Assembly: GCA_963758525.1 (NCBI GenBank)
Contig: CAVWVQ010000003.1
Coordinates: forward strand, 224,001-288,000
Direction: 5' to 3'
DNA: 64,000 nucleotides
Origin: an uncultured Phycisphaerales bacterium
Lineage (GTDB): Bacteria > Planctomycetota > Phycisphaerae > Tepidisphaerales > Tepidisphaeraceae
Numbering within the stretch: position 1 is the stretch's first letter; the number at the start of each line of letters is the position of its first letter. Made by a program: the position numbers and the translations under genes. This document shows positions 1 to 64,000 of this stretch, piece by piece. Under the pieces are notes generated by a model that was not told the DNA's origin, did not search any database, and saw nothing but the letters and a program-made list of their open reading frames with translations.

Positions 1-521
1 GCGCAATTTGGGTACACAGTAGGCTGGCGGATATCTTCACCGCATTTCCACTGCGTGACGGGGGAGAATGGGGAATCGAGTATACGAAAGGAGATATTCT
101 GTTTGGTTGCAATCCGGGGCCGCATCATGGCGGCGAACCAGGGTGGGCGCAGGCTCTCGACCAATTCACCACGCACGCTTATCACTACGCCAAATTTCAG
201 CCTCCACAAGATCTGCATTATAAGTACCTATCAAATCCATGGGGCGGGGCCCGGCTGTTGTCTCGAAAACCTGCGCCCAAACGGTCGCACTGGGAGATGG
301 CCGGTTTCGTTCTCGAACGCGGTATGACAACGCTGGTGCTAGTTCCAATCTGGTGGCTGGTTGCAATTAGCAGCGTCCCCGGAATCGCCTTGTGTCTGCC
401 GGAATTCCGCGCACATTTGCGAAGTCGCGGCGGCCGCTGCGAAGTCTGCGGATATGACCTGCGAGCCAGTCCCGGACGCTGCCCGGAGTGTGGGAATGAA
501 TCGCGGCCTCTCATCAATTAA
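1..521 (+). CDS. 5'-truncated membrane protein with C-terminal zinc ribbon (CEVCGYDLRASPGRCPECG)
   Basis: Frame is open from position 3 to the TAA at 519-521. A hydrophobic segment precedes a CxxCGYDLR..RCPECG motif typical of Phycisphaerae paralog families. Confidence 0.8.
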   Translation, partial: AIWVHSRLADIFTAFPLRDGGEWGIEYTKGDILFGCNPGPHHGGEPGWAQALDQFTTHAYHYAKFQPPQDLHYKYLSNPWGGARLLSRKPAPKRSHWEMAGFVLERGMTTLVLVPIWWLVAISSVPGIALCLPEFRAHLRSRGGRCEVCGYDLRASPGRCPECGNESRPLIN

Positions 522-564
522 TGGGTGATGGGTGGAAATTGAAACGGGGACGCAGCTAGTTATT

Positions 565-593
565 TTGACACGGGGTGCTCCGGAATTTACCTT
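565..593 (+). promoter_or_regulatory. Putative sigma70 promoter of the RAYT gene (leaderless transcript)
   Basis: TTGACA(565-570)-17 nt-TACCTT(588-593), with ATG at 601. A similar layout precedes the second RAYT (TTGACA at 4057). Confidence 0.5.
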
Positions 594-600
594 TCTCAGC

Positions 601-712
601 ATGCCTCGCCCTCCTCGCGTCGCTCCCGGCGGTCTGGTCTACCATGTGCTCAATCGCGCGGTGGGACGGATGGTGATGTTCCGCCGGGACAGCGACTTTG
701 CCGCCTTCGAGC
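601..712 (+). pseudogene. REP-associated tyrosine transposase (RAYT/Y1) N-terminal fragment
   Basis: MPRPPRVAPGGLVYHVLNRAVGRMVMFRRDSDFAAFE is a RAYT N-terminus. It breaks into tandem repeats before the HUH motif. Confidence 0.8.
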
Positions 713-713
713 G

Positions 714-822
714 GAAAATGCGAAGGGGGTCAGGCCAGCTTCTGGAAAATGCGAAGGGGGTCAAAATGCGAAGGGGGTCAGGCCAGCTTCTGGGTGAGGA
801 AAGGGGTCATCAGCCTTTCCTG
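714..822. repeat. Stuttered direct repeats AAAATGCGAAGGGGGTCA(GGCCAGCTTCTGG) at the RAYT truncation point
   Basis: Three copies of aaaatgcgaagggggtca, two extended by ggccagcttctgg, followed by a related aaaggggtca. Confidence 0.85.
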
Positions 823-893
823 ACGATTGAGCTGATGGTATGCTGGTGAAATGGCCCGTAAACCCCGAAAAAGGCAAATAAAAACGGTGGATG

Positions 894-927
894 TCACCTT
901 AACAGCTTCCTCACCTTAACAGCTTCC
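894..927. repeat. 17-bp tandem duplication TCACCTTAACAGCTTCC x2
   Basis: Exact tandem copies at 894-910 and 911-927. Confidence 0.85.
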
Positions 928-1258
928 TAAAAGTAGGCGCACAACCTGCGAATAGCCATTTTTGACTGGTGCCAGCGCTCATGCTGACGCAAGACTGGCG
1001 GCTGTTTACTGCGGACTGCAGCAGTGAAGCCGGGCGCGAATTGTTCTGCCCCTTTTTTCTGTTCGCACCTGCACGTTTCTAAGTCATCCGCGGCGGGATC
1101 CCACCTACGTCCTGCACCGCAAGACGGATTTCGCTCAAGCGATGTGCACAATCCACTTCGGCTCGTGGCTTGCTCCTCTTTGAAATAGGTGGGGGCTCGT
1201 CATTTTTTAGGTTGAAAGGACACTGGTATGGCAAAAAAGCAAAGAAAGTCGCCGGGAC

Positions 1259-2093
1259 TTAGGCTCTGTCTGACGGATCGAGAACCCTCAGGTATTTCAG
1301 CATGATAGCGAGTTTGGCGAAGCTCAAGAAGTTAAGAGCCAGCTTCTCATAGCGTGTTCCCAGCCGACGACATTCCTTGAGCCATCCGATAGCACACTCG
1401 ATGCGGCTTCGTTTGCGGTAGCTGCTTTTATCGAATCGCTCGCCCTTTGGTCGTGGCTGATTGGATTTGCGCGGGATGACGGCTTCGATCCCGCAATCGG
1501 CCAGGAACTGGCGAACGGTTTCGTAGCTGTACCCTTTGTCGCCCGCGATCTTCCCCGGCCAGCCGATGTGCAGGGGCGCTGCACCGCGTGCATCACCTTG
1601 TGGAGCTGCGTGGATTCGTGCGTTTGCCCCGCGGTAACGGTGACGGCGAGCACAAGGCCCTTTCCGTCAGTAACCACGTGGAACTTTGATCCCCATCCGC
1701 CGCGCGAGCGGCCCAGCGCGTGGTCGGCCGGTTCGAAGTCGAGGCCGCGCCCCCTTTTGCGCGCCCGGCGGCAGCGCGAGAAGCACGCACATTGGAGCCG
1801 TCGACGAGCCAGAGATCCCAATCGATCTTGCCCTCCTTGTTGAGTCGAATCCGCAGTGCTTTGAGGATGCGATCGAAGAAGCCTTCGCGCCGCCAGCGGT
1901 TGAAGCGATCATAGACGCTCTTCCATTTCCCGTAGCGTTCGGGCATGTCTCGCCATGGAGCTCCGGAGCGAAGAATCCAGAGCATCCCATTGAGCGTGAT
2001 GCGGTGGTCGTTCCATCGTCCGCCACGTTTTTGTACGGGGAAAAGTGCCTTGATCAGGTTCCAGTGATCATCCGTGAGTTCGTAGCGCGCCAT
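1259..2093 (-). CDS. IS5-family transposase, split by a frameshift at AAAAGGGGG (~1755) and a second shift near 1575
   Basis: OrfA MARYELTDDHW...ILRSGAPWRDMPERYG; OrfB ALGRSRGGWGSKFH...GDKGY...RLGTRYEK. The stop codon TAA is formed partly by the target site. Confidence 0.85.
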
Positions 2094-2182
2094 CTGTCCT
2101 CCATGTGGAGAACATCATGACGATCATAGAAGAACGCGCAATACCTAACGAGCGCCGAACATTCGATCCGTCAGACAGAGCC
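1262..2182 (-). mobile_element. IS5-family insertion sequence (IS427-like group), 921 bp
   Basis: Perfect 20-bp terminal inverted repeats GGCTCTGTCTGACGGATCGA (1262-1281 / 2163-2182) and TA target duplication (1260-1261 / 2183-2184). Confidence 0.95.
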
Positions 2183-2827
2183 TAGTAAGCAAACAGCTCC
2201 AGCGGAATCTGCGGGCGCCGGCAAGCATGCCGGCTCTTCAGTTGAGGACGCTCGAGCAATCGGCGGTAAGGGCGACTTTGGCGTAAAGGAAGACAATGTG
2301 ACAGGTCGAACCTATACCTCTCTGAATACCAAGCGTTCCGATCCAGGCGGAGCGCCGGCCCGTTCGGGTTCAGATGATTCGCGTACAAGTGGCGTGGGCG
2401 GGAACGAATCGGGCGATGGATCTTCCAGCGGCGGCGACCTCGACACCGACATCATTGGAGTTGGCACTGGTAGCGGAGTTGCCGCCAGTGGCAAGATTCA
2501 TGAGCCGCCGGGTCCGGATGATGCCACTGGCGCCAGCCGCGACTTTGCCTCGGGTCCTCCAGCCAAGGGACAAAACCAGGCGGCGGTACGTCAAACGGTT
2601 CACGGATCAACAGTGCAGCCGGCCGGGAATGAGGCGGCCGCTCCACAAGGTGCGGATGCGGTGGCCAACACTGACGTCGGTGACGACGCCGCTGCCGGCG
2701 AGATCAGCAGCGACGAAGCCAGCGGCCGAAATGATGCTGGGGGATGAACCAGAACCGAGCATGGCCGATCGCCTGAGTTGTCACTCAATAGTCTGCAGCG
2801 CAGTCGCTCTCGACATGGCAGCGCTCG

Positions 2828-2874
2828 CCCCCTCTTCCGGTATGGGAGAGGGGTTAAGGTGAGGGTGATTTCGA
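2828..2874. repeat. CCCTCTCCC..GGGAGAGGG palindromic repeat (one arm)
   Basis: ccccctcttccggtatgggagaggggttaaggtgagggtgatttcga; same family as 4466, 14271, 32086, 34231 and 48467. Confidence 0.7.
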
Positions 2875-3026
2875 ATGGCAACTCGCTCGGGTTTTTCAAA
2901 CGTCCCTCCCTAGACAGCTCCGCCATTGGCCTCTCAAGGACCTGGCCCGGGACTTTCGCCACCAACGTTTTTCCCCTTCCTCGCGTCTTACTATTACCTG
3001 TAGAAGTGCCGTATAAGGAGCGGACC

Positions 3027-3626
3027 ATGGCTCGCCTGAGTTACCTGATCGGAACGACACTTTTGTCATGTGCCCTTTGCGGCTGCTCGCCGTATCTGGG
3101 CGACTATCAATATGTTCCCCACCCTGCACTGGCCGAAGTTCCCCCCTCGCCACCCGACAAAGCCTCGCCGCTATCGGTGTTCGCCTCTGTGATTGGCGTC
3201 TATGCCGGAGATGCCAGACAGGGTATTCCCCAGTCGGTGGAGGTGCGATTTCGGATGGAGAACAACGGGCCGCATTCTGTGTCGTTTGATCCGGCGTCTT
3301 TGCGATTGGACACGGGCGATTTGCAGAGCTTTCAGCCGCCGATCGTTCGTCCCCCGACACCGGTCACCCTGGCGCCCCAGCAGACGATGATTCTCGATGC
3401 GTTTTTTCCCTTCCCTCCGGGCCATTCGTACGACAACACGGACCTGCGCGGGCTTCAGCTTCTCTGGGAGGAACAGATCGATGGCCGGCCCGTGCGGCAG
3501 GCGGTCTCTTTCCGAAGGACTTATCCCTACCGTTATTACTATTCCGCCGATCCCTATTGGGGATATCCCTGGTTCTTCGGCGGCGGCGTTGTTGTCGTCG
3601 GCGGCGGCGGGCATCACTGGCGGTGA
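3027..3626 (+). CDS. Hypothetical lipoprotein
   Basis: RBS AAGGAG; signal peptide with lipobox-like ALCGC; Tyr/Gly-rich C-terminal tail. Confidence 0.75.
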   Translation: MARLSYLIGTTLLSCALCGCSPYLGDYQYVPHPALAEVPPSPPDKASPLSVFASVIGVYAGDARQGIPQSVEVRFRMENNGPHSVSFDPASLRLDTGDLQSFQPPIVRPPTPVTLAPQQTMILDAFFPFPPGHSYDNTDLRGLQLLWEEQIDGRPVRQAVSFRRTYPYRYYYSADPYWGYPWFFGGGVVVVGGGGHHWR

Positions 3627-3953
3627 CACGCGGTGGAAGGCAGCGGGCGCTTTCACCTATTGCTGCTGCGTGACTTCACGGAGTACCCGCTACTGAACCG
3701 CGATCTCCTCAATTGGTAATTCGCGGGGGCGGCTGGCGAGCGACGAGTTTGGCCCCAAAGAGTGCATGTTCGCACGTTCACCCACGCTCTTCAGCCTGAC
3801 TTTCGCACGTGCGAAAGTCAGGTTAGCGCTCGCGTCCCACGTAGAACGCCAGTAATGATTCAACGACAAGAAGGCATAGGAGTGTCAGCGCCAACGTGCG
3901 CCACATTTCCCGACCGGGGCCGGCCGAGGCCAATGCGCCAGGCGAATATGTCA

Positions 3954-4035
3954 CTAGCGTCGGCTTGAGATTGCCGAGCAAACAGCTTCCGCGGCGTACT
4001 CGGCGGCGGAGACGACGTTGATGCCGGAAACTTCT
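3954..4035 (-). pseudogene. Possible C-terminal remnant of a PIN-domain toxin
   Basis: EVSGINVVSAAEYA...stop resembles PIN C-termini (GI.IVSPAEF). It is cut off where the RAYT upstream motif begins. Confidence 0.3.
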
Positions 4036-4091
4036 AACGGGACAGGTCCAATTCTTTTGACACCACCTCGCCGATAGCTTCTGCTTCTTTC

Positions 4092-4440
4092 ATCCCTAGG
4101 CAAGCTCGTAAAGCACCCGGAGGGCTGATCTGCCACGTTTTGAACCGGGCGGCGGGAAAGGAGACCTCTTCCGCCACGAGAAGGACTTTGCAGCGTTCAT
4201 CCGGACGTTGGCCGAGATGTTGGAACGAAACCCGATCCGGCTCTGCGCGTTCTGCGTCATGAGCAACCATCGGCATCTGGTGCTGTGGCCGGAAAATGAC
4301 AGCGATCTTGCCCGGTTCATGCAACGGCTCACCATCACACATGTCCGGCGATGGGTGAAACATCCCATCGGGTGGGATGTGGATCAGTCTATCAGGGCCG
4401 CGACAAGTCTTCCCTGTCCAGGACGATGCGCACTCACCTG
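4092..4440 (+). pseudogene. RAYT/Y1 transposase pseudogene
   Basis: (ATC)PRQARKAPGGLICHVLNRAAG, then after a frameshift LCAFCVMSNHRHLVLWP...LARFMQRLTITHVRRW. Start codon and HUH motif are damaged and the gene is truncated. Confidence 0.85.
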
Positions 4441-4857
4441 CCGAAATATTACATCCTCCGTTCCGCCCCCCCACCTCGATCCTCCCCCCGAGTACGAGGG
4501 GAGGAGTAGGAGGATGAATTCCAGCACCGAATCAGCGGGGACACATAATCTGTCTATTGTCGTAACGCAAGTAATTTTTTGTTATTTACGCACCGCTCGA
4601 ATACGTAAAATTCTGTAAAGTGGTGTAAAGCGAACCGCCGATTCCGAGCGGCAAACAAGGGTTGACCGCCCGGCGGTGACTCGCGTTGGCCCGGATTGTA
4701 AAGCGGCTGTTTTCCCCCCAGCAGCCCGTCGTTAAAGTCGCGCGGCCATTGCTTGGGTCCTCAGGCCGGGCTCATGCTCACCGACAGCTCTTGCGTTATC
4801 ATACATGCAGCATTTTGTCCGCCTCCGTTCTGTCGCAGGATTCGGCAGTGGGTTGAC

Positions 4858-5619
4858 ATGGCAGATCCTCATCGGCAACGGCTCTTTGCAGCGGTTGTGA
4901 TTGTCATCCTCAGCCTCTTGGTCGGGGAAACGTCAGCCGGACCTCCCTTCGTGACTGACGATCCGGACACCACCGATTACAAGCACTGGGAGATTGACGC
5001 CTTCAGCATCTACAGCCATACCGCAGGCGCTGACTTCGCCCAACTGCCCGCCCTCGAAATCGATTACGGCCTGGTTCCCGATGTGCAACTGCACGCCATC
5101 CTTCCGCTCACCTACGATCGGGCGCCCGGCGGCGGCTCACATTACGGCTGCGGGGACATGGAGTTGGGCGTCAAGTATCGGTTCTTTCACGAGACCGGCA
5201 TTCTTCCCGAAATTGGCACATTCCCCCTGGTCGAAGTTCCGACCGGCGATTCGGGGCGCGGCCTGGGCAACGGGCAAACTCAGATCTTCGCGCCCCTCTG
5301 GTTCCAAAAGAGCTTCGGCCAAAAGAAGGATTGGACGACCTTCGGCGGCGGCGGCTTCTGGTACAACCCCGGCGAAGACCACCGCAACTTCTACCGCTTT
5401 GGGTGGGAACTCCAGCACGACTTGAACGAAACTCTCACGCTGGGCTGCGAAATCTACCACGAGACCGAATTCTTCGGCGGCAGCCATGGCCACACCGCGT
5501 TCAATCTTGGCGGCTATCTGAACTTCGACGAGCACCATCACGCGCTCTTCTCGGCCGGCCGTGATATCGATGGGCCCAATCGCTTTTCGTGTTATCTGGC
5601 TTATCAACTGCTGTTCTGA
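4858..5619 (+). CDS. Outer-membrane transporter-like beta-barrel protein (MetA-pathway phenol degradation-like)
   Basis: Signal peptide, GPPFVTDDP motif, GDMELGVKYRF, C-terminal aromatic residue (YQLLF). Confidence 0.75.
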   Translation: MADPHRQRLFAAVVIVILSLLVGETSAGPPFVTDDPDTTDYKHWEIDAFSIYSHTAGADFAQLPALEIDYGLVPDVQLHAILPLTYDRAPGGGSHYGCGDMELGVKYRFFHETGILPEIGTFPLVEVPTGDSGRGLGNGQTQIFAPLWFQKSFGQKKDWTTFGGGGFWYNPGEDHRNFYRFGWELQHDLNETLTLGCEIYHETEFFGGSHGHTAFNLGGYLNFDEHHHALFSAGRDIDGPNRFSCYLAYQLLF

Positions 5620-5623
5620 CGGG

Positions 5624-6040
5624 AACCGCAGATGAACCCAGCGCTGCCTCGCTTCGCTCGGCCGCAACCAAAACGAAGAGCCGCGAAGACGCGAAGACGC
5701 GAAGAGAGACGCGAAGGTAAGAAAATCAAAAATGCGGGATCGAAGCCCAAGGAATTGTGCCTTTGGGTTTCAGGTGCAATTGAATTGTCTTCCTTCGCGT
5801 TTGTCTTCGCGGCTTCGCGTCTTCGCGTCTTCGCGGCTCTTGATCTTTTGGCTGATCGCCTGCCCGGGAAAATTTGCGCAGCGCGCGAAGATCTCAATGG
5901 GTTGTGACACAAATGAACGCAGATTGAATGAAATCACTGAGAAGATCATGGACGTTGCACGCATCGTACGAAGTCTCTTTTCAATCGTTCATCGGCGTTT
6001 ATCAGCGGTTCAATCTCTTTCCCTGCGTTCATCCGCGGTC
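5624..6040. mobile_element. Nested repeat elements: CCGCAGATGAAC-family element with GxxExxY gene remnant, containing a CGCGAAG-family miniature element (5675-5841)
   Basis: Outer inverted arms aaccgcagatgaac / gttcatcggcgtttatcagcggtt; remnant NERRLNEITEKIM-DVARIV; inner arms gaagagccgcgaagacgcgaag / cttcgcgtcttcgcggctctt. Confidence 0.7.
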
Positions 6041-6196
6041 AGCGGCATTCAGGGCATGGCGGGCGGAGGAGCCGGAGTCTTTGAAGCAGTGCCGGGAGGT
6101 GGAAGACTTTCCCGATTGGCGAGGATACAGTTTCTTCGCGATCAAACTCCCCGTGCCGGCGGACGACGCTTCAAGCAGCTTCGGAGGCTTCAAAAC

Positions 6197-7510
6197 ATGT
6201 TCAGACAGATCCTGACCGTTCTGGGTGCGTGCACGGTTCTGCTGGCTGGCTCGCGCCTGGTCGCGGAACCGCCGCCGGTGAAGACCAAGTGGCTTTTGAG
6301 TTTCGATCAGGCGCTGCTGAACGCGAAGAAAACCGGTCGGCCGATCATGGCGTATTTTTCGGGGAGCGATTGGGATCCGTGGACGCAGAAGCTGGACAAG
6401 GACGTGCTCGAGACGGAGATGTTCCGCCATTGGGCGGATGAGAACGTCGTCCTGGTGCGGGTCGATTTCACGAAGGTGAAGAAGCAGAGCAGCTTCATCC
6501 GGTCGCAGAATGAGAAGCTGCGCGTCAAGTACAACATTTCCAAGAGTCCTTCGTTTTCGTTCATCGACCCCAGCGGCCTGCCTTTTGCGCGGGCGGGATA
6601 CGACGACCTTCGGCTGCTCGATGACGAGCGGACCGGCGATCCCCGCAATGCGATCAAGTTTCTCGATCACGTCATCACCACGCGGCCGCCGGATGAAACA
6701 ATCATCACGCAAAAAGATCTGCCCGAGGGGATGGAATACGCGAAGAAGCATTTCATTTCGCTGCTCATTCTCATCAGCCAGGGAAATGCAACCGGGCCGA
6801 TGAAGGTGAAGGCGGATCTGCTGGCGAATCAGCAGTTTGTGCGGTTCGTCAATCGAACGATGGCGTTTGTGAATCTGACCTGGCCCGCGGATTCGGATAC
6901 GTCGCAGTCGGCCAACGAGCTGCGCGCGGTGCTGGCCAAAAATAACGTCACGCCGGCGCCGCTGCAGTTGCTGGTGTGGGATATGCAGTCGGAAAAGATC
7001 AAGGGGCGCATCGCGGCGATCTTTCCGGATAAGGTCGAGCCGCTGATCGCCCAGATTCAAAACCAGCTTCCCCGGCTGGACGTTCCCAGCGGCTGGATTT
7101 CAGACCTGCGGTTGGCGCAGGCGGTGGCCGCTCAGCAAAACCGCTGCATTCTGGTGAACTTCACCAGCATGGATTCGAGCGACTGGTGTCAGAAGATGCA
7201 GTCGGAGATTTTCGACACCGATGAGTTCACCAAGTATGCGCGGAAAAACCTGGTGCTGCTGCGGATCGACTTCCCGACGGCCACGACTCAGCCGGAAACA
7301 CTCAAGGCCCAGAATCAAACGCTGGCGGAGATGTATAATGTTCGCGGTTATCCGACGGTGATCGTGCTCAACCCGCTGGGTCAGAAGATTACCGACGCCA
7401 AGTACGAAAAGGGAGGTCCCGGCCCGTTGCTGGCGCAGATGGACGATGTGATCAAGAAGGACGCCGAAAGGCGTGCGATGCTGGCGAACCAGGACACGAC
7501 CGCCCAATAA
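6197..7510 (+). CDS. Exported multi-domain thioredoxin-fold protein lacking a complete CxxC
   Basis: Signal peptide; Trx-like motifs YFSGSDWDPWTQKL and NFTSMDSSDWCQKM; YNVRGYPTV cis-Pro loop. Confidence 0.8.
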   Translation: MFRQILTVLGACTVLLAGSRLVAEPPPVKTKWLLSFDQALLNAKKTGRPIMAYFSGSDWDPWTQKLDKDVLETEMFRHWADENVVLVRVDFTKVKKQSSFIRSQNEKLRVKYNISKSPSFSFIDPSGLPFARAGYDDLRLLDDERTGDPRNAIKFLDHVITTRPPDETIITQKDLPEGMEYAKKHFISLLILISQGNATGPMKVKADLLANQQFVRFVNRTMAFVNLTWPADSDTSQSANELRAVLAKNNVTPAPLQLLVWDMQSEKIKGRIAAIFPDKVEPLIAQIQNQLPRLDVPSGWISDLRLAQAVAAQQNRCILVNFTSMDSSDWCQKMQSEIFDTDEFTKYARKNLVLLRIDFPTATTQPETLKAQNQTLAEMYNVRGYPTVIVLNPLGQKITDAKYEKGGPGPLLAQMDDVIKKDAERRAMLANQDTTAQ

Positions 7511-7847
7511 CGCAGGGGAGCAAATACGCGCTCCGCTACGCGTCGCGGCTAACCGCAGGATGAAACTCGCTTTAGACTTCGCAGGGCTCTTTGCGGGGAA
7601 TTTCCCCCGACTTCCCCCGCAGTCGCGGCCCGCGCTCATTTTCTTCGATTTCGCAAGCAATTATTTGCTCGCTCGCGTGTACTAGTTACAGCAGAGGGTA
7701 CGCGCCAGCGAAGGAGCCGCGGAAAAAATTTGTTGAAATTTATAAGCCGGACGCGACAATCAGGTAATTATCTAAGGTAGCGGTCGGGGGTATCTGCACA
7801 GATCCTGTTTCGTGCGCGGCGGAACGCGACGTGACGAGGGAGCGGTT

Positions 7848-9434
7848 ATGACATATCGGCTTCGGATTGCATCGGTTCTATGTTTGCTGTTCGCTACGGC
7901 CCTGTCGATTCCGATCGCGGCTTGGGCTGTAGATTCCGATGCCGACGCTCCTGCACTGGGGCATAAGAAACTCAGTCCGGAAGAAGCCCTTCGGATTCGC
8001 ATCCTGGAATCGCAGGCGGGGCTGCGCACGGGCATCGCGAAAGCGCCGCATTCGCAAACCATCGTGGGGCCGAATCTCGAGGATCGGGAGAAGGTGCAGC
8101 AGGCGCTCAACCGCATGAGCTATGGTCCGCGTCCCGGCGAAGTGGACGCGATCATCAACAACGGCGGATGGGAAGCATGGGCCAAGCAACAGCTCAATCC
8201 CGACTCCATCGACGATTCGGCGGTGGATAAGGCAGTCGCCTCGCGCTACCCGTGGACCAAGATGAGCATCAACCAGATCCACGACAACTATTACGAGGAA
8301 AAGGACAATCGCGGGGCGCTCTACAAAGGTCTGCCTGATTCGGTTTTGTATCGGGCCACGTTCAGCAAGCGCGAGTTCAAGGAGATGGTGGTCGATTTCT
8401 GGCGGAACCACTTCGCGATCGATCAGCCGCATGATGGCGATAAGACCCGATCGTGGACGGCGCCCGACTATGAAGAGAATGTGATTCGCAAGTTCGCGTT
8501 CGGCAAATTCAAGCAGATGCTTTTTGCCTCGGCGACCCACCCGGCGATGCTGGAATATCTCGACCAGCAATTGAGCAAGGCCGGGGAATGGAACGAAAAC
8601 TACGCCCGCGAAGTGATGGAACTGCATACGCTGGGCGCGGACCACGGATACACGGATCGGGACGTGCAGGAACTGTCCAAAGTCCTGACGGGGTGGCGCT
8701 ACGACAGCAACTACCATTTTGCGTTTGATGCTTCCTGGCAGCAGCCGGGCAATAAGTACTGGCTGGGGATGGTGATTCCGGCGGGTTATAAGGGCGGAGA
8801 GAAGGCTCTCTACACGCTGGCCACGCATCCGAACACGGCTCAGTTCATCTCCCTCAAGCTCTGCCGGTACTTCGTCAACGACAATCCCCCAGAAGCTCTG
8901 GTCAAGCGGGTGGCGAGCGTGTTTCAGGACAGCGAGGGCGACCTGCCCAAAGTGTATGCCGCGATCATCTTCAGTCCCGAGTTCATGAGCCGTGAGAATT
9001 ATCGCGCCAAGTTCAAGACGCCAATGCAGTTTGCCGTCAGTGCTTTAAGGGCAACCGACGCGCAGGTGGAAGATTTCAGCAGCACGGCAGGCACGGTGAC
9101 GGGAATGGGCGAGGCCATCTATGAATGCGCCGACCCGACCGGCTATCGTGATGTGGCCGAGAGCTGGATGGACGCCGGCGTGCTGACCAAGCGATGGGAC
9201 TACGCCTGGGCGCTGATGCGCGGGAGCGTTGGCGGCGCGTCGGTGCCGCAGTCGTTCCTCGACCGTTACAAGGGCATGAAGCCCGAGGATCTGGAAGCGA
9301 AGCTGATCACGAACATGATCGGCGGCGAGGTTGGGGATCGCGAAATCAAGTCGCTGCAGAGCGCCGCGACGGACAATGACGTGCCGCGAATGGTCAGCAT
9401 CATTCTCGGGTCTCCCTCGTTTCAACAACGATAA
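7848..9434 (+). CDS. DUF1800 family protein
   Basis: LNRMSYGPRPG, FWRNHF, HPAMLEYLD, NENYAREVMELHTLG, GSPSFQQR. Confidence 0.92.
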   Translation: MTYRLRIASVLCLLFATALSIPIAAWAVDSDADAPALGHKKLSPEEALRIRILESQAGLRTGIAKAPHSQTIVGPNLEDREKVQQALNRMSYGPRPGEVDAIINNGGWEAWAKQQLNPDSIDDSAVDKAVASRYPWTKMSINQIHDNYYEEKDNRGALYKGLPDSVLYRATFSKREFKEMVVDFWRNHFAIDQPHDGDKTRSWTAPDYEENVIRKFAFGKFKQMLFASATHPAMLEYLDQQLSKAGEWNENYAREVMELHTLGADHGYTDRDVQELSKVLTGWRYDSNYHFAFDASWQQPGNKYWLGMVIPAGYKGGEKALYTLATHPNTAQFISLKLCRYFVNDNPPEALVKRVASVFQDSEGDLPKVYAAIIFSPEFMSRENYRAKFKTPMQFAVSALRATDAQVEDFSSTAGTVTGMGEAIYECADPTGYRDVAESWMDAGVLTKRWDYAWALMRGSVGGASVPQSFLDRYKGMKPEDLEAKLITNMIGGEVGDREIKSLQSAATDNDVPRMVSIILGSPSFQQR

Positions 9435-9481
9435 CCTTTTCATCAAGCAAGTTTGATTTTCCCGCTATCACAGGAGCCGTT

Positions 9482-10861
9482 ATGAGTCAGTCGCGAAGAG
9501 ATTTCCTCAAGGCGTCGGGTCTGGTAATCATGGCCGGCGCGGCCGGATATCTGGGCACCGACGAATTCGTCCGCGGGCAGTTCGCCAACTACGGCGCTTC
9601 CCATCCGGGCGCCACCGCCGGCTCGCGCCAGCGGCCGACCCTCGTGACCATCTTCCTTCGCGGCGGAGCGGACGCGCTCAACGCGTTCGTCCCGTACGGC
9701 GATCCGCTGTACTACAAGCATCGCTCCCGCATCGCTCTCTATCCCTCCGCCGCCAAAAAGGGGCGCGAGGCCGGCGTCATTCCGGTTCGCAATTCCCCCT
9801 ACTGGGGAATGAACTCCAGCATGGCGCCGCTCACCCCGCTCATCGAGCAGGGCGTGCTCATGCCGTTCATGAACGTCGGGTCGATCGACGGCACCCGCTC
9901 GCACTTTAGCGCGCAGGACAACATGGAACGCGCGGTCATGAGCCACAGCGGCATCAACAGCGGGTGGCTCAATCGCTACCTCGAAGCCACCAAAAAGCCC
10001 TACGATGCGCCGCTCCGCGGACTGACCGCTCAGAACCTCGTTCCCCGCGCGCTCCGCGGCAACTACCCGGTTCTGGCCGGCAACAACCGCAGCGAGCAGA
10101 TGGATCTCTTCGAAGACCTTTATTCCAACAAGAATCTGGTCAACATGACCGCCCGCGACGGCGCCGGCGAAGAGCGCGGCTCCCGCCTCGACGACACCGA
10201 CTACAAGCCCGAGGAACACGCCCTCACCAGCGACATGGAGCGCGACATCATCGCCGCCTCCGGCGCCAATTCCGTTGAGCGCATCAAGGCGCTGGAAAAG
10301 GCAGAGCAAACGCAGACCGACGCGGAGTATCCCGGCGGCGGCCTGTCCAGTCAGCTTCGTACGATTGCCAAAGTCATCAAGGCGGACGTCGGGCTCGAAG
10401 TGGCCCAGGCTGATTTCGGCGGATGGGACACCCACAGCGGCCAGGGAGGCGTCGGCGGGCGTCACGCGAGGATGCTGGGCGAACTCAGCGCCGCGCTGGT
10501 GGCGTTTAATAAGGATCTTGGATCGCACATGGACCGCACGCTCGTGCTGGTCATGTCCGAGTTCGGCCGAACCGTTGACGACAACGGCGCGGAAGGCACC
10601 GACCACGGCCGCGCCGGCTTCATGATCGCCATGGGCAACATGGTGCAGGCCAAGGAACCCGTCTCCGGCGTCTGGAAGGGATTGCAGGACCTCGACGGTG
10701 GTCGCTTCCTTCCCGTGCACACCGACTTCCGCAGCGTCTACGCCGAGTCGCTGACCCGTCTCTTCCACGTGGACCCATTCAAGACGGGAATCCTGCCCGG
10801 TTACAAGGCCACCGCCGCGGACTTCCCCAACTTCATGAAGCAACTGCCGGAGCAAGCGTAA
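9482..10861 (+). CDS. DUF1501 family protein with Tat signal
   Basis: SRRDFLK; FLRGGADALN; RSHFSAQ; GGWDTH; SEFGRT; GTDHG; adjacent to DUF1800. Confidence 0.92.
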   Translation: MSQSRRDFLKASGLVIMAGAAGYLGTDEFVRGQFANYGASHPGATAGSRQRPTLVTIFLRGGADALNAFVPYGDPLYYKHRSRIALYPSAAKKGREAGVIPVRNSPYWGMNSSMAPLTPLIEQGVLMPFMNVGSIDGTRSHFSAQDNMERAVMSHSGINSGWLNRYLEATKKPYDAPLRGLTAQNLVPRALRGNYPVLAGNNRSEQMDLFEDLYSNKNLVNMTARDGAGEERGSRLDDTDYKPEEHALTSDMERDIIAASGANSVERIKALEKAEQTQTDAEYPGGGLSSQLRTIAKVIKADVGLEVAQADFGGWDTHSGQGGVGGRHARMLGELSAALVAFNKDLGSHMDRTLVLVMSEFGRTVDDNGAEGTDHGRAGFMIAMGNMVQAKEPVSGVWKGLQDLDGGRFLPVHTDFRSVYAESLTRLFHVDPFKTGILPGYKATAADFPNFMKQLPEQA

Positions 10862-10879
10862 GCCGGGGGCTTCGCCCCC

Positions 10880-11070
10880 GAAACCCGAATGACGAAACCA
10901 GAATTCCGAATCAAATCCGAATGACGAATGACGAATGACGAAACGCGATCCTTTCAGGCAAGCAGCGATGGGACAGACAATCGGCGGTGAACTCCCGACT
11001 CCCTGTTTCGGGCTTTGGACATTCGTCATTCGGGTTTGATTCTGATTTCGGGTTTCGTCATTCGGGTTTT
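10880..11070. repeat. AATGACG-heptamer inverted-repeat element, copy 1
   Basis: gaaacccgaatgacgaaacc...gaatgacgaatgacgaatgacg ... ggtttcgtcattcgggtttt. Confidence 0.85.
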
Positions 11071-11093
11071 CCCCTCAACCCCTGAACCCTGTA

Positions 11094-11636
11094 ATGCGTC
11101 TCCCCCTCCTTCCCGAATCCGTCGCCCAGGAATCGTGGTACGCCGACGGCCTGCAATTCACCTGCTCCCAATGCGGCAACTGCTGCACGGGCGGTCCCGG
11201 TTACGTCTGGATCAGCGACGAAGAAATCCGCCGGCTCGCGACACATCTCCAACTGTCGGAGAAGCAGGTGCGCGAACGATTCTGTCGCAAGATTGAAGGC
11301 CGGATCTCGTTGAAGGAGACGCGCACCCCCGAGGGAATGTACGACTGCATCTTTCTCAAGGAAGACGTTCAGCGCGGCAGGAAAACCTGCTCGATCTACC
11401 CGGTTCGTCCGCTCCAATGCAGGACGTGGCCCTTCTGGCCGGAGAATCTTCTCGATCGCGCCCGCTGGGACCGCGCCGCGAAACGCTGCCATGGGATGAA
11501 CCACGGCCGCACCTTCAGCCTGCCGCAACTGCAGTCGATTCGCGATGCCAAAGACTGGCCGGACAATCCGCCGACGTCAGCCGCGCAGGCGAAAGTCCGG
11601 GTGACGAAACCCGAAACCAGAATCAAGTCAGAATGA
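11094..11636 (+). CDS. YkgJ family cysteine-cluster protein
   Basis: FTCSQCGNCC...CIFL...CSIYPVRPLQCRTWPFWP. Confidence 0.9.
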   Translation: MRLPLLPESVAQESWYADGLQFTCSQCGNCCTGGPGYVWISDEEIRRLATHLQLSEKQVRERFCRKIEGRISLKETRTPEGMYDCIFLKEDVQRGRKTCSIYPVRPLQCRTWPFWPENLLDRARWDRAAKRCHGMNHGRTFSLPQLQSIRDAKDWPDNPPTSAAQAKVRVTKPETRIKSE

Positions 11637-11814
11637 CTGGATGTGGAAACTGCGGATGCGTGTCGTCGTTTCAAGGTGATCAAAACCGCGCGTTGCATAT
11701 AGCTTCAACTCACCGAGTGCGCGAACAGGATCGCTTGCTGCGTTTCATTCAGTCATTCGTCATTCTGGTTTGATTCTTTGATTGGGGATTCTGGTTTCGG
11801 AATTCGGATTTTTC
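11591..11814. repeat. AATGACG-family inverted-repeat element, copy 2 (supplies the ykgJ stop codon)
   Basis: gtgacgaaacccgaaaccagaatcaagtcagaatgac ... gtcattcgtcattctggtttgattc...ctggtttcggaattcggattt. Confidence 0.75.
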
Positions 11815-11830
11815 GGTGAACCGGAACTAT

Positions 11831-12286
11831 CTACTTCCCCTCAGCCGGCCGGATCATGATGAACTTCCCGTGATCGTATTTTGACGAATAAGTGCAATTG
11901 AAATCCGTATTCGTCGCGGTCCCGTCGTATTTGTAAACGCCGCCGGCAAGCGATCCGAGATCCTGTGCTCCCGAAAGGTGGACCGAGTTTTCCTGGGGCG
12001 TTCCTTGCAGTTCGGCGACGTACGCAAACGTAAAGATCTTCCAATATGTCGCGACAAAGTGGGCGCAGTAGCGGTCATCGCCGGTCTTTGTCATTACGCA
12101 TCTCAGACTCCCGGTGTGATCGTCCTTGTCGCTTCTCCAATGGCCCTGCCATTTTCCTTCGATATCGCCCGGACTGGTGGCCGCCGGCGCCTCCTTCCAC
12201 TCACGGTTGAAGCTGGAGCACCCGGCGAGAAATGCCAGGCTGGACAGGATGACCCATCGATTGCATCTGCCTGTTGCGGTTGACAT
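11831..12286 (-). CDS. Hypothetical lipoprotein
   Basis: Lipobox FLAGC; GKWQGHWRS...G.L.C beta-rich body. Confidence 0.75.
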   Translation of the reverse strand: MSTATGRCNRWVILSSLAFLAGCSSFNREWKEAPAATSPGDIEGKWQGHWRSDKDDHTGSLRCVMTKTGDDRYCAHFVATYWKIFTFAYVAELQGTPQENSVHLSGAQDLGSLAGGVYKYDGTATNTDFNCTYSSKYDHGKFIMIRPAEGK

Positions 12287-12297
12287 GGTTTCTGATT

Positions 12298-12912
12298 TTA
12301 CGCCGGGTCCTTCAAGACAGCAGCGTCATTCTTTCCCTGACGCAGCGCCGTCACGTTTTCGAGGATGGCCGTGAGCCGCGCGATAATCGCCTCGTGCCGT
12401 TCGGTCTCCGGCGTCGGTGTCTTCTGCACGAATGAAATGGTGCCGGTCGGCTCCAGCATGCAGCGATCGACGTCATGCAGCGACGCAATCCCCTGCTTAT
12501 GTGCGGCGGCGACGAGCTCCTCCCTGGAGATCAGCTCGCGCTGCAGATGATCCTTGTGGATTTTCCCGCCGCTCATCAGCACGTCCGCCTTTCCTTCGAT
12601 CAGCCGGCCCAGCTTCCGGTTGCTGTAGATGATTCGCACGACGACGTAGTTGATGGCCAGAAGTGTTGCCGCGCCGAGGATGCCCCCGGTGATGCTGTTG
12701 TCGTTGCCGATGATGGCATTTTGCACCGTGTTCGAAAGAGTCATCAGGACGACGAAATCGAACGGATTGATCTGCGCCAGCTCGCGTTTTCCCGCCAGCC
12801 GCAGGCCGATGATGAGAAACACGTAGACCACGATCGGCCGTACTATTTTTTCCAGATAGGTGACGGCGGTTGAATCGAGAACAAACATGTTATGCAGTGC
12901 GGTGTCGAGCAT
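12298..12912 (-). CDS. DUF421/YetF family membrane protein
   Basis: GLRLAGKRELAQINPFDFVV...LEPTGTISF. Confidence 0.9.
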   Translation of the reverse strand: MLDTALHNMFVLDSTAVTYLEKIVRPIVVYVFLIIGLRLAGKRELAQINPFDFVVLMTLSNTVQNAIIGNDNSITGGILGAATLLAINYVVVRIIYSNRKLGRLIEGKADVLMSGGKIHKDHLQRELISREELVAAAHKQGIASLHDVDRCMLEPTGTISFVQKTPTPETERHEAIIARLTAILENVTALRQGKNDAAVLKDPA

Positions 12913-13023
12913 GGGAACCTCCGAAAGCGGCGCATTGTAAGCGCAGCCCGGGGGTTCTCGAACTCATGCGAACTCATGCGAAAGCATTGGAAAGCCCGCT
13001 CCGTTCGTGTACAACCGATCTCT

Positions 13024-13147
13024 CGCGCCGCGGTAGCGGCCGGGACCGATGCAAAGGTCGGCTGTGAACCGGGTCAGGTCCGAAAGGAAGCAGCCCTAAG
13101 CAGATCCGGTTTTGTGCCCTCGTGTTCCCGGTCGCTTCCGCGGCGCG
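13024..13147 (+). ncRNA. ffs: Signal recognition particle (4.5S) RNA
   Basis: Conserved helix 8 GGTCAGGTCCGAAAGGAAGCAGCC inside a long hairpin closed by cgcgccgcgg / ccgcggcgcg. Confidence 0.92.
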
Positions 13148-13202
13148 GTCGTCCGGTTCCACTCCGTTTCTTCCGGCCGAAGTGGTGCGCACGCGGGAGC
13201 GG

Positions 13203-14258
13203 CTAGCGCAGCTCTGCTCCGGTCCGAATGTCGGCGCGCTCGGGCTTGGGCTCGCGGGTCATCAGGTAACTGAGGGCGTGCAGCACATCGAGGCTCTCGA
13301 AGAGAATTCGATAGACGGCTTCGGTGATCGGCATTTCGACGTTGTATTGCCGGGCGAGCGTGAAGAGGGCCTTGGTGGTGGGGACCCCCTCGGCGACGCT
13401 GTCCATCGAAGCAAGAATCTGTGAAAGCTGCATTCCCTTCCCGATGCGCTCGCCGACGGTGCGGTTGCGGCCTTCGGGGCTGACGCAGGTGGTGATCAGG
13501 TCGCCGAGGCCGGCGAGGCCCTGGAAGGTTTCGGGGCGGGCGCCCATGGCGGTGCCCAAGCGGCTGATTTCGACCAGGCCGCGAGTGACCAGGGCGGCCT
13601 TGGCGTTGTTGCCGGCGGAGAGGCCGTCGAGAATTCCGGCGGCGATGGCGATCACGTTTTTGGTCGCGCCGGCGAGTTCGACGCCGATCACGTCGGTGTT
13701 GGTGTAAACGCGAAACCACTGCGTGGAAAAGGCGGCCTGGACGCGTTCGCCAAGCGCCGGGTCGTCCGACGCAACGACCGCAGTTGCGGGAAGGTAGCGG
13801 GCGAGCTCGGCGGCAATGTTCGGACCGGAGAGGGCGGCCAGGCGCGTGCCCCCTTGCTGAATGATCCCGAAGCCGGCGTCCTTGAGCACGTTTGAGATGA
13901 TTTGCGTGGGACACAGGAGCGTCGAGGTTTCGATTCCCTTTGCCACCGAAACTACCGGAATACCTTTGGGAAGGTGCGGTGCGAGCCGGGTCCAGACGCC
14001 GCGCATGTATTGCGTTGGGACGGCGGACAGCACCATGGTTGCGCCGTTGAAGCAGCTTGCGTCATTGGCGGTCAGCGCGACTCCGGTTGGAATCCGCACG
14101 CCGGGCAAAAGCCGCTCCTGCTCGCGGTTTTGAATCAGCCTTTCGATCGATTCCTCGAAGGCGCCCCAGATGGTGACGTGATGGCCGTTCTGGCTGAGGA
14201 GGATCGAGCAGACGGTGGCCATCGCGCCGTCGCCGAGGATCGTGATGTGCTCGGGCAT
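13203..14258 (-). CDS. gpsA: NAD(P)H-dependent glycerol-3-phosphate dehydrogenase
   Basis: GDGAMA, SVAKGIE, LSGPNIA, GATKNVIAIAAG, GLAGLGDLITTC, AEGVPT. Confidence 0.95.
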   Translation of the reverse strand: MPEHITILGDGAMATVCSILLSQNGHHVTIWGAFEESIERLIQNREQERLLPGVRIPTGVALTANDASCFNGATMVLSAVPTQYMRGVWTRLAPHLPKGIPVVSVAKGIETSTLLCPTQIISNVLKDAGFGIIQQGGTRLAALSGPNIAAELARYLPATAVVASDDPALGERVQAAFSTQWFRVYTNTDVIGVELAGATKNVIAIAAGILDGLSAGNNAKAALVTRGLVEISRLGTAMGARPETFQGLAGLGDLITTCVSPEGRNRTVGERIGKGMQLSQILASMDSVAEGVPTTKALFTLARQYNVEMPITEAVYRILFESLDVLHALSYLMTREPKPERADIRTGAELR

Positions 14259-14534
14259 GGGGGGGATTGTACCCCTCTGCCGGAGTACCGGGAGAGGGGT
14301 GCAAGGAATTTCACGGGGGAGCCGCTTCGCGAACAATTTGATCAATTTGGGAACTGTGCCGCAAGCATGCTGGGGGCCCGCCTTGGTCCTCCGCCGGAGC
14401 ATCGGTGAAGGGAATAGAAGGGCCGTCGAAATTGTCACGCCCTTCTGCGTGGTGATGGGATCGCAGCCGGGACGGCTGTGCTACGGGGATGGCGCTTCTG
14501 AATGGCTTGGAAATTTAGGCCTTTTCGTGCGGGC

Positions 14535-16979
14535 TTACACGTGACCGTTGGCGCCGTTCGATCCGTTGGTCCCACTGGCGCCGTTGGTGCCTTGCGAGGC
14601 TTTGGCACCGTTGGAACCATTGGTGCCGTGTGCGCCGTTGGTGGCGTGGTGTCCGTTGGTTCCGTTGGTTCCGTTGGTTCCGTTGGTTCCGTTGCCATTG
14701 GAACCGTTGGTTCCGCGATGGCCGTTGGTCCCATTGGCGTGGCCGTTGCCGTTTTGATAGGCGTAGTAGGTCTTGATCAGCGGGCCGTAGTATCCGCCGC
14801 CCTGCACGCGGACGGCGTTGAGAATGACGCCCAGATGCTCGGCCTTGAGCTGTCGGAGCTGATCGCGGAGGCGCTGGAGGATGCCTCGGCTGTCGCCCAT
14901 GGCGCGGACGACGGTGACGACGCCATCGACGCGCGGGGCCAGACCGACGGTTTCGGAGACGATCAGCAGCGGGCCGCTGTCGAAAATGACATGATCGTAT
15001 TCTTCCAATGCCCGCTCGATGAAGTCGATGAGCAACTGGCTCTCGAGAAGCTCAGTGGAATTGGCGGGCTTGTTGCCAAGCACGAGCACCGAGAGGTTTG
15101 GAACGCCGGTCTCGCGGACGGCGTGAGCGAACTGCTCGCCGCTGGTGAGCACGTCTCCGAAGCCCAGATGATTGTCGAGATTGAAGATCTGATGGAGCTG
15201 AGGCCTGCGGAAGTTGGCGTCGACGAGAAGAATGCGGCGGCCGTTGAGAGCGAGTCCGGCGGCGAGATTGCAGGCGACGGTGGTCTTGCCGTCTCCGGGG
15301 CTGCAGCCGGTGACGAGGATGCTGCGGGTGGTATCCAGCGACGCTGCGTGCTGCAGCCGCGTGCGCACCTGGCGGAATTGCTCGGCGATCATGGAATGGG
15401 GAGCTTCCATGATCAGCAGCGGCAACCGCGCTCCGACCGCCTGCGGATCGTCATCCTGATGCGGGATCATCCCGAGCAGGTTCAACTGCCCGACCCGCGC
15501 GATATCGCGTGGCGAACGAACGCTGGTGTTGGTCACTTCGCGAAGGAATGCAATTCCCAATCCCAGCGCCAGGCTCAGCCCGATCGCCATGGTCATGGTG
15601 TTGACCAGCTTGGGAAAAGTGGGAACCTCAGGCAGCTCGGGATGCGTGTACCAACTGACATTGGCGTAGCCGCCGTTGTTCCAGTTGCGCACGTTGTCCT
15701 GCGTGTCCTTCAATTTAGCGAGCTTATCCAGCGAAGCGCGCTCTTCGGTCTTGAGACGCAGGTATTCGTTCTGCTGGGCCGCCAGATCCGCCATTTTCGA
15801 CTGCACCGCGTCGACCTGGGCGCCGATCGCGGCCACGCGCGCCTGGCCGTCCACCAGAGCATCGGTCAGCTCGTTCTGCAGCCGCTGCACGTAGTCTTTG
15901 CGAAGCTGCTCGTGCTGCGCGTCCACGTCCTTTTGCAGCATGTCGATCATCTTCCCCAGATCCTTCACCTGCGGATTCGACGACCCCAGGCTCTGCTGGA
16001 GACGGACCATCTCCATCTTCTCCGCATCCAGGCGCGCCTGTGATTCGGAGAACTTTCCGTTCAGACGAATCGCATCTTCAACCGACGGAGTGGTATTGGT
16101 CGTGCGCAGGTCCTTTTGAAATTTATCGTACCGCTCCCGCAAATCATCCAGCATCGAGTTGAGGCGCAACTTCTCGGCCGTCAATGTCTCGAACAGTGTT
16201 TCGCGGTAGCCGCGACCCTCCAGCGGCTGGCCCTCGTCGCTCAACTGCTTGGTCAGCTTCGCGAGGCGGCTCTGTGTTTCGCTGAGGTCGCCCTCATACT
16301 GGAGCTGCATGCGTGCCAGCATGCGGGACTGATCGGCATCCCGGACCTGGCTGGCTTCGCGCTGGTCGGCAATGTGCTGTGTAACCACCGCTTCGACGAT
16401 GGCGCGCGTATCGGCCGGCACTTCGCTGGAAAACGAGATAGCCATCAGGCGTGACGCGGGGACGCCCGAGACTTCCAGATTCTCGAGCAAGCTTTGCTTG
16501 GCCGCCTCGACGTCGACAGTCGGCCGGCCGTTGACCGAATGGACGAACTGCTGAAACCATCGGGTTTCACGAATGGCGGTGCTGCCATCCAGCACGCGAA
16601 CGATCAGGTCGCCGTGCTGGATCTTCGCCGCCTGCTCATGGGTCTCGAGGTCGACATTAACCGCGCCCTGCGAGGAATACATGTCGCCCATGTGGGGGAA
16701 ATCTTCGGCGGTCATGATGCGGACCATGCCGGTGGAGGTGAACCGCGGGTGGTTGAGGGCAAGCCAGGTGTTGATGCCGTATCCGATCGCTCCGCCGACG
16801 ATCAGGAGCAATCCGATCAGCCAGGCGTTGGCACGGAGCACGCGGAGGATGTCATTGCCGCTCATCGTGGCGGCGGCGGGCTGCTGATGTGCGATGACCG
16901 GGACGGCGCCGGGAATCGCCAGCGCCGTCATTCCCGGCCGCGGGGCTCGCATCGGAGTGGTCTGTGGCAACGTTGTCAT
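14535..16979 (-). CDS. wzc: Polysaccharide chain-length regulator / BY-kinase (Wzc/GumC-CpsD)
   Basis: Two TM segments around a coiled-coil region; EQFRQVRT; Walker A GDGKTT; LLVDANFRRP; FDSGP; Tyr cluster YYGPLIKTYYAY; GTN-repeat tail. Confidence 0.9.
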   Translation of the reverse strand: MTTLPQTTPMRAPRPGMTALAIPGAVPVIAHQQPAAATMSGNDILRVLRANAWLIGLLLIVGGAIGYGINTWLALNHPRFTSTGMVRIMTAEDFPHMGDMYSSQGAVNVDLETHEQAAKIQHGDLIVRVLDGSTAIRETRWFQQFVHSVNGRPTVDVEAAKQSLLENLEVSGVPASRLMAISFSSEVPADTRAIVEAVVTQHIADQREASQVRDADQSRMLARMQLQYEGDLSETQSRLAKLTKQLSDEGQPLEGRGYRETLFETLTAEKLRLNSMLDDLRERYDKFQKDLRTTNTTPSVEDAIRLNGKFSESQARLDAEKMEMVRLQQSLGSSNPQVKDLGKMIDMLQKDVDAQHEQLRKDYVQRLQNELTDALVDGQARVAAIGAQVDAVQSKMADLAAQQNEYLRLKTEERASLDKLAKLKDTQDNVRNWNNGGYANVSWYTHPELPEVPTFPKLVNTMTMAIGLSLALGLGIAFLREVTNTSVRSPRDIARVGQLNLLGMIPHQDDDPQAVGARLPLLIMEAPHSMIAEQFRQVRTRLQHAASLDTTRSILVTGCSPGDGKTTVACNLAAGLALNGRRILLVDANFRRPQLHQIFNLDNHLGFGDVLTSGEQFAHAVRETGVPNLSVLVLGNKPANSTELLESQLLIDFIERALEEYDHVIFDSGPLLIVSETVGLAPRVDGVVTVVRAMGDSRGILQRLRDQLRQLKAEHLGVILNAVRVQGGGYYGPLIKTYYAYQNGNGHANGTNGHRGTNGSNGNGTNGTNGTNGTNGHHATNGAHGTNGSNGAKASQGTNGASGTNGSNGANGHV

Positions 16980-17004
16980 GAACTGTCATTTCCCAGCAGG
17001 CATT

Positions 17005-20000
17005 TTACCTGCCATCCGCAGCCGCTTTCCCGTCGAGCATTTGCCGCGCCCTGGCGAGGGACTGGGCGATCGCGGATTTCAGCTCCGCGCTTACAGATGC
17101 ATGCTGCTCCTGGGCCTGCTGCACCTGGGTCTGCGCAATCTCCAATTGCTTGACGGCGTCAGCCGGCATGGAGCTTCGGAGATACGCCTCACCCAGATGA
17201 TAGCGTGCAAATGTGAAATCCTGATGCTCTTCCACAAGTTTTTGCAGTATATCCAATCCGCTCGCCGCTCCTGGGCCACCGCACAGGGTGAGAACCCAAC
17301 CCTGGGTATCGCTGACGCTGGGCATCAATTGCCCCGAGCGCCGGCTGAGGTCATAAGCCTGTTGACTGTAAGTCAGGGCCTGCTGAGGGTTACTGAGATC
17401 ATCGGCAAGTACGTTGGCGATGTTATTCAGCACTTGGGCATCATTTGGCGCGATCGTCAACGCTTCTAGGTACGCATCCCTCGCGTTCTGCGGCTGTTTC
17501 AGCATTGTATAGGACTGTGCCAGGATCGACAGCGCATGAACTCGCTGAACCGCGGAAATGGCGTTATTTTGGCGAAGCGGCGCAGCTTGGGCTACCACGG
17601 CGGCGAAATCGCCCTTTGCCAGATTGAGATCCGCTGCGATCAGACGCCAGTTTGGATCAGCATCGCGCGGCTGCACGCGCTGCAGCGCTTCATCGATCCC
17701 GACGTTTGCCGAGATGACCTTTATCACTCTTGCCGAGGCTTCAAAGTCTGGAGCCGCCGCCAATGCAGCATCCAGGTCTTTCAGGCCGGACGTTTTATCG
17801 CTCTGCCCTTCGCCGCGCCACGCGCCATGTACATCCACCAGGGCCTGATGCCGCGCGCTTCGAGTTCGTCGCCGGTCTGAATGATCGCCGGATAGCGTCC
17901 GGCGCTCATGAGGATTGATAGTTTTTCGGAAAACAACGAGGTGTTCTGCGGCGCGGCGGCGATTGCCTGCTCGACTTTCTGGATGGCGTCGTCGAACTGC
18001 TTGCGATCGGCGAGGCCGTAGGCGTCCTTTATCAGCCACGTAGTATCGGTGCTCAGTTGAGGATCGTTCTCGGCTTCGTGAACGACTCGGTCATACTCCG
18101 ACCAGAGCGGAGGCGTTGCCGACGCGTAGGCGGCCAGAAGGCGGATGCGCGCGCTGCGGCTTTGCGGCATGGCTTTCAGCCCGTCTTCCAGGGTCCGCAG
18201 CGCATCATCAGGTTGCCCGCGGCGGTTGTAGATGTCGGCCAGGAGCTCGTAGGCCTTGGGGCTGGCGCGGTTTTGCACTTTGAGCTGGCTGCCGTCGCGC
18301 AGAGCCAGATCGAGATCACCATCGGGAAGCTGCGATTCGACAAACGCCTGGTGATACAGCGCATCGTTGTCCGTCGGGCCGGCGGCGATAGCGTCTTTGG
18401 CGGCCTGTCGGGCATCGACCAGATGCCCCGCCGCAAGCTCCGCAGTCACGAGGAGATTCAGGAGCGGCAGTGATCGCGGCGCGGAGCGCAGCGCGTCTTT
18501 GATGCCCTGTTCGGCCTCGTCGTTGCGGCCGGCGGCACTGAGCGTTTGCAGACGCTGGAAGCTGACGCGCGGGTCAGCGCCGTTGCGTGCCTGCAGCAAT
18601 GACAGAGCTTGGTCGAAACGCGTGGCCTGCACCAAGGCGGCGGCGAGCTTCAACTCCATTTCCACCGAATGCCCTGACTTCTCGAAAGCGTCGCTCAGCG
18701 CCTTGATCCGGGCGTCGGTCTTCCCTGCCTGCTGGTAGAAATCCGCAAGCAGCAACGACGGCTCGGGCCTGGATGCCAGCGCGGGAGCGGAGGCCAGATC
18801 CAGCAGAAGTTTTTCGGCGCCCGGCGCATCGCCGCGAAACTGCGTGATCTGCGCAAGAAGCCCGACAAGCGTAATGTCCTGGGGCCAACGCGCCACCGCA
18901 TTCTTCAGCGTGTCTGCGGCCAGGTCGAGGTTCTGCCGCGAGCTGTCAGGGTTGCTTGTCTGCAGGCGTTCCCCGACGCGCAGCGCCGCTTGGGCGAGGG
19001 CTCTGTAGTTGGCCGGATCATCCGGCGAGGCGTCGAGCTCGCGCTTGCGTTCGGCAACGGCGACCTCCGGATGTTCGGAGTAAGCCAGGTCATATTCGAT
19101 TGCCGCTTCCCGAAAAGCCGCGCTGTGCGGATGGAGCCTTTGCGCGGTCATGATGGTTTCCGCCGCGCGATCGGGCTGATGGAGGTGGAGGTATGCCTCG
19201 ATCAGGCCCTGCAGCGCGCCGACGTTGTCATGCTGGCGGTCCAGCGCATTGTTGAACTCCACGACTGCCTTATCCGGGCTGCCATCCGCAGCGAGCGCGG
19301 TTCCCAGCAATGCGTAGCTCTCGGCAAACTCCGGCCTGCGTGTGACCAGATCGCGGGCGATCTGCAGTGCCGCGGGATGGTCTCCCCTGGCGAGCGCGAG
19401 GCGAACGCGATAGACCAGTCCGTCCGCACCGTCGGCCTGCATCGCCGCGAGCCGGGCGGCTTCCTGCTCCGCCAGATCGTAGCGCTCGCGCGCGATATCC
19501 AACTGAAAAAAGAGCCCGTGCACTTGCGCTATCCGGCCGGAGCCGGTCAGCGGCGGCGAGATGAGCCGCGGCGGCGTCATAATTGTTGTGATTCAGTTCT
19601 TTCTCGTATTCCAACAATTCGCGAGTGAAGTCGTCTGTCGCGGCCAGAAGCTGCGGATCCAGCGCAGCAACCTGATTGCCCGAGGGAGAATCCAGTTGCT
19701 GGCGAAGAATCAGCAGCGAGATATTTTTCGGATTCTTTCGCAAGCCCTGCTCGACGACGGCCCTGGCTTGATCCCGCTGTCCGTTGGCGATATCGGCCTG
19801 GACGAGCGCGTCGGCGATCGTCAGATCGTCCGGCGACTGCTTGTAGAGCGGCTCCAGGAGGCGACTGGCGTCGGCGGGGTTGGCCACGAGCAGCGCGTAT
19901 TTCGCCTTGGCCAACTGCTGGGCGGAATCGGCTTCGGGAAGAGTGGCGTACGCCGCGCGGGCCGCGTCGGTCTGCCGCTGCTCCAGCAATTGCCGAATGC

Positions 20001-21576
20001 GAAGTTGGATGATCGTCGCCGAATCCGGATCGAGCTTCGCGGCCGAGTCGATGTACTTCTGGGCTTTCTCGGGACTGTTCTCGTTGAGGTATTGATCTGC
20101 CAGGGCGAGTTGCGGGGGCACAAAGCCCGGGTCTGCTTCCACCACGCGGGCGAAGAGCTTCTCGGCTTCCCCGGATTGGCCTTCCTTCAGATCCAGCAGC
20201 CCGGCGCGATACATCAGATCGATGTCGGGAGCATCCGCATGCTCCATCACGCCCAGGGCCAGGCGATAGGTCGCCATGGCGCCGATGTCGTCCCCTTTCA
20301 ACTGCTGGATTTCCGCCTTGAGATGGAGCAGCGGATCTGAATCGTGCTGCCCAACCAGATCGGCGAGCGCCTGATAATTAGCTTCGATCTTCGACAGCAA
20401 CTGCTTTTCCGCGGCCGGGTCGGTCAGTGCGGCATAGGCATCGATCTGCAGCCGCGCCAATTCGTAGAGTCGCTGCTGCTGCTGGCCATGCGTTCGCAGC
20501 GCGGGAGCGCCGACTTCGCCATCGCCGTTCATCGGCGTCGAGAGCACGGCTATCGCTTCGTCGCGTTTTCCGCGAATCCGGCCGAGGAATCCGCCCAACT
20601 GCAGTTGGGCGAACGGATTCTTGGGCTGGAGGGCAAACAGATCGCGAAGAATTGCCTCGGCGTCATCGAGCCTGTGGTGCGCGACGGCCGCCAGCGCCGC
20701 GGCAATCTGGATATCCGCGTATCGCGCGTCCGACGGATTGGCCAGGGATTTTGCGCGGGCGATCGTCGCGTCGGCTTTCGCCTGATACGCGGCTGCCGCC
20801 GCCGGATCGAAGCGCGGCAGCGCCGCATAGAGAGTGGACGCGCGCCAGTTCATTGCCGCCTCATCGCCCTTGAGGTCAAGCGCCTCGTCGAACATCGCCG
20901 CAGCCTCCCGCGCGAGGCGGGCCGCCGCGTCGGGGTTCTGGTTCTTGATCGCCAGGGATGCGAGCCGAAGCTTTCCGCGGGCATAATAGAAGGGCAGATT
21001 GGAGTCGGACGTGCCCTGGCGGATGATTTTCGCAAGTGCGTCAAAATCATCGGCAAGCAGATCACCGGCCGGGGCCGACTCTCGCTCGCTCAACAGAATC
21101 GCCGCGACATGCTGGTACGCCACCGCACGCTGGTCGGATGGATCGAGTTGTGCCACCTTTTGTGCGTTGTCGCGCAATTTCTCGAAGACAGCAGCGCCCG
21201 GCTCCACCTCGGTCATCTGTATGCTCATCTCCAACAGGTCACGAGCCGCCGACGCGTTGCTCGGATCGACCACCAGGGCATTCTGGTAGGCAGCTTCGGC
21301 CTGTTTGAGGCAGTCGGGATCGGCACCGACGCAATGCTCGAGCGCCACCCCGTCGCGAATGTACAGATCGGGATCGGCGCGCCCGAGGCTGATGGCGCGG
21401 TTATAGTTGGCGGCGGCCAATGGCCAGTTCCCGCTGTGCGCGGCGGCGTCGCCCGCGGCGACGAAGTTTTTGGGATTGCGATGCAGCAGGAATTTCGCCG
21501 CGAGCCCCAGCGCGACGAACGCCGCCACGACAATCGTCAGGATGATCAGAAATCGGGTATTGACGCGCTGCGGCAT
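17005..21576 (-). CDS. Very large TPR protein (~1500 aa) of the EPS/exosortase locus, split by two frameshifts (~19520, ~17810)
   Basis: Three overlapping TPR-rich ORFs; N-terminal TM anchor; C-terminal VLNNIANVLAD...SDTQGWV...RYHLGEAY typical of PrsT-like TPR proteins. Confidence 0.8.
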
Positions 21577-21584
21577 CGCAATCC

Positions 21585-22529
21585 TCAGTTATCGCTTCCA
21601 AGGGCTGCGGAGCCCTGCTGGTGCACTTTCTTCCAATCGGGCAGCCGCTTCTCCAGCTCGGGCAAACCGGCATTCAGAAAATCCACCATCGCGGCGACGT
21701 TGCGTTCGCGCTGCTGGCCGCGCTGGCCTGGCGGAGAAGTCGTCATCAATTCCACTTTTGCATAATAACCGTACCGCTCGGTCAGGCTTGCCAGCCGATT
21801 TCGGACCGCCAGGGAATCGGCCTCGTACGCTCCGTCCACATGAAACAGGTACGCCACGTCACGCGCAACCCGCCCGCGCGTGGTTTGATCCTCGAAGTGA
21901 ATCAGCCGATATGGCACGGTGCGCCGGGTGCCGTCGGAATAACTGCCACAATCCGCGGCGCGCGTTTCATACTGCGAGACGTCAAATCCATCGGCGACAT
22001 AGCAGCGTTCGGGGACATGCGCAACGGTGTCGGCAAGGCCCGTGTAGTACGTGATCGCGACCCGCAAGACCGACTCGGGGCTCTGTGCCTCGAGCCGGGC
22101 CAGGGCCGCATCGCGGTCGGGTTGGGACATCTGGCGGAATGACGCGAGCTGAGCCTGGGCCCAGCGGCGGGTGTCGACGTAATCGCGAAACAGGTATTGA
22201 TCGGTCGCGAGCACCTGGCGGATCTCCGGATCGACTGCCTCGTCGGTGGAAACCGCGAGCCACGGGCCGAGTTGCGCGGGCATTCCCTCCTGCGGATCGG
22301 TCAACGATCGCACTGCCAGCGGAAGCGCATGTTTCTTGAAATGGAGCTTGAGAAAGCTGACGGTGGCGTTGAGCCCCAGCGCCGATACACAGAGCACCAC
22401 GACCGCCGCGACAAATGCGCCGCGCGAAAGGCTGTGCAGCAACGCACGCCGCAGGGAGGGAACGCACCAGAGTGCCCCCGCCAGGATGAGCAGGGCAAGG
22501 ATCGTGAGAATGATCGGGAGCACGTTCAC
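21585..22529 (-). CDS. Exosortase-associated EpsI-like protein
   Basis: Overlaps the exosortase stop; ITYYTG..DTVAHVPERCY; YYAKVEL. Confidence 0.75.
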   Translation of the reverse strand: MNVLPIILTILALLILAGALWCVPSLRRALLHSLSRGAFVAAVVVLCVSALGLNATVSFLKLHFKKHALPLAVRSLTDPQEGMPAQLGPWLAVSTDEAVDPEIRQVLATDQYLFRDYVDTRRWAQAQLASFRQMSQPDRDAALARLEAQSPESVLRVAITYYTGLADTVAHVPERCYVADGFDVSQYETRAADCGSYSDGTRRTVPYRLIHFEDQTTRGRVARDVAYLFHVDGAYEADSLAVRNRLASLTERYGYYAKVELMTTSPPGQRGQQRERNVAAMVDFLNAGLPELEKRLPDWKKVHQQGSAALGSDN

Positions 22530-23620
22530 GAGCGCGCTTCCGTGGTAAGCGAGGTTGTTCCGGCGGGAGAAGCCAGTCGCGGACGGGGAGGCAGGAGCGC
22601 CGGCGACGGCGGCCTTGCCGCGACCGGCGATGGGGCGCTACCGGGCACGCGCCGCAGCAATTTCTCGCGGAGCGCGTTTTTGTCGTCGACCGCCTCGACG
22701 AAGAGGTTGTCGAGCACGTAGGCGACCAGCAAAATCAAGAACAGCGCCGGGATCAGCATGACCATGCCGGCGAAGCTGTGCGCAAAACCTTCCGACCAGC
22801 CGGTGCTGACGTAATGATCCAGCAGCCCCTGCCCCGCGACGCGCATGACATTGCAGAATATTGCGATGGGAACGGCCCAGGCGACGATCACCAGCTTCTG
22901 CCACAGCGGCCGCGCGCTCAAAAAGGCAACTGCTGCCGCGACCGACACGAAAGTCATGAGCGAGCGCATCCCGGCGCACGCTTCGGCGACGTTGAGCTCG
23001 CGCATTCCCTGGCCGTGCTCCATCCGGATCTTCGTCCCCAACCTCATCGCCTCGACGCCGGTGAATCGCAGAACATGCACTGCCACGCCGGCGGCAAGCG
23101 CCTGCAGCGGCTCGGCGACGCGGCTGTACATCAGCTCGGGCCAGGGCAAGGCGCAGATGAGAAAAACAATCGGAAACCAGGCCGTCCGCATGATCTCCCA
23201 TCCGCACAGCAGCAGCACCACTCCGAACAGGCAGACCACCATCCCCAGGTCCTTGGCAAGGTCGTTCTGTCCCGGCCAGATGCCATACGCGAAGAAGACG
23301 ATTCCCGCGAGGCAGATGGGAAGCCCCCACCAGGCGGTTCGCACCGGCGTGGCGCGCAGCGACTGACGATGGAGGTACAAATAGTAAATTCCGATGATCG
23401 GAACGCAGATCGCATGACCCCAGTTGGGCTCGCCGTAGAAGGGATTGGTTTTGTCCCACAGGCGGCGCAGGTTGGGCCAGAAAAGCAGCGCCATCAGCGC
23501 GGCGATGATTGCCGCCTGCACCCATGCGGCGCGCGCAATGTCGGCAACGTCGCCGTGACGCGAGACACCGTCCGAATCTCCGGCATGATTGGATGTGGAA
23601 TCGATGGTCAGCGACCTCAC
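22526..23620 (-). CDS. Exosortase (EpsH family)
   Basis: Multi-TM protein; VAEACAGMRSL (catalytic Cys), NVMR (Arg), GFAH (His). Confidence 0.92.
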   Translation of the reverse strand: MRSLTIDSTSNHAGDSDGVSRHGDVADIARAAWVQAAIIAALMALLFWPNLRRLWDKTNPFYGEPNWGHAICVPIIGIYYLYLHRQSLRATPVRTAWWGLPICLAGIVFFAYGIWPGQNDLAKDLGMVVCLFGVVLLLCGWEIMRTAWFPIVFLICALPWPELMYSRVAEPLQALAAGVAVHVLRFTGVEAMRLGTKIRMEHGQGMRELNVAEACAGMRSLMTFVSVAAAVAFLSARPLWQKLVIVAWAVPIAIFCNVMRVAGQGLLDHYVSTGWSEGFAHSFAGMVMLIPALFLILLVAYVLDNLFVEAVDDKNALREKLLRRVPGSAPSPVAARPPSPALLPPRPRLASPAGTTSLTTEARS

Positions 23621-23991
23621 GATTTGATCTCCGACGCCAAGGCGCAGTCCGCCACCGCAGAATTCTCACGACCTCAAGTCAATAGCACCACGGCGAGTCT
23701 AAGTTGTTCACGCTCGGATTTTTCCGGGGGCTCGATCCGAGCCTTCGGTGTACCTCAGACTCGGTGTGGCATCCTGAAAACAGGCGCAACGGCCGACCCC
23801 AAAATTACGTCCTCCAATGAATGCAAGTTCAAAGATTCAGCGTCGTTACCCGCATATCGACCGGCTGTTACCCATTGTGAAGCGGCAAGCCCAGCTTGCT
23901 TCCATCTTAACTGCAAGAAGCCGATAAAAAATGAAGATTTGATGAACGATCGGTGCGAGGCGAATTTTTTGCCCCAGAGCGAGCGGTAACG

Positions 23992-24024
23992 AAAAGGGCG
24001 GCGGAATTGGATTCCGCCGCCCTT
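23992..24024 (-). terminator. Probable intrinsic terminator after wza
   Basis: Stem aagggcggcggaat/attccgccgccctt followed by a T-tract on the minus strand, about 20 nt after the stop codon. Confidence 0.65.
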
Positions 24025-24046
24025 GGTGATTTTCTGAAAGCACTGC

Positions 24047-25565
24047 TTAGAGCCCGTTGTTGCCGGGGCTGAAGTTGCGGTCGTAGAGGAATCCGAAGCC
24101 ATAGGTGATTCGGAACGCTCCGCGGGCCGCGGCGATGAATGATGCCAGCGCGTTGGTGCCGACCATGACCTGATCATACGGCTTGAGGTAAACGTCGGGC
24201 TGATTGCCGGCAAAGATCTGCGAGAGATCGATGCGGACGAAGATTTCGTGATCGGGCTTGATGCGACGAATGATGTCGGTGCGCTGCGGAATCGCGACGG
24301 CGTCGAGCATGCCTGCGGAAACAACCGCTTCCTTCAGCGTGATCTTGCGACCCGTCAGCGTAAACGCGCCGGGGCGTTGGACGTGTCCGCCCATGTAATA
24401 CTCGCCGGCCTCGGGCACGGGGACGATGATCAGATCCTTGGCTCGCAGGGGAATGTTGTAGCGAAGATCGCCTCTCCGCAGCGCGTCAAGCGGGATACGG
24501 ATGGTTCGTGTCGCATCCTCCGCAACCGGCTCATTAAACTCAAATCCCTGCGTGGTCGGGGCGGTTGCCGTTGCGTCCGCTGGCGGCGGGACAGCGACCG
24601 GGCCGGTCGCCGGGGCGGTGGCATCGGCGGGAGGCGGGACTGTTGCTGGGCCAGTCGCGGGAGGCGCTGGCATCGGCCGGCGGGGGCGGGACTGCTACCG
24701 GACCCGCCGCCGGGGCGGTCGGGTCGGTGGTGGGCGCATCTGCCAGCAGACGCAACACGCGCTGCGGCGAAGAGGCGTCGGCGACGGCCGTGCCGGAGAC
24801 GTTGGGGCCCTCAGTCTTTGGAGGAGCCAGCTCTTCGGGGGCAGCGGGGAGACTCGCAGGCGGAGGCGTTGCCCCCGGCGCTGGGGCTGCGCCGCCCTGA
24901 TCTTTCGGCGGCTCGTTTTGACGAACGATATAAAGATAGTCGATGCCGGTGACGCTTACATCGTGGGCCATCACCAATGCGTTGAGCACGCGGAATTCCG
25001 AGTCGACGATCTGATACTCGCCGGGGGCGCCGACAGCGCCCATGATGCTGAACGTGCGCCCGCGAGGCTCAACGTCTGTGACGGAAACCTGGGCGTTCTG
25101 GATGAGGTTCGCGTTGCGGTATGCCTCGACGATCGCCTGCTCCAACTCGATTTCGGTCATCCCGGCGGCATGAAGCGAGTTGATGTACGGAAGGCTGATG
25201 TTACCGCTGTCACTGACGCGGGTGACCTTGGTGGTTTCGCCGGCGCCGGGTCCGCCCAGATCGGAGATTCCGATCTGCAGCAAGTCGTTTTTGCTGACGG
25301 TGTAATCGCCCTTGGTGAGGCGCTGGTCGGAGGGGATGGGGTCCGTTGCAGACGAGAAATCCTCGGTTCCGTCTTCGACGGCGGGATCAACCGAATGCAG
25401 GATTGGCATCGCCAGCGGCTCGTTCTGGTAGCGACCCATTTCGCTGGGATCGAAGAAGCCTCTGGTATCGCATCCCCCCACTGCTGAAAGAACCGCCAGG
25501 CTCACGCCTGACGCGACAGTGACACGACACAGCGACGCAAAGCTGATCACACGCGAAGGACGCAA
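24047..25565 (-). CDS. wza: Polysaccharide export lipoprotein (Wza/SLBB), frameshift in the Pro/Ala repeat linker (~24680)
   Basis: Lipobox AVGGC; RVSDSGNISLPYI...GMTEIELE; SLBB GHVQRPG; C-terminal FRITYGFGFLYDRNF. Confidence 0.85.
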
Positions 25566-25936
25566 GAGACGCTCCTTTCCAAGAAAACCACTCACGTGCG
25601 GCCGGCCCGCGCAGCACGTGTAACCCAAATCGACAACCTCGTCTTGACATCTAATCTATAGAGCCAAGCCGCGATATTGCAACAATACCCACCTTTCCCG
25701 AACGGTCCAAGGCAACAACGCCAATATTTTGCTCCGGGGTCGGGAAGGCCCGCAAGAGCATCCGTTAGCACTACTTCGACCGATAACGCCCCCCTATCTT
25801 CGCAAAATCCATCCAGATTGCCAAAAAATTACCGAAATCCCCGAACCGCTTCCGGATCATTCCACTTTGCGTGCAAAGCGATATACTGCGGGTTTTGAGC
25901 GACACGGCCAACACGGACGTCGCTGAGTTGCACATT

Positions 25937-27253
25937 GTGACGGCGCGGCAGAAAACAGTAGCACGAGAGGTTTCGCTGACGGGCGCCGGACTTTTCTCCG
26001 GGGAACCGTCCACGCTGACTATTGCGCCCGCCGAACACGATGAGGGAATTACCTTTGTCCGCGAAGCGGATGGCAAAATCGCTGTTATTCCGGCATTGGT
26101 GCGGAACGTCCTCAACCGTCCGCGACGAACGTGCCTTCGTAATGGCACGCTTTTCGTGGAAACCGTCGAGCATTGCATGGCTGCATTGGCGGGCATGCAC
26201 ATCGATAATGCGGTTGTCAAGATTTCCGGCGGGTCCGTTGGAGAGGTGCCCGGAGGGGATGGGAGCAGCCTGTCATTTGTCGACATGATCCGCTCGGCAG
26301 GCATCCGGGAGCAGGACGCTGATGTCATCCCTCTGATCATTCGCAAGCCAATCCAGGTTTCATTTGAGGGTGCGACGCTCGCCGCCCTTCCGGGACCCGC
26401 CGATCAGCTTGAGGTCATCTACGATTTTGAGGGGCCTGCGCCCATCGGCCGCCAAACGATCAGCTTCCGCCTCGGGGATGACGATTTTGCGACGATGATC
26501 GCCCCGGCTCGCACGTTTGTGTTCGAGGAAGAAGCCCAGGAGCTTCGGGCGCACGGCCTCGGCAAGCACTTGTCGCCCAAGGAACTGCTGGTCATTTCCA
26601 AGACCGGCCCCATTGAGAACACCTTCCGCTTTGCCGACGAGTGCGTGCGCCATAAAGTGCTCGATCTGATCGGCGATCTGTTTCTGGTGGGACGCCCGCT
26701 GAGAGGGCGGATTGTAGCGTACAAGAGCGGCCACCAGCTCAATCATCTTCTGGCTCGCCGTCTCGTCGAGCAGGAGGAGGGCCATGCCCGCCAGAACCTG
26801 GTGCATCGTGACGCGGCGATGGACATTCGCCGCATCCAGCGCATTCTGCCGCACCGGTATCCGATGCTGATGGTCGATCGGGTGCTGGAGATCATCGGAG
26901 ATCAGAAAGCCACCGGGATCAAGAACGTCACGTTTAACGACGTTTTCTTTCAGGGCCACTATCCCGGAACCCCGATCATGCCGGGGGTTTTGATCGTGGA
27001 AGCCATGGCACAGCTCGGCGGGTTGTTGCTGAGCCAGAAGCTGGAGCACACTGGAAAACTTGCAGTGCTGCTCAGCATGGATAAGGTCAAGATGCGCCAC
27101 CCCGTTGTCCCTGGGGATCAACTGCTGCTGGAGGCGGTTGCGGTGAGGGTCAAAAGCCGCACGGGGCATGTGCGGTGCAAAGCTTTTGTGGAAGATAAGA
27201 TGGCCTGCGAGGCCGACATCAAGTTCATGCTTGTTGACGCCGAGCGCGCATGA
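25937..27253 (+). CDS. lpxC-fabZ: Bifunctional LpxC/FabZ
   Basis: TVEHCMAAL, ARTF, RHKVLDLIGD, GHQLN (LpxC); LPHRYPMLMVDR, FQGHYPG.PIMPGVLIVEAMAQ (FabZ). Confidence 0.95.
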   Translation: MTARQKTVAREVSLTGAGLFSGEPSTLTIAPAEHDEGITFVREADGKIAVIPALVRNVLNRPRRTCLRNGTLFVETVEHCMAALAGMHIDNAVVKISGGSVGEVPGGDGSSLSFVDMIRSAGIREQDADVIPLIIRKPIQVSFEGATLAALPGPADQLEVIYDFEGPAPIGRQTISFRLGDDDFATMIAPARTFVFEEEAQELRAHGLGKHLSPKELLVISKTGPIENTFRFADECVRHKVLDLIGDLFLVGRPLRGRIVAYKSGHQLNHLLARRLVEQEEGHARQNLVHRDAAMDIRRIQRILPHRYPMLMVDRVLEIIGDQKATGIKNVTFNDVFFQGHYPGTPIMPGVLIVEAMAQLGGLLLSQKLEHTGKLAVLLSMDKVKMRHPVVPGDQLLLEAVAVRVKSRTGHVRCKAFVEDKMACEADIKFMLVDAERA

Positions 27254-27374
27254 TGATTCATTAATATTGTGCGTTGCCTGAGACACAATGAAAAATGACC
27301 CCAACAAGGCGAAGGATGTGAAGCGGCCGCCCTGGTTCTCTTCGTTATTCGCCTTCAAATTCTTTTCCGAGTCG

Positions 27375-28307
27375 ATGCCGAAGATTTCGCCGCATGCGGT
27401 GATCGACCCGGACGCAAATATCGCCGACGACGTCGAGATCGGGCCCTTCTGCGTCATCGGGCCGGAAGTGACGATCGCCAGCGGGTGCCGGCTGCTCAAC
27501 AGCGTGACTGTTTTGGGGCACACCACGATCGGGAAAGACAACGTCTTCTTCCCCAACGCGGTGATCGGAGCTGCGCCGCAGGACAAGAAATTCAAAGGCT
27601 CGTCGACCCGTCTGGAAATTGGGACAGGGAACGTCTTTCGCGAAGCTGCCACGCTGCACACCGGCACCGAAAAAGGGGGCGGCGTCACGCGGGTCGGCGA
27701 CAATGGGCTCTATATGGTCAATGTCCACGTCGGGCACGACTCCCAGGTGGGGGACGACGTGGTGATCTCCAACAACGTGATGATCTCCGGGCACGTCGTC
27801 ATTGAGGACTATGTTTCGATGATGGGCGGAGCAGGCGTTCATCATTTCACGACGATCGGGAAACACGCGTACGTCGGCGCCTACTCGCGCATTCATCACG
27901 ACGTTCCACCGTTTTGCAAGGTGGACCAGGCCGATCAGGTACGCGGCGTCAATGCCACCGGGCTGCGTCGTGCCGGCTTGTGCGAAGAGGACATCGAAGC
28001 CATCGACGAAGCCTGTCGGTCATTGTTTTCCCGCCGCAAGCAGCCGTTCGCCCTGACCATCGCCGAATATCAAAACACCGAGGATCTCAACCCGTACGTC
28101 AAGACCCTGGTGGAATTTCTGGTCCGTCGCGACTCGGGCAAGAATGGCCGTTATCTCGAAGGCCTGCGCGACAGAGACAGGGAACCGCGCAACTATCGAG
28201 CAAACGAATCCACCAATGGGGAGTCCGCGGCATCCGCACCGGTTCGCGACGCCGGAGCGGTTAATGCCCCGGCTGTCGCGCGTGAGGCGAACGAGGTGAC
28301 GAGCTAA
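27375..28307 (+). CDS. lpxA: UDP-N-acetylglucosamine O-acyltransferase
   Basis: Hexapeptide repeats, PQDKKF, FREAATLH.GT, HVGHD. Confidence 0.93.
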   Translation: MPKISPHAVIDPDANIADDVEIGPFCVIGPEVTIASGCRLLNSVTVLGHTTIGKDNVFFPNAVIGAAPQDKKFKGSSTRLEIGTGNVFREAATLHTGTEKGGGVTRVGDNGLYMVNVHVGHDSQVGDDVVISNNVMISGHVVIEDYVSMMGGAGVHHFTTIGKHAYVGAYSRIHHDVPPFCKVDQADQVRGVNATGLRRAGLCEEDIEAIDEACRSLFSRRKQPFALTIAEYQNTEDLNPYVKTLVEFLVRRDSGKNGRYLEGLRDRDREPRNYRANESTNGESAASAPVRDAGAVNAPAVAREANEVTS

Positions 28308-29167
28308 TCATCCGCCGGCTGAGTGGCGGCTTGGGTGGTGGGAGCCGTGGCCGACGCGGAGGAGCTCGCATCGATCCAGCAAGGGGCCAGGGCGTAGCCA
28401 CCGATGGCGCCGCCGGCGCGGCAGGACCAGCCGGGGGAGAGGAAGATTTGTGCCCGTCGTTGGCTTGCGGTGGAATGGGGCAGCAGGCGTTCCCAGGCGG
28501 AAAGACCGTCGAACCAACCCGAGCGGAGCTGAACGGGGTCGTTGTCGGCAAAGCCGATGGGGAATTCCCCGGCGCACACGATCGGCGGCGAGCCGCGCTT
28601 TTGCCAATCGTCGAGAAACTGCCCGGACGCGGACGGCCCGGCGGCAGGCGACGCGGTGACGGAGCCGATCAAAAAGCGCTTCGCCGCCACTTGTGTGGAG
28701 GCCCACATGCCGATGCCGGCGGCGGGGGCTGGAGCCGTCAGCGGGTACTTCGAGAGGATGCAGTTTCCAAAACCGGATCCTTTTAAATTGTCCGCCGGCC
28801 CGGCCGTCGCGACGAACGCCGATTGCATGTGCAGAGCGCCAGCCAGCGCCTGCGCATCGGGCGCTTCGATGTTCTGCAGGATGAGATAATCGGCGTCGAG
28901 ACGCCTCATCTCGGCCAGCACGGGTTCGTTCTGCAAGTGATGGCGGCGCACGTCGCAGGTGATGAATCGCAGCTTCTGGTCGGGAACGGCGGGTGCGGCC
29001 TCCTGCGGAAGCACGCTGGTATCCGGGCGCGGCAGACGGCGCATCGTCACCAGCAGCAGCGCGGCACACGCGATCATCAACGCGCACGTAATGAGCGTGC
29101 GGGAGGGAGCGTGGCTGTTCTGGTCGCGCGATGGCGTTGTTTCGGATCCTCCGGAGTCCGCCTGCAT
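28304..29167 (-). CDS. Membrane-anchored endonuclease/exonuclease/phosphatase (EEP)-fold protein with degenerate active site
   Basis: TM anchor; LRFITCDV, ADYLILQNI, GNCILSKYP, IVCAGEF line up with EEP motifs. Confidence 0.6.
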   Translation of the reverse strand: MQADSGGSETTPSRDQNSHAPSRTLITCALMIACAALLLVTMRRLPRPDTSVLPQEAAPAVPDQKLRFITCDVRRHHLQNEPVLAEMRRLDADYLILQNIEAPDAQALAGALHMQSAFVATAGPADNLKGSGFGNCILSKYPLTAPAPAAGIGMWASTQVAAKRFLIGSVTASPAAGPSASGQFLDDWQKRGSPPIVCAGEFPIGFADNDPVQLRSGWFDGLSAWERLLPHSTASQRRAQIFLSPGWSCRAGGAIGGYALAPCWIDASSSASATAPTTQAATQPADD

Positions 29168-29296
29168 CGACGAGGATCGTAGCACGGAAAGGCGAAGAGG
29201 CGAAAGCGGCCGGTCATCGACAGCACTTGCAGAACCGGCCACGCCCGCAAGAATGGCCTCGAACGGCGGCTGAACCCAAGCCACGCATCGAATCCC

Positions 29297-29917
29297 ATGG
29301 TCTCCTTCCAAAAACATCTCCGCAACACGTTCCTGGCGGGAATTTTCTCGGCGGTGCCGCTGGCCGTTACGGTCTTCATCATCTGGTGGGTCGAGTATCG
29401 CACCCGCCCCATCGCTCAGTTTCTGTTTCATCGCGACCTGCCGTTCGTCGGCGTCGCGATCGCGCTGGGCGTGATCTATGCGGCCGGACTGCTGACTTCT
29501 TCGTTCCTGGGCAAATGGATTCTCCACATCATCGACGCGCTGCTGCTGCGGCTGCCGATCATCAAGCAGATCTATCTTGGATGGAAACAAATCGCGCTCA
29601 CGCCGGGCGGGACCGAGGGCGTCTTCTCGAAAGTGGCATTGATTCCCAACGAGAGCGGCCGCACCCTGCTGCTGGGATTCACCAGCGCCCGGCCGGTTGA
29701 GGGACATCCGGATATTCTGTGCGTCTTCATTCCGTCGTGCCCCAACCCGGTGATGGGCCGGCTGTATCTCGTGCGGCGCGAGCTGTGTCAACTGGTGAAT
29801 CTCAGCACCGAGGAAGCGTTCAAGATCATCCTCTCGACGGGGAATTACGTGCCGTCGGCGCTGGGGGATGCTGCCGTGGAACTATTGAGGCAAGACGTGG
29901 AGTTGCCGCGGCTGTAA
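29297..29917 (+). CDS. DUF502 family membrane protein
   Basis: FLAGI...PLAVT; RLPIIKQIY; VFIPSCPNPVMG; EEAFKIILSTG. Confidence 0.9.
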   Translation: MVSFQKHLRNTFLAGIFSAVPLAVTVFIIWWVEYRTRPIAQFLFHRDLPFVGVAIALGVIYAAGLLTSSFLGKWILHIIDALLLRLPIIKQIYLGWKQIALTPGGTEGVFSKVALIPNESGRTLLLGFTSARPVEGHPDILCVFIPSCPNPVMGRLYLVRRELCQLVNLSTEEAFKIILSTGNYVPSALGDAAVELLRQDVELPRL

Positions 29918-29971
29918 AGGGTCCAGGGGGTCGAAGTTGTTCTTCGGCGCCGCCCATGGAACAATGATTGC

Positions 29972-30387
29972 ATGGGATTGATCAGGGCACGCATTTCACT
30001 CGCCAATCCAAAAGATCCGGGATTGTCCCCTTTCGAAACTGACGCACTGGTTGACACAGGTGCCCTGCATTTGTGCATTCCCCAGCACATTGCCGTCCAA
30101 CTGCAATTGCAGGAGATTTACAAGCGCGAGGTAACCACCGCCGACGGGCGACGAACTCTCTGCCCGTACGTCGGGCCCGTGCAGGTGACCTTCGCCAATC
30201 GAGGCTGTTTCACCGGCGCACTCGTTCTGGGCGATGAAGTTCTGCTGGGGGCCGTCCCGATGGAGGACATGGACCTGGTCATTTCACCAGCGCGGCGGCG
30301 CTTGAAGTCAATCCCGATAGTCCAAACATCCCCAGTTCGCTGGCCAAAGGCATGCATCCGCGCGTCCGCGTCGCACAGCGAAGGTGA
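29972..30387 (+). CDS. Clan AA aspartic protease (frameshift near 30300)
   Basis: ALVDTGA catalytic motif; VLLGAVPMEDMDLVISP; the natural ending VNPDSPNIPSS is in a shifted frame. Confidence 0.8.
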
Positions 30388-30444
30388 CACAGCGCGCGTT
30401 GGCGACGGGGTTCAGCGCTGGCTCGGGCTTCCCAGCCGCCCCTC

Positions 30445-30810
30445 TCACGACATCGCTTTGACCAACAATTCAGCCGTGGCAAGATTCAGCGCCAGAGGCA
30501 CGTTATGCAGTCCGCAGATCCGCAGGATGGGGCCGATGTCCGGCTCATGGGCGCCGGGCGCTGGGGGTCAAAGAGGAGAATGACGCCGGCAATCTCGCCG
30601 TCGGCGACGCGCGCGGCGATTTGCAAATCGCCTCCGCTGCGGCCGGGGAGAACGCATTCAACGGGAAGGCCGGTCGCCTGGGCAATCCGGTCGCCGGTCA
30701 TTCCTGTCGCGATCAGGCTCAGACGCGAAAGCTTCGGCTGCCATCGCGCAAAAATCGATCATCTCCTTCTTTTTCTGATCGTGGGCGATGAGTGCCAGGA
30801 CCTTTTGCAT
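30445..30810 (-). CDS. mgsA: Methylglyoxal synthase (frameshifted)
   Basis: ALIAHDQKK, ATGMTG, GGDLQIAA, HEPDI...ICGLHNVPLALNLATA spread over three frames. Confidence 0.8.
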
Positions 30811-30812
30811 GC

Positions 30813-31952
30813 TCAGCCTTTCGGCACGTCCTGGAAACACCCGGCGGCCGCTGATTTCAGCACGGCGTCGCAGACGGCGGTCGTCTCCAATGCTTCGCGG
30901 AAGGTCGGGCCGGCGGGTTTGCCGGTGCCGAGGCCGGCGAGGAAATCGGCAACTTGATGCACGAACGTATGCTCGTAACCGAGCTGCAGGCCGGGGACCC
31001 ACCAGTTCTTGATGTAGGGATGCTCGCCCTCGCTGACGTGAATCGAGCGCCAGCCGCGCAGGGCGCTTTCGTCCTTGTAATCGAACCATTGCAGGCGATG
31101 CAGATCGTGCAGATCCCAGAAGATCGAGGCGTTCTCGCCGTTGATCTCGAAGGTGTAAAGGGCCTTGTGGCCGCGGGCGTAGCGGGTGGATTCGAAGGTG
31201 GCCATCGAACCGTTTTCGAAACGGGCGAGGAACGCGCAGGCGTCGTCGATGCCGACTTTCTCCACCTTGCCGGTGAGATTGTGTTTGCGTTCCTTGACGA
31301 AGGTTTCGGTCATTCCGACAACCGATTCGATGCTCCCGTTGAGCCACAGGGCGGTGTCAATGCAGTGGGCGAGCAGGTCGCCGGTGACTCCGCTTCCCGC
31401 CGCGCCGGCGTCGAGCCGCCAAAGGGCGGCGCCGCCCTGCGGCAGATCTTTGTTGATCGTCCAATCCTGCAAAAACTTGGCGCGATAGTGGAAGATGCGA
31501 CCGAGCCGCCCCTCGTCGATCAGTTGCTTGGCAAAAGAGACCGCCGGGGCGCGGCGATAGTTGTACCAGACCATGTTCGGCACGCCCGCGGCCTCGACAG
31601 CCGCCACCATTTCGCGCCCTTCCTCCACGTTCATCGAGAGCGGCTTCTCGCAGAGCACCATCTTCCCCGCCTTTGCGGCGGCAATGGAGATTTCCTTGTG
31701 GAGATTGTTGGGAGTGCAGACGTCGACGGCATCGATGTCTTTGCGGGCGATGAGCTTCCGCCAGTCGGTCTCGATCGACTCATACCCCCACCTGGCGGCG
31801 AACTCGTTGGCCTTGGCCGAGTCGCGGCCGCTGACGGCTTTGAGAATCGGACGATAAGGCAAATCGAAAAAGTCGTTCACGCGCTTGTAAGCGTTCGAGT
31901 GCGCCCGGCCCATGAAGCCATAACCAATCAATCCGATATTCAGGTTCTTCAT
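30813..31952 (-). CDS. Gfo/Idh/MocA family oxidoreductase
   Basis: [32 protein letters not shown]. Confidence 0.93.
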
Positions 31953-32085
31953 TCGATTGCTCCTCCGTAAATGATCCCAATCGCGAAGCGCCACGAACGG
32001 CCTCGCGGACGAGCCGGATTGCGGTCGGACCGCCTTTCGGACGGACGCCGTGCGGAAGGACCGCCTTGCGGACCGCCTGTCTTTT

Positions 32086-32174
32086 CCCCCTCCCCTGGTA
32101 CTCGGGGTGGGGGCGCGTCCGTCGCCTGCGCGGAACCCCCACCCTAACCGTCCCCCGGAGTACCAGGGGAGGGG
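32086..32174. repeat. CCCTCTCCC-family palindrome doublet
   Basis: ccccctcccctggtactcgggg ... cccccggagtaccaggggagggg. Confidence 0.8.
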
Positions 32175-32192
32175 ACCGTTCGGACAAGCCGA

Positions 32193-34472
32193 TCAATTCC
32201 GCGGGCTTGCCATTACGAACGGCACGCGCCGACCGTTCTGATCGTTGGGAGCTTCCTGCAATATCCTGTCCGACATCGCCGGAATCTTCCAGTAGGTGTC
32301 ATGAAACCGCTTTAGCTCGCCGGGGTCAACGATCACACGCGCACCATGGGGAATCGGGCCGCCGTTCCAGTCTTCGATCAGATCGCCTTCATTCGTTCTT
32401 ACATCAAACACGGTCCGGTAGTGTAATTGCGACATGGGAATTGTGTAAAAAAAAGCCTTGGCGTCGCCAATCAGCACGACGCTCTGTCCGGGAGACAGGC
32501 CGTCCAGATAGTTCGCTTCCAGGCCGCTGATGTCCTGCACGCCTAGCAATCCAACCGTCGGCTGCACCAGCGGCGACTCCCTTCCCCCGTGGAGAAGCGT
32601 GCTGATGTCGTGATGAAGCCGGACTCCGCTCATACTGGCAGCGCCCAGCACAATAAGAAGGACCAACGCGGCGAGCGCCGGCCGATCGACCTGCGCGATC
32701 AGCCACGCGCAGACCGGCAGCGCCAGCACGAAGAATCGGCCCTCCAGGTGCGTGGCAAACAACCAGAACAGGGCTGTCGCGAGAAACATCCCGGCAAACA
32801 CGACCGTGAGGCGCCGGCGCCAGGCGATCGCCGCGGCGATCACTCCGAGCGGGATCAGCACGTATCCGTACTGCCTGCTTCCCAGAATCTCCGACGCGCC
32901 GGCGTGCAGCCGCGCGGAAAGATTTCGCTGATCGGGTCGCGCGGAGTGGGCACGCTGCCAGCGTTCGATCTGCACGGGCGTGAAGTTGCCGGGACCGAGC
33001 AGTGTCGTCGCCTGGGGGAAGACGGGGTTGCCCGCCCATCGCTCGTTGCGAATGAGCCAGGGGGAGAAGACCAGCAAGCCCACCGCCAGAAAGATTGATG
33101 CCGCCCGGGCCGACCTCCAGAACGGTTCACGCCTGACGCCGATCAGAAAGATCCCGCAAAGAATCGTCATCGCGACGAGCACCTGGGGGACGGCTGTCAG
33201 CTTCGCGCCACAGGCGAATCCCGCGAACGCGCCGCCGATGACCAGTCCGCGATTGCGACCCGCATCGTCCGAAACGGCACGGCAGACCCATGCGATAGCG
33301 AGCGTCCCGAACAGAAGAAATCCCCCCTCGTCGTAAGCGACGGGCGCAAGCTGCGTGAGCCACGGGACCGTGGCGACCGCAAGAGCCGCCGTGATTGCGG
33401 GAAGCGCGCTGGAATTTGCGTCTGTCGTTTCTCCGCCGGCGCTGCCCAATGAGCTTCGGGTTGGAGCAAGCGTCTTGTCCGTCGGAGAGACATCCCCGTG
33501 GCGCGGGCTTCCAGCCCGCGTTGAGTGCGTGGTACCGGAGAGAACCGTTGATATCAAATCTTTCCCCTGTTTTGAGCCATCCGCTCGGGCAGGATGCCCG
33601 TGCCACTGGACAGGGGCGAGTTGACTGGCGCTCTGAAGCCGGCGCGTCGTGATCTCAAGTGCAAATGCGTAGACGGCAACCACAAACAGCGCGATGAACG
33701 CGAGGTGCACGAGCTGCGCGAGAAACATCGCCGCCCACGGACCGGCGCAGAGGTGCATCGCGAGCAGATAGTGCATCTCGACGTTCAACGGGAAGAACGA
33801 AAAGACGTTGTGGGGCAACGGGATGATCCGGCCCGCCTCGAACCATTCGCGGGGGACTTGCAGGTGATATTCGACGACGTCGTAGAAACTCGGGTCGCCG
33901 TCGCGCCAGAGAATTCCGGACGGAAGCATTGCGGCGACGAGTGCGATAGCCGCGAACGGACAAACGCTGATCCACAGCCAGTTCCAGCCGGCAGGTTCAT
34001 TTAACCAGGCCATGCAGTCGGCGAAATCGATTTTCAGTCTGAAAAGACAGAGTACCGCGAGCACAATTCCCCCGCAGATCATCCCGACCGCGCTTCCATG
34101 ATGCAAAAGGCCCGCGAGGCCGAGACCGAGCGTGAGAAGACTCATGGCTCCCAGCCCCATCGAGATCGAGGAGACAAGCCTCAGCAGACCCGACGCGGTC
34201 TGGAAAACCCGCTCGGACCCCGGTGGATTGCCCCCTCTCGCGCTACTTCGAGAGAGGGTCGGAGTGAGGGTGATTTTGGACGCCGGCGGCCGTTGGTGCT
34301 CGAAATCACCCTCACCCCTGCCCTCTCCCGGAGCACCGGGAGAGGGGGTGGCTCGCCGAAAATTTTGAAACGCGCTCTCAATCGACAGCAGCAAAAATCC
34401 CCCGATGCCGGCGGCGGCGATCAGCCAGGCGACGAGCATTGCGCCGTCTGTCAGTAATCGGAAGAGCACCAC
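32193..34472 (-). CDS. Polytopic membrane protein, possibly GT-C/PMT-like glycosyltransferase, with in-frame repeat insertions
   Basis: YDVVEYHLQVP, PLNVEMHY, GAKLTA, PWLIRN..W.GNPVFP motifs; two hydrophilic loops encoded by palindromic repeats. Confidence 0.75.
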   Translation of the reverse strand: MVLFRLLTDGAMLVAWLIAAAGIGGFLLLSIESAFQNFRRATPSPGAPGEGRGEGDFEHQRPPASKITLTPTLSRSSARGGNPPGSERVFQTASGLLRLVSSISMGLGAMSLLTLGLGLAGLLHHGSAVGMICGGIVLAVLCLFRLKIDFADCMAWLNEPAGWNWLWISVCPFAAIALVAAMLPSGILWRDGDPSFYDVVEYHLQVPREWFEAGRIIPLPHNVFSFFPLNVEMHYLLAMHLCAGPWAAMFLAQLVHLAFIALFVVAVYAFALEITTRRLQSASQLAPVQWHGHPARADGSKQGKDLISTVLSGTTHSTRAGSPRHGDVSPTDKTLAPTRSSLGSAGGETTDANSSALPAITAALAVATVPWLTQLAPVAYDEGGFLLFGTLAIAWVCRAVSDDAGRNRGLVIGGAFAGFACGAKLTAVPQVLVAMTILCGIFLIGVRREPFWRSARAASIFLAVGLLVFSPWLIRNERWAGNPVFPQATTLLGPGNFTPVQIERWQRAHSARPDQRNLSARLHAGASEILGSRQYGYVLIPLGVIAAAIAWRRRLTVVFAGMFLATALFWLFATHLEGRFFVLALPVCAWLIAQVDRPALAALVLLIVLGAASMSGVRLHHDISTLLHGGRESPLVQPTVGLLGVQDISGLEANYLDGLSPGQSVVLIGDAKAFFYTIPMSQLHYRTVFDVRTNEGDLIEDWNGGPIPHGARVIVDPGELKRFHDTYWKIPAMSDRILQEAPNDQNGRRVPFVMASPRN
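33498..33607. repeat. REP doublet (REPIN-like) inside a coding sequence
   Basis: gtggcgcgggcttccagcccgcg ... cgggcaggatgcccgtgccac, inverted arms each with a GTGG foot. Confidence 0.75.
34231..34348. repeat. CCCTCTCCC-family palindrome doublet inside a coding sequence
   Basis: ccccctctcg..gagagggtcggagtgagggtgattt ... aaatcaccctcacccctgccctctcccggagcaccgggagaggggg. Confidence 0.85.
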
Positions 34473-34561
34473 CGGAGCGTTTGGCCCGGCGTAAGCGAGA
34501 GCACCAGCAGAACGATGACGATGAACGCGAAGATCAGAGCGAGCCGGCTGCGGGGCAACGG

Positions 34562-35903
34562 TTAGCCTTTCGTGTCTTCGCTTTCGGAGGGTTTGGGGCC
34601 GTCGATCTTGTCGATCTTCTCGTCGCGGGGTGCGCCAGCGTCCAACTGAAAGAGCTTCTCGAGCGCATGAAGGTACTGCACGTTGGGAGAATGGTCGGCG
34701 TTGCGGAGCGTGTGCATTGGATCGTGCAGCAGCTTGTTGACGATTCGCCGGGTGAGTTCCTCCAGATGCGAGCGCTCGACCGCGGAAATGCCGGGGAGCT
34801 TGTGCAACGTGCGATTCAACTCTTCCTGAGCCAGGCCATGGTAGCGATCGTACAGGCGCTGAATCGTCGGGCCCATCTCCCGCTGGCGATGCCAGAGAGA
34901 GAATTCCTCGACCTGCTTGAGCACGATTTCGCGGGCCGACGAGAAGGCGTCCTGCCGCTGCGTACGGGTGTTGAGCACGACGCTCTGCAGATCATCGAGA
35001 TTGTAAAGATAAACGTGGTCCAGCTCCCCCACCGCCGGCTCGACGTCGCGGGGAAATGCGATATCGATGATGAAGATCGGACGGTAGCGCCGGCGCTTCA
35101 GGATGGAATCAAACTGCGCGCGGGTGACAACGGGCTGCTCGAGCGCCGGTGGAAGTGACCACGATGTCGGCGGCAACGAGATGGTCGGCCAACTGCTCGA
35201 AGGGTACGGGCCGGCCCTTGAATTTGGCCGCCAGTGTCTGGGCGCGGTCGGCGCCGCGATTACAGATGAGCAGATTGCCGGGCGAGAGTGCGGCGAACGC
35301 CTGCAGGACGAGGCCGGCCATTTTCCCGCCCCCGACGCAGAGAACGGTTTTGTCATCGAAACGCTCGAAGATCTGACGGGCGTAATCCACCGCTACGCTG
35401 GCGACGCTCACGCGTCCCTCCGCCAGCGGCGTCTCATGGATGATCTGCTTCCCGACGGCCAGCGCCCGCTGGAAGAGCGGGTTGAGCAAAGCGCCCGCCA
35501 TTTGCAGGCGCGTGGCGGCTTCGTATGCCTCGCGCACCTGGCCGAGGATCTGCGTCTCGCCAAGCACCATCGAATCGAGAGAGGATGTGACGGAAAAGAG
35601 ATGCTCCACCACTTCGCGGTTGGATTTTCGATACATGTGCGGCTCGACGTCACCGGGCGGCAGCCCGTGCGAATCGGCCAGAAACGCGATCAGATCCGTC
35701 GGCGTCGGCCGGTCGTGGACGGGGCGCGCGGCGTAGAGCTCGACGCGGTTGCAAGTCGAAAGGATCACCGCCTCGCAGCCCGGGAAACGCTCTTTGAACT
35801 TCTCCAGCGCGGTCTGCCGGGCGGCTGAACTAAACGCGAGCCGTTCGCGCACTTCCAGCGGCGCGGTGGTGTGATTGAGTCCCAGCAGGAGCAGTCGCTG
35901 CAT
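34562..35903 (-). CDS. hemA: Glutamyl-tRNA reductase (frameshift ~35150)
   Basis: GLNHTTAPLEVRE, LSTCNRVE, SLDSMVLGETQILGQV, IDIAFPRDV. Confidence 0.92.
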
Positions 35904-35908
35904 CGAAG

Positions 35909-36733
35909 TTACCGTCCGCCTCCGGGGGTGAACTGCAGGGCGACCAGCGTGCCGATGAGAAGCACGAAGCCGAGCACGCTGAGCATTGCCGCGCGTCGCC
36001 CGCGGAAGACGGGGTTCATCGGCGCGTGCAGCACGAGCGCAAAGACGAGCCAGGCGGCAAAGGCCAGCCAGACCTTCGGACTTTCATACCAGCGGGAAGG
36101 GCTGGTGCTGCTGCCATGCGTATCGAAAGCGAGGACAAATCCGGTGATGAGTCCGACCGTCAGCAGTGGAAATCCCAAGCCGACGGAAACACGCGTGAAA
36201 TGTTCGAGGCGTTCAAGGCTGCCCAGAGGGGCCGGGCGCTTGCTGCGCAGCCGCCGGTCGGCAATGAGATACATCGCCCCTACCGCGGCAGCGACCGCGA
36301 AGGCGGCGGTCCCGCCAAACGCAGTGAACAGGTGAATCGACGACCAGACCGTGCCGACGTACTCGTGCGGTTTGGCCCGCCCGAAGATCGCTGCAGCAAC
36401 CAGCAGCATTCCGACAATCGGCAGGATGAACCAGTCGAGCCCGCGGAGGGGATGGACGCGTTGCGTGTAGGCGACGAAGAGCGCCAGCAGCAGCGCGAGC
36501 CAGACGAGGGCATCGAAATTGTCGGCAAGGGGCAGCCAGCTTCCGCGGCGCGCGGAGTGCCAGACGAGCACGCCGAGGCCGAATGCAATTCCCCCGTAGA
36601 AGCATGCCTTGGCAGGAATGCGGTATCGATCGCCGGCCCAGAGGCGCAACAGGGAGAGCACTTCGGCGGCGACGAACATCGCGACGGCGGCGAAGAGCAG
36701 CATGAGCTGGCCGAGGGTGGGAATCTCAGGCAT
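35909..36733 (-). CDS. Cytochrome c assembly protein (CcsA/HemX-like)
   Basis: Multi-TM; IHLFTAF; SLERLE; GFPLLTVGLITG; W..SPK; sits between sirC and hemA. Confidence 0.8.
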   Translation of the reverse strand: MPEIPTLGQLMLLFAAVAMFVAAEVLSLLRLWAGDRYRIPAKACFYGGIAFGLGVLVWHSARRGSWLPLADNFDALVWLALLLALFVAYTQRVHPLRGLDWFILPIVGMLLVAAAIFGRAKPHEYVGTVWSSIHLFTAFGGTAAFAVAAAVGAMYLIADRRLRSKRPAPLGSLERLEHFTRVSVGLGFPLLTVGLITGFVLAFDTHGSSTSPSRWYESPKVWLAFAAWLVFALVLHAPMNPVFRGRRAAMLSVLGFVLLIGTLVALQFTPGGGR

Positions 36734-37357
36734 TCTTAAATTCCGGGTAACGCTCGCAAAGCCAGGCGAGCACGCCGGGCAGTCCCTGGTCGGCGCGGGC
36801 GATCGCCTCGTCGCCAGCCAGCGCACGCAGGACCTCGGTGCGCCGTCCCCCGTCATTCGCAAGGGTCTTGAGGACCATCGGCCGAAGGGTCTGCATCAAC
36901 TCCGCCATCACCGACCACCGCGGGTCAAATCGCTCCGCCAGGTCGTCGCGGATGGACGACGCCAATGCGGCGCTGCCGGCGGAAACGCTCACCACCACCG
37001 GCCCTTCACGAAAATGAGCCGGCGTTGTGAAATCGCCCGGCTCGGCGTCATCGCTGTCGGCCCGGGCAACCAGTATTCCGCGGCGACGCGCATCCCGCAC
37101 CACCGCATCGTTCACGTCCTGCCGATCCGTCGCGGCAAAGACGAGCGTGGCCCCGTCGAGATGGCGTGTTTCGTAGCTTTCCATCACTTTCTCGACGCAA
37201 GCCGGGATTGCCGCATCAAACGCCGGCGCAACGATCCGCACCCGCGTGGCCCCCGCCTTCACAACCCCACGCGCTTTTGCGCGGCGACCCCGCCGCCGCC
37301 GATAATAACGATCAGCCGGTCAGTCACATCCAACATCAGCGGATAGGCATAACGCAC
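36726..37357 (-). CDS. sirC: Precorrin-2 dehydrogenase / siroheme synthase N-terminal part (frameshift ~37280)
   Basis: YPLMLDVTDRLIVIIGGGGVA; LVFAATD; GDFTTPA. Confidence 0.8.
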
Positions 37358-37449
37358 GGAACTCGCAATCGTATCGCCCCGGGCAAAGGCGGTCCAACCG
37401 CGGGGAGCGTAGATTGCCGCGTCAGGACAATGAACCGTACAATCTGCGA

Positions 37450-37776
37450 ATGGTGCAGGCCGATCCCAAGTTCATTTCCGTTGATCCCGATGTTCAAGGC
37501 GGCACCCCCTGCTTCACCGGAACGCGGGTACCCGTGCGATCATTGTTCGACGCCCTGAAAAGAGATCGATCCGTCGATTACTTCCTTTCGCAGTTTCCGT
37601 CAGTCACGCGAGCGCAAGTTGAGGGCGTGCTCGATCATGCCAGCCGAGTGGTTTCAGCCCGCGGGACACGCAGCGTGAAAGTGCTGCTCGATGAAAACCT
37701 GCCACACGATCTGCGTCATCATCTTCATGGACAGTCCTGCAGGCGCGCCTGCAGCAGATTTCTCCCAGCTCAATAG
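37450..37776 (+). pseudogene. DUF433 antitoxin running into a truncated DUF5615 PIN-like toxin
   Basis: DPDVQGGTPCFTGTRVPV..LFD (DUF433), then VKVLLDENLP (DUF5615 N-terminus), ending about 33 codons later. Confidence 0.75.
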
Positions 37777-37944
37777 CGAGGGTGGCTTGAAGTTTCGGAC
37801 GATGCAGCTTCGGCCGCACACGAGGGCACACGAAGCCTCCGTGACGAATGATGGTTGACCTCTATAAATCCGACCTTGCGTTATCATTGACGCCTGCCCG
37901 TACGCTTCGGAGGATTCTAAAACGGAAAGGGAGCATGGTGCCGG

Positions 37945-39935
37945 ATGGGCGGTGACGAGCGGGGCAGAAAAAAAACCTGGCGGAAGCGCGCGTGGAGAAT
38001 TCGCTGGACGGTGCTGGCGCCGTGCGCGCTCGGGCGCTGCTTCTGCTGCTGCTCCCGACGATCTTATGGGCGCGTGCCGGCGGCGGCGAAGGTTACTCCG
38101 GCGGCGGAGGTGATGGTGGCGGCGGCGGAGGTGGAGGCGGTGGGCACGGCGGCGGGTTCATCGTCTATCTGTTGATTCGTCTCGTGTTCGAGCACCCTGT
38201 GATCGGAATTCCGTTGGTCATCTTCCTCCTCTTTCTGCTCTATCAGGGCGGGCAGCAGGGAACCAATGCCTATCAGGGCAATGTCATTCGGCGCGGCGGT
38301 GAAGTCATCGACCAGCAGCAGTTCAACAGCACGGTGGCGATGATTCGCCAGCATGATCCGAATTTTGACAGCGAGGCGTTTTGCCAGCGGGTCAGGACGG
38401 CGTTTCTCAAAATTCAGCAGGCCTGGACCGCGCAGGACCTGGCCGCGGTGCGCGCGTTTATTTCCGACGGAGTGTACGAACGCTTTTCGCTGCAGTTTGC
38501 CGAACAGCGCGACGCGGGATATCGCGACATGATGGATAACGTTGCTGTTGAGGAGACGCGGGTCGCGGACATTTGCTCAGCCGGAGTGTTTGACGAGGTC
38601 TCGGTCCGTATCCGCGCTTCGGCATCCGACTATCGCGCGAGCCTCAAGGACGGGAAGCCTCTGAGCGGCAACCCGGGAAGCGTCGAGCCGTTTGTAGAAG
38701 TCTGGTCGTTTCTCCGCAAGCGCGGGGCGATCACCGATGTGAGCAAAACGGGATTGATCGAGGGGAATTGCCCCAACTGCGGCGCGCCGATCGAGATGAA
38801 CCAGACGGCCAACTGCCAGCGGTGCAAGGCGGAGCTGCGCAGCGGCGAATACGACTGGGTGCTGGGCGAAATCACGCAGGAATCGGAATGGCATCGAACC
38901 GACGTGCAGGATATCCCAGGGCTCCAGAGTCTGCGGCGGCAGGACCCTGGTTTTGACGCGCTCGCGATCGAAGATCGCGCGTCGGTGATCTTCTGGCGAC
39001 GGGCAGCCGCTGACCGCACCGGCAAGATCGATCCGCTGCGCAAAGTGGCGTCGGAAGAATTCTGCCAGGCGTACGCGACGGCGCTGCGCCCGGCGCCGAC
39101 GCGCCAATGACGATCCGGGACTGCGCCGTTGGAAGTGTTCGGATGCTCGGCTTCCTTCCCGGCGGGAGTGATTCGCCGTTTGAGCGGGTATTGGTGGAAA
39201 TCCGCTGGTCGGGCCAGGGGACGCGGGGAGCCGTCATCGGCCGCTCGCTGTTCGTGCTGGGGAGAAGCCCCGGGTCGCAAACCGATTCGGGGAAGAGCAT
39301 CTCGTCGGCTCATTGCCCCAATTGCGGCGCGCCCGACGCGGGCGGAACGAGCAACGCCTGCGAATACTGCAATACGACACTGAACGACGGCAAGCATGGA
39401 TGGATTCTGCTGGAACTGGCGGCAATGTCTTCTCCGCGCCAGCGAGCTGCTGGCGATGCTGGATGATCGCCACGAAAGCGCGCCCGATGCCGTCGCGCCC
39501 GATGCCGTCGCGCGGGCTGGCGTGCTGCGACCGGCCAGCGACGCGGGCTTGCTGGCATGGGCGGTGAAAGCAGCGGCTGTTGACGGAGCGGTTGATCCAA
39601 CAGAACGCAGCGTCCTTCAGACTCTCGCGTCCCAGCGCGGGGTCCCGCCGGAGCAGCTCGAACAGATGATCGAAGCTGCGCTGCGAAACGACATGGATGT
39701 TCCCGAGCCCGCAAGCCGGGCGGAGGCGGAGGCGTGGCTCAGGGCAATGGCCACGATCGCGCTGGCCGACGGACAAATTACGAACGAGGAACTTTCGCTG
39801 CTGCGCATGCTGGGAACGAAGTTTGATCTGGGGGAATCCGATGTGAAGATGCTGCTGAAGCGCCTGCGCGGCGAACAATACACCCAGGCTGCCGCGGCGC
39901 TTCGCGACGGTCCGCAACCGCCATCGTTCAATTGA
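37945..39935 (+). CDS. Tim44-like domain protein with zinc ribbons and C-terminal TerB-like domain (three frameshifts)
   Basis: ARAGGGEGYSGGG; DPNFD..AF..RV..AF..IQ.AW; EVWSFLR; CPNCGAP twice; ADGQITNEE. Confidence 0.75.
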
Positions 39936-39952
39936 AATTGAAGGAGATTCTT

Positions 39953-41053
39953 ATGGGCATTTTTGACAAGCTTCGCAACGAGCTGATCGACATCATCGAG
40001 TGGACCGACGACTCGTCCGATGCCATGGTCTACCGCTTCTACCGCTCCGACAACGAAATCAAGAACGGCGCGAAGCTCGTCGTGCGCGAGGGGCAGGCGG
40101 CGGCATTCGTCAACGAAGGGCAGCTGGCCGACGTCTTTCTGCCTGGAACGCACACGCTGACGACGCAAAACCTCCCGATCCTTTCGAAGCTCAAGGGATG
40201 GAAGTACGGCTTTGACAGCCCGTTCAAGGCGGAAGTCTATTTCGTCTCAACGCGCGTCTTTACCGACCGCAAATGGGGAACGAAGAATCCGATCATGCTG
40301 CGCGACGCCGAGTTCGGCATGGTCCGCCTCCGCGCGTTTGGAACATTTGCCGTGCGGGCAAAATATCCGCCCGTGCTGCTGCGCGAGCTGGTGGGAACCA
40401 ACGCGCACTTCACCGTGGACGACATCGAGGATCAACTGCGCGACCTGGTGACGTCGCGCTTTGCTGACGCGGTCGGATCGAGCAAGATTCCGGCGCTGGA
40501 TCTCGCCGGCAATTACAGTCAGCTTGCCGATTACGTCGTGCAGCGCATCCAGCCGGAATTCGCGGCACTGGGATTGGAGCTGGTCAAGCTGCTGATCGAA
40601 AACATCTCGCTGCCCAGCGAAGTGGAAGCCGCTATGGACAAGCGGACGAGCATGGGAGTGATCGGCAACATGGCCGCCTACACGCAGTACGAAGCCGCCA
40701 ACGCCCTGGGCGATGCCGCCCGCAACCCCGGCGGCCTCGGCGGCGCTGGCGCCGCGTTGGGTGCCGGCTACGTAATGGCGCAGCAGATGGGCAACGCGAT
40801 GAACGTGGCAAACACGTCCGCTGCCGCGGCTCCCCCGCCGCTCCCAAAGGAGACGGCGTACTTCATGGTGCTCGACGGAAAACAGGCCGGGCCGTTTTCG
40901 CAGACGCAGTTACAGGAGCACCTTGCCGGCGGACGTTTGACACGCGATACCTTGGTTTGGCAGGAAGGGATGACGCAATGGACAGCTGCCGGGAAGGTGC
41001 CCGCGCTAGCAACGTTGTTTGCAAGCGTCCCGCCGCCGGTGCCGCAGGGTTAG
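39953..41053 (+). CDS. SPFH/band-7 domain protein (YdjI-like) with C-terminal GYF_2 domain
   Basis: IDIIEW, VREGQAA.FV, SPFKAEVYF, WGT.NP; QAGPF...TLVWQEGM..W. Confidence 0.9.
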   Translation: MGIFDKLRNELIDIIEWTDDSSDAMVYRFYRSDNEIKNGAKLVVREGQAAAFVNEGQLADVFLPGTHTLTTQNLPILSKLKGWKYGFDSPFKAEVYFVSTRVFTDRKWGTKNPIMLRDAEFGMVRLRAFGTFAVRAKYPPVLLRELVGTNAHFTVDDIEDQLRDLVTSRFADAVGSSKIPALDLAGNYSQLADYVVQRIQPEFAALGLELVKLLIENISLPSEVEAAMDKRTSMGVIGNMAAYTQYEAANALGDAARNPGGLGGAGAALGAGYVMAQQMGNAMNVANTSAAAAPPPLPKETAYFMVLDGKQAGPFSQTQLQEHLAGGRLTRDTLVWQEGMTQWTAAGKVPALATLFASVPPPVPQG

Positions 41054-41225
41054 TACCACGGGTTTCCAACCCGTGCAGACGGCGTGGTCAACGAACATCG
41101 CGATAATTGGTTCTGCCTGTACCTGACGCTTCCGGCACGGGTTGGAAACCCGTGGTACAAGCATCGCGGTAATTAATTCTGCCCGTAGCTGACGCATTCC
41201 AGCACGGGTTGGAAACCCGTGGTAC
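41053..41225. repeat. Cluster of three identical 23-bp REP palindromes GTACCACGGGTTTCCAACCCGTG (one forward, two reverse)
   Basis: Copies at 41053-41075, 41136-41158 and 41203-41225; further copies at 49989-50011 and 54620-54643. Confidence 0.9.
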
Positions 41226-41234
41226 GGTGTGGAT

Positions 41235-42368
41235 ATGCCAGTTTCATGCGATGGAATGCCGTCGATCCGGGTGGTGATCTGCTGGACGGACGTCAGCGGG
41301 TACATGGGCGCGTGCTGGCGGGAGCTGACGGCGCGCGCGGGAATCGATGTTTCCGTCATCGCGTTTACGCCGTCAGGCGGTGCGTCGCCAGCGCCGTTCG
41401 GCGCGGAAGTGATTAGCGGGGTGCGATGCCAGATGCTAAAGCCCCAGGAGCGGGACGAAGCGGATCGCGTTGCCGCGATGGTGATCGCGGAACGGCCTGA
41501 CGTCATCGTTCTGTGCGGCTGGGCGACCAAATCGTACGTGGCGCTGGCACAACATCCGGCCCTACAGCACTGCAAATTCATCCTCACGCTGGATACCCCA
41601 ATAAAGGAAAATCTTCGCCAGCGCGTCGGCAAGCAATGGATGCGCAGCTTTTTGCGGCGGATCGACGGGGCGATCGTCGCCGGCGAACGCAGCGCCGATC
41701 TGGCGGCGTATCTGGGAATTCCGCCTCGGCGGATCTGCAGGGGGATGTACGCGGTCGATGTGGACGCGATGGGAACGGCGGCGGAACTGCGCTCCGCGAA
41801 GGGCCAAGCGTGGCCCAGGCGATTTTTGTATGTCGGCCGCTACGCCCCGGAGAAGGGGATCGACACGTTGACCGCCGCTTATCGCAGCTATCGCAGCGCG
41901 GTGAGCGACCCGTGGACCCTCACTTGCTGCGGCAAGGGGGCTTTGCAGGTGTTGCTTCGCGACGCACCGGGGGTAAGCGATACGGGTTTCGTGCAACCTG
42001 GCGATCTGCCCCGCGTCATGGCGGAACACGGCGCGCTGATCCTTCCCAGTCGCTACGAACCGTGGGGCGCTGCCCTGGTCGAGGGGTGCGCGGCAGGTCT
42101 TCCGGTGATTGCCACCACCGCGTGCGGCGCAGCCCTCGACGTCGTGCGCGGGTTCCACAACGGACTGCTGATCAGTGATGGAGATGAAATCGGCCTGGCG
42201 CGGGCGATGCGGTGGATGCACGATCATCCCGATCGACTGGCCGAGATGGGAAGCCGCAGCCGGGAACTCGCGTCGGCGTTTTCCGCAGCGCGATGGGCCG
42301 ACCGCTGGCAGGATTTGATCGAGCAGCTTGTCGAAGTCCAAACGTCACCATCAAATTTGGTAGGATAG
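41235..42368 (+). CDS. Glycosyltransferase family 4
   Basis: FLYVGRYAPEKG; LPSRYEPWG.ALVEG..AGLPVI. Confidence 0.9.
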   Translation: MPVSCDGMPSIRVVICWTDVSGYMGACWRELTARAGIDVSVIAFTPSGGASPAPFGAEVISGVRCQMLKPQERDEADRVAAMVIAERPDVIVLCGWATKSYVALAQHPALQHCKFILTLDTPIKENLRQRVGKQWMRSFLRRIDGAIVAGERSADLAAYLGIPPRRICRGMYAVDVDAMGTAAELRSAKGQAWPRRFLYVGRYAPEKGIDTLTAAYRSYRSAVSDPWTLTCCGKGALQVLLRDAPGVSDTGFVQPGDLPRVMAEHGALILPSRYEPWGAALVEGCAAGLPVIATTACGAALDVVRGFHNGLLISDGDEIGLARAMRWMHDHPDRLAEMGSRSRELASAFSAARWADRWQDLIEQLVEVQTSPSNLVG

Positions 42369-42393
42369 TCCAGCGATTGGGAAGGAGAAGCCG

Positions 42394-42597
42394 TTGACTC
42401 GCGAAGAAGCACGATTGATCTGCCGGGAGAAACTGGGACTGCGCGTCGAGCCGGAGATGATCGATTACATTGTGAAACATACCGCTGCCCCCGACGCGCC
42501 GGCAGCGATTGCGGTAATTGGGGGCGATGCACGGACAGGGGTGCCCGCGCGGAAGGAATTTCCGGTAGCGATTGCAAGGAACGAGACGAAGCAATGA
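42394..42597 (+). CDS. Small hypothetical protein
   Basis: RBS AAGGAG, TTG start, ATGA overlap with the next gene. Confidence 0.6.
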   Translation: MTREEARLICREKLGLRVEPEMIDYIVKHTAAPDAPAAIAVIGGDARTGVPARKEFPVAIARNETKQ

Positions 42598-43595
42598 TTA
42601 TCACGAGACACGCACACGCCCGCGCCGGGCTGGTGGGAAATCCTTCCGATGGTTTTTTCGGAAAGACGATCTCCTTCATCATCCGCAATTTCCGCACAAC
42701 CGTGCAGCTGTGGGAAAGCCCGCACTTTGAGATCCTGCCAACGCACGGCGACCTTGCCCGCTTCGACAGCGTCGGCGCGTTTCTCAAGGACCAGCGCTTT
42801 CACGGATACTACGGCGGCATGCGCCTCATCAAGGCGGGGATCAAACGCTTCTTTGACTACTGCCGCGAGCACGGGATCGAGCTGAACGACCGGAGTTTCA
42901 CGGTTGGATATCAGAACAACATTCCCCGGCTGGTCGGGTTGTCGACCAACAGCGCGCTGGTGACGGCGCTCATCCGGGTGCTGATGGAGTTTTACGACGT
43001 TCGCATTCCGCAGCACGATCTGCCGACGTTGGCGCTGTCGGTGGAAAAGGAGGAACTGGGGCTGACGGCGGGGCTGATGGATCGGGTCATTCAGACGTAC
43101 GAGGGAATCGTTTATATGGATTTCGACCGGAAGGTGATGGAGCAGCGCGGGTATGGCCAATACGAGCCGCTGTCGCCGGAAAAGCTCCCGCCCTTGTATG
43201 TGGCGTATGACCCGGAGCGCGCGGTGGTCAGCGACGATGCCCACCGGCATCTGCAGTCGCTGTTCAGCCGCAATGATCCGGCGGTCGTCGGCGCAATGCG
43301 CAAACTCGGGGACCTGGCCGACCGCGGCAAGAGCGCGCTGATGGCCGGTGACTGGGGTACGCTCGGCAAGGTGATGAACGAAAACTTCGACGTCCGCCGG
43401 ACGTTCATGGCGATTCCGACGGAGAATCTGCGAATGGTCGAAGCCGCCCGCGCGACCGGAGCCAGCGCCAAGTTCGCCGGCAGCGGCGGCGCGATCTGCG
43501 GCCTCTACCAGGACGGCCGGCAGTACCAACAACTCTCAGACGCCATGGCCGCGCTGCGATGCGCAGTGATTCGGCCGATTATTTTTGAAGGGTGA
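42594..43595 (+). CDS. GHMP kinase, glucuronokinase-like
   Basis: ARAGLVGNPSDGFFGKTIS; IPRLVGLSTNSA; AGLMDRVIQ; KFAGSGGA. Confidence 0.8.
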   Translation: MIITRHAHARAGLVGNPSDGFFGKTISFIIRNFRTTVQLWESPHFEILPTHGDLARFDSVGAFLKDQRFHGYYGGMRLIKAGIKRFFDYCREHGIELNDRSFTVGYQNNIPRLVGLSTNSALVTALIRVLMEFYDVRIPQHDLPTLALSVEKEELGLTAGLMDRVIQTYEGIVYMDFDRKVMEQRGYGQYEPLSPEKLPPLYVAYDPERAVVSDDAHRHLQSLFSRNDPAVVGAMRKLGDLADRGKSALMAGDWGTLGKVMNENFDVRRTFMAIPTENLRMVEAARATGASAKFAGSGGAICGLYQDGRQYQQLSDAMAALRCAVIRPIIFEG

Positions 43596-43602
43596 GGGGA
43601 AA

Positions 43603-43720
43603 GGCACGAAGGCACGGAGGCACGGAGGCACGAAGGGTGAGGAAGGGGATTTTGTAAAGACCGTTCTGCCGCGCAGCGTCCTCCCCTTCGTGCCTTCGTG
43701 CCTTTTTGCCTTCGTGCCTT
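43603..43720. repeat. GGCACG(A/G)A octamer inverted-repeat element
   Basis: ggcacgaaggcacggaggcacggaggcacgaagg ... ccttcgtgccttcgtgcc..gccttcgtgcctt. Confidence 0.8.
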
Positions 43721-43806
43721 GGTCTTTGATCCCTTTGTCTTTCCCCCCTTCTTGCCCGCAATTGCTCCTTCCCGTATCATCATCCCCCTTTCCCTGGAGT
43801 TGACCT

Positions 43807-44862
43807 TTGATCATTGTGATGGTCCAGAGTGCGCCGCAGGCGTCAATCGATCGTGTTGTTGCCGAGATTGAGCGCATGGGCAGCCAGGCTCATCTGTCGC
43901 GCGGCAGTTATCGGACGGTGATCGGGGCGATCGGGGAAGAGGGAGCCGTCGATCAGAACCATCTGGCGTCGCTGGACGGCGTCGAAAAAGTCGTTCCGAT
44001 CATGAAGCCGTACAAACTCGCCAGCCGCGAGTTTCATGAAGAGGACAGCGTGGTCGAGGTTGGGGGCGGAAGCGTGCCGGTGGTGAAGATCGGCTCTTCC
44101 CATGCGGCGTGCATTGCCGGTCCATGCGCGGTCGAAAACGAGAAGATGCTCAACACGATCGCCCGCCACGTTCGCGACGGCGGCGCGACGATCCTGCGCG
44201 GCGGGGCGTTTAAGCCGCGCACCAGCCCTTACTCGTTTCAGGGGCATGGAGAAGAGGCGCTCAAGTGGATGCGCGCCTGCGGGGATGAACTGGGCATGCC
44301 GATCTGCACGGAAGTAATGGACACCCGGCAGGTTGAATTGATCGAGCGCTACACGGACATGTTTCAGATCGGCGCCCGCAACATGCAGAATTTCGATCTG
44401 CTTCGCGAAGTCGGTAAAACGCGCAAGGCGGTTCTGCTCAAGCGGGGCCTGGCCGCCAGCGTCAAAGACTGGCTGCTTTCCGCGGAGTATGTGCTGAGCC
44501 AGGGGAACCGCTCGCTGGTGCTCTGCGAGCGAGGGATCAAGACTTTTGAAGACAGCGTCCGCTATTCGATGGACATCAGCTCGATCCCGGTGGCGAAGCA
44601 GTGGTCGCACCTGCCGATGATCGTTGATCCGAGCCACGCGGCCGGAAAGCGCGATTACGTCGCAGCGCTCGCCCTGGCGGGGATGGCCGCCGGAGCGCAC
44701 GGAATTATCGTCGAGGTTCACTACTGCCCCAGCGAAGCGCAGTGCGACGGGCCGCAGGCGCTGCTGCCGGAAAACTTCAGGGAACTCATGCAGCAGCTTC
44801 GGCAGATCGCGGCGATCACCAAGAAGGAGTTTGCCGAGGCAGCCGAGCCGGTGCATGCGTAG
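43807..44862 (+). CDS. aroF: DAHP synthase (type I-beta, N-terminal ACT-like domain)
   Basis: IAGPCAVE, RGGAFKPRTSPYSFQG, QIGARNMQN, VDPSHA. Confidence 0.95.
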   Translation: MIIVMVQSAPQASIDRVVAEIERMGSQAHLSRGSYRTVIGAIGEEGAVDQNHLASLDGVEKVVPIMKPYKLASREFHEEDSVVEVGGGSVPVVKIGSSHAACIAGPCAVENEKMLNTIARHVRDGGATILRGGAFKPRTSPYSFQGHGEEALKWMRACGDELGMPICTEVMDTRQVELIERYTDMFQIGARNMQNFDLLREVGKTRKAVLLKRGLAASVKDWLLSAEYVLSQGNRSLVLCERGIKTFEDSVRYSMDISSIPVAKQWSHLPMIVDPSHAAGKRDYVAALALAGMAAGAHGIIVEVHYCPSEAQCDGPQALLPENFRELMQQLRQIAAITKKEFAEAAEPVHA

Positions 44863-44873
44863 AAAGAAGCACA

Positions 44874-45622
44874 ATGACCCAACGCACTCCCTTTATCGCC
44901 GGCAACTGGAAGATGAATACCACCAGGTCCTCGGCTATCGAATTGGCCAAGGGGATCGCGAAGGCGCTCCGGCCGGCGTTGAGGTCGGCGTCGCGCCGCC
45001 GTTTGTCTATCTCGACGCAGTCGCATCTGCAATCGCGGGATCGAGCGTGCTGCTCGGCGCACAGGACGCGTATTTTGAGAAAAGCGGAGCGTTTACGGGG
45101 GAGATTTCCGTCGACATGCTCAAGGATATTGGCGTGAAGTTCTGTCTGGCCGGGCACAGCGAACGGCGGCACGTGCTCAAGGAGCCGTCGGAGCTTGTGG
45201 CGAAGAAGGCCGACGCGATCTATGCCGGCGGATTGACGCTGGTGCATTGCGTCGGCGAGAAGCTGGAGGAGCGCGACGGCAATCAGACGCTTGAAGTGGT
45301 TTTCAATCAGTTGAAGGAACTGAACAGCAAGATGCACGATCCGGAGCGATTGGTGATTGCATATGAGCCGGTCTGGGCCATCGGCACCGGACGTAATGCG
45401 ACCGACGCCCAGGCGCAGGAAGTTCATGCGTTTATCCGCCAATCGCTGGCGGCGATGTGGAGCGCGGATTTTGCGGCGCGCGTGCGAATTCAATATGGCG
45501 GGAGCATGAAGCCGGAAAACGCCAAGGGACTGCTGGCCGAGGCGGACGTTGACGGGGGGTTGATCGGGGGCGCGTCGCTCAAAGCCGAAAGTTTCCTCGC
45601 CATCGTCAATGCCGCGACGTAG
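44874..45622 (+). CDS. tpiA: Triosephosphate isomerase (frameshift ~44970)
   Basis: IAGNWKMN, GHSERR, AYEPVWAIGTG, YGGSM, GGASL. Confidence 0.95.
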
Positions 45623-45645
45623 ACTGCACGGGATAGAGGTTTGTC

Positions 45646-45948
45646 ATGCTCAATTTCTTTTATTATCTGTCGATGGGATTCTTTGTCTTCATCTGCCTGT
45701 TCCTGATCCTTCTGGTTTTGATCCAGAAGGGCCGTGGCGGCGGTCTTTCCAGCGCCTTCGGCGGAGCCGGGGGAAGCACGGCGTTTGGCAGCAAGACCGG
45801 CGACGTGCTGACGTGGACCACCAGCGTCGTCTTTCTCATCTTCATCATCCTGGCGGTTGCACTGAATCTGCTCGCCGACGCGCATCAGAACCGGGCGAGT
45901 GCGGGCACGACAGTGATCACGATGCCGCCGCCGTCGGCGCCACGATAA
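45646..45948 (+). CDS. secG: Preprotein translocase subunit SecG
   Basis: VLIQKGRGGGLSSAFGG; follows tpiA. Confidence 0.95.
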   Translation: MLNFFYYLSMGFFVFICLFLILLVLIQKGRGGGLSSAFGGAGGSTAFGSKTGDVLTWTTSVVFLIFIILAVALNLLADAHQNRASAGTTVITMPPPSAPR

Positions 45949-45964
45949 CTGAACATGTGTGAAT

Positions 45965-45991
45965 CGCTGCCCTTTGGGCAGCCGCTAAACG
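45965..45991. repeat. Hairpin + GCTAAAC short repeat (also at 55449-55475, 58683-58709 and, degenerate, 7529-7553)
   Basis: cgctgccctttgggcagccgctaaacg; the 55449 copy has a compensatory stem change. Confidence 0.7.
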
Positions 45992-46031
45992 GTGTTGGGA
46001 AGCGCGACTCAGTGGGATCGGACAAGCCAGC

Positions 46032-46913
46032 ATGATCGTCAGCATGACCGGATTCGGCGATGCCGCCTCGGAACAAAATGGGACGCACTACGCCGTCGAA
46101 ATCCGGTCGCTGAACAATCGGTTCTTTAAACCGGTTATCAAGCTTCCGGACAACCTCTGCGGGATGGAGCCGGAACTTGAGTCGATGCTCCGCGAGAAGC
46201 TTGGGCGCGGGTCGATTACGTATATCCTGAAGATGCGGACGGACAGCGCGGAGGCGGCGTATCACATTAATATTGAAGCCCTCAAGTCCTACCTGGAGCA
46301 GTTGCAGCAGGTGAAGGGACTGGATCGATTCGTCCAGATTGATCTGGCGGGCCTCGTACAGCTTCCGGGCGTCTGCCAGGAGCCGCGCGACGAATCCGAC
46401 GAGATCGATAAGCACGGCTCCATCGTTCGCGATCTGACCGAAAAGGGCATCGCCCGGCTCGACACGATGCGCCGCCGCGAGGGCGAGAAGCTTTTCACGG
46501 AGCTGATGCGGCACATCAACGTGATCGCCAGCAGCCTGGCGGAGATTCAGAAGCGCGCTCCGCTGGTGGTGGACGACTATCACCGCCGGCTTTCGCAGCG
46601 TGTCAATCAACTGCTCGCCAAGGCCGAGTTGCAGGTCAACCAGGCGGATCTCGTGAAGGAAGTGGCGGTTTTCGCCGAGCGCGCCGACATCTGCGAGGAG
46701 ATTCAGCGGCTCACGAGTCATCTGGATGCATTCGAGCAATCCTGCAGAGAGGGCGAGCATGGCGGCCGAAAGCTCGATTTCATCGCCCAGGAAATGCTGC
46801 GCGAGGCCAACACGATCGCGAGCAAAGCCAACGACGCTGATATCGCCCGGCATTGCGTTGAAATCAAAGGCGCGATTGACCGATTGAAGGAGCAAGTGCA
46901 GAACGTGGAGTAG
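46032..46913 (+). CDS. yicC: YicC/YloC family endoribonuclease
   Basis: SMTGFG, EIRSLNNRF, GRKLDFIAQEMLREANTIASK, EQVQNVE. Confidence 0.93.
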   Translation: MIVSMTGFGDAASEQNGTHYAVEIRSLNNRFFKPVIKLPDNLCGMEPELESMLREKLGRGSITYILKMRTDSAEAAYHINIEALKSYLEQLQQVKGLDRFVQIDLAGLVQLPGVCQEPRDESDEIDKHGSIVRDLTEKGIARLDTMRRREGEKLFTELMRHINVIASSLAEIQKRAPLVVDDYHRRLSQRVNQLLAKAELQVNQADLVKEVAVFAERADICEEIQRLTSHLDAFEQSCREGEHGGRKLDFIAQEMLREANTIASKANDADIARHCVEIKGAIDRLKEQVQNVE

Positions 46914-46919
46914 GGTTCG

Positions 46920-46961
46920 TTTGAGATTTGAGATTTGAGATTTGAAATTTGAGATTTGACA
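46920..46961. repeat. TTTGAGA heptamer tandem repeat (6 units)
   Basis: tttgaga x3, tttgaaa, tttgaga, tttgaca; the last base is the A of the gmk ATG. Confidence 0.9.
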
Positions 46962-47551
46962 TGCCCTCCGCCGACTTCCATTCCGGGTTGCTCATCGTTC
47001 TTTGCGGCCCTTCGGGGGTTGGCAAGAGCACGATCGCCAACAGTCTGAAGGACCGGCAAAAGGTTTCCTACACCATCAGCGCCACCACGCGGGAGCACCG
47101 CGCGGGGGACGAAAAGGGAAAGACCTACGAGCACATCTCCACGCCGGATTTCTTCCGCCGCCTGGAGAATGATGCGTTTCTGGAATACGCGCAGGTGCAC
47201 GGCGCCTATTATGGAACTCCCAAACACCCCGCTCTGGATGAACTGGCGGCGGGCCGGGACGTGCTGCTGGAAATCGATGTGCAGGGCGCATTGCAGGTGC
47301 GCTTTCAGTATCCTAACGCGTTGCTGATATTCATCTTGCCGCCGGATGCCAGCACGCTCCTGCAGCGGCTGCGCGATCGCGCACGCGAGGGGGAAGACGA
47401 GATTCAGAAGCGGTATCGCGAGGCCAAGCGCGAGATTCACATGGCCAAAGGCGCACACGCGTTCGATTTTTTCGTTATTAACGACACGATCGACCGCGCC
47501 GTCGAGGAAATCGTTAAGATCATGCGGCACAAACGCTCTGGAGGCATCTAA
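46961..47551 (+). CDS. gmk: Guanylate kinase
   Basis: GPSGVGKST, SATTR, YYGTP, LEIDVQGA. Confidence 0.95.
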   Translation: MPSADFHSGLLIVLCGPSGVGKSTIANSLKDRQKVSYTISATTREHRAGDEKGKTYEHISTPDFFRRLENDAFLEYAQVHGAYYGTPKHPALDELAAGRDVLLEIDVQGALQVRFQYPNALLIFILPPDASTLLQRLRDRAREGEDEIQKRYREAKREIHMAKGAHAFDFFVINDTIDRAVEEIVKIMRHKRSGGI

Positions 47552-47555
47552 AACT

Positions 47556-47783
47556 ATGATCGAAGCTCTCAAAAGTGATGAAATCGTGAACAAGGTCGGC
47601 GGCCGATTCAAACTCACCGCCCTGATTCAGAAGCGCATGCTCGAACTGATCGACGGCGCCCGCCCGCTGGTCGAGCGCGGGAACATGACCGATCTGGAAA
47701 TCGTGATCCAGGAGATCCTGCAGGACAAGATCGCCATCGATTATGAGGCCAGCGGCATCGCACCGCCGATTCATGCCAAGTAG
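47556..47783 (+). CDS. rpoZ: RNA polymerase omega subunit
   Basis: KVGGRFKLTALIQKR; yicC-gmk-rpoZ-coa synteny. Confidence 0.9.
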   Translation: MIEALKSDEIVNKVGGRFKLTALIQKRMLELIDGARPLVERGNMTDLEIVIQEILQDKIAIDYEASGIAPPIHAK

Positions 47784-47796
47784 ATCGGACGCCCAA

Positions 47797-48456
47797 ATGT
47801 CACCCGTCCCGCAATCCCCGGGCACTGTGGCACAACCGCCTTCTGCCGTCATCCCCGATTCCCAGCCGAGGGCGGCTGCGCCGCATCCCCCCCTCAAGGG
47901 GCGGGAGATCGTCGTGGGCGTGTGCGGCGGCATTGCCGCGTACAAGATTGCCGACGTCGTCAGCAAGCTGGTGCAGGCCGGCGCAGGCGTGACCGTCTGC
48001 ATGACGCCCGAAGCAACGCGATTCGTAACTCCGCTCACCTTCGAGGCGCTGTGCGCCCGGCCGGTGCGGACCGAGATCTTCAACCTGGTCGAAAGCTCCG
48101 ATCCGCAGCACATCGCGCTCACGGAGCGCGCGGATCTGATGCTCGTCGCCCCGGCCACGAGCAACATTATCGCCAAAGTCGCCCACGGACTCTGCGACGA
48201 CCTCGTGAGCCTGATGGTCGCTGCCGCCGTCTGCCCGGTGGTGTTCGCGCCCGCGATGAACAACCGCATGTGGGAGAACCCCATCGCGAAAGAAAACGTC
48301 GCCAAGCTCGAAAGGCTCGGGTACCGCTTCGTCGGCCCTGATGCCGGCTGGCTCGCCTGCCGGAACATCGGCCCCGGACGGCTCGCCGAGCCGCAGGCGA
48401 TCGTGGATGTTGTGCTTTCCCTGCTCTCCCCCGCCGTCAGCACCTCACGCGCATGA
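47797..48456 (+). CDS. coaC: Phosphopantothenoylcysteine decarboxylase (stand-alone CoaC flavoprotein)
   Basis: GVCGGIAAYK, VAPATSN, APAMN..MW, LAC...G.GRL; no CoaB domain. Confidence 0.85.
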   Translation: MSPVPQSPGTVAQPPSAVIPDSQPRAAAPHPPLKGREIVVGVCGGIAAYKIADVVSKLVQAGAGVTVCMTPEATRFVTPLTFEALCARPVRTEIFNLVESSDPQHIALTERADLMLVAPATSNIIAKVAHGLCDDLVSLMVAAAVCPVVFAPAMNNRMWENPIAKENVAKLERLGYRFVGPDAGWLACRNIGPGRLAEPQAIVDVVLSLLSPAVSTSRA

Positions 48457-48620
48457 AGCGATGTTACTCTCCCGAATACCGGGAGAGGAGGCCAGAGCCC
48501 ATCGCAACCGCGCTGCGACTGACGCCGCCGCGATGGACATTCGCCACGCAACACGCCGCTTGATCGGGAACACTGAGCCATTATCATCCGATCCGGCGGT
48601 CACCTAAACCAAAGAGGAAC

Positions 48621-49835
48621 ATGAGCAATCAAAGCAAAAAAGGCGCAGCCGTTATCGGCCAATCCGGCGGTCCGACTTCCGTGATCAATCAGTCGCTGGT
48701 CGGAGCGGTTCTCGAACTGAAGAAGACCGGTCTGGTCGACGAGATCCTCGGCGCCCGGCATGGCGTGCGCGGAATTGTCAACGACCAATTCATCAAGCTC
48801 AACGACACGCCAACCGAGTTACTCGAACGCATTGCGCTCACTCCCGCCGCCGCGCTCGGCTCAACGCGCGACAAGCCGGACCAGGCGTATTGCGAGAAGA
48901 TCTTCCAGTCATTCGCGCGGCACGACGTGCGCTACTTTTTCTACATCGGCGGCAACGACTCAGCCGACACCGCGCGCATCGTCAGCGAACTGGCCGCCAA
49001 GTCCGGCCATGCGCTCAAGACATTTCACATTCCCAAGACCATCGACAACGATCTGCGCGTTCACGACCACACGCCGGGCTTCGGCTCGGCCGCGCGGTTC
49101 GTGGCCTGCGCGATGATGGGGGACAACTACGACAATCGCTCGCTTCCGGGGATCAAGGTTGACATCATCATGGGGCGCAACGCCGGATTTCTCACTGCCG
49201 CCTCGGTGTTCGCACGCCAGCATCCGGAGGACGGCCCGCATCTGATTTATGTGCCGGAAGTTCCGGTGAGCGAGGAGAAGTTCCTCGGCGACGTCGACCG
49301 CGTCTACAAGAAGCACGGTCGATGCCTCATTGCAATGAGCGAAGGCGTCGGCCGGCCCGACGGAAAAATCTGGGCCGAGGCAATCGTCAGCGAGTCGCTG
49401 GAGCGCGACACACACGGCAACGTGCAGCTTTCCGGGAGCGGCGCTCTGGGCGATTATTTCGCCTCGCTGATCAAGGAAAAACTCGGCAAGAAGCTACGCG
49501 TGCGAGCCGACACGTTTGGCTATCTGCAACGCAGCTTTGCCGGTTGCGTGAGCGAAGTCGATGCGCGCGAAGCGCGACTCGTCGGACAGATGGCCGTGAA
49601 ATATGCCGCCGAAGGGAAGGACAACGGCAGCGTCGCCATGCGGCGCACCGGCGGGTCGTCCTATGGAATTGAAACCTTCGTCACGCCGCTGAACACCGTC
49701 GCGAAGGAGACCAAGCATCTCGATGCAAGCTGGGTTTCCGACGGCAACAACATCACCGCCGCGTTTGAGGCGTATGCGCGTCCGCTGATCGGCACGCTGC
49801 CGGTCGTGGGAACGTTTGATGAACTCAAGAAATGA
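48621..49835 (+). CDS. pfkA: 6-phosphofructokinase (probably PPi-dependent type)
   Basis: QSGGPT, IGGNDS, PKTIDNDL, MGRNAG, GYLQR. Confidence 0.9.
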   Translation: MSNQSKKGAAVIGQSGGPTSVINQSLVGAVLELKKTGLVDEILGARHGVRGIVNDQFIKLNDTPTELLERIALTPAAALGSTRDKPDQAYCEKIFQSFARHDVRYFFYIGGNDSADTARIVSELAAKSGHALKTFHIPKTIDNDLRVHDHTPGFGSAARFVACAMMGDNYDNRSLPGIKVDIIMGRNAGFLTAASVFARQHPEDGPHLIYVPEVPVSEEKFLGDVDRVYKKHGRCLIAMSEGVGRPDGKIWAEAIVSESLERDTHGNVQLSGSGALGDYFASLIKEKLGKKLRVRADTFGYLQRSFAGCVSEVDAREARLVGQMAVKYAAEGKDNGSVAMRRTGGSSYGIETFVTPLNTVAKETKHLDASWVSDGNNITAAFEAYARPLIGTLPVVGTFDELKK

Positions 49836-49840
49836 TTCCG

Positions 49841-50011
49841 CGTGGCATGGGCGTCCCGCCCATGTAGGGTGCATCAGGAGTAGAGAAATTAATTTGCCGC
49901 TAACGTCTCCCGCGTTCAATGCAAAGCACGCGGGAATGAGGAATTGATCTCGGCAAAATCAGGATTTGTTTTACCGCCGCGCAACCGGCACGGGTTGGAA
50001 ACCCGTGGTAC
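49841..50011. repeat. REP doublet with non-identical arms between convergent pfkA and pyrC
   Basis: gtggcatgggcgtcccgcccatg ... cacgggttggaaacccgtggtac. Confidence 0.7.
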
Positions 50012-50028
50012 GTGGGCCACGGGAGCGC

Positions 50029-51303
50029 CTACCGCAGTTCCCACTTTACTTCGCCGCCGACGATTGTCGTCGTCGCCCGGCCGGTGACGTTCCAGCCGTG
50101 GAACGGGCAGTTTCGGCTCTTGCCCGCAAATTGATGAACGTCGATCTTCCACTGCAGATTTGGATCGATGATGGTCACATCGGCATCGGCGCCGATCTGT
50201 AACGTCCCCTTTTTCAGCCTCACGATCTGCGCGGGCCGTGCCGTCATCATCTCGATCATCTGCATCCACGTGATATGGCCCGGCTCCACCAGCGCCTTGA
50301 CGTAGAGCGCCAGGGCGCACTCCAACCCAATAATCCCAAACGGGGCGTACGCAAATTCGAGCTCTTTCTCCTCGGCGCGATGCGGAGCGTGATCGGTGGC
50401 AAGAATATCGATCGTCCCGTCGCGAACGGCCTCAACGCACGCCCGCACGTCGGCGGCGGTCCGCAACGGCGGGTTCATCTTGTAATTCGTGTCGTAACTC
50501 CGGCACGATTCGTCGGTCAGCAGCAGATGATGCGGCGCCACTTCGCATGTGACGGCCAATCCGCTCTGCTTTGCCTGGCGGATCAGTTCAACGCTGCCGG
50601 CCGTGCTGATGTGCTGCACGTGATAGGGGCAGCGGATCGAGCGATTCAAGAGCAAATCGCGGCCGATCATGAGTTGCTCGGCCTCGGCGGGAATCCCCGG
50701 CAGGCCCAGCGTCATGGAAACGTGCCCCGCGTGCATTGCCCCGCCGCTGAGCGTCGGCTCTTCGCAATGCTGCATCAGGACCACCTCAAACATTTTTGCG
50801 TATTGCAGCGCCTTGCGCATCACCGATGCGTCCGCGACGCCAACCCCGTCGTCGCTGAACGCGATAGCGCCTCCTTCGAGCATCGATCCCATTTCGGCCA
50901 GCTCTTTGCCTTCGCGCCCCTTGGTGATCGCTCCGACCGCATAAACATTCGCAAGACTCACGCGCTCCGCCTGACGACGGATGAACTCGATCTGCCCCGC
51001 GTTATCCAGCGTCGGCTTCGTGTTGGGCATGCAGCAGACGGTGGTGAACCCCCCCGCCACGGCCGCCGCCGATCCGCTGGCGACGGTTTCCTCCTCCTCG
51101 TCGCCGGGCTCGCGAAAGTGAACGTGAATGTCCAGCAGCCCGGGCGTGACGTACTGGTTCGTCGCGTCGATCACGCGATCCGCCGGGCCCAGCTGGTTGC
51201 CGATCTCGGCAATCCTGCCATCGCGGATGAGCAAATCCGCCCGCGTTTCAAAAACCCGCGAGGGATCGAGGATGGTGCCGTTGGTAATGAGAGTTGAAGA
51301 CAT
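50029..51303 (-). CDS. pyrC: Dihydroorotase
   Basis: DIHVHFREPG, MPNT.P, KMNPPLR, ATDHAPH. Confidence 0.95.
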   Translation of the reverse strand: MSSTLITNGTILDPSRVFETRADLLIRDGRIAEIGNQLGPADRVIDATNQYVTPGLLDIHVHFREPGDEEEETVASGSAAAVAGGFTTVCCMPNTKPTLDNAGQIEFIRRQAERVSLANVYAVGAITKGREGKELAEMGSMLEGGAIAFSDDGVGVADASVMRKALQYAKMFEVVLMQHCEEPTLSGGAMHAGHVSMTLGLPGIPAEAEQLMIGRDLLLNRSIRCPYHVQHISTAGSVELIRQAKQSGLAVTCEVAPHHLLLTDESCRSYDTNYKMNPPLRTAADVRACVEAVRDGTIDILATDHAPHRAEEKELEFAYAPFGIIGLECALALYVKALVEPGHITWMQMIEMMTARPAQIVRLKKGTLQIGADADVTIIDPNLQWKIDVHQFAGKSRNCPFHGWNVTGRATTTIVGGEVKWELR

Positions 51304-51366
51304 ATGAAAATTAAGAGCAGCCGAGAGGCACAGCACAGCCTCGCTCCGCTCGACCGCAACCAAAAG

Positions 51367-51912
51367 GAAGAGCCGCGAAGACGCGAAGACGCGAAGACAA
51401 ACGCGAAGAAGAGGAGAAGGGAATAATCATTCTACGATGTGAGGATTGATGATTCGCTTGATTCCATCGCGCAACACCGGAACGTTGAAATTGATCAAAT
51501 AGCCGAGTCGCAGGCGTGTTCCCTGCAAGTACGCAATCACTTGCGAGCGATGCACATCTCCGAGGGATTGAACTGTTTTGAGTTCAACAACGACAGCTTT
51601 CTGCACGAGCATATCAATTCTGCCCTCACCGACCTCAACGCCCTTATAGAATACCGGCAATGGCGCTTCGCAGGCGTGCTCGATTCCACGCAGGTTCAAT
51701 TCGACCGACAGAGCCTTTCGATAGACGCTCTCGGGAAACCCAGGCCCGATGATGCGATGCACTTCGATCGCAGCTCCGATGATATTTCTGCCCAGTTCTT
51801 CGATCTCCGGCTCGATCCCCGCATCGTGATGCTCTAGTTCCATTGCTTTCTCCTTTTTGTTCTTGCTTTACCTTCGCGTTTTCCTTCGCGCCTTCGCGCC
51901 TTCGCGGCTCTT
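51367..51912 (-). mobile_element. Putative GxxExxY cassette: nuclease gene between inverted CGCGAAG-octamer arms, inserted between pyrB and pyrC
   Basis: Left arm gaagagccgcgaagacgcgaagacgcgaagacaaacgcgaag; right arm cttcgcgttttccttcgcgccttcgcgccttcgcggctctt. Confidence 0.7.
51427..51843 (-). CDS. GxxExxY protein (PD-(D/E)XK nuclease family)
   Basis: IIGAAIEVHRIIGPGFPESVY; RIDMLV...VVELK catalytic residues; YLINFN...DGIKRII; RBS AAGGAG. Confidence 0.95.
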   Translation of the reverse strand: MELEHHDAGIEPEIEELGRNIIGAAIEVHRIIGPGFPESVYRKALSVELNLRGIEHACEAPLPVFYKGVEVGEGRIDMLVQKAVVVELKTVQSLGDVHRSQVIAYLQGTRLRLGYLINFNVPVLRDGIKRIINPHIVE

Positions 51913-51920
51913 GATTTCGC

Positions 51921-52862
51921 TCAATTCGACGCCCGTGTGACCAAATACAGCACCGCCATGCGAACGGCCAGTCCGTTGGTCACCTGCGTCAGGATTCCGC
52001 TCTGCGGGCCGTCGGCGATTTCGGAGCTGATTTCGATTCCGCGATTCATCGGGCCCGGGTGCATCACGAAGGCGCCAGGCTTGCATCTTTTGAACCGTTC
52101 CTGCGTCAGCCCGAAGAAATGCGTGAACTCGCGCACCGAAGGAAACTGGCTGCTTTTGATGCGCTCGAACTGAACGCGCAGCATATTGATGACATCGACC
52201 TCGCCGATGACCGAATCGAGGTCGTGAACCACGCGAGCGCCCATTTGCTCGAACGATTGTGGCACCAGCGTCGGCGGGCCGACGAGAATCACCTCACAGC
52301 CCATCTTCGTGAGTCCCCAGATATTCGATCGCGCAACCCGGCTGTTGATGATGTCGCCAACGATCGCGACGCGGAGGCCGGCAAGTTTGCCGAAGCGTTC
52401 GCGCATGGTGTAGAGATCGAGCAGGCCCTGCGTGGGATGTTCGTGCGCGCCGTCGCCGGCATTGACGACGCTGCAGCCGACGGTGCGGGCCAGCAGAACC
52501 GCGGCGCCGGCGGCGGGATGACGGATGACGATCACATCAACGCCCATCGCTTCGATATTGCGCGCGGTGTCGATGAGCGTTTCCCCTTTGCTGACACTGC
52601 TCCCCTTCTCGGTGAAGTCGATCACGTCGGCCGAGAGACGCGACGCGGCCAGGGAGAAGCTGGTGCGGGTGCGGGTGCTGTCTTCGAAGAAGGTGTTGAC
52701 CACAACCCTCCCGCGCAGCGCCGGCACTTTTTTCACGCTGCGCGTCGAGACTTCCTTGAACGAGTCGGCCGTGTCCAGCACGATGCGGATCTCGTCGGGC
52801 GAGAGCTCCTCCAGCGCCAGCAGATGCTTTTTTGTCCAGAGACCCGCCGAACCCTCGCTCAT
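51921..52862 (-). CDS. pyrB: Aspartate carbamoyltransferase
   Basis: FFEDSTRTRTSF, HEHPTQGLLD, HPGPMNRG. Confidence 0.96.
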   Translation of the reverse strand: MSEGSAGLWTKKHLLALEELSPDEIRIVLDTADSFKEVSTRSVKKVPALRGRVVVNTFFEDSTRTRTSFSLAASRLSADVIDFTEKGSSVSKGETLIDTARNIEAMGVDVIVIRHPAAGAAVLLARTVGCSVVNAGDGAHEHPTQGLLDLYTMRERFGKLAGLRVAIVGDIINSRVARSNIWGLTKMGCEVILVGPPTLVPQSFEQMGARVVHDLDSVIGEVDVINMLRVQFERIKSSQFPSVREFTHFFGLTQERFKRCKPGAFVMHPGPMNRGIEISSEIADGPQSGILTQVTNGLAVRMAVLYLVTRASN

Positions 52863-53401
52863 GAGGCCTCCGTCCTGGGTTCCACGACGATCTCGTCGAC
52901 GCCGTCCACTTCGCGCAATCGCACATTGACGCGATGGTCGGGTGGAACGTTTTCGAGCGTGAGGGCGACGAAATCGGACTGGATCGGCAATTCGCGTCCG
53001 CCGCGATCGACCATGACCGCAAGCCGGATCAGCGCCGGCCGGCCGAAATCGATCAGCAGGTTCATCGCCGCCCGGACGGATCGGCCGGTGAAGAGAACGT
53101 CATCCACGAGGAGCAGCGGCTGATCGTCGAGGTCGATTTGCAATTCGGTCGGGCGGACCATCGGGCGCGGGCCCATCGTGGAGATGTCGTCGCGGTAGAG
53201 CGTGACGTCCAGGACTCCCCGGCCCAGCTTGCGATGTCCTCGCTCCGTCAGGGCGGCAGCAATCCGCGCCGCGAGAATTTCACCGCGCGTCCGCACGCCG
53301 ACAACATTGAGGGGTTGATCCGGAGGAAAAGCAGCCGAGACGGAAACGACCAGCCCGTCGATCATCCTGGCCACGTCGGCCTGGTCGTAATAGTTCCGCA
53401 T
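52859..53401 (-). CDS. pyrR: Bifunctional pyr regulator / uracil phosphoribosyltransferase
   Basis: GVRTRG, LDVTLYRDD, LVDDVLFTGRS, DRGGRELPI. Confidence 0.93.
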   Translation of the reverse strand: MRNYYDQADVARMIDGLVVSVSAAFPPDQPLNVVGVRTRGEILAARIAAALTERGHRKLGRGVLDVTLYRDDISTMGPRPMVRPTELQIDLDDQPLLLVDDVLFTGRSVRAAMNLLIDFGRPALIRLAVMVDRGGRELPIQSDFVALTLENVPPDHRVNVRLREVDGVDEIVVEPRTEAS

Positions 53402-53455
53402 GCCGGGACGGAAGCGTACAACGGCCGCGAGGGTTTGCAACTGCGCGACGAAAGA

Positions 53456-53679
53456 GAAGAGCCGCGAAGGCGCGCAGCCGCGAAGCCAGACGCGAAGAAA
53501 TTCCTGCAAATAACGGAGAAGCAATGACACGATAGCAGCATGTTGGGTCGCGTCCGCGAAGGGCAAGCCACCCCTGACGGCATTGGCGGAATAGATCAAT
53601 CGCCCTCCTCATGCTTCTGCCGTCCCCCGCTTCGCGTTTGCCTTCGCGCCTTCGCGCCTTCGCGTCTTCGCGACTCTTC
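53456..53679 (+). mobile_element. Miniature CGCGAAG-family element with traces of both ends of a GxxExxY gene
   Basis: Same inverted arms as the 51367-51912 cassette; internal ggagaagcaatg (RBS+ATG) and gacggcattggcggaatagatcaat (resembles DGIKRIIN codons). Confidence 0.7.
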
Positions 53680-53689
53680 GGATTTTTGG

Positions 53690-54616
53690 TTAGTCGGTGC
53701 GGGATGGGACGGCAGTGCCCGCGACTTCGGTCTTGAAGACCGTAATCTCGGGCCGGCACCATTCGAGCACGCGCTGCCCATAGGAAAGCCCGCGGTTCAC
53801 GTACAGGTGCCGGCCGTTGACGGCATAGTACCCGTGCGTGAAGTGGCGGTATTTGTGAGGATAGAATTTTCTTCCGATCCTGCCCGTCGCGACCTGACGA
53901 CCATGCGTGTGACCGCTGAGCATCCACTGCCACGGATACTCCATCAGCTCGTTGCAGTTCACCGGGTTGTGGTTGAGACAGATCACGGGTACGCCCGGGC
54001 CGATCCCTTTGAACGCGATGTCGGGGTCGATGTGGCCCGACCATTCGTCGTCGAGCCCGATGATCGCCAGCGGCTTGCCGCCGTCACGGCTGATCCAGTG
54101 CGTCTGATTACGCAACACAATCAGGCCGCGATCCCGCAAACACTTTTCGAGGTAGTCGGCGCGGCGTTCCCCCTCGGGAGATTCGTTTTTCCCGTAGATG
54201 CTGTAGTCGTGGTTGCCGAAGGTGCAGATCACGCCGCTGGGCGCATGCAGATGCGAAAGGATCGTGGCGACCCGATGCGCATAGCGATACCCGCCGGTGA
54301 TGAGATCACCGGTAATGACGACGACATCGGCATGGAGCTCGTTGACCCACCGAATGTACTGGACAAGGTAGCGGCGCCAGACGACCGGGCTGTAATGCAG
54401 ATCGGAAATCTGAACGATCTTCAGCCCCGACAGATTCGGGTCGAGTCCGTGCAGCGGCATGCGGCGGCGATGGATGTCCACCCAACGGCGATTGAGCGGA
54501 AGCACGTGCACGCCGGTCAACCCGACGCTCGACATGCCGACCCAGATTGCCTTGCGCCAACGGTGCTGTTGGCGCCAGATGGGATTTTTCAGGTATTTGG
54601 CGAGTTCGTCCCACAT
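53690..54616 (-). CDS. Metallophosphoesterase (YkuE/YaeI-like)
   Basis: SDLH, TGDL, GNHD, NHNP, SGHTHG, RPEI. Confidence 0.92.
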   Translation of the reverse strand: MWDELAKYLKNPIWRQQHRWRKAIWVGMSSVGLTGVHVLPLNRRWVDIHRRRMPLHGLDPNLSGLKIVQISDLHYSPVVWRRYLVQYIRWVNELHADVVVITGDLITGGYRYAHRVATILSHLHAPSGVICTFGNHDYSIYGKNESPEGERRADYLEKCLRDRGLIVLRNQTHWISRDGGKPLAIIGLDDEWSGHIDPDIAFKGIGPGVPVICLNHNPVNCNELMEYPWQWMLSGHTHGRQVATGRIGRKFYPHKYRHFTHGYYAVNGRHLYVNRGLSYGQRVLEWCRPEITVFKTEVAGTAVPSRTD

Positions 54617-54725
54617 CGCGTACCACGGGCTTCCGAACCCGTGCGAACTGTATCGGGGGGAATTGTTTGCGCCGCAAAAGCCGCCGCGGCGCTTCGCACG
54701 GCCACAAAAAGCGTTTGGGAAAATC

Positions 54726-55037
54726 TTACTCGATCATCATCAGCGCCGCCTCGATTTCGCCCTGGGCATGCGCGTCGCCCTTACGACGGGCGGCATCGAC
54801 TCCGGCGCGATACGCCTGCCGCGCTGAGTCCAAGTCGTCCATCGACTCGTGAATCAGTCCCATCTGGTGATAGGCGTAGCAGTAACCGGCATCGAGGGCG
54901 ATGACGCGCTTCAAAAACTCGAGCGCTTTTCGCGGATCCTGAGCTTTCTTGTACTCCAGCGCGGTGCCGTACAGCAGGAATGTATCGTTGGGCTCCTTCG
55001 CGAGCATCTTCTCGAGTTGGATTAGCCGTTCGCTCAC
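54726..55037 (-). CDS. Small TPR protein
   Basis: EPNDTFLLYGTALEY...YCYAYHQMG...GDAHAQGEI. Confidence 0.8.
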   Translation of the reverse strand: MSERLIQLEKMLAKEPNDTFLLYGTALEYKKAQDPRKALEFLKRVIALDAGYCYAYHQMGLIHESMDDLDSARQAYRAGVDAARRKGDAHAQGEIEAALMMIE

Positions 55038-55492
55038 GATCCGCTCCTGGTCAGCGCGTCATCGGGGAGATGCAGGTGAGCATCCTGAAGATGCTCGCGA
55101 ATCGTATGCTCCAGCCGTTGCATGAAATGAATGGTCACCAGGGTAGCGATCCGTCGTGACGCATTCGCGAATCGAACAGAGGGCACGACGAGCCTCTGCT
55201 GTCACCCGATGAAGTATACGGCCCTGTAGGCGCGTCAACAATCATCGTTTGGGCGGTGGCGGACCGCGGCGACCGCGTCCGATAATTCTTGCGCCGCATT
55301 TCCCAAACGCATCGCCAAAAATAAACCGCGTTGTTTGGCGTCAACAGCGAAAAGTGCCGATGCAAAAAGGAAACGTCCGCGGCTCTCGCCAGCTTGTTGG
55401 ACGTTTCACCGGACCAACGTGCGTGAACACTCGCTCGCCCGGAGAGATCGCCGCCCTTTGGGCGGCCGCTAAACGATTACTGACTGCCGACG

Positions 55493-56908
55493 ATGCTGCA
55501 AGCCAACACGCCGCCTCATCCGCGATTGCTGATTCTCGATGAGGATCGGATCATTCTGCAGTCGCTTTCGCAATTCCTCAGTCGTGAGGGATATGACGTT
55601 GCGACCACCGATTCCGCGGAAAACGCGTTGGGCATTCTCGAAACCGGCCAGACCGGCCTGCTGCTCGCGGACGTCAACATGCCGGGGGTGAAGCCCGCGG
55701 AATTTCTGCGCGACATCCGTCGGCGGTTCCCGCACGTTGTGGTGATCGTGATCACCAGCTACGGATCGATCGAGGGAGCCGTTGAAGCGACGAAGATGGG
55801 CGCTTTCGACTATCTCACCAAGCCGATCGTCGATGATGAAATCCGCGTGATCGTCGAGAAGGCGGCCCGCCAGCAGGCGCTCCTGTTTGAAAATCAGACG
55901 CTGCGCCGCCAGCTCGATCTGCGCTTCGGGCTGGAGAACGTGGTCGGGCACGACCAGCGCATGCTCAAGATATTCGATCTGGTCGACGCGGTGGCCGACA
56001 GTCGAACGACGGTCCTCATGACCGGAGAAAGCGGAACCGGCAAATCGCTGCTCGCCCGGGCGATTCACCAGCGCTCGCCCCGCCGGGGCAAGCCGTTTGT
56101 GGAAGTGAGCTGCGGCGCGCTGCCGGAGTCGCTGCTTGAAACGGAACTGTTTGGACACGTCAAAGGCGCGTTTACCGGCGCGGTGGGCGACAAGCCGGGC
56201 CGATTTCTGGCGGCTGCCGACGGAACGATCTTCCTGGACGAAATCAACTCCGCGTCGCCGGCGATGCAGCTGAAACTGCTGCGGGTATTGCAGGAGCGAT
56301 GCTTCGAGCCGGTCGGCAGCACCGAGACGCGCAATGTTGACGTGCGTGTGATTCTCGCCACCAACGCGGATCTGACGGCGCTGGTCGCGCAACAGCAGTT
56401 TCGCCAGGATTTGTACTATCGCATCAACGTGCTCAACGTGAAGCTCCCGCCGTTGCGCGACCGGCTCGGCGATATCGAGCTGCTGGCGACGCATTTCCTC
56501 CGCCGATTCTCCCAGGAGTGCGGCCGCGAAATTCTTGGATTCACCGAGGAGGCGCTGGCCGCTCTGCAGCACTACTCATGGCCCGGCAACGTCCGCGAAC
56601 TGGAAAACGCGGTGGAGCGAGCCGTCGTGCTCTGCCGCCGGCCGCGCGTCGACGTCAGCGATCTTCCTGAAACCCTCCAGCCGCTCGTGCCGCCAATCTT
56701 TGCGGCGCCGGACAGCGGCGAAGGATTCTGCTCCGTCGCCATGCCGCTGGAGAAGGCCCTGGAAGTTCCTGAGCGCAAGATCATCGAGGCCGCCCTGCGC
56801 CGCAACGACTGGAACCGCCAGGCGACCGCCGCCGAACTCGATATCAACCGCACGACCCTCTACAAGAAAATGCGGAAGTACCAGCTCGACGTGGGGGAAA
56901 GCAACTGA
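55493..56908 (+). CDS. Sigma54-dependent response regulator (NtrC/AtoC family)
   Basis: Receiver domain, GESGTGKS, GAFTGA, WPGNVREL, Fis-type HTH. Confidence 0.95.
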   Translation: MLQANTPPHPRLLILDEDRIILQSLSQFLSREGYDVATTDSAENALGILETGQTGLLLADVNMPGVKPAEFLRDIRRRFPHVVVIVITSYGSIEGAVEATKMGAFDYLTKPIVDDEIRVIVEKAARQQALLFENQTLRRQLDLRFGLENVVGHDQRMLKIFDLVDAVADSRTTVLMTGESGTGKSLLARAIHQRSPRRGKPFVEVSCGALPESLLETELFGHVKGAFTGAVGDKPGRFLAAADGTIFLDEINSASPAMQLKLLRVLQERCFEPVGSTETRNVDVRVILATNADLTALVAQQQFRQDLYYRINVLNVKLPPLRDRLGDIELLATHFLRRFSQECGREILGFTEEALAALQHYSWPGNVRELENAVERAVVLCRRPRVDVSDLPETLQPLVPPIFAAPDSGEGFCSVAMPLEKALEVPERKIIEAALRRNDWNRQATAAELDINRTTLYKKMRKYQLDVGESN

Positions 56909-56920
56909 GGACTCGGGAAC

Positions 56921-57004
56921 AAATCCGAATGACGAAACCCCAGGTCATTGAGACATTTCGTCATTCGGACTTGATTCTGATTTCCGGTTTCGTCATTCGG
57001 ATTT
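56921..57004. repeat. AATGACG-family inverted-repeat element, copy 3
   Basis: aaatccgaatgacgaaacc ... ggtttcgtcattcggattt between convergent genes. Confidence 0.8.
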
Positions 57005-57019
57005 CCCGCTGAACCGGGC

Positions 57020-57676
57020 TCAGTCCAGCGAAGCCAGCTTCCTCTTGGCGTCGGTCAAATCCGGGTCCAGATCCAGCGCCTTTTCGTACTCCGCCCTGGC
57101 CTGCGGCTTATTGCCGCGCGCCGCGTAGACGGCCGCCAGGTCGTAATGCACCTCGGCTTCGGGAAGGACCACACCGAGCTGTTTGGCGGCTTCAGCCATG
57201 TCCCCCTTGCGGGCGAGCATCAGTCCGTAGTTCACCCGGCAGTTTTCGTCCTGCGGATCCTTCTTGATCGCGCGCTGATAATCCGCCTCGGCGGCGTAGG
57301 TCTTGCCGGCCCACTCCTCGGCATAAGCGAGGTCGCAGTAGGCGACGGCGGATCCGCCTGTGGCCTTGACGTATCGGTTGAACGTATCAATCGCACCGTT
57401 GTAGTTGCGCATCTGAACCTGCAGGCACCCCATGGCATAAAGCGCGCCGAGATGCGTCGGCTTGAGCTTGAGAGCCGCCTTGTATTGTTCGATTGCCAGC
57501 GGATACGCCCCCTTGGCCTCTTCGAGTTGTGCAGCGGCGTACCGCGTGTCGGCGTTGAGAGGCACGTCCTTGATCGGGTCGTCCGGCTGGCCTTCGTTGG
57601 CCAAATGAGTGTTATTGTTGGCGGCACACCCGACCAGCGCCAGCGACAGACTCAGAAAACTCATTGCGTGTTTCAT
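57020..57676 (-). CDS. TPR lipoprotein
   Basis: Lipobox LVGC; several TPRs. Confidence 0.85.
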   Translation of the reverse strand: MKHAMSFLSLSLALVGCAANNNTHLANEGQPDDPIKDVPLNADTRYAAAQLEEAKGAYPLAIEQYKAALKLKPTHLGALYAMGCLQVQMRNYNGAIDTFNRYVKATGGSAVAYCDLAYAEEWAGKTYAAEADYQRAIKKDPQDENCRVNYGLMLARKGDMAEAAKQLGVVLPEAEVHYDLAAVYAARGNKPQARAEYEKALDLDPDLTDAKRKLASLD

Positions 57677-57898
57677 ATGTGCTCCCGGTTTTGACGACCC
57701 CGTCCTTCTTCCGACTCACCGTTCATCGGCCAAACCGATGTTCGCAAATCATCGGCCGTCCCATAAGAGTTTGTGCGAATCGGGCTTGCGCACGCGATTG
57801 AAATGAGTTAACATTCGTGGCATCCGGAGGTAATCTTCACAGTGAGTTTTGCCGAAGGGGCAGCCGACTTTTTTGCATTCCATAGAGGAGACCGCGCC

Positions 57899-58621
57899 AT
57901 GATCAACAATTTGAAATGGTTATTGTCTGCCGCATTGACGGCGGGATTCTGTTCCGCTTCGTTCGCTCAGATCACCGGATCGGTAAAGCTGGATGGCACT
58001 CCGCCGGTCATGAAGCCGATCGACATGGCGAGCAATCCGCAGTGTGCGGCGATGCACAAAGACCCGGTATTCGAGGAATCGGTCGTGGCGGGCGACAAAG
58101 GAGAGTTGGCTAACGTGGTCGTTTTCATCAAGCCGGCGGATGGGACCACCCTCAAGGGGCCGATTCCGACAACCCCCGTCACCATCACGCAGAAGGGGTG
58201 CATGTATCACCCGCACGTCGTAGCCTGCATGGTTGGGCAGGACGTGATATTCACCAGCGACGACGAATTTCTGCACAATGTGCATGGCCTGTGCGTCGAC
58301 AACGATCCGTTCAACTTCGCGCAGTCCAAGCAGCCGGGCGACGCTGCCCCGCAGAAGAAAATGACTTTCGCGACCGCCGAACAGTTCAAGGTCAAATGCG
58401 ACATCCACCCCTGGATGGCCGCCTGGATTGTCGTGCTCGACCATCCGTTCTTCTCGGTAACGGGAGCTGACGGAAAGTTCTCGATCGATACCAAGGGTCT
58501 TGCCGACGGCGACTACACGCTGGATGCCTGGCAGGAGCGATTCGGTGATCAAACCGCCAAAATCACCGTCAAGGACGGGAAGGCAACGTCGGATTTCACT
58601 TTCAAATCTGACGAAAAGTAA
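57899..58621 (+). CDS. Exported cupredoxin-like / carboxypeptidase-regulatory-like domain protein
   Basis: Signal peptide; QKGCMYHPHV; LHNVH; KCDIHPWM; HPFFSVT..DGKF. Confidence 0.75.
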   Translation: MINNLKWLLSAALTAGFCSASFAQITGSVKLDGTPPVMKPIDMASNPQCAAMHKDPVFEESVVAGDKGELANVVVFIKPADGTTLKGPIPTTPVTITQKGCMYHPHVVACMVGQDVIFTSDDEFLHNVHGLCVDNDPFNFAQSKQPGDAAPQKKMTFATAEQFKVKCDIHPWMAAWIVVLDHPFFSVTGADGKFSIDTKGLADGDYTLDAWQERFGDQTAKITVKDGKATSDFTFKSDEK

Positions 58622-58812
58622 GGCGCGGATTCCGCGGGCGGACTGGGTTCATATTATCTCAGGATTGAGCCCGCGCAGAAAACGGCTGCCTTCGGCAGCC
58701 CGCTAAACGGTGGAGCGCGGCAGGCGCGCTCGATCTGCCCGTTTGGCGGGCCCGCGGAACGGGCCGTTTCCGGTGCGAGATGCGCCGGCCGTGCAGCTGA
58801 GGAGTTTCCGCG

Positions 58813-59997
58813 GTGATTCAGACTCGCGCGCCCAGCGCCTCTCTTTCGTTGTCTTCCGCGACGCCCGCCGAATCCGGCGAGAGGGTTTCATACTTCCGCC
58901 GTCCGGCAGGAAGCGGTGCTTATGATCGTCTGTCGCACGTCCTGGCGGTGCTGACAGCAACGGCAACTTTCCCGCTCATCTTCATGGGCGGTTTGGTCAC
59001 ATCCAACCACGCGGGAATGTCGGTGCCGGACTGGCCAAACAGTTACCACTACAACATGTTTCTCTTCCCGCCCCGGCTGTGGATCGGCGGGATTCTCTAC
59101 GAGCACACGCATCGGCTCATGGGAAGCGTTGTCGGCTTCCTCTCCCTCTGTCTGGCCGCCTGGGCGTGGCGCCACGAACTGCTGATGCGGCCGCGGCTGG
59201 AAAAAACGCAGCGGACAGTGCAATATCTCGCCCTGGCAGTTCTGGGCGCGGTCATTCTCCAAGGCGCGCTGGGCGGATTGCGCGTCGTCCTGGTGAATCT
59301 CGACCTGGCTATCGTTCATGCGTGCGTGGCCCAGGCCTTCTTCTGCCTGGCAACGCTGACTGCGCTGGTCAGCTCCCGATGGTGGTTATCGGCCCCCCGC
59401 CCCACCAACCTGTTTCCAGCCGCCCGGCGGTTTATCCGCTTTGCCGGGATCTGCGTGCTGGCGATTTATCTCCAGCTCATTCTCGGCGCAACCATGCGCC
59501 ATCACGACGCGGGACTGGCAATCCCCGATCTTCCGCTGGCCTACGGCAAGTTCATTCCGCCCATCAATGCCGAGCAACTGCGGCACGCCAACCACCTGCG
59601 CGCCTGGGACCTGGATCTCGATCCGGTCACGCTCGGCCAGGTCTGGCTTCACTTTGCCCATCGCATTGGCGCGCTGCTGCTCACCGTGCTGATCCTGGTG
59701 CTGATTCTGAATGTAATCCGGCATCGTCGCGGCGGACCCCTGCCGGGATTGTCCATCCTTCTGGGGTGTCTGCTGTTCACCCAGTTGACCCTTGGCGTGC
59801 TCACCGTCATCTTCCGCAAACCAGCGGACGTGGCCAGCGCCCACGTGGCCGTGGGAGCACTTGTATTGGTCACTGCTTTTGGGATATTCGTTTGTGCGGT
59901 GCGGCTGTATGCTCCGCCCGGAGCATGGCGCGCCGGCCTGACTTCCAGGCCGTCCCAACAGCCTTCGGCGGATGAATCGGCTCCGGTAACCGGATAA
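58813..59997 (+). CDS. ctaA: Heme A synthase (COX15/CtaA)
   Basis: AGMSVPDWP, EHTHR, HACVAQ, HFAHR, SAHVAVG. Confidence 0.88.
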   Translation: MIQTRAPSASLSLSSATPAESGERVSYFRRPAGSGAYDRLSHVLAVLTATATFPLIFMGGLVTSNHAGMSVPDWPNSYHYNMFLFPPRLWIGGILYEHTHRLMGSVVGFLSLCLAAWAWRHELLMRPRLEKTQRTVQYLALAVLGAVILQGALGGLRVVLVNLDLAIVHACVAQAFFCLATLTALVSSRWWLSAPRPTNLFPAARRFIRFAGICVLAIYLQLILGATMRHHDAGLAIPDLPLAYGKFIPPINAEQLRHANHLRAWDLDLDPVTLGQVWLHFAHRIGALLLTVLILVLILNVIRHRRGGPLPGLSILLGCLLFTQLTLGVLTVIFRKPADVASAHVAVGALVLVTAFGIFVCAVRLYAPPGAWRAGLTSRPSQQPSADESAPVTG

Positions 59998-60008
59998 GGT
60001 GTGAACGT

Positions 60009-60936
60009 ATGGAGAGTGCGACGCTGGTTGCGGAAATGGATGACGTGGCTGCGGCTGCGGTGCAGCCGATCGGCGCGCCGGCGTCGGCCCGTATCGCCGA
60101 TTTCGTCGCGCTGACCAAGCCACGGATGAACTTCCTCGTCGTGGTCACGACCGGTGTCGGCTATTTCATGGCCGCTCGCGGGTCGGGAGAATGGGGCCGG
60201 CTGATCAACACGCTGGTTGGCACCGCCCTTACTGCGGCGGGCGCCAGCGTCCTGAATCAATACTCCGAGCGCGAACTCGATTCGCGAATGGTGCGGACGC
60301 AGGACCGCCCGCTCCCCGCTGGCCGGGTGATGCCGATTGAAGCGTTGATCTGGGGCGTGTTGCTCGCGACGGTCGGGACGCTCGAGCTGCTCCTGTTCGT
60401 CAATCCGCTTACCGCGGCGCTGGCGGCGTTCACGCTCGCCACCTACGTCTTTCTCTACACGCCCCTCAAACGCGTCAGTACCCTCTGCACCATCGTCGGG
60501 GCGGTCCCCGGCGCCGTCCCGATCCTGATGGGGTGGACTGCAGTCCGCTCTTCGCTTTCGCCCGAAGCGATCGCCCTCTTCGGCATCATGTTTCTCTGGC
60601 AAATGCCGCATTTCCTGGCCATCGCAATCCTCTACCGCGAGGACTACGTCGCGGGCGGCTTTAAGATGCTTCCGGTAGTCGATCCCACGCTGCGCACCAC
60701 CGCCGGGCAGATTGTTCTGTACGCCGCGGCGCTGATTCCCGTCAGCCTGCTCCCGACGCTTCTTCAGACGGCCGGCGTCATTTATCTCACCGCCGCGATT
60801 TTTCTGGGGCTCATCTTCGCCGGTTTCGGCGCGCTGCGCCCAGAGCCGTGCTCGCCCGGAAGCGCGTCAGCTCTTTCTCGCGTCGATCGTCTACCTGCCA
60901 TTGCTTCTGCTCGCGATGATGGTCGACAAACTCTGA
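60009..60936 (+). CDS. ctaB: Protoheme IX farnesyltransferase (frameshift ~60835)
   Basis: LTKPRM, MVRTQDRPLP.GR, YTPLKR, WQMPHF; C-terminus ARQLFLASIVYLP in a shifted frame. Confidence 0.92.
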
Positions 60937-60945
60937 CGGTATTCA

Positions 60946-61884
60946 GTGAACGAGCCCATCGTCCAGATTGCCCATTTGACGCATTCTTACGATCAGCGCA
61001 AAGCGCTGGACGATCTGTCGCTCACGGTAAACAGCGGCGAAATCTTCGGGTTTCTCGGGCCGAACGGGTCAGGCAAGACAACGCTGTTCCGCATCCTCGC
61101 GACGCTCATTCCACCCCCCGCCGGGCACGTGAGGATTCTCGGCGTCGATCCCGCCGTCGAGCGGGATTTCGTTCGCGCGCGGCTTGGCGTCGTGTTTCAA
61201 TCTCCCAGTCTCGATAAGCAGCTCACCGCCCGTGAAAACCTGTTGCATCAGGGCCATCTCTACGGACTGCGCGGCGCGGACCTGCGCGGGCGGATCGACC
61301 GCGCCCTCGAAGCCGTCGGCCTGGGCGATCGCGCGGCGGAGCGCGTCGAACGTTTCAGTGGCGGCATGCGGCGGCGCGTCGAAGTCGCCAAGGGACTGCT
61401 GCACCGGCCGCGCGTTCTGCTGCTCGACGAGCCAAGCACCGGCCTCGACCCCGCCGCCCGCATCGACCTGTGGCAGCATCTGCGGCAGATCAACCGCGAC
61501 CAGGGCGTCACCATCCTGGTCACCACGCATTTAATGGAAGAAGCCGACAAATGCGCCCGCCTGGCCGTCATGGCCAGCGGCCGGATGCTGGCGTGCGATA
61601 CCCCCGCGGCTCTGAAAGAACAGATCGGCGGGGATGTGATTACGCTCACGACCCAGCACCTGGCAGAACTCCGCGAGATTCTCCGCGAAAAGCTCGGCGT
61701 TGAGCCGATCGAAGTCGATCAAACCCTTCGCCTGGAGCGGACGCGCGGGCATGAGTTCGTTCCGCAACTCATTGAATCCGCGCCCGGACTGATTGACTCG
61801 GCTTCCGTCGGCAAGCCCACGCTGGAAGATGTCTTCATTCGCCTGACGGGTCATCGCCTGCGCGACGAATCCCCGCCGCAGTGA
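60946..61884 (+). CDS. ABC transporter ATP-binding protein (DrrA-like)
   Basis: GPNGSGKTT, FSGGMRRR, LLLDEPSTGLD, TLEDVFI. Confidence 0.93.
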   Translation: MNEPIVQIAHLTHSYDQRKALDDLSLTVNSGEIFGFLGPNGSGKTTLFRILATLIPPPAGHVRILGVDPAVERDFVRARLGVVFQSPSLDKQLTARENLLHQGHLYGLRGADLRGRIDRALEAVGLGDRAAERVERFSGGMRRRVEVAKGLLHRPRVLLLDEPSTGLDPAARIDLWQHLRQINRDQGVTILVTTHLMEEADKCARLAVMASGRMLACDTPAALKEQIGGDVITLTTQHLAELREILREKLGVEPIEVDQTLRLERTRGHEFVPQLIESAPGLIDSASVGKPTLEDVFIRLTGHRLRDESPPQ

Positions 61885-61890
61885 GATTGG

Positions 61891-62220
61891 CTACTCCCGC
61901 TCCGCGATCCTGACATTGAAGCTTTGTGCGCCGATCTGCAACCCATTTCCGCTATCCGGCTTGACGTGCCCATTAAGTCCGTAGAAGACCTGCTTGCCAT
62001 GCCGGCGATTGCTGATGAGATTTCGCATGCGAAGCAGGCCCAGATGATGACTCACCGTCGGCTGCGGAAGCCCAAGCTCGTCGCAGAGGCTCGTTACATT
62101 TCGTTCGCCGCTCGCCAGCAACAGCAGAATGTTAAGGCGTGTCTTATCTGACAGAAGCCGGAATAATTCCACCAGTCCGTCCAATTCGCGTCCGGACGCC
62201 CCTGTCCCTCGCTTTTGCAT
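61891..62220 (-). CDS. ArsR/SmtB family transcriptional regulator
   Basis: FRLLSDKTRLNIL...PQPTVSHHLGLLR...GKQVFY. Confidence 0.9.
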   Translation of the reverse strand: MQKRGTGASGRELDGLVELFRLLSDKTRLNILLLLASGERNVTSLCDELGLPQPTVSHHLGLLRMRNLISNRRHGKQVFYGLNGHVKPDSGNGLQIGAQSFNVRIAERE

Positions 62221-62478
62221 GCACAAATCTCCTCGCGTAGGTGCGGAGCCATGTCGGTTCGTGCAATCATAGGGATCACCATCACTCGTCGTCAAAAGAA
62301 CCGCTCCGTTTTTTCCGCCTCCCAGCGAGAGCGTGTGATTCTGAAGCTGCCGCCCGTCTGCAAGCGGGGCTTTTATCGTTCAGTGACGCCGATTGCGCCG
62401 GCAAAAACGGCTGGATAACTTATTTTTGGGGCGGCTACAGGGACTTTTCGTAGATGTCGAGGCCGATGAAGTATTTCA

Positions 62479-62721
62479 TCACCACTCGGGATTGGCAGTG
62501 GGAGGAGGATCGTCGGGGATGTCGAAGGGTTCATTGGCGAAGGAGCCGGCAGTCCGCTCGAAATATCCCGGCGGCCATCCCCTGCTGTCGGTCGGGCGCG
62601 AGGCAACGCCGCCTTGGCGAACCAAGGCCATCGCGTCGCGGACAAGGCGCTCGAGCAACGAAGCCGCGCGGGCGTCCAACTTCTGAAGCGTCTCTTCGAG
62701 TTCCGATGTCACGCTGCTCAT
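62479..62721 (-). CDS. Small hypothetical protein, antitoxin-like
   Basis: 80 aa ending GWPPGYFERTAGSF...; its stop overlaps a very short MKYFIGLDIYEKSL frame. Confidence 0.55.
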   Translation of the reverse strand: MSSVTSELEETLQKLDARAASLLERLVRDAMALVRQGGVASRPTDSRGWPPGYFERTAGSFANEPFDIPDDPPPTANPEW

Positions 62722-62978
62722 GACCAACATCCTACTGCGAAAATCCCCGCCAGCGTCCGGCGGTTCTTCGCGGGGCGAGGCAACACGTCCTCGAATTCCG
62801 ACTCCGCTGACTTCGGAGCCAGTTTGGCACGCCGGGCGGCGAGTCGATAGCGGGCGCAGGCTCGCCATGCTCGGTCGCCTGGCCCTGGCTCATAGCGGAG
62901 ATCCGCGGACCAACTGCTCACCAGCAACACATGTCGAGCTTGAGCCATCGCGGTCTCTTGCGTGCGCCGGCCTCGTCC

Positions 62979-63680
62979 TCAATCGGGATATTCGTCGGAA
63001 CCCTGCACCCACATGAATGACTGGAGGTCAATCATGTCGCGGGGGCGGAGGTCGTGGACGTCGCGGCGTATGGTTCGGGCGAAGGCAAGCAGGCTGTTGT
63101 AAGTCGCGTAATTCGGGCGCGATTCATACCGAAAGGGAAAGCCATAGGCGTCGGCGGCGGCTCGCGTCACGTTCGGCTTCAGGAAGATGTGCCGCTTGGG
63201 CTGGGCAATGAACCCGAACACCGTGAGCAGCGGCCAGGTGAGAACGCGCGTCTGGCGGCGGGGAAGGCTGGCGACGGCGTCGCACCAATCGTTGAACTTG
63301 CGCTCGGGCTCGCCCTCAGCGTGGAGAAAGTCATACAAGGCAGTGGAAAACGCCCTAGCACCGGGTGCGGATTTGACCGCGTCGCGAAGAGCCATTTTTT
63401 CGAAGGAGAACAGAAGATTGGTGCGCGACTCGACGCGGACAGCGCGAGTGGCGGCCTCCCCGTATCGGCCCTCGCCCAGGAGGGACTCGAACGCGTCGCG
63501 CCCCAATTCGGTTTCCCATTGCTCGTGAGCATGGTACTTGTAGTTCCGCTCCCAGTTGAGGTAGGTCTCGTCACGGAAGCCGCCCGCGAAAAACCGCAGG
63601 AACTTGCGACGACAGCGGGCGGCAAGAGAGCGGGACGATACGGAGGGGTGTCGGGGAGCGGTGGCTTCCAACGTGGCCAT
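62979..63680 (-). CDS. Conserved hypothetical protein
   Basis: RBS GAGGAG; GGFRDETYLNWER.YK ... FLKPNVT ... PRDMIDLQSFMWV; globular composition. Confidence 0.75.
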   Translation of the reverse strand: MATLEATAPRHPSVSSRSLAARCRRKFLRFFAGGFRDETYLNWERNYKYHAHEQWETELGRDAFESLLGEGRYGEAATRAVRVESRTNLLFSFEKMALRDAVKSAPGARAFSTALYDFLHAEGEPERKFNDWCDAVASLPRRQTRVLTWPLLTVFGFIAQPKRHIFLKPNVTRAAADAYGFPFRYESRPNYATYNSLLAFARTIRRDVHDLRPRDMIDLQSFMWVQGSDEYPD

Positions 63681-63689
63681 GCCTGCTCC

Positions 63690-64000
63690 TCATGCGCTGC
63701 CCATTTCGGATCTCGCCACGCCGCCAAAAAGCCGCGAGCGGCGGGAGTCGCCGTTGCCGAAGGGTCGGTCGGAATGTGAGGTGTCGTGGCCCCGGCGGTA
63801 GAGCGCTATGCCCGCCGCCACGGCGGCTACGCCGAGGAGCGTACGAACCGAAGGCTTTGGCATCCATCGCATGACGTCCACCACCAGGCGCGGCGGCTCC
63901 TGAGGTTGAGGTGCGGACTCAGTCGCGCGGGACGAGGGGAATTCCGGCTCGAGATCTTGGCCCGCGAACAGCCGGATGATGGCGGTGACGAACGGCTTGA
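63690..64000 (-). CDS. 3' end of a gene entering from beyond the window (possibly PfpI/DJ-1 family with a membrane-associated tail)
   Basis: Frame open from the window end: KPFVTAIIRLFAG...RTLLGVAAVAAGIALYRR...stop at 63690. Confidence 0.5.
   Translation of the reverse strand, partial: KPFVTAIIRLFAGQDLEPEFPSSRATESAPQPQEPPRLVVDVMRWMPKPSVRTLLGVAAVAAGIALYRRGHDTSHSDRPFGNGDSRRSRLFGGVARSEMGSA

Follow-up and report, generated by a model that had tools for sequence, protein, structure and literature searches.

A predicted GxxExxY nuclease gene between inverted heptamer arms in a pyr operon, and a putative transposon, X, found at the same repeats

We found that GxxExxY genes lie between inverted arms of tandem heptamers, that the type of the arms tracks the protein, that two residues of the first helix correlate with bases of the heptamer, that cassettes have relocated, that the genes are under purifying selection and that gene-less copies keep the ends of the gene. 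The cassette at the centre of this study carries the gene GX1 and lies in a window of 64,000 nucleotides (positions 224001-288000 of contig C3 of the genome under study, G000). The wider reading, in which the GxxExxY proteins form a very large family, are site-specific nucleases of 130 residues that read DNA through a two-residue code, move their cassettes with no need of a transposase and are parasitised by an undescribed family of heptamer-targeting rolling-circle transposons of Rep_trans type, is a tentative proposal that we would sooner doubt than assert in full.

The preliminary description of this DNA placed an intact GxxExxY gene inside a pyrR-pyrB-pyrC operon, and profile searches bear this out. 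GX1 scores above the curated cut-offs of TIGR04256 (131.7 vs 35 bits) and PF13366 (133 vs 22 bits), the only two families that match the protein (no GIY-YIG), and its neighbours are of the pyrR, pyrB and pyrC types by Pfam (Table 1). The nearest named relatives of the protein are from Phycisphaerales and Tepidisphaeraceae. The GX1 model (pLDDT 93; helix 1, H12-32) had Cas4 and lambda exonuclease as its best folds (E 2.5e-4 to 8.7e-4), with structural matches of middling quality (best Z 7.8, rmsd 2.6, 93 residues aligned); no relative with a solved structure was found by sequence for GX1 or for the protein of element X, described below. The residues E38, D77, E87, K89, Q101 and Y105 are present in GX1, and the arrangement E38/D77/E87-x-K89/Q101-x-x-x-Y105 is that of the RecB/Cas4-type motif set. 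The catalytic residues are kept in 181-187 of 189 GxxExxY proteins (D77, E87 and K89 conserved). The modelled fold and the D...ExK active site are those of a nuclease of the PD-(D/E)XK type, the superfamily to which GxxExxY had already been assigned, and cleavage is predicted. The window also contains a small SRP RNA (RF00169; 13038-13136).

Table 1. Features of the GX1 cassette, related elements and comparison loci. Positions are those of the window unless a genome and contig are given.
Feature	Position	Strand	Comment
GxxExxY gene GX1	51427..51843	-	138 aa, intact, PD-(D/E)XK fold; helix-1 residues E15, G18
5' arm of GX1	51872..51912	-	four CGCGAAG heptamers facing gene; pyrB stop 8 nt away
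3' arm of GX1	51368..51408	+	four CGCGAAG heptamers facing gene
X left-end hairpin, degenerate	51329..51361	+	family-wide outside GxxExxY cassette
Likely older outer-arm remnant, probable X insertion target	51311..51328	+	resembles end of G002 element; from alignment
pyrC, flanking host gene	50029..51303	-	Pfam
pyrB, flanking host gene	51921..52862	-	Pfam
pyrR-type phosphoribosyltransferase, host gene	52859..53401	-	Pfam
Gene-less CGCGAAG-armed element	53457..53678	.	interior unique except ~20-nt piece of other dispersed repeat
CGCAGAT-armed gene-less element	5621..6042	+	retains 5' and 3' ends of GX2
Non-autonomous X derivative, 273 bp	5637..5909	+	belongs to a G000 family of 30 near-identical arm pairs
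X left-end hairpin of 5637-5909	5637..5669
CGCGAAG-armed gene-less element of 5637-5909	5677..5840
X right end of 5637-5909	5870..5909
Full X copy L404	G019 C3:119822-121366		515-aa protein; other full copies L192, L387, L405, L412
PF05635 genes between inverted tandem arms	G000 C5:136237, C3:4377228, C3:3097241, C3:1745518, C3:3373190		repeat unit different in each

Searching the window for GAAGAGCCGCGAAG with at most two mismatches gave seven matches against 1.37 expected, a number that none of 100 shuffles reached. Six of the seven form three inverted pairs, around GX1 and around two gene-less elements, as the preliminary description had seen. Other parts of that description needed revision. 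The arms are real, but the repeat, given there as an octamer, has a heptamer core, with a spacing of 8, 8 and then 12 in the GX1 arms. The short element reported at 5675-5841 is gene-less and has the same arms, but it is part of a 273-bp unit with X ends, and this unit is nested in the left arm of the CGCAGAT-armed element, which was its insertion target. The match of 57 of 60 nt between 51338-51397 and 5646-5705 was confirmed, but it is largely the hairpin end of X plus the arm. No target-site duplication is visible at the GX1 cassette, in agreement with the first account.

Two candidate assignments in the window were rejected. The hairpin beside the 3' arm of GX1 was considered as part of the cassette, but such a hairpin is rare beside GxxExxY genes and it corresponds to the left end of X. 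The interior of 5677-5840 was considered as a remnant of GX1; its score of 42.5 beats 999 of 1000 shuffles, yet other GxxExxY cassettes reach 51.4. The window holds further pieces of dispersed repeats, of the CCCTCTCCC type, of the TCAAATC type and of a ~20-nt motif (at 2852, 14298, 34321-34346, 46945 and ~53550-53580); the ~20-nt motif inside the 53457-53678 element has dozens of matches across the genome. Finally, 43603-43718 is a member of the CACGAAG/CACGGAG palindrome family, which is abundant in G000 (147 arms) and in which no gene was found inside any pair.

We counted 96 arms of the CGCGAAG type in the whole genome, comprising 40 inward pairs and 16 single arms. This count had been proposed as a check of the cassette, and it gave one pair with a GxxExxY gene and 39 without. 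Thirty of the gene-less pairs form one near-identical family and nine have mostly unique interiors. An X end is carried by 29 of the 39, including 5637-5909, so the abundance of these copies is no sign of GxxExxY activity. The genome contains four GxxExxY genes and one fragment, the genes with arms of the CGCGAAG (GX1), CGCAGAT (GX2), CACGAAT (GX3) and CACAAAA (GX4) types, and gene-less copies exist for each of these four types. Both ends of the GX2 gene are retained in GX2-type gene-less elements; these derivatives and the pyr elements of G002 and G013, described below, indicate that internal deletion gives rise to gene-less copies. GX3 (C3:1855022-1855840) has a break close to the 3' terminus of the gene, and this terminus is found in tandem copies together with its palindrome.

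GxxExxY genes occurred in 48 of 61 relatives and, when 101 genomes from a different phylum were searched, in 56 of these, at 0-9 genes per genome and with differing arm types. The layout was examined in 195 loci, drawn partly from relatives and partly from metagenomes; 167 of them were full-length with both flanks. At least two inward heptamers were present on both sides in 88 of the 167, while 48 had one arm and 31 neither; the opposite-orientation control gave 10. The two arms were of the same type in 66 of the 88 loci (shuffle mean 9.6, maximum 21). A later sample of 73 loci from the phylum to which a Chitinophagales genome belongs and 49 from the window's phylum, some of which carry arms of units outside the search pattern, had two arms in 63 of 122 (control 12). 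The family-wide heptamer consensus is CRCRRAK.

In a tree that comprised 189 proteins, of which 145 were labelled (GX2 by hand with the type of its native arms, on account of the insertion nested there), arm type changes 62 times where shuffling gives a mean of 102; for the last base the corresponding figures are 4 and 31. Since kin share labels, this result reflects joint inheritance of arm type and protein. The nearest protein in another genome shares the arm type in 43 of 90 cases, against 5 of 87 for GxxExxY pairs of the same genome, which is at chance (8% of all pairs). The co-variation of repeat type with GxxExxY phylogeny that the preliminary description had suggested examining is thus present, and these comparisons indicate that arm type follows the protein and not the host. 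A link between repeat abundance and gene presence fared less clearly: arm-rich genomes made up 20 of 48 with a GxxExxY gene vs 1 of 13 without, but the type-specific association, at a Fisher p of 0.02-0.065, is weak. A clear exception is G019, with 59 CGCGAAG arm matches and no GxxExxY gene found there.

The correlation between helix 1 and the heptamer was established on 292 loci, with a base call in 190 and 185 of them; heptamers overlapping the helix-1 codons were left out. Residues were numbered from H29. At residue -11 (G18 in GX1), threonine goes with G at heptamer position 5 (102/103) and alanine, valine or methionine with A (29/30). Serine is ambiguous there (25/26), and glycine, the class of GX1, is uninformative, with a 2/2 split. 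At residue -14 (E15 in GX1), asparagine goes with A at position 4 in 75 of 77 loci and aspartate in 29 of 34, while glutamate goes with G in 28 of 36. Loci fetched after the code had been conceived gave 36/36 for threonine, 54/57 for asparagine or aspartate and just 3/6 for glutamate. All four GxxExxY genes of G000 are compatible with the code, GX1 with its uninformative glycine included.

We then compared proteins that are 60-75% identical outside helix 1. Position 5 differs in 3 of 476 pairs that share the residue class and in 48 of 50 that do not, in a set of matched pairs that partly depend on one another; among disjoint matched pairs 29 changed as predicted, none in the opposite direction and 5 remained unchanged. 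These identity-matched pairs were used instead of tree-based independent pairs, of which the well-supported branches offered two, without power. The adjusted mutual information of helix 1 exceeds that of the best outside column for both bases (0.38 vs 0.12 for position 5; 0.21 vs 0.10 for position 4). No residue predicting heptamer position 2 was found, and position 7 follows two deep clades, so that no single residue can be named. Common major-groove contacts pair asparagine with adenine, glutamate with cytosine and aliphatic side chains with the thymine methyl group, and the pairings of the code agree with these. The tracking of base by residue predicts direct recognition of the arms, and on these sequence data we consider it very probable that GxxExxY recognises its arms specifically.

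Cassettes with 82-96% identity were found in unrelated flanks (L033/L141, L171/L199/L219, L176/L195, L267/L269 and L236/L317), one of them as an identical gene at two sites of the same genome (L236/L317 in G150). The homology of the relocated cassettes stops at the arms or just beyond, and no target-site duplication was seen by eye at the relocated pairs; near-identical cassettes in unrelated flanks without duplications point to gene and arms moving as a unit. Four close pairs occupy one shared site in two genomes, and a further, arm-less pair is syntenic. The dN/dS values were 0.03-0.32 in 8 of 10 pairs, the remaining two being without differences, which indicates purifying selection on the GxxExxY genes. 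The proposal of an autonomous cassette with non-autonomous derivatives thus holds in part, as the unit moves and internal-deletion copies exist, but most gene-less copies in G000 carry an X end.

The comparison of the pyrB-pyrC junction among relatives, also suggested earlier, covered 33 of 35 other genomes with a pyrB match (the unpublished G004 was counted solely in the denominators of the relative-genome counts). pyrC follows directly in 22, none of which has an intact GxxExxY gene there, and nine genomes have a short empty junction. Elements of the CGCGAAG type are found at this junction in both congeners and in one other genus. The G002 element keeps the start of the GxxExxY gene as well as part of its C-terminal region (16.1 bits, E 5e-4), the G001 element aligns with it, and the G013 element contains a C-terminal GxxExxY piece recognised by translation. 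The idea that GX1 arrived recently does not survive these deleted versions in G001, G002 and G013, which imply that this cassette or another of its type has long resided at pyr and decays by internal deletion. This old site and the four same-site pairs suggest that movement is rare. Three genomes hold other heptamer-type palindromes at the junction and two hold arms of unrelated units, which suggests that it has been filled repeatedly. At L011 and L023 the junction contains other small genes, one pair being toxin-antitoxin-like by eye. A close empty site was also sought in public sequencing runs, where no piece across the junction was found (one small-share DNA run listed, and no RNA run).

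Element X turned up in seven of the 61 genomes searched. Its ends are a hairpin on the left and a distinct right end, and are not inverted repeats. A CRCRRAD heptamer comes next in 13 of 15 distinct right-end junctions in G000 (background 0.8% of C positions), and of 43 left ends in other genomes, 21 are immediately preceded on the outside by a heptamer of the same strand and one by a heptamer of the other strand. The first one or two heptamer bases may belong to X. The full X of G019 lies within a CGCGAAG arm, between heptamer bases 2 and 3 and without duplication, and an intact derivative lies within the 3' arm of GX2. No X gene was found in G000, whose assembly is 91% complete. We identified four tandem arrays of 4-6 X-bounded units in that genome (C3:573870-575651, C3:4092496-4093895, C3:3900153-3901446 and C3:3463923-3465026), two of which, though distant, have the same captured flank; such arrays fit rolling-circle behaviour.

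More than 2400 homologs of the X protein were listed, and most of 120 among the matches listed are on contigs of 1.7-2.5 kb, as seen for multi-copy elements. The scanned piece of an X protein homolog had no match in Pfam, and PHROGs and Atlas gave nothing useful on the protein beyond a winged helix. The model (pLDDT 90) has a C-terminal winged helix, and its matches are weak and tied with unrelated entries (TBP, Z 8.4, rmsd 3.8, 178 aligned; the 4cij initiator, E 0.021, prob 0.82). D20, D251 and E331 are invariant, Y321 is almost invariant, and their order along the sequence, the basis of this comparison, is that of the RepDE catalytic set D46, D142, Y191 and E214; Rep_trans proteins have a TBP-like fold according to the accessible part of that source (PMC13107129). 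X is predicted to be a Rep_trans-like rolling-circle transposon; it inserts at the heptamer, and it likely amplified most of the gene-less copies in G000. At GX1 itself, an X derivative likely inserted into the 3' arm, after which recombination from arm to arm would have collapsed the locus to the present 51311-51408 and left the 57/60 match. Alternatively, the GX1 gene may have been delivered together with an X end into an older element.

For the cassette itself, we propose that GxxExxY likely uses its first helix to bind the heptamer and likely cleaves in the arms or close to them, and that host repair would then copy the arm-bounded unit to new sites. We see even prospects that GxxExxY cleavage at the arms moves the cassette. 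The strongest caution comes from four-helix-bundle (PF05635) genes, at least 5 of 7 of which in G000 have inverted arms, made of other repeat units; they share the layout without a known nuclease, which makes a common outside mobiliser possible. GxxExxY would then bind its arms in some other role, for example control of its own expression or protection, and the mover would be an unlinked factor shared with the four-helix-bundle cassettes, or X. In G000, X ends delimit 29 of the 39 pairs that lack a gene, X carries a GxxExxY gene in L192, and G019 combines many arms and a full X gene with the lack of any detected GxxExxY gene. However, the X hairpin stands beside few of the 195 GxxExxY loci (5 pattern matches, 2 of them convincing) and is absent at the relocated pairs, X is far less widespread than GxxExxY (7 vs 48 of 61 genomes), and the catalytic residues are kept; we regard an outside mover as rather unlikely.

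A host-retained nuclease comparable to Ssn, which would cut arm-bearing (single-stranded) DNA and so shape recombination or incoming DNA, with the spread of repeats as a by-product, seems slightly less likely still. It has a precedent in the accessible text of PMC11893778, and it accommodates the persistence or decay of the pyr copy at its site in two genera, the purifying selection at same-site pairs and the occurrence of GxxExxY in none of 50,697 phage records and with 8 matches among 72,556 plasmids. It accords poorly with 0-9 genes of different arm types per genome, with recent copies at new sites and with the deletion of the gene at the pyr site in three relatives. We consider very improbable an RNA unit resembling rRNA intervening sequences, in which the two arms would pair as a stem once the operon is transcribed and an RNA copy would serve for movement by means of a host reverse transcriptase. 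The transcript does fold arm to arm (z = -3.9), G000 has six reverse-transcriptase matches and the cassette sits tightly between co-oriented genes, but folding is built into any pair of inverted arms, a reverse transcriptase linked to the cassettes was not seen, Rfam has no match at the element, and a sense-strand G-U excess is absent: wobble pairs have no strand bias (171 vs 155, p = 0.41), which is compatible with recognition at the DNA level. Four near-identical reverse-transcriptase frames of 466 aa are located in G000 at C1:202459, C1:207753, C2:269151 and C3:3034309.

That a small nuclease can be paired with dispersed repeats of its own is already known from Ssn/NTS, and RAYT/REP provides the corresponding case of a transposase. 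Ssn is a GIY-YIG nuclease with NTS/SRM repeats that recognises a 20-50 nt hairpin and cleaves in vitro, site-specifically and on single-stranded DNA only (Chenal et al. 2025, PMC11893778). As far as the accessible text of that paper goes, the two systems share a small gene for a nuclease of a single domain, with its own repeat on either side (42% of Ssn homologs; 88/167 GxxExxY loci), genome-dispersed repeats, many enzyme-repeat pairs and a mobility that was proposed for Ssn. In contrast, GxxExxY is of the PD-(D/E)XK type, its arms are tandem heptamers, its two-residue code and cleavage are predicted, and relocation has sequence evidence. RAYT/TIRYT genes with REP, REPIN and TIR repeats, in the accessible part of PMC3733652, are likewise enzyme genes bracketed by inverted repeats, with gene-less doublets, tandem arrays and several families per genome; unlike these, the GxxExxY cassette lacks an HUH tyrosine transposase and a GTAG/CGTC tag, has arms that are tandem arrays starting after T-rich, then A-A-C bases, and the gene itself relocates. 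None of 23 PF01797 (Y1-transposase) matches in G000 is at the GX1 cassette. Terminal inverted arms and internal-deletion derivatives that retain the gene ends recall IS/MITE pairs, but the cassette has neither a DDE transposase nor a target-site duplication, and its ends vary by a few bases. Cassettes of the four-helix-bundle protein (PF05635, 23S rRNA intervening sequence protein) are alike in having a small gene between inverted tandem arms at gene junctions; they differ in their repeat units and have no known nuclease fold. X resembles REP-targeting insertion sequences (accessible part of PMC1525189) in that its insertion point within a dispersed repeat is fixed, but its predicted fold is TBP-like, of Rep_trans type, with a winged helix, and its ends are not inverted repeats.

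A link between GxxExxY, PF13366, PDDEXK_3 or TIGR04256 and a repeat was not found in the literature searched, which was mostly non-subscription and without supplements (the Ssn gene-repeat tables could bear on novelty), and no published description of the GxxExxY cassette or of X was found in it. The function of PDDEXK_3 is given as 'Unknown' in the accessible text of PMC3424549, and the arms supply a candidate substrate for it. If X is what its model suggests, the reach of Rep_trans chemistry would come to include small transposons that target repeats. If GxxExxY moves its cassette, this would account for a large class of intergenic palindromes and would represent a PD-(D/E)XK route to mobility without a transposase.
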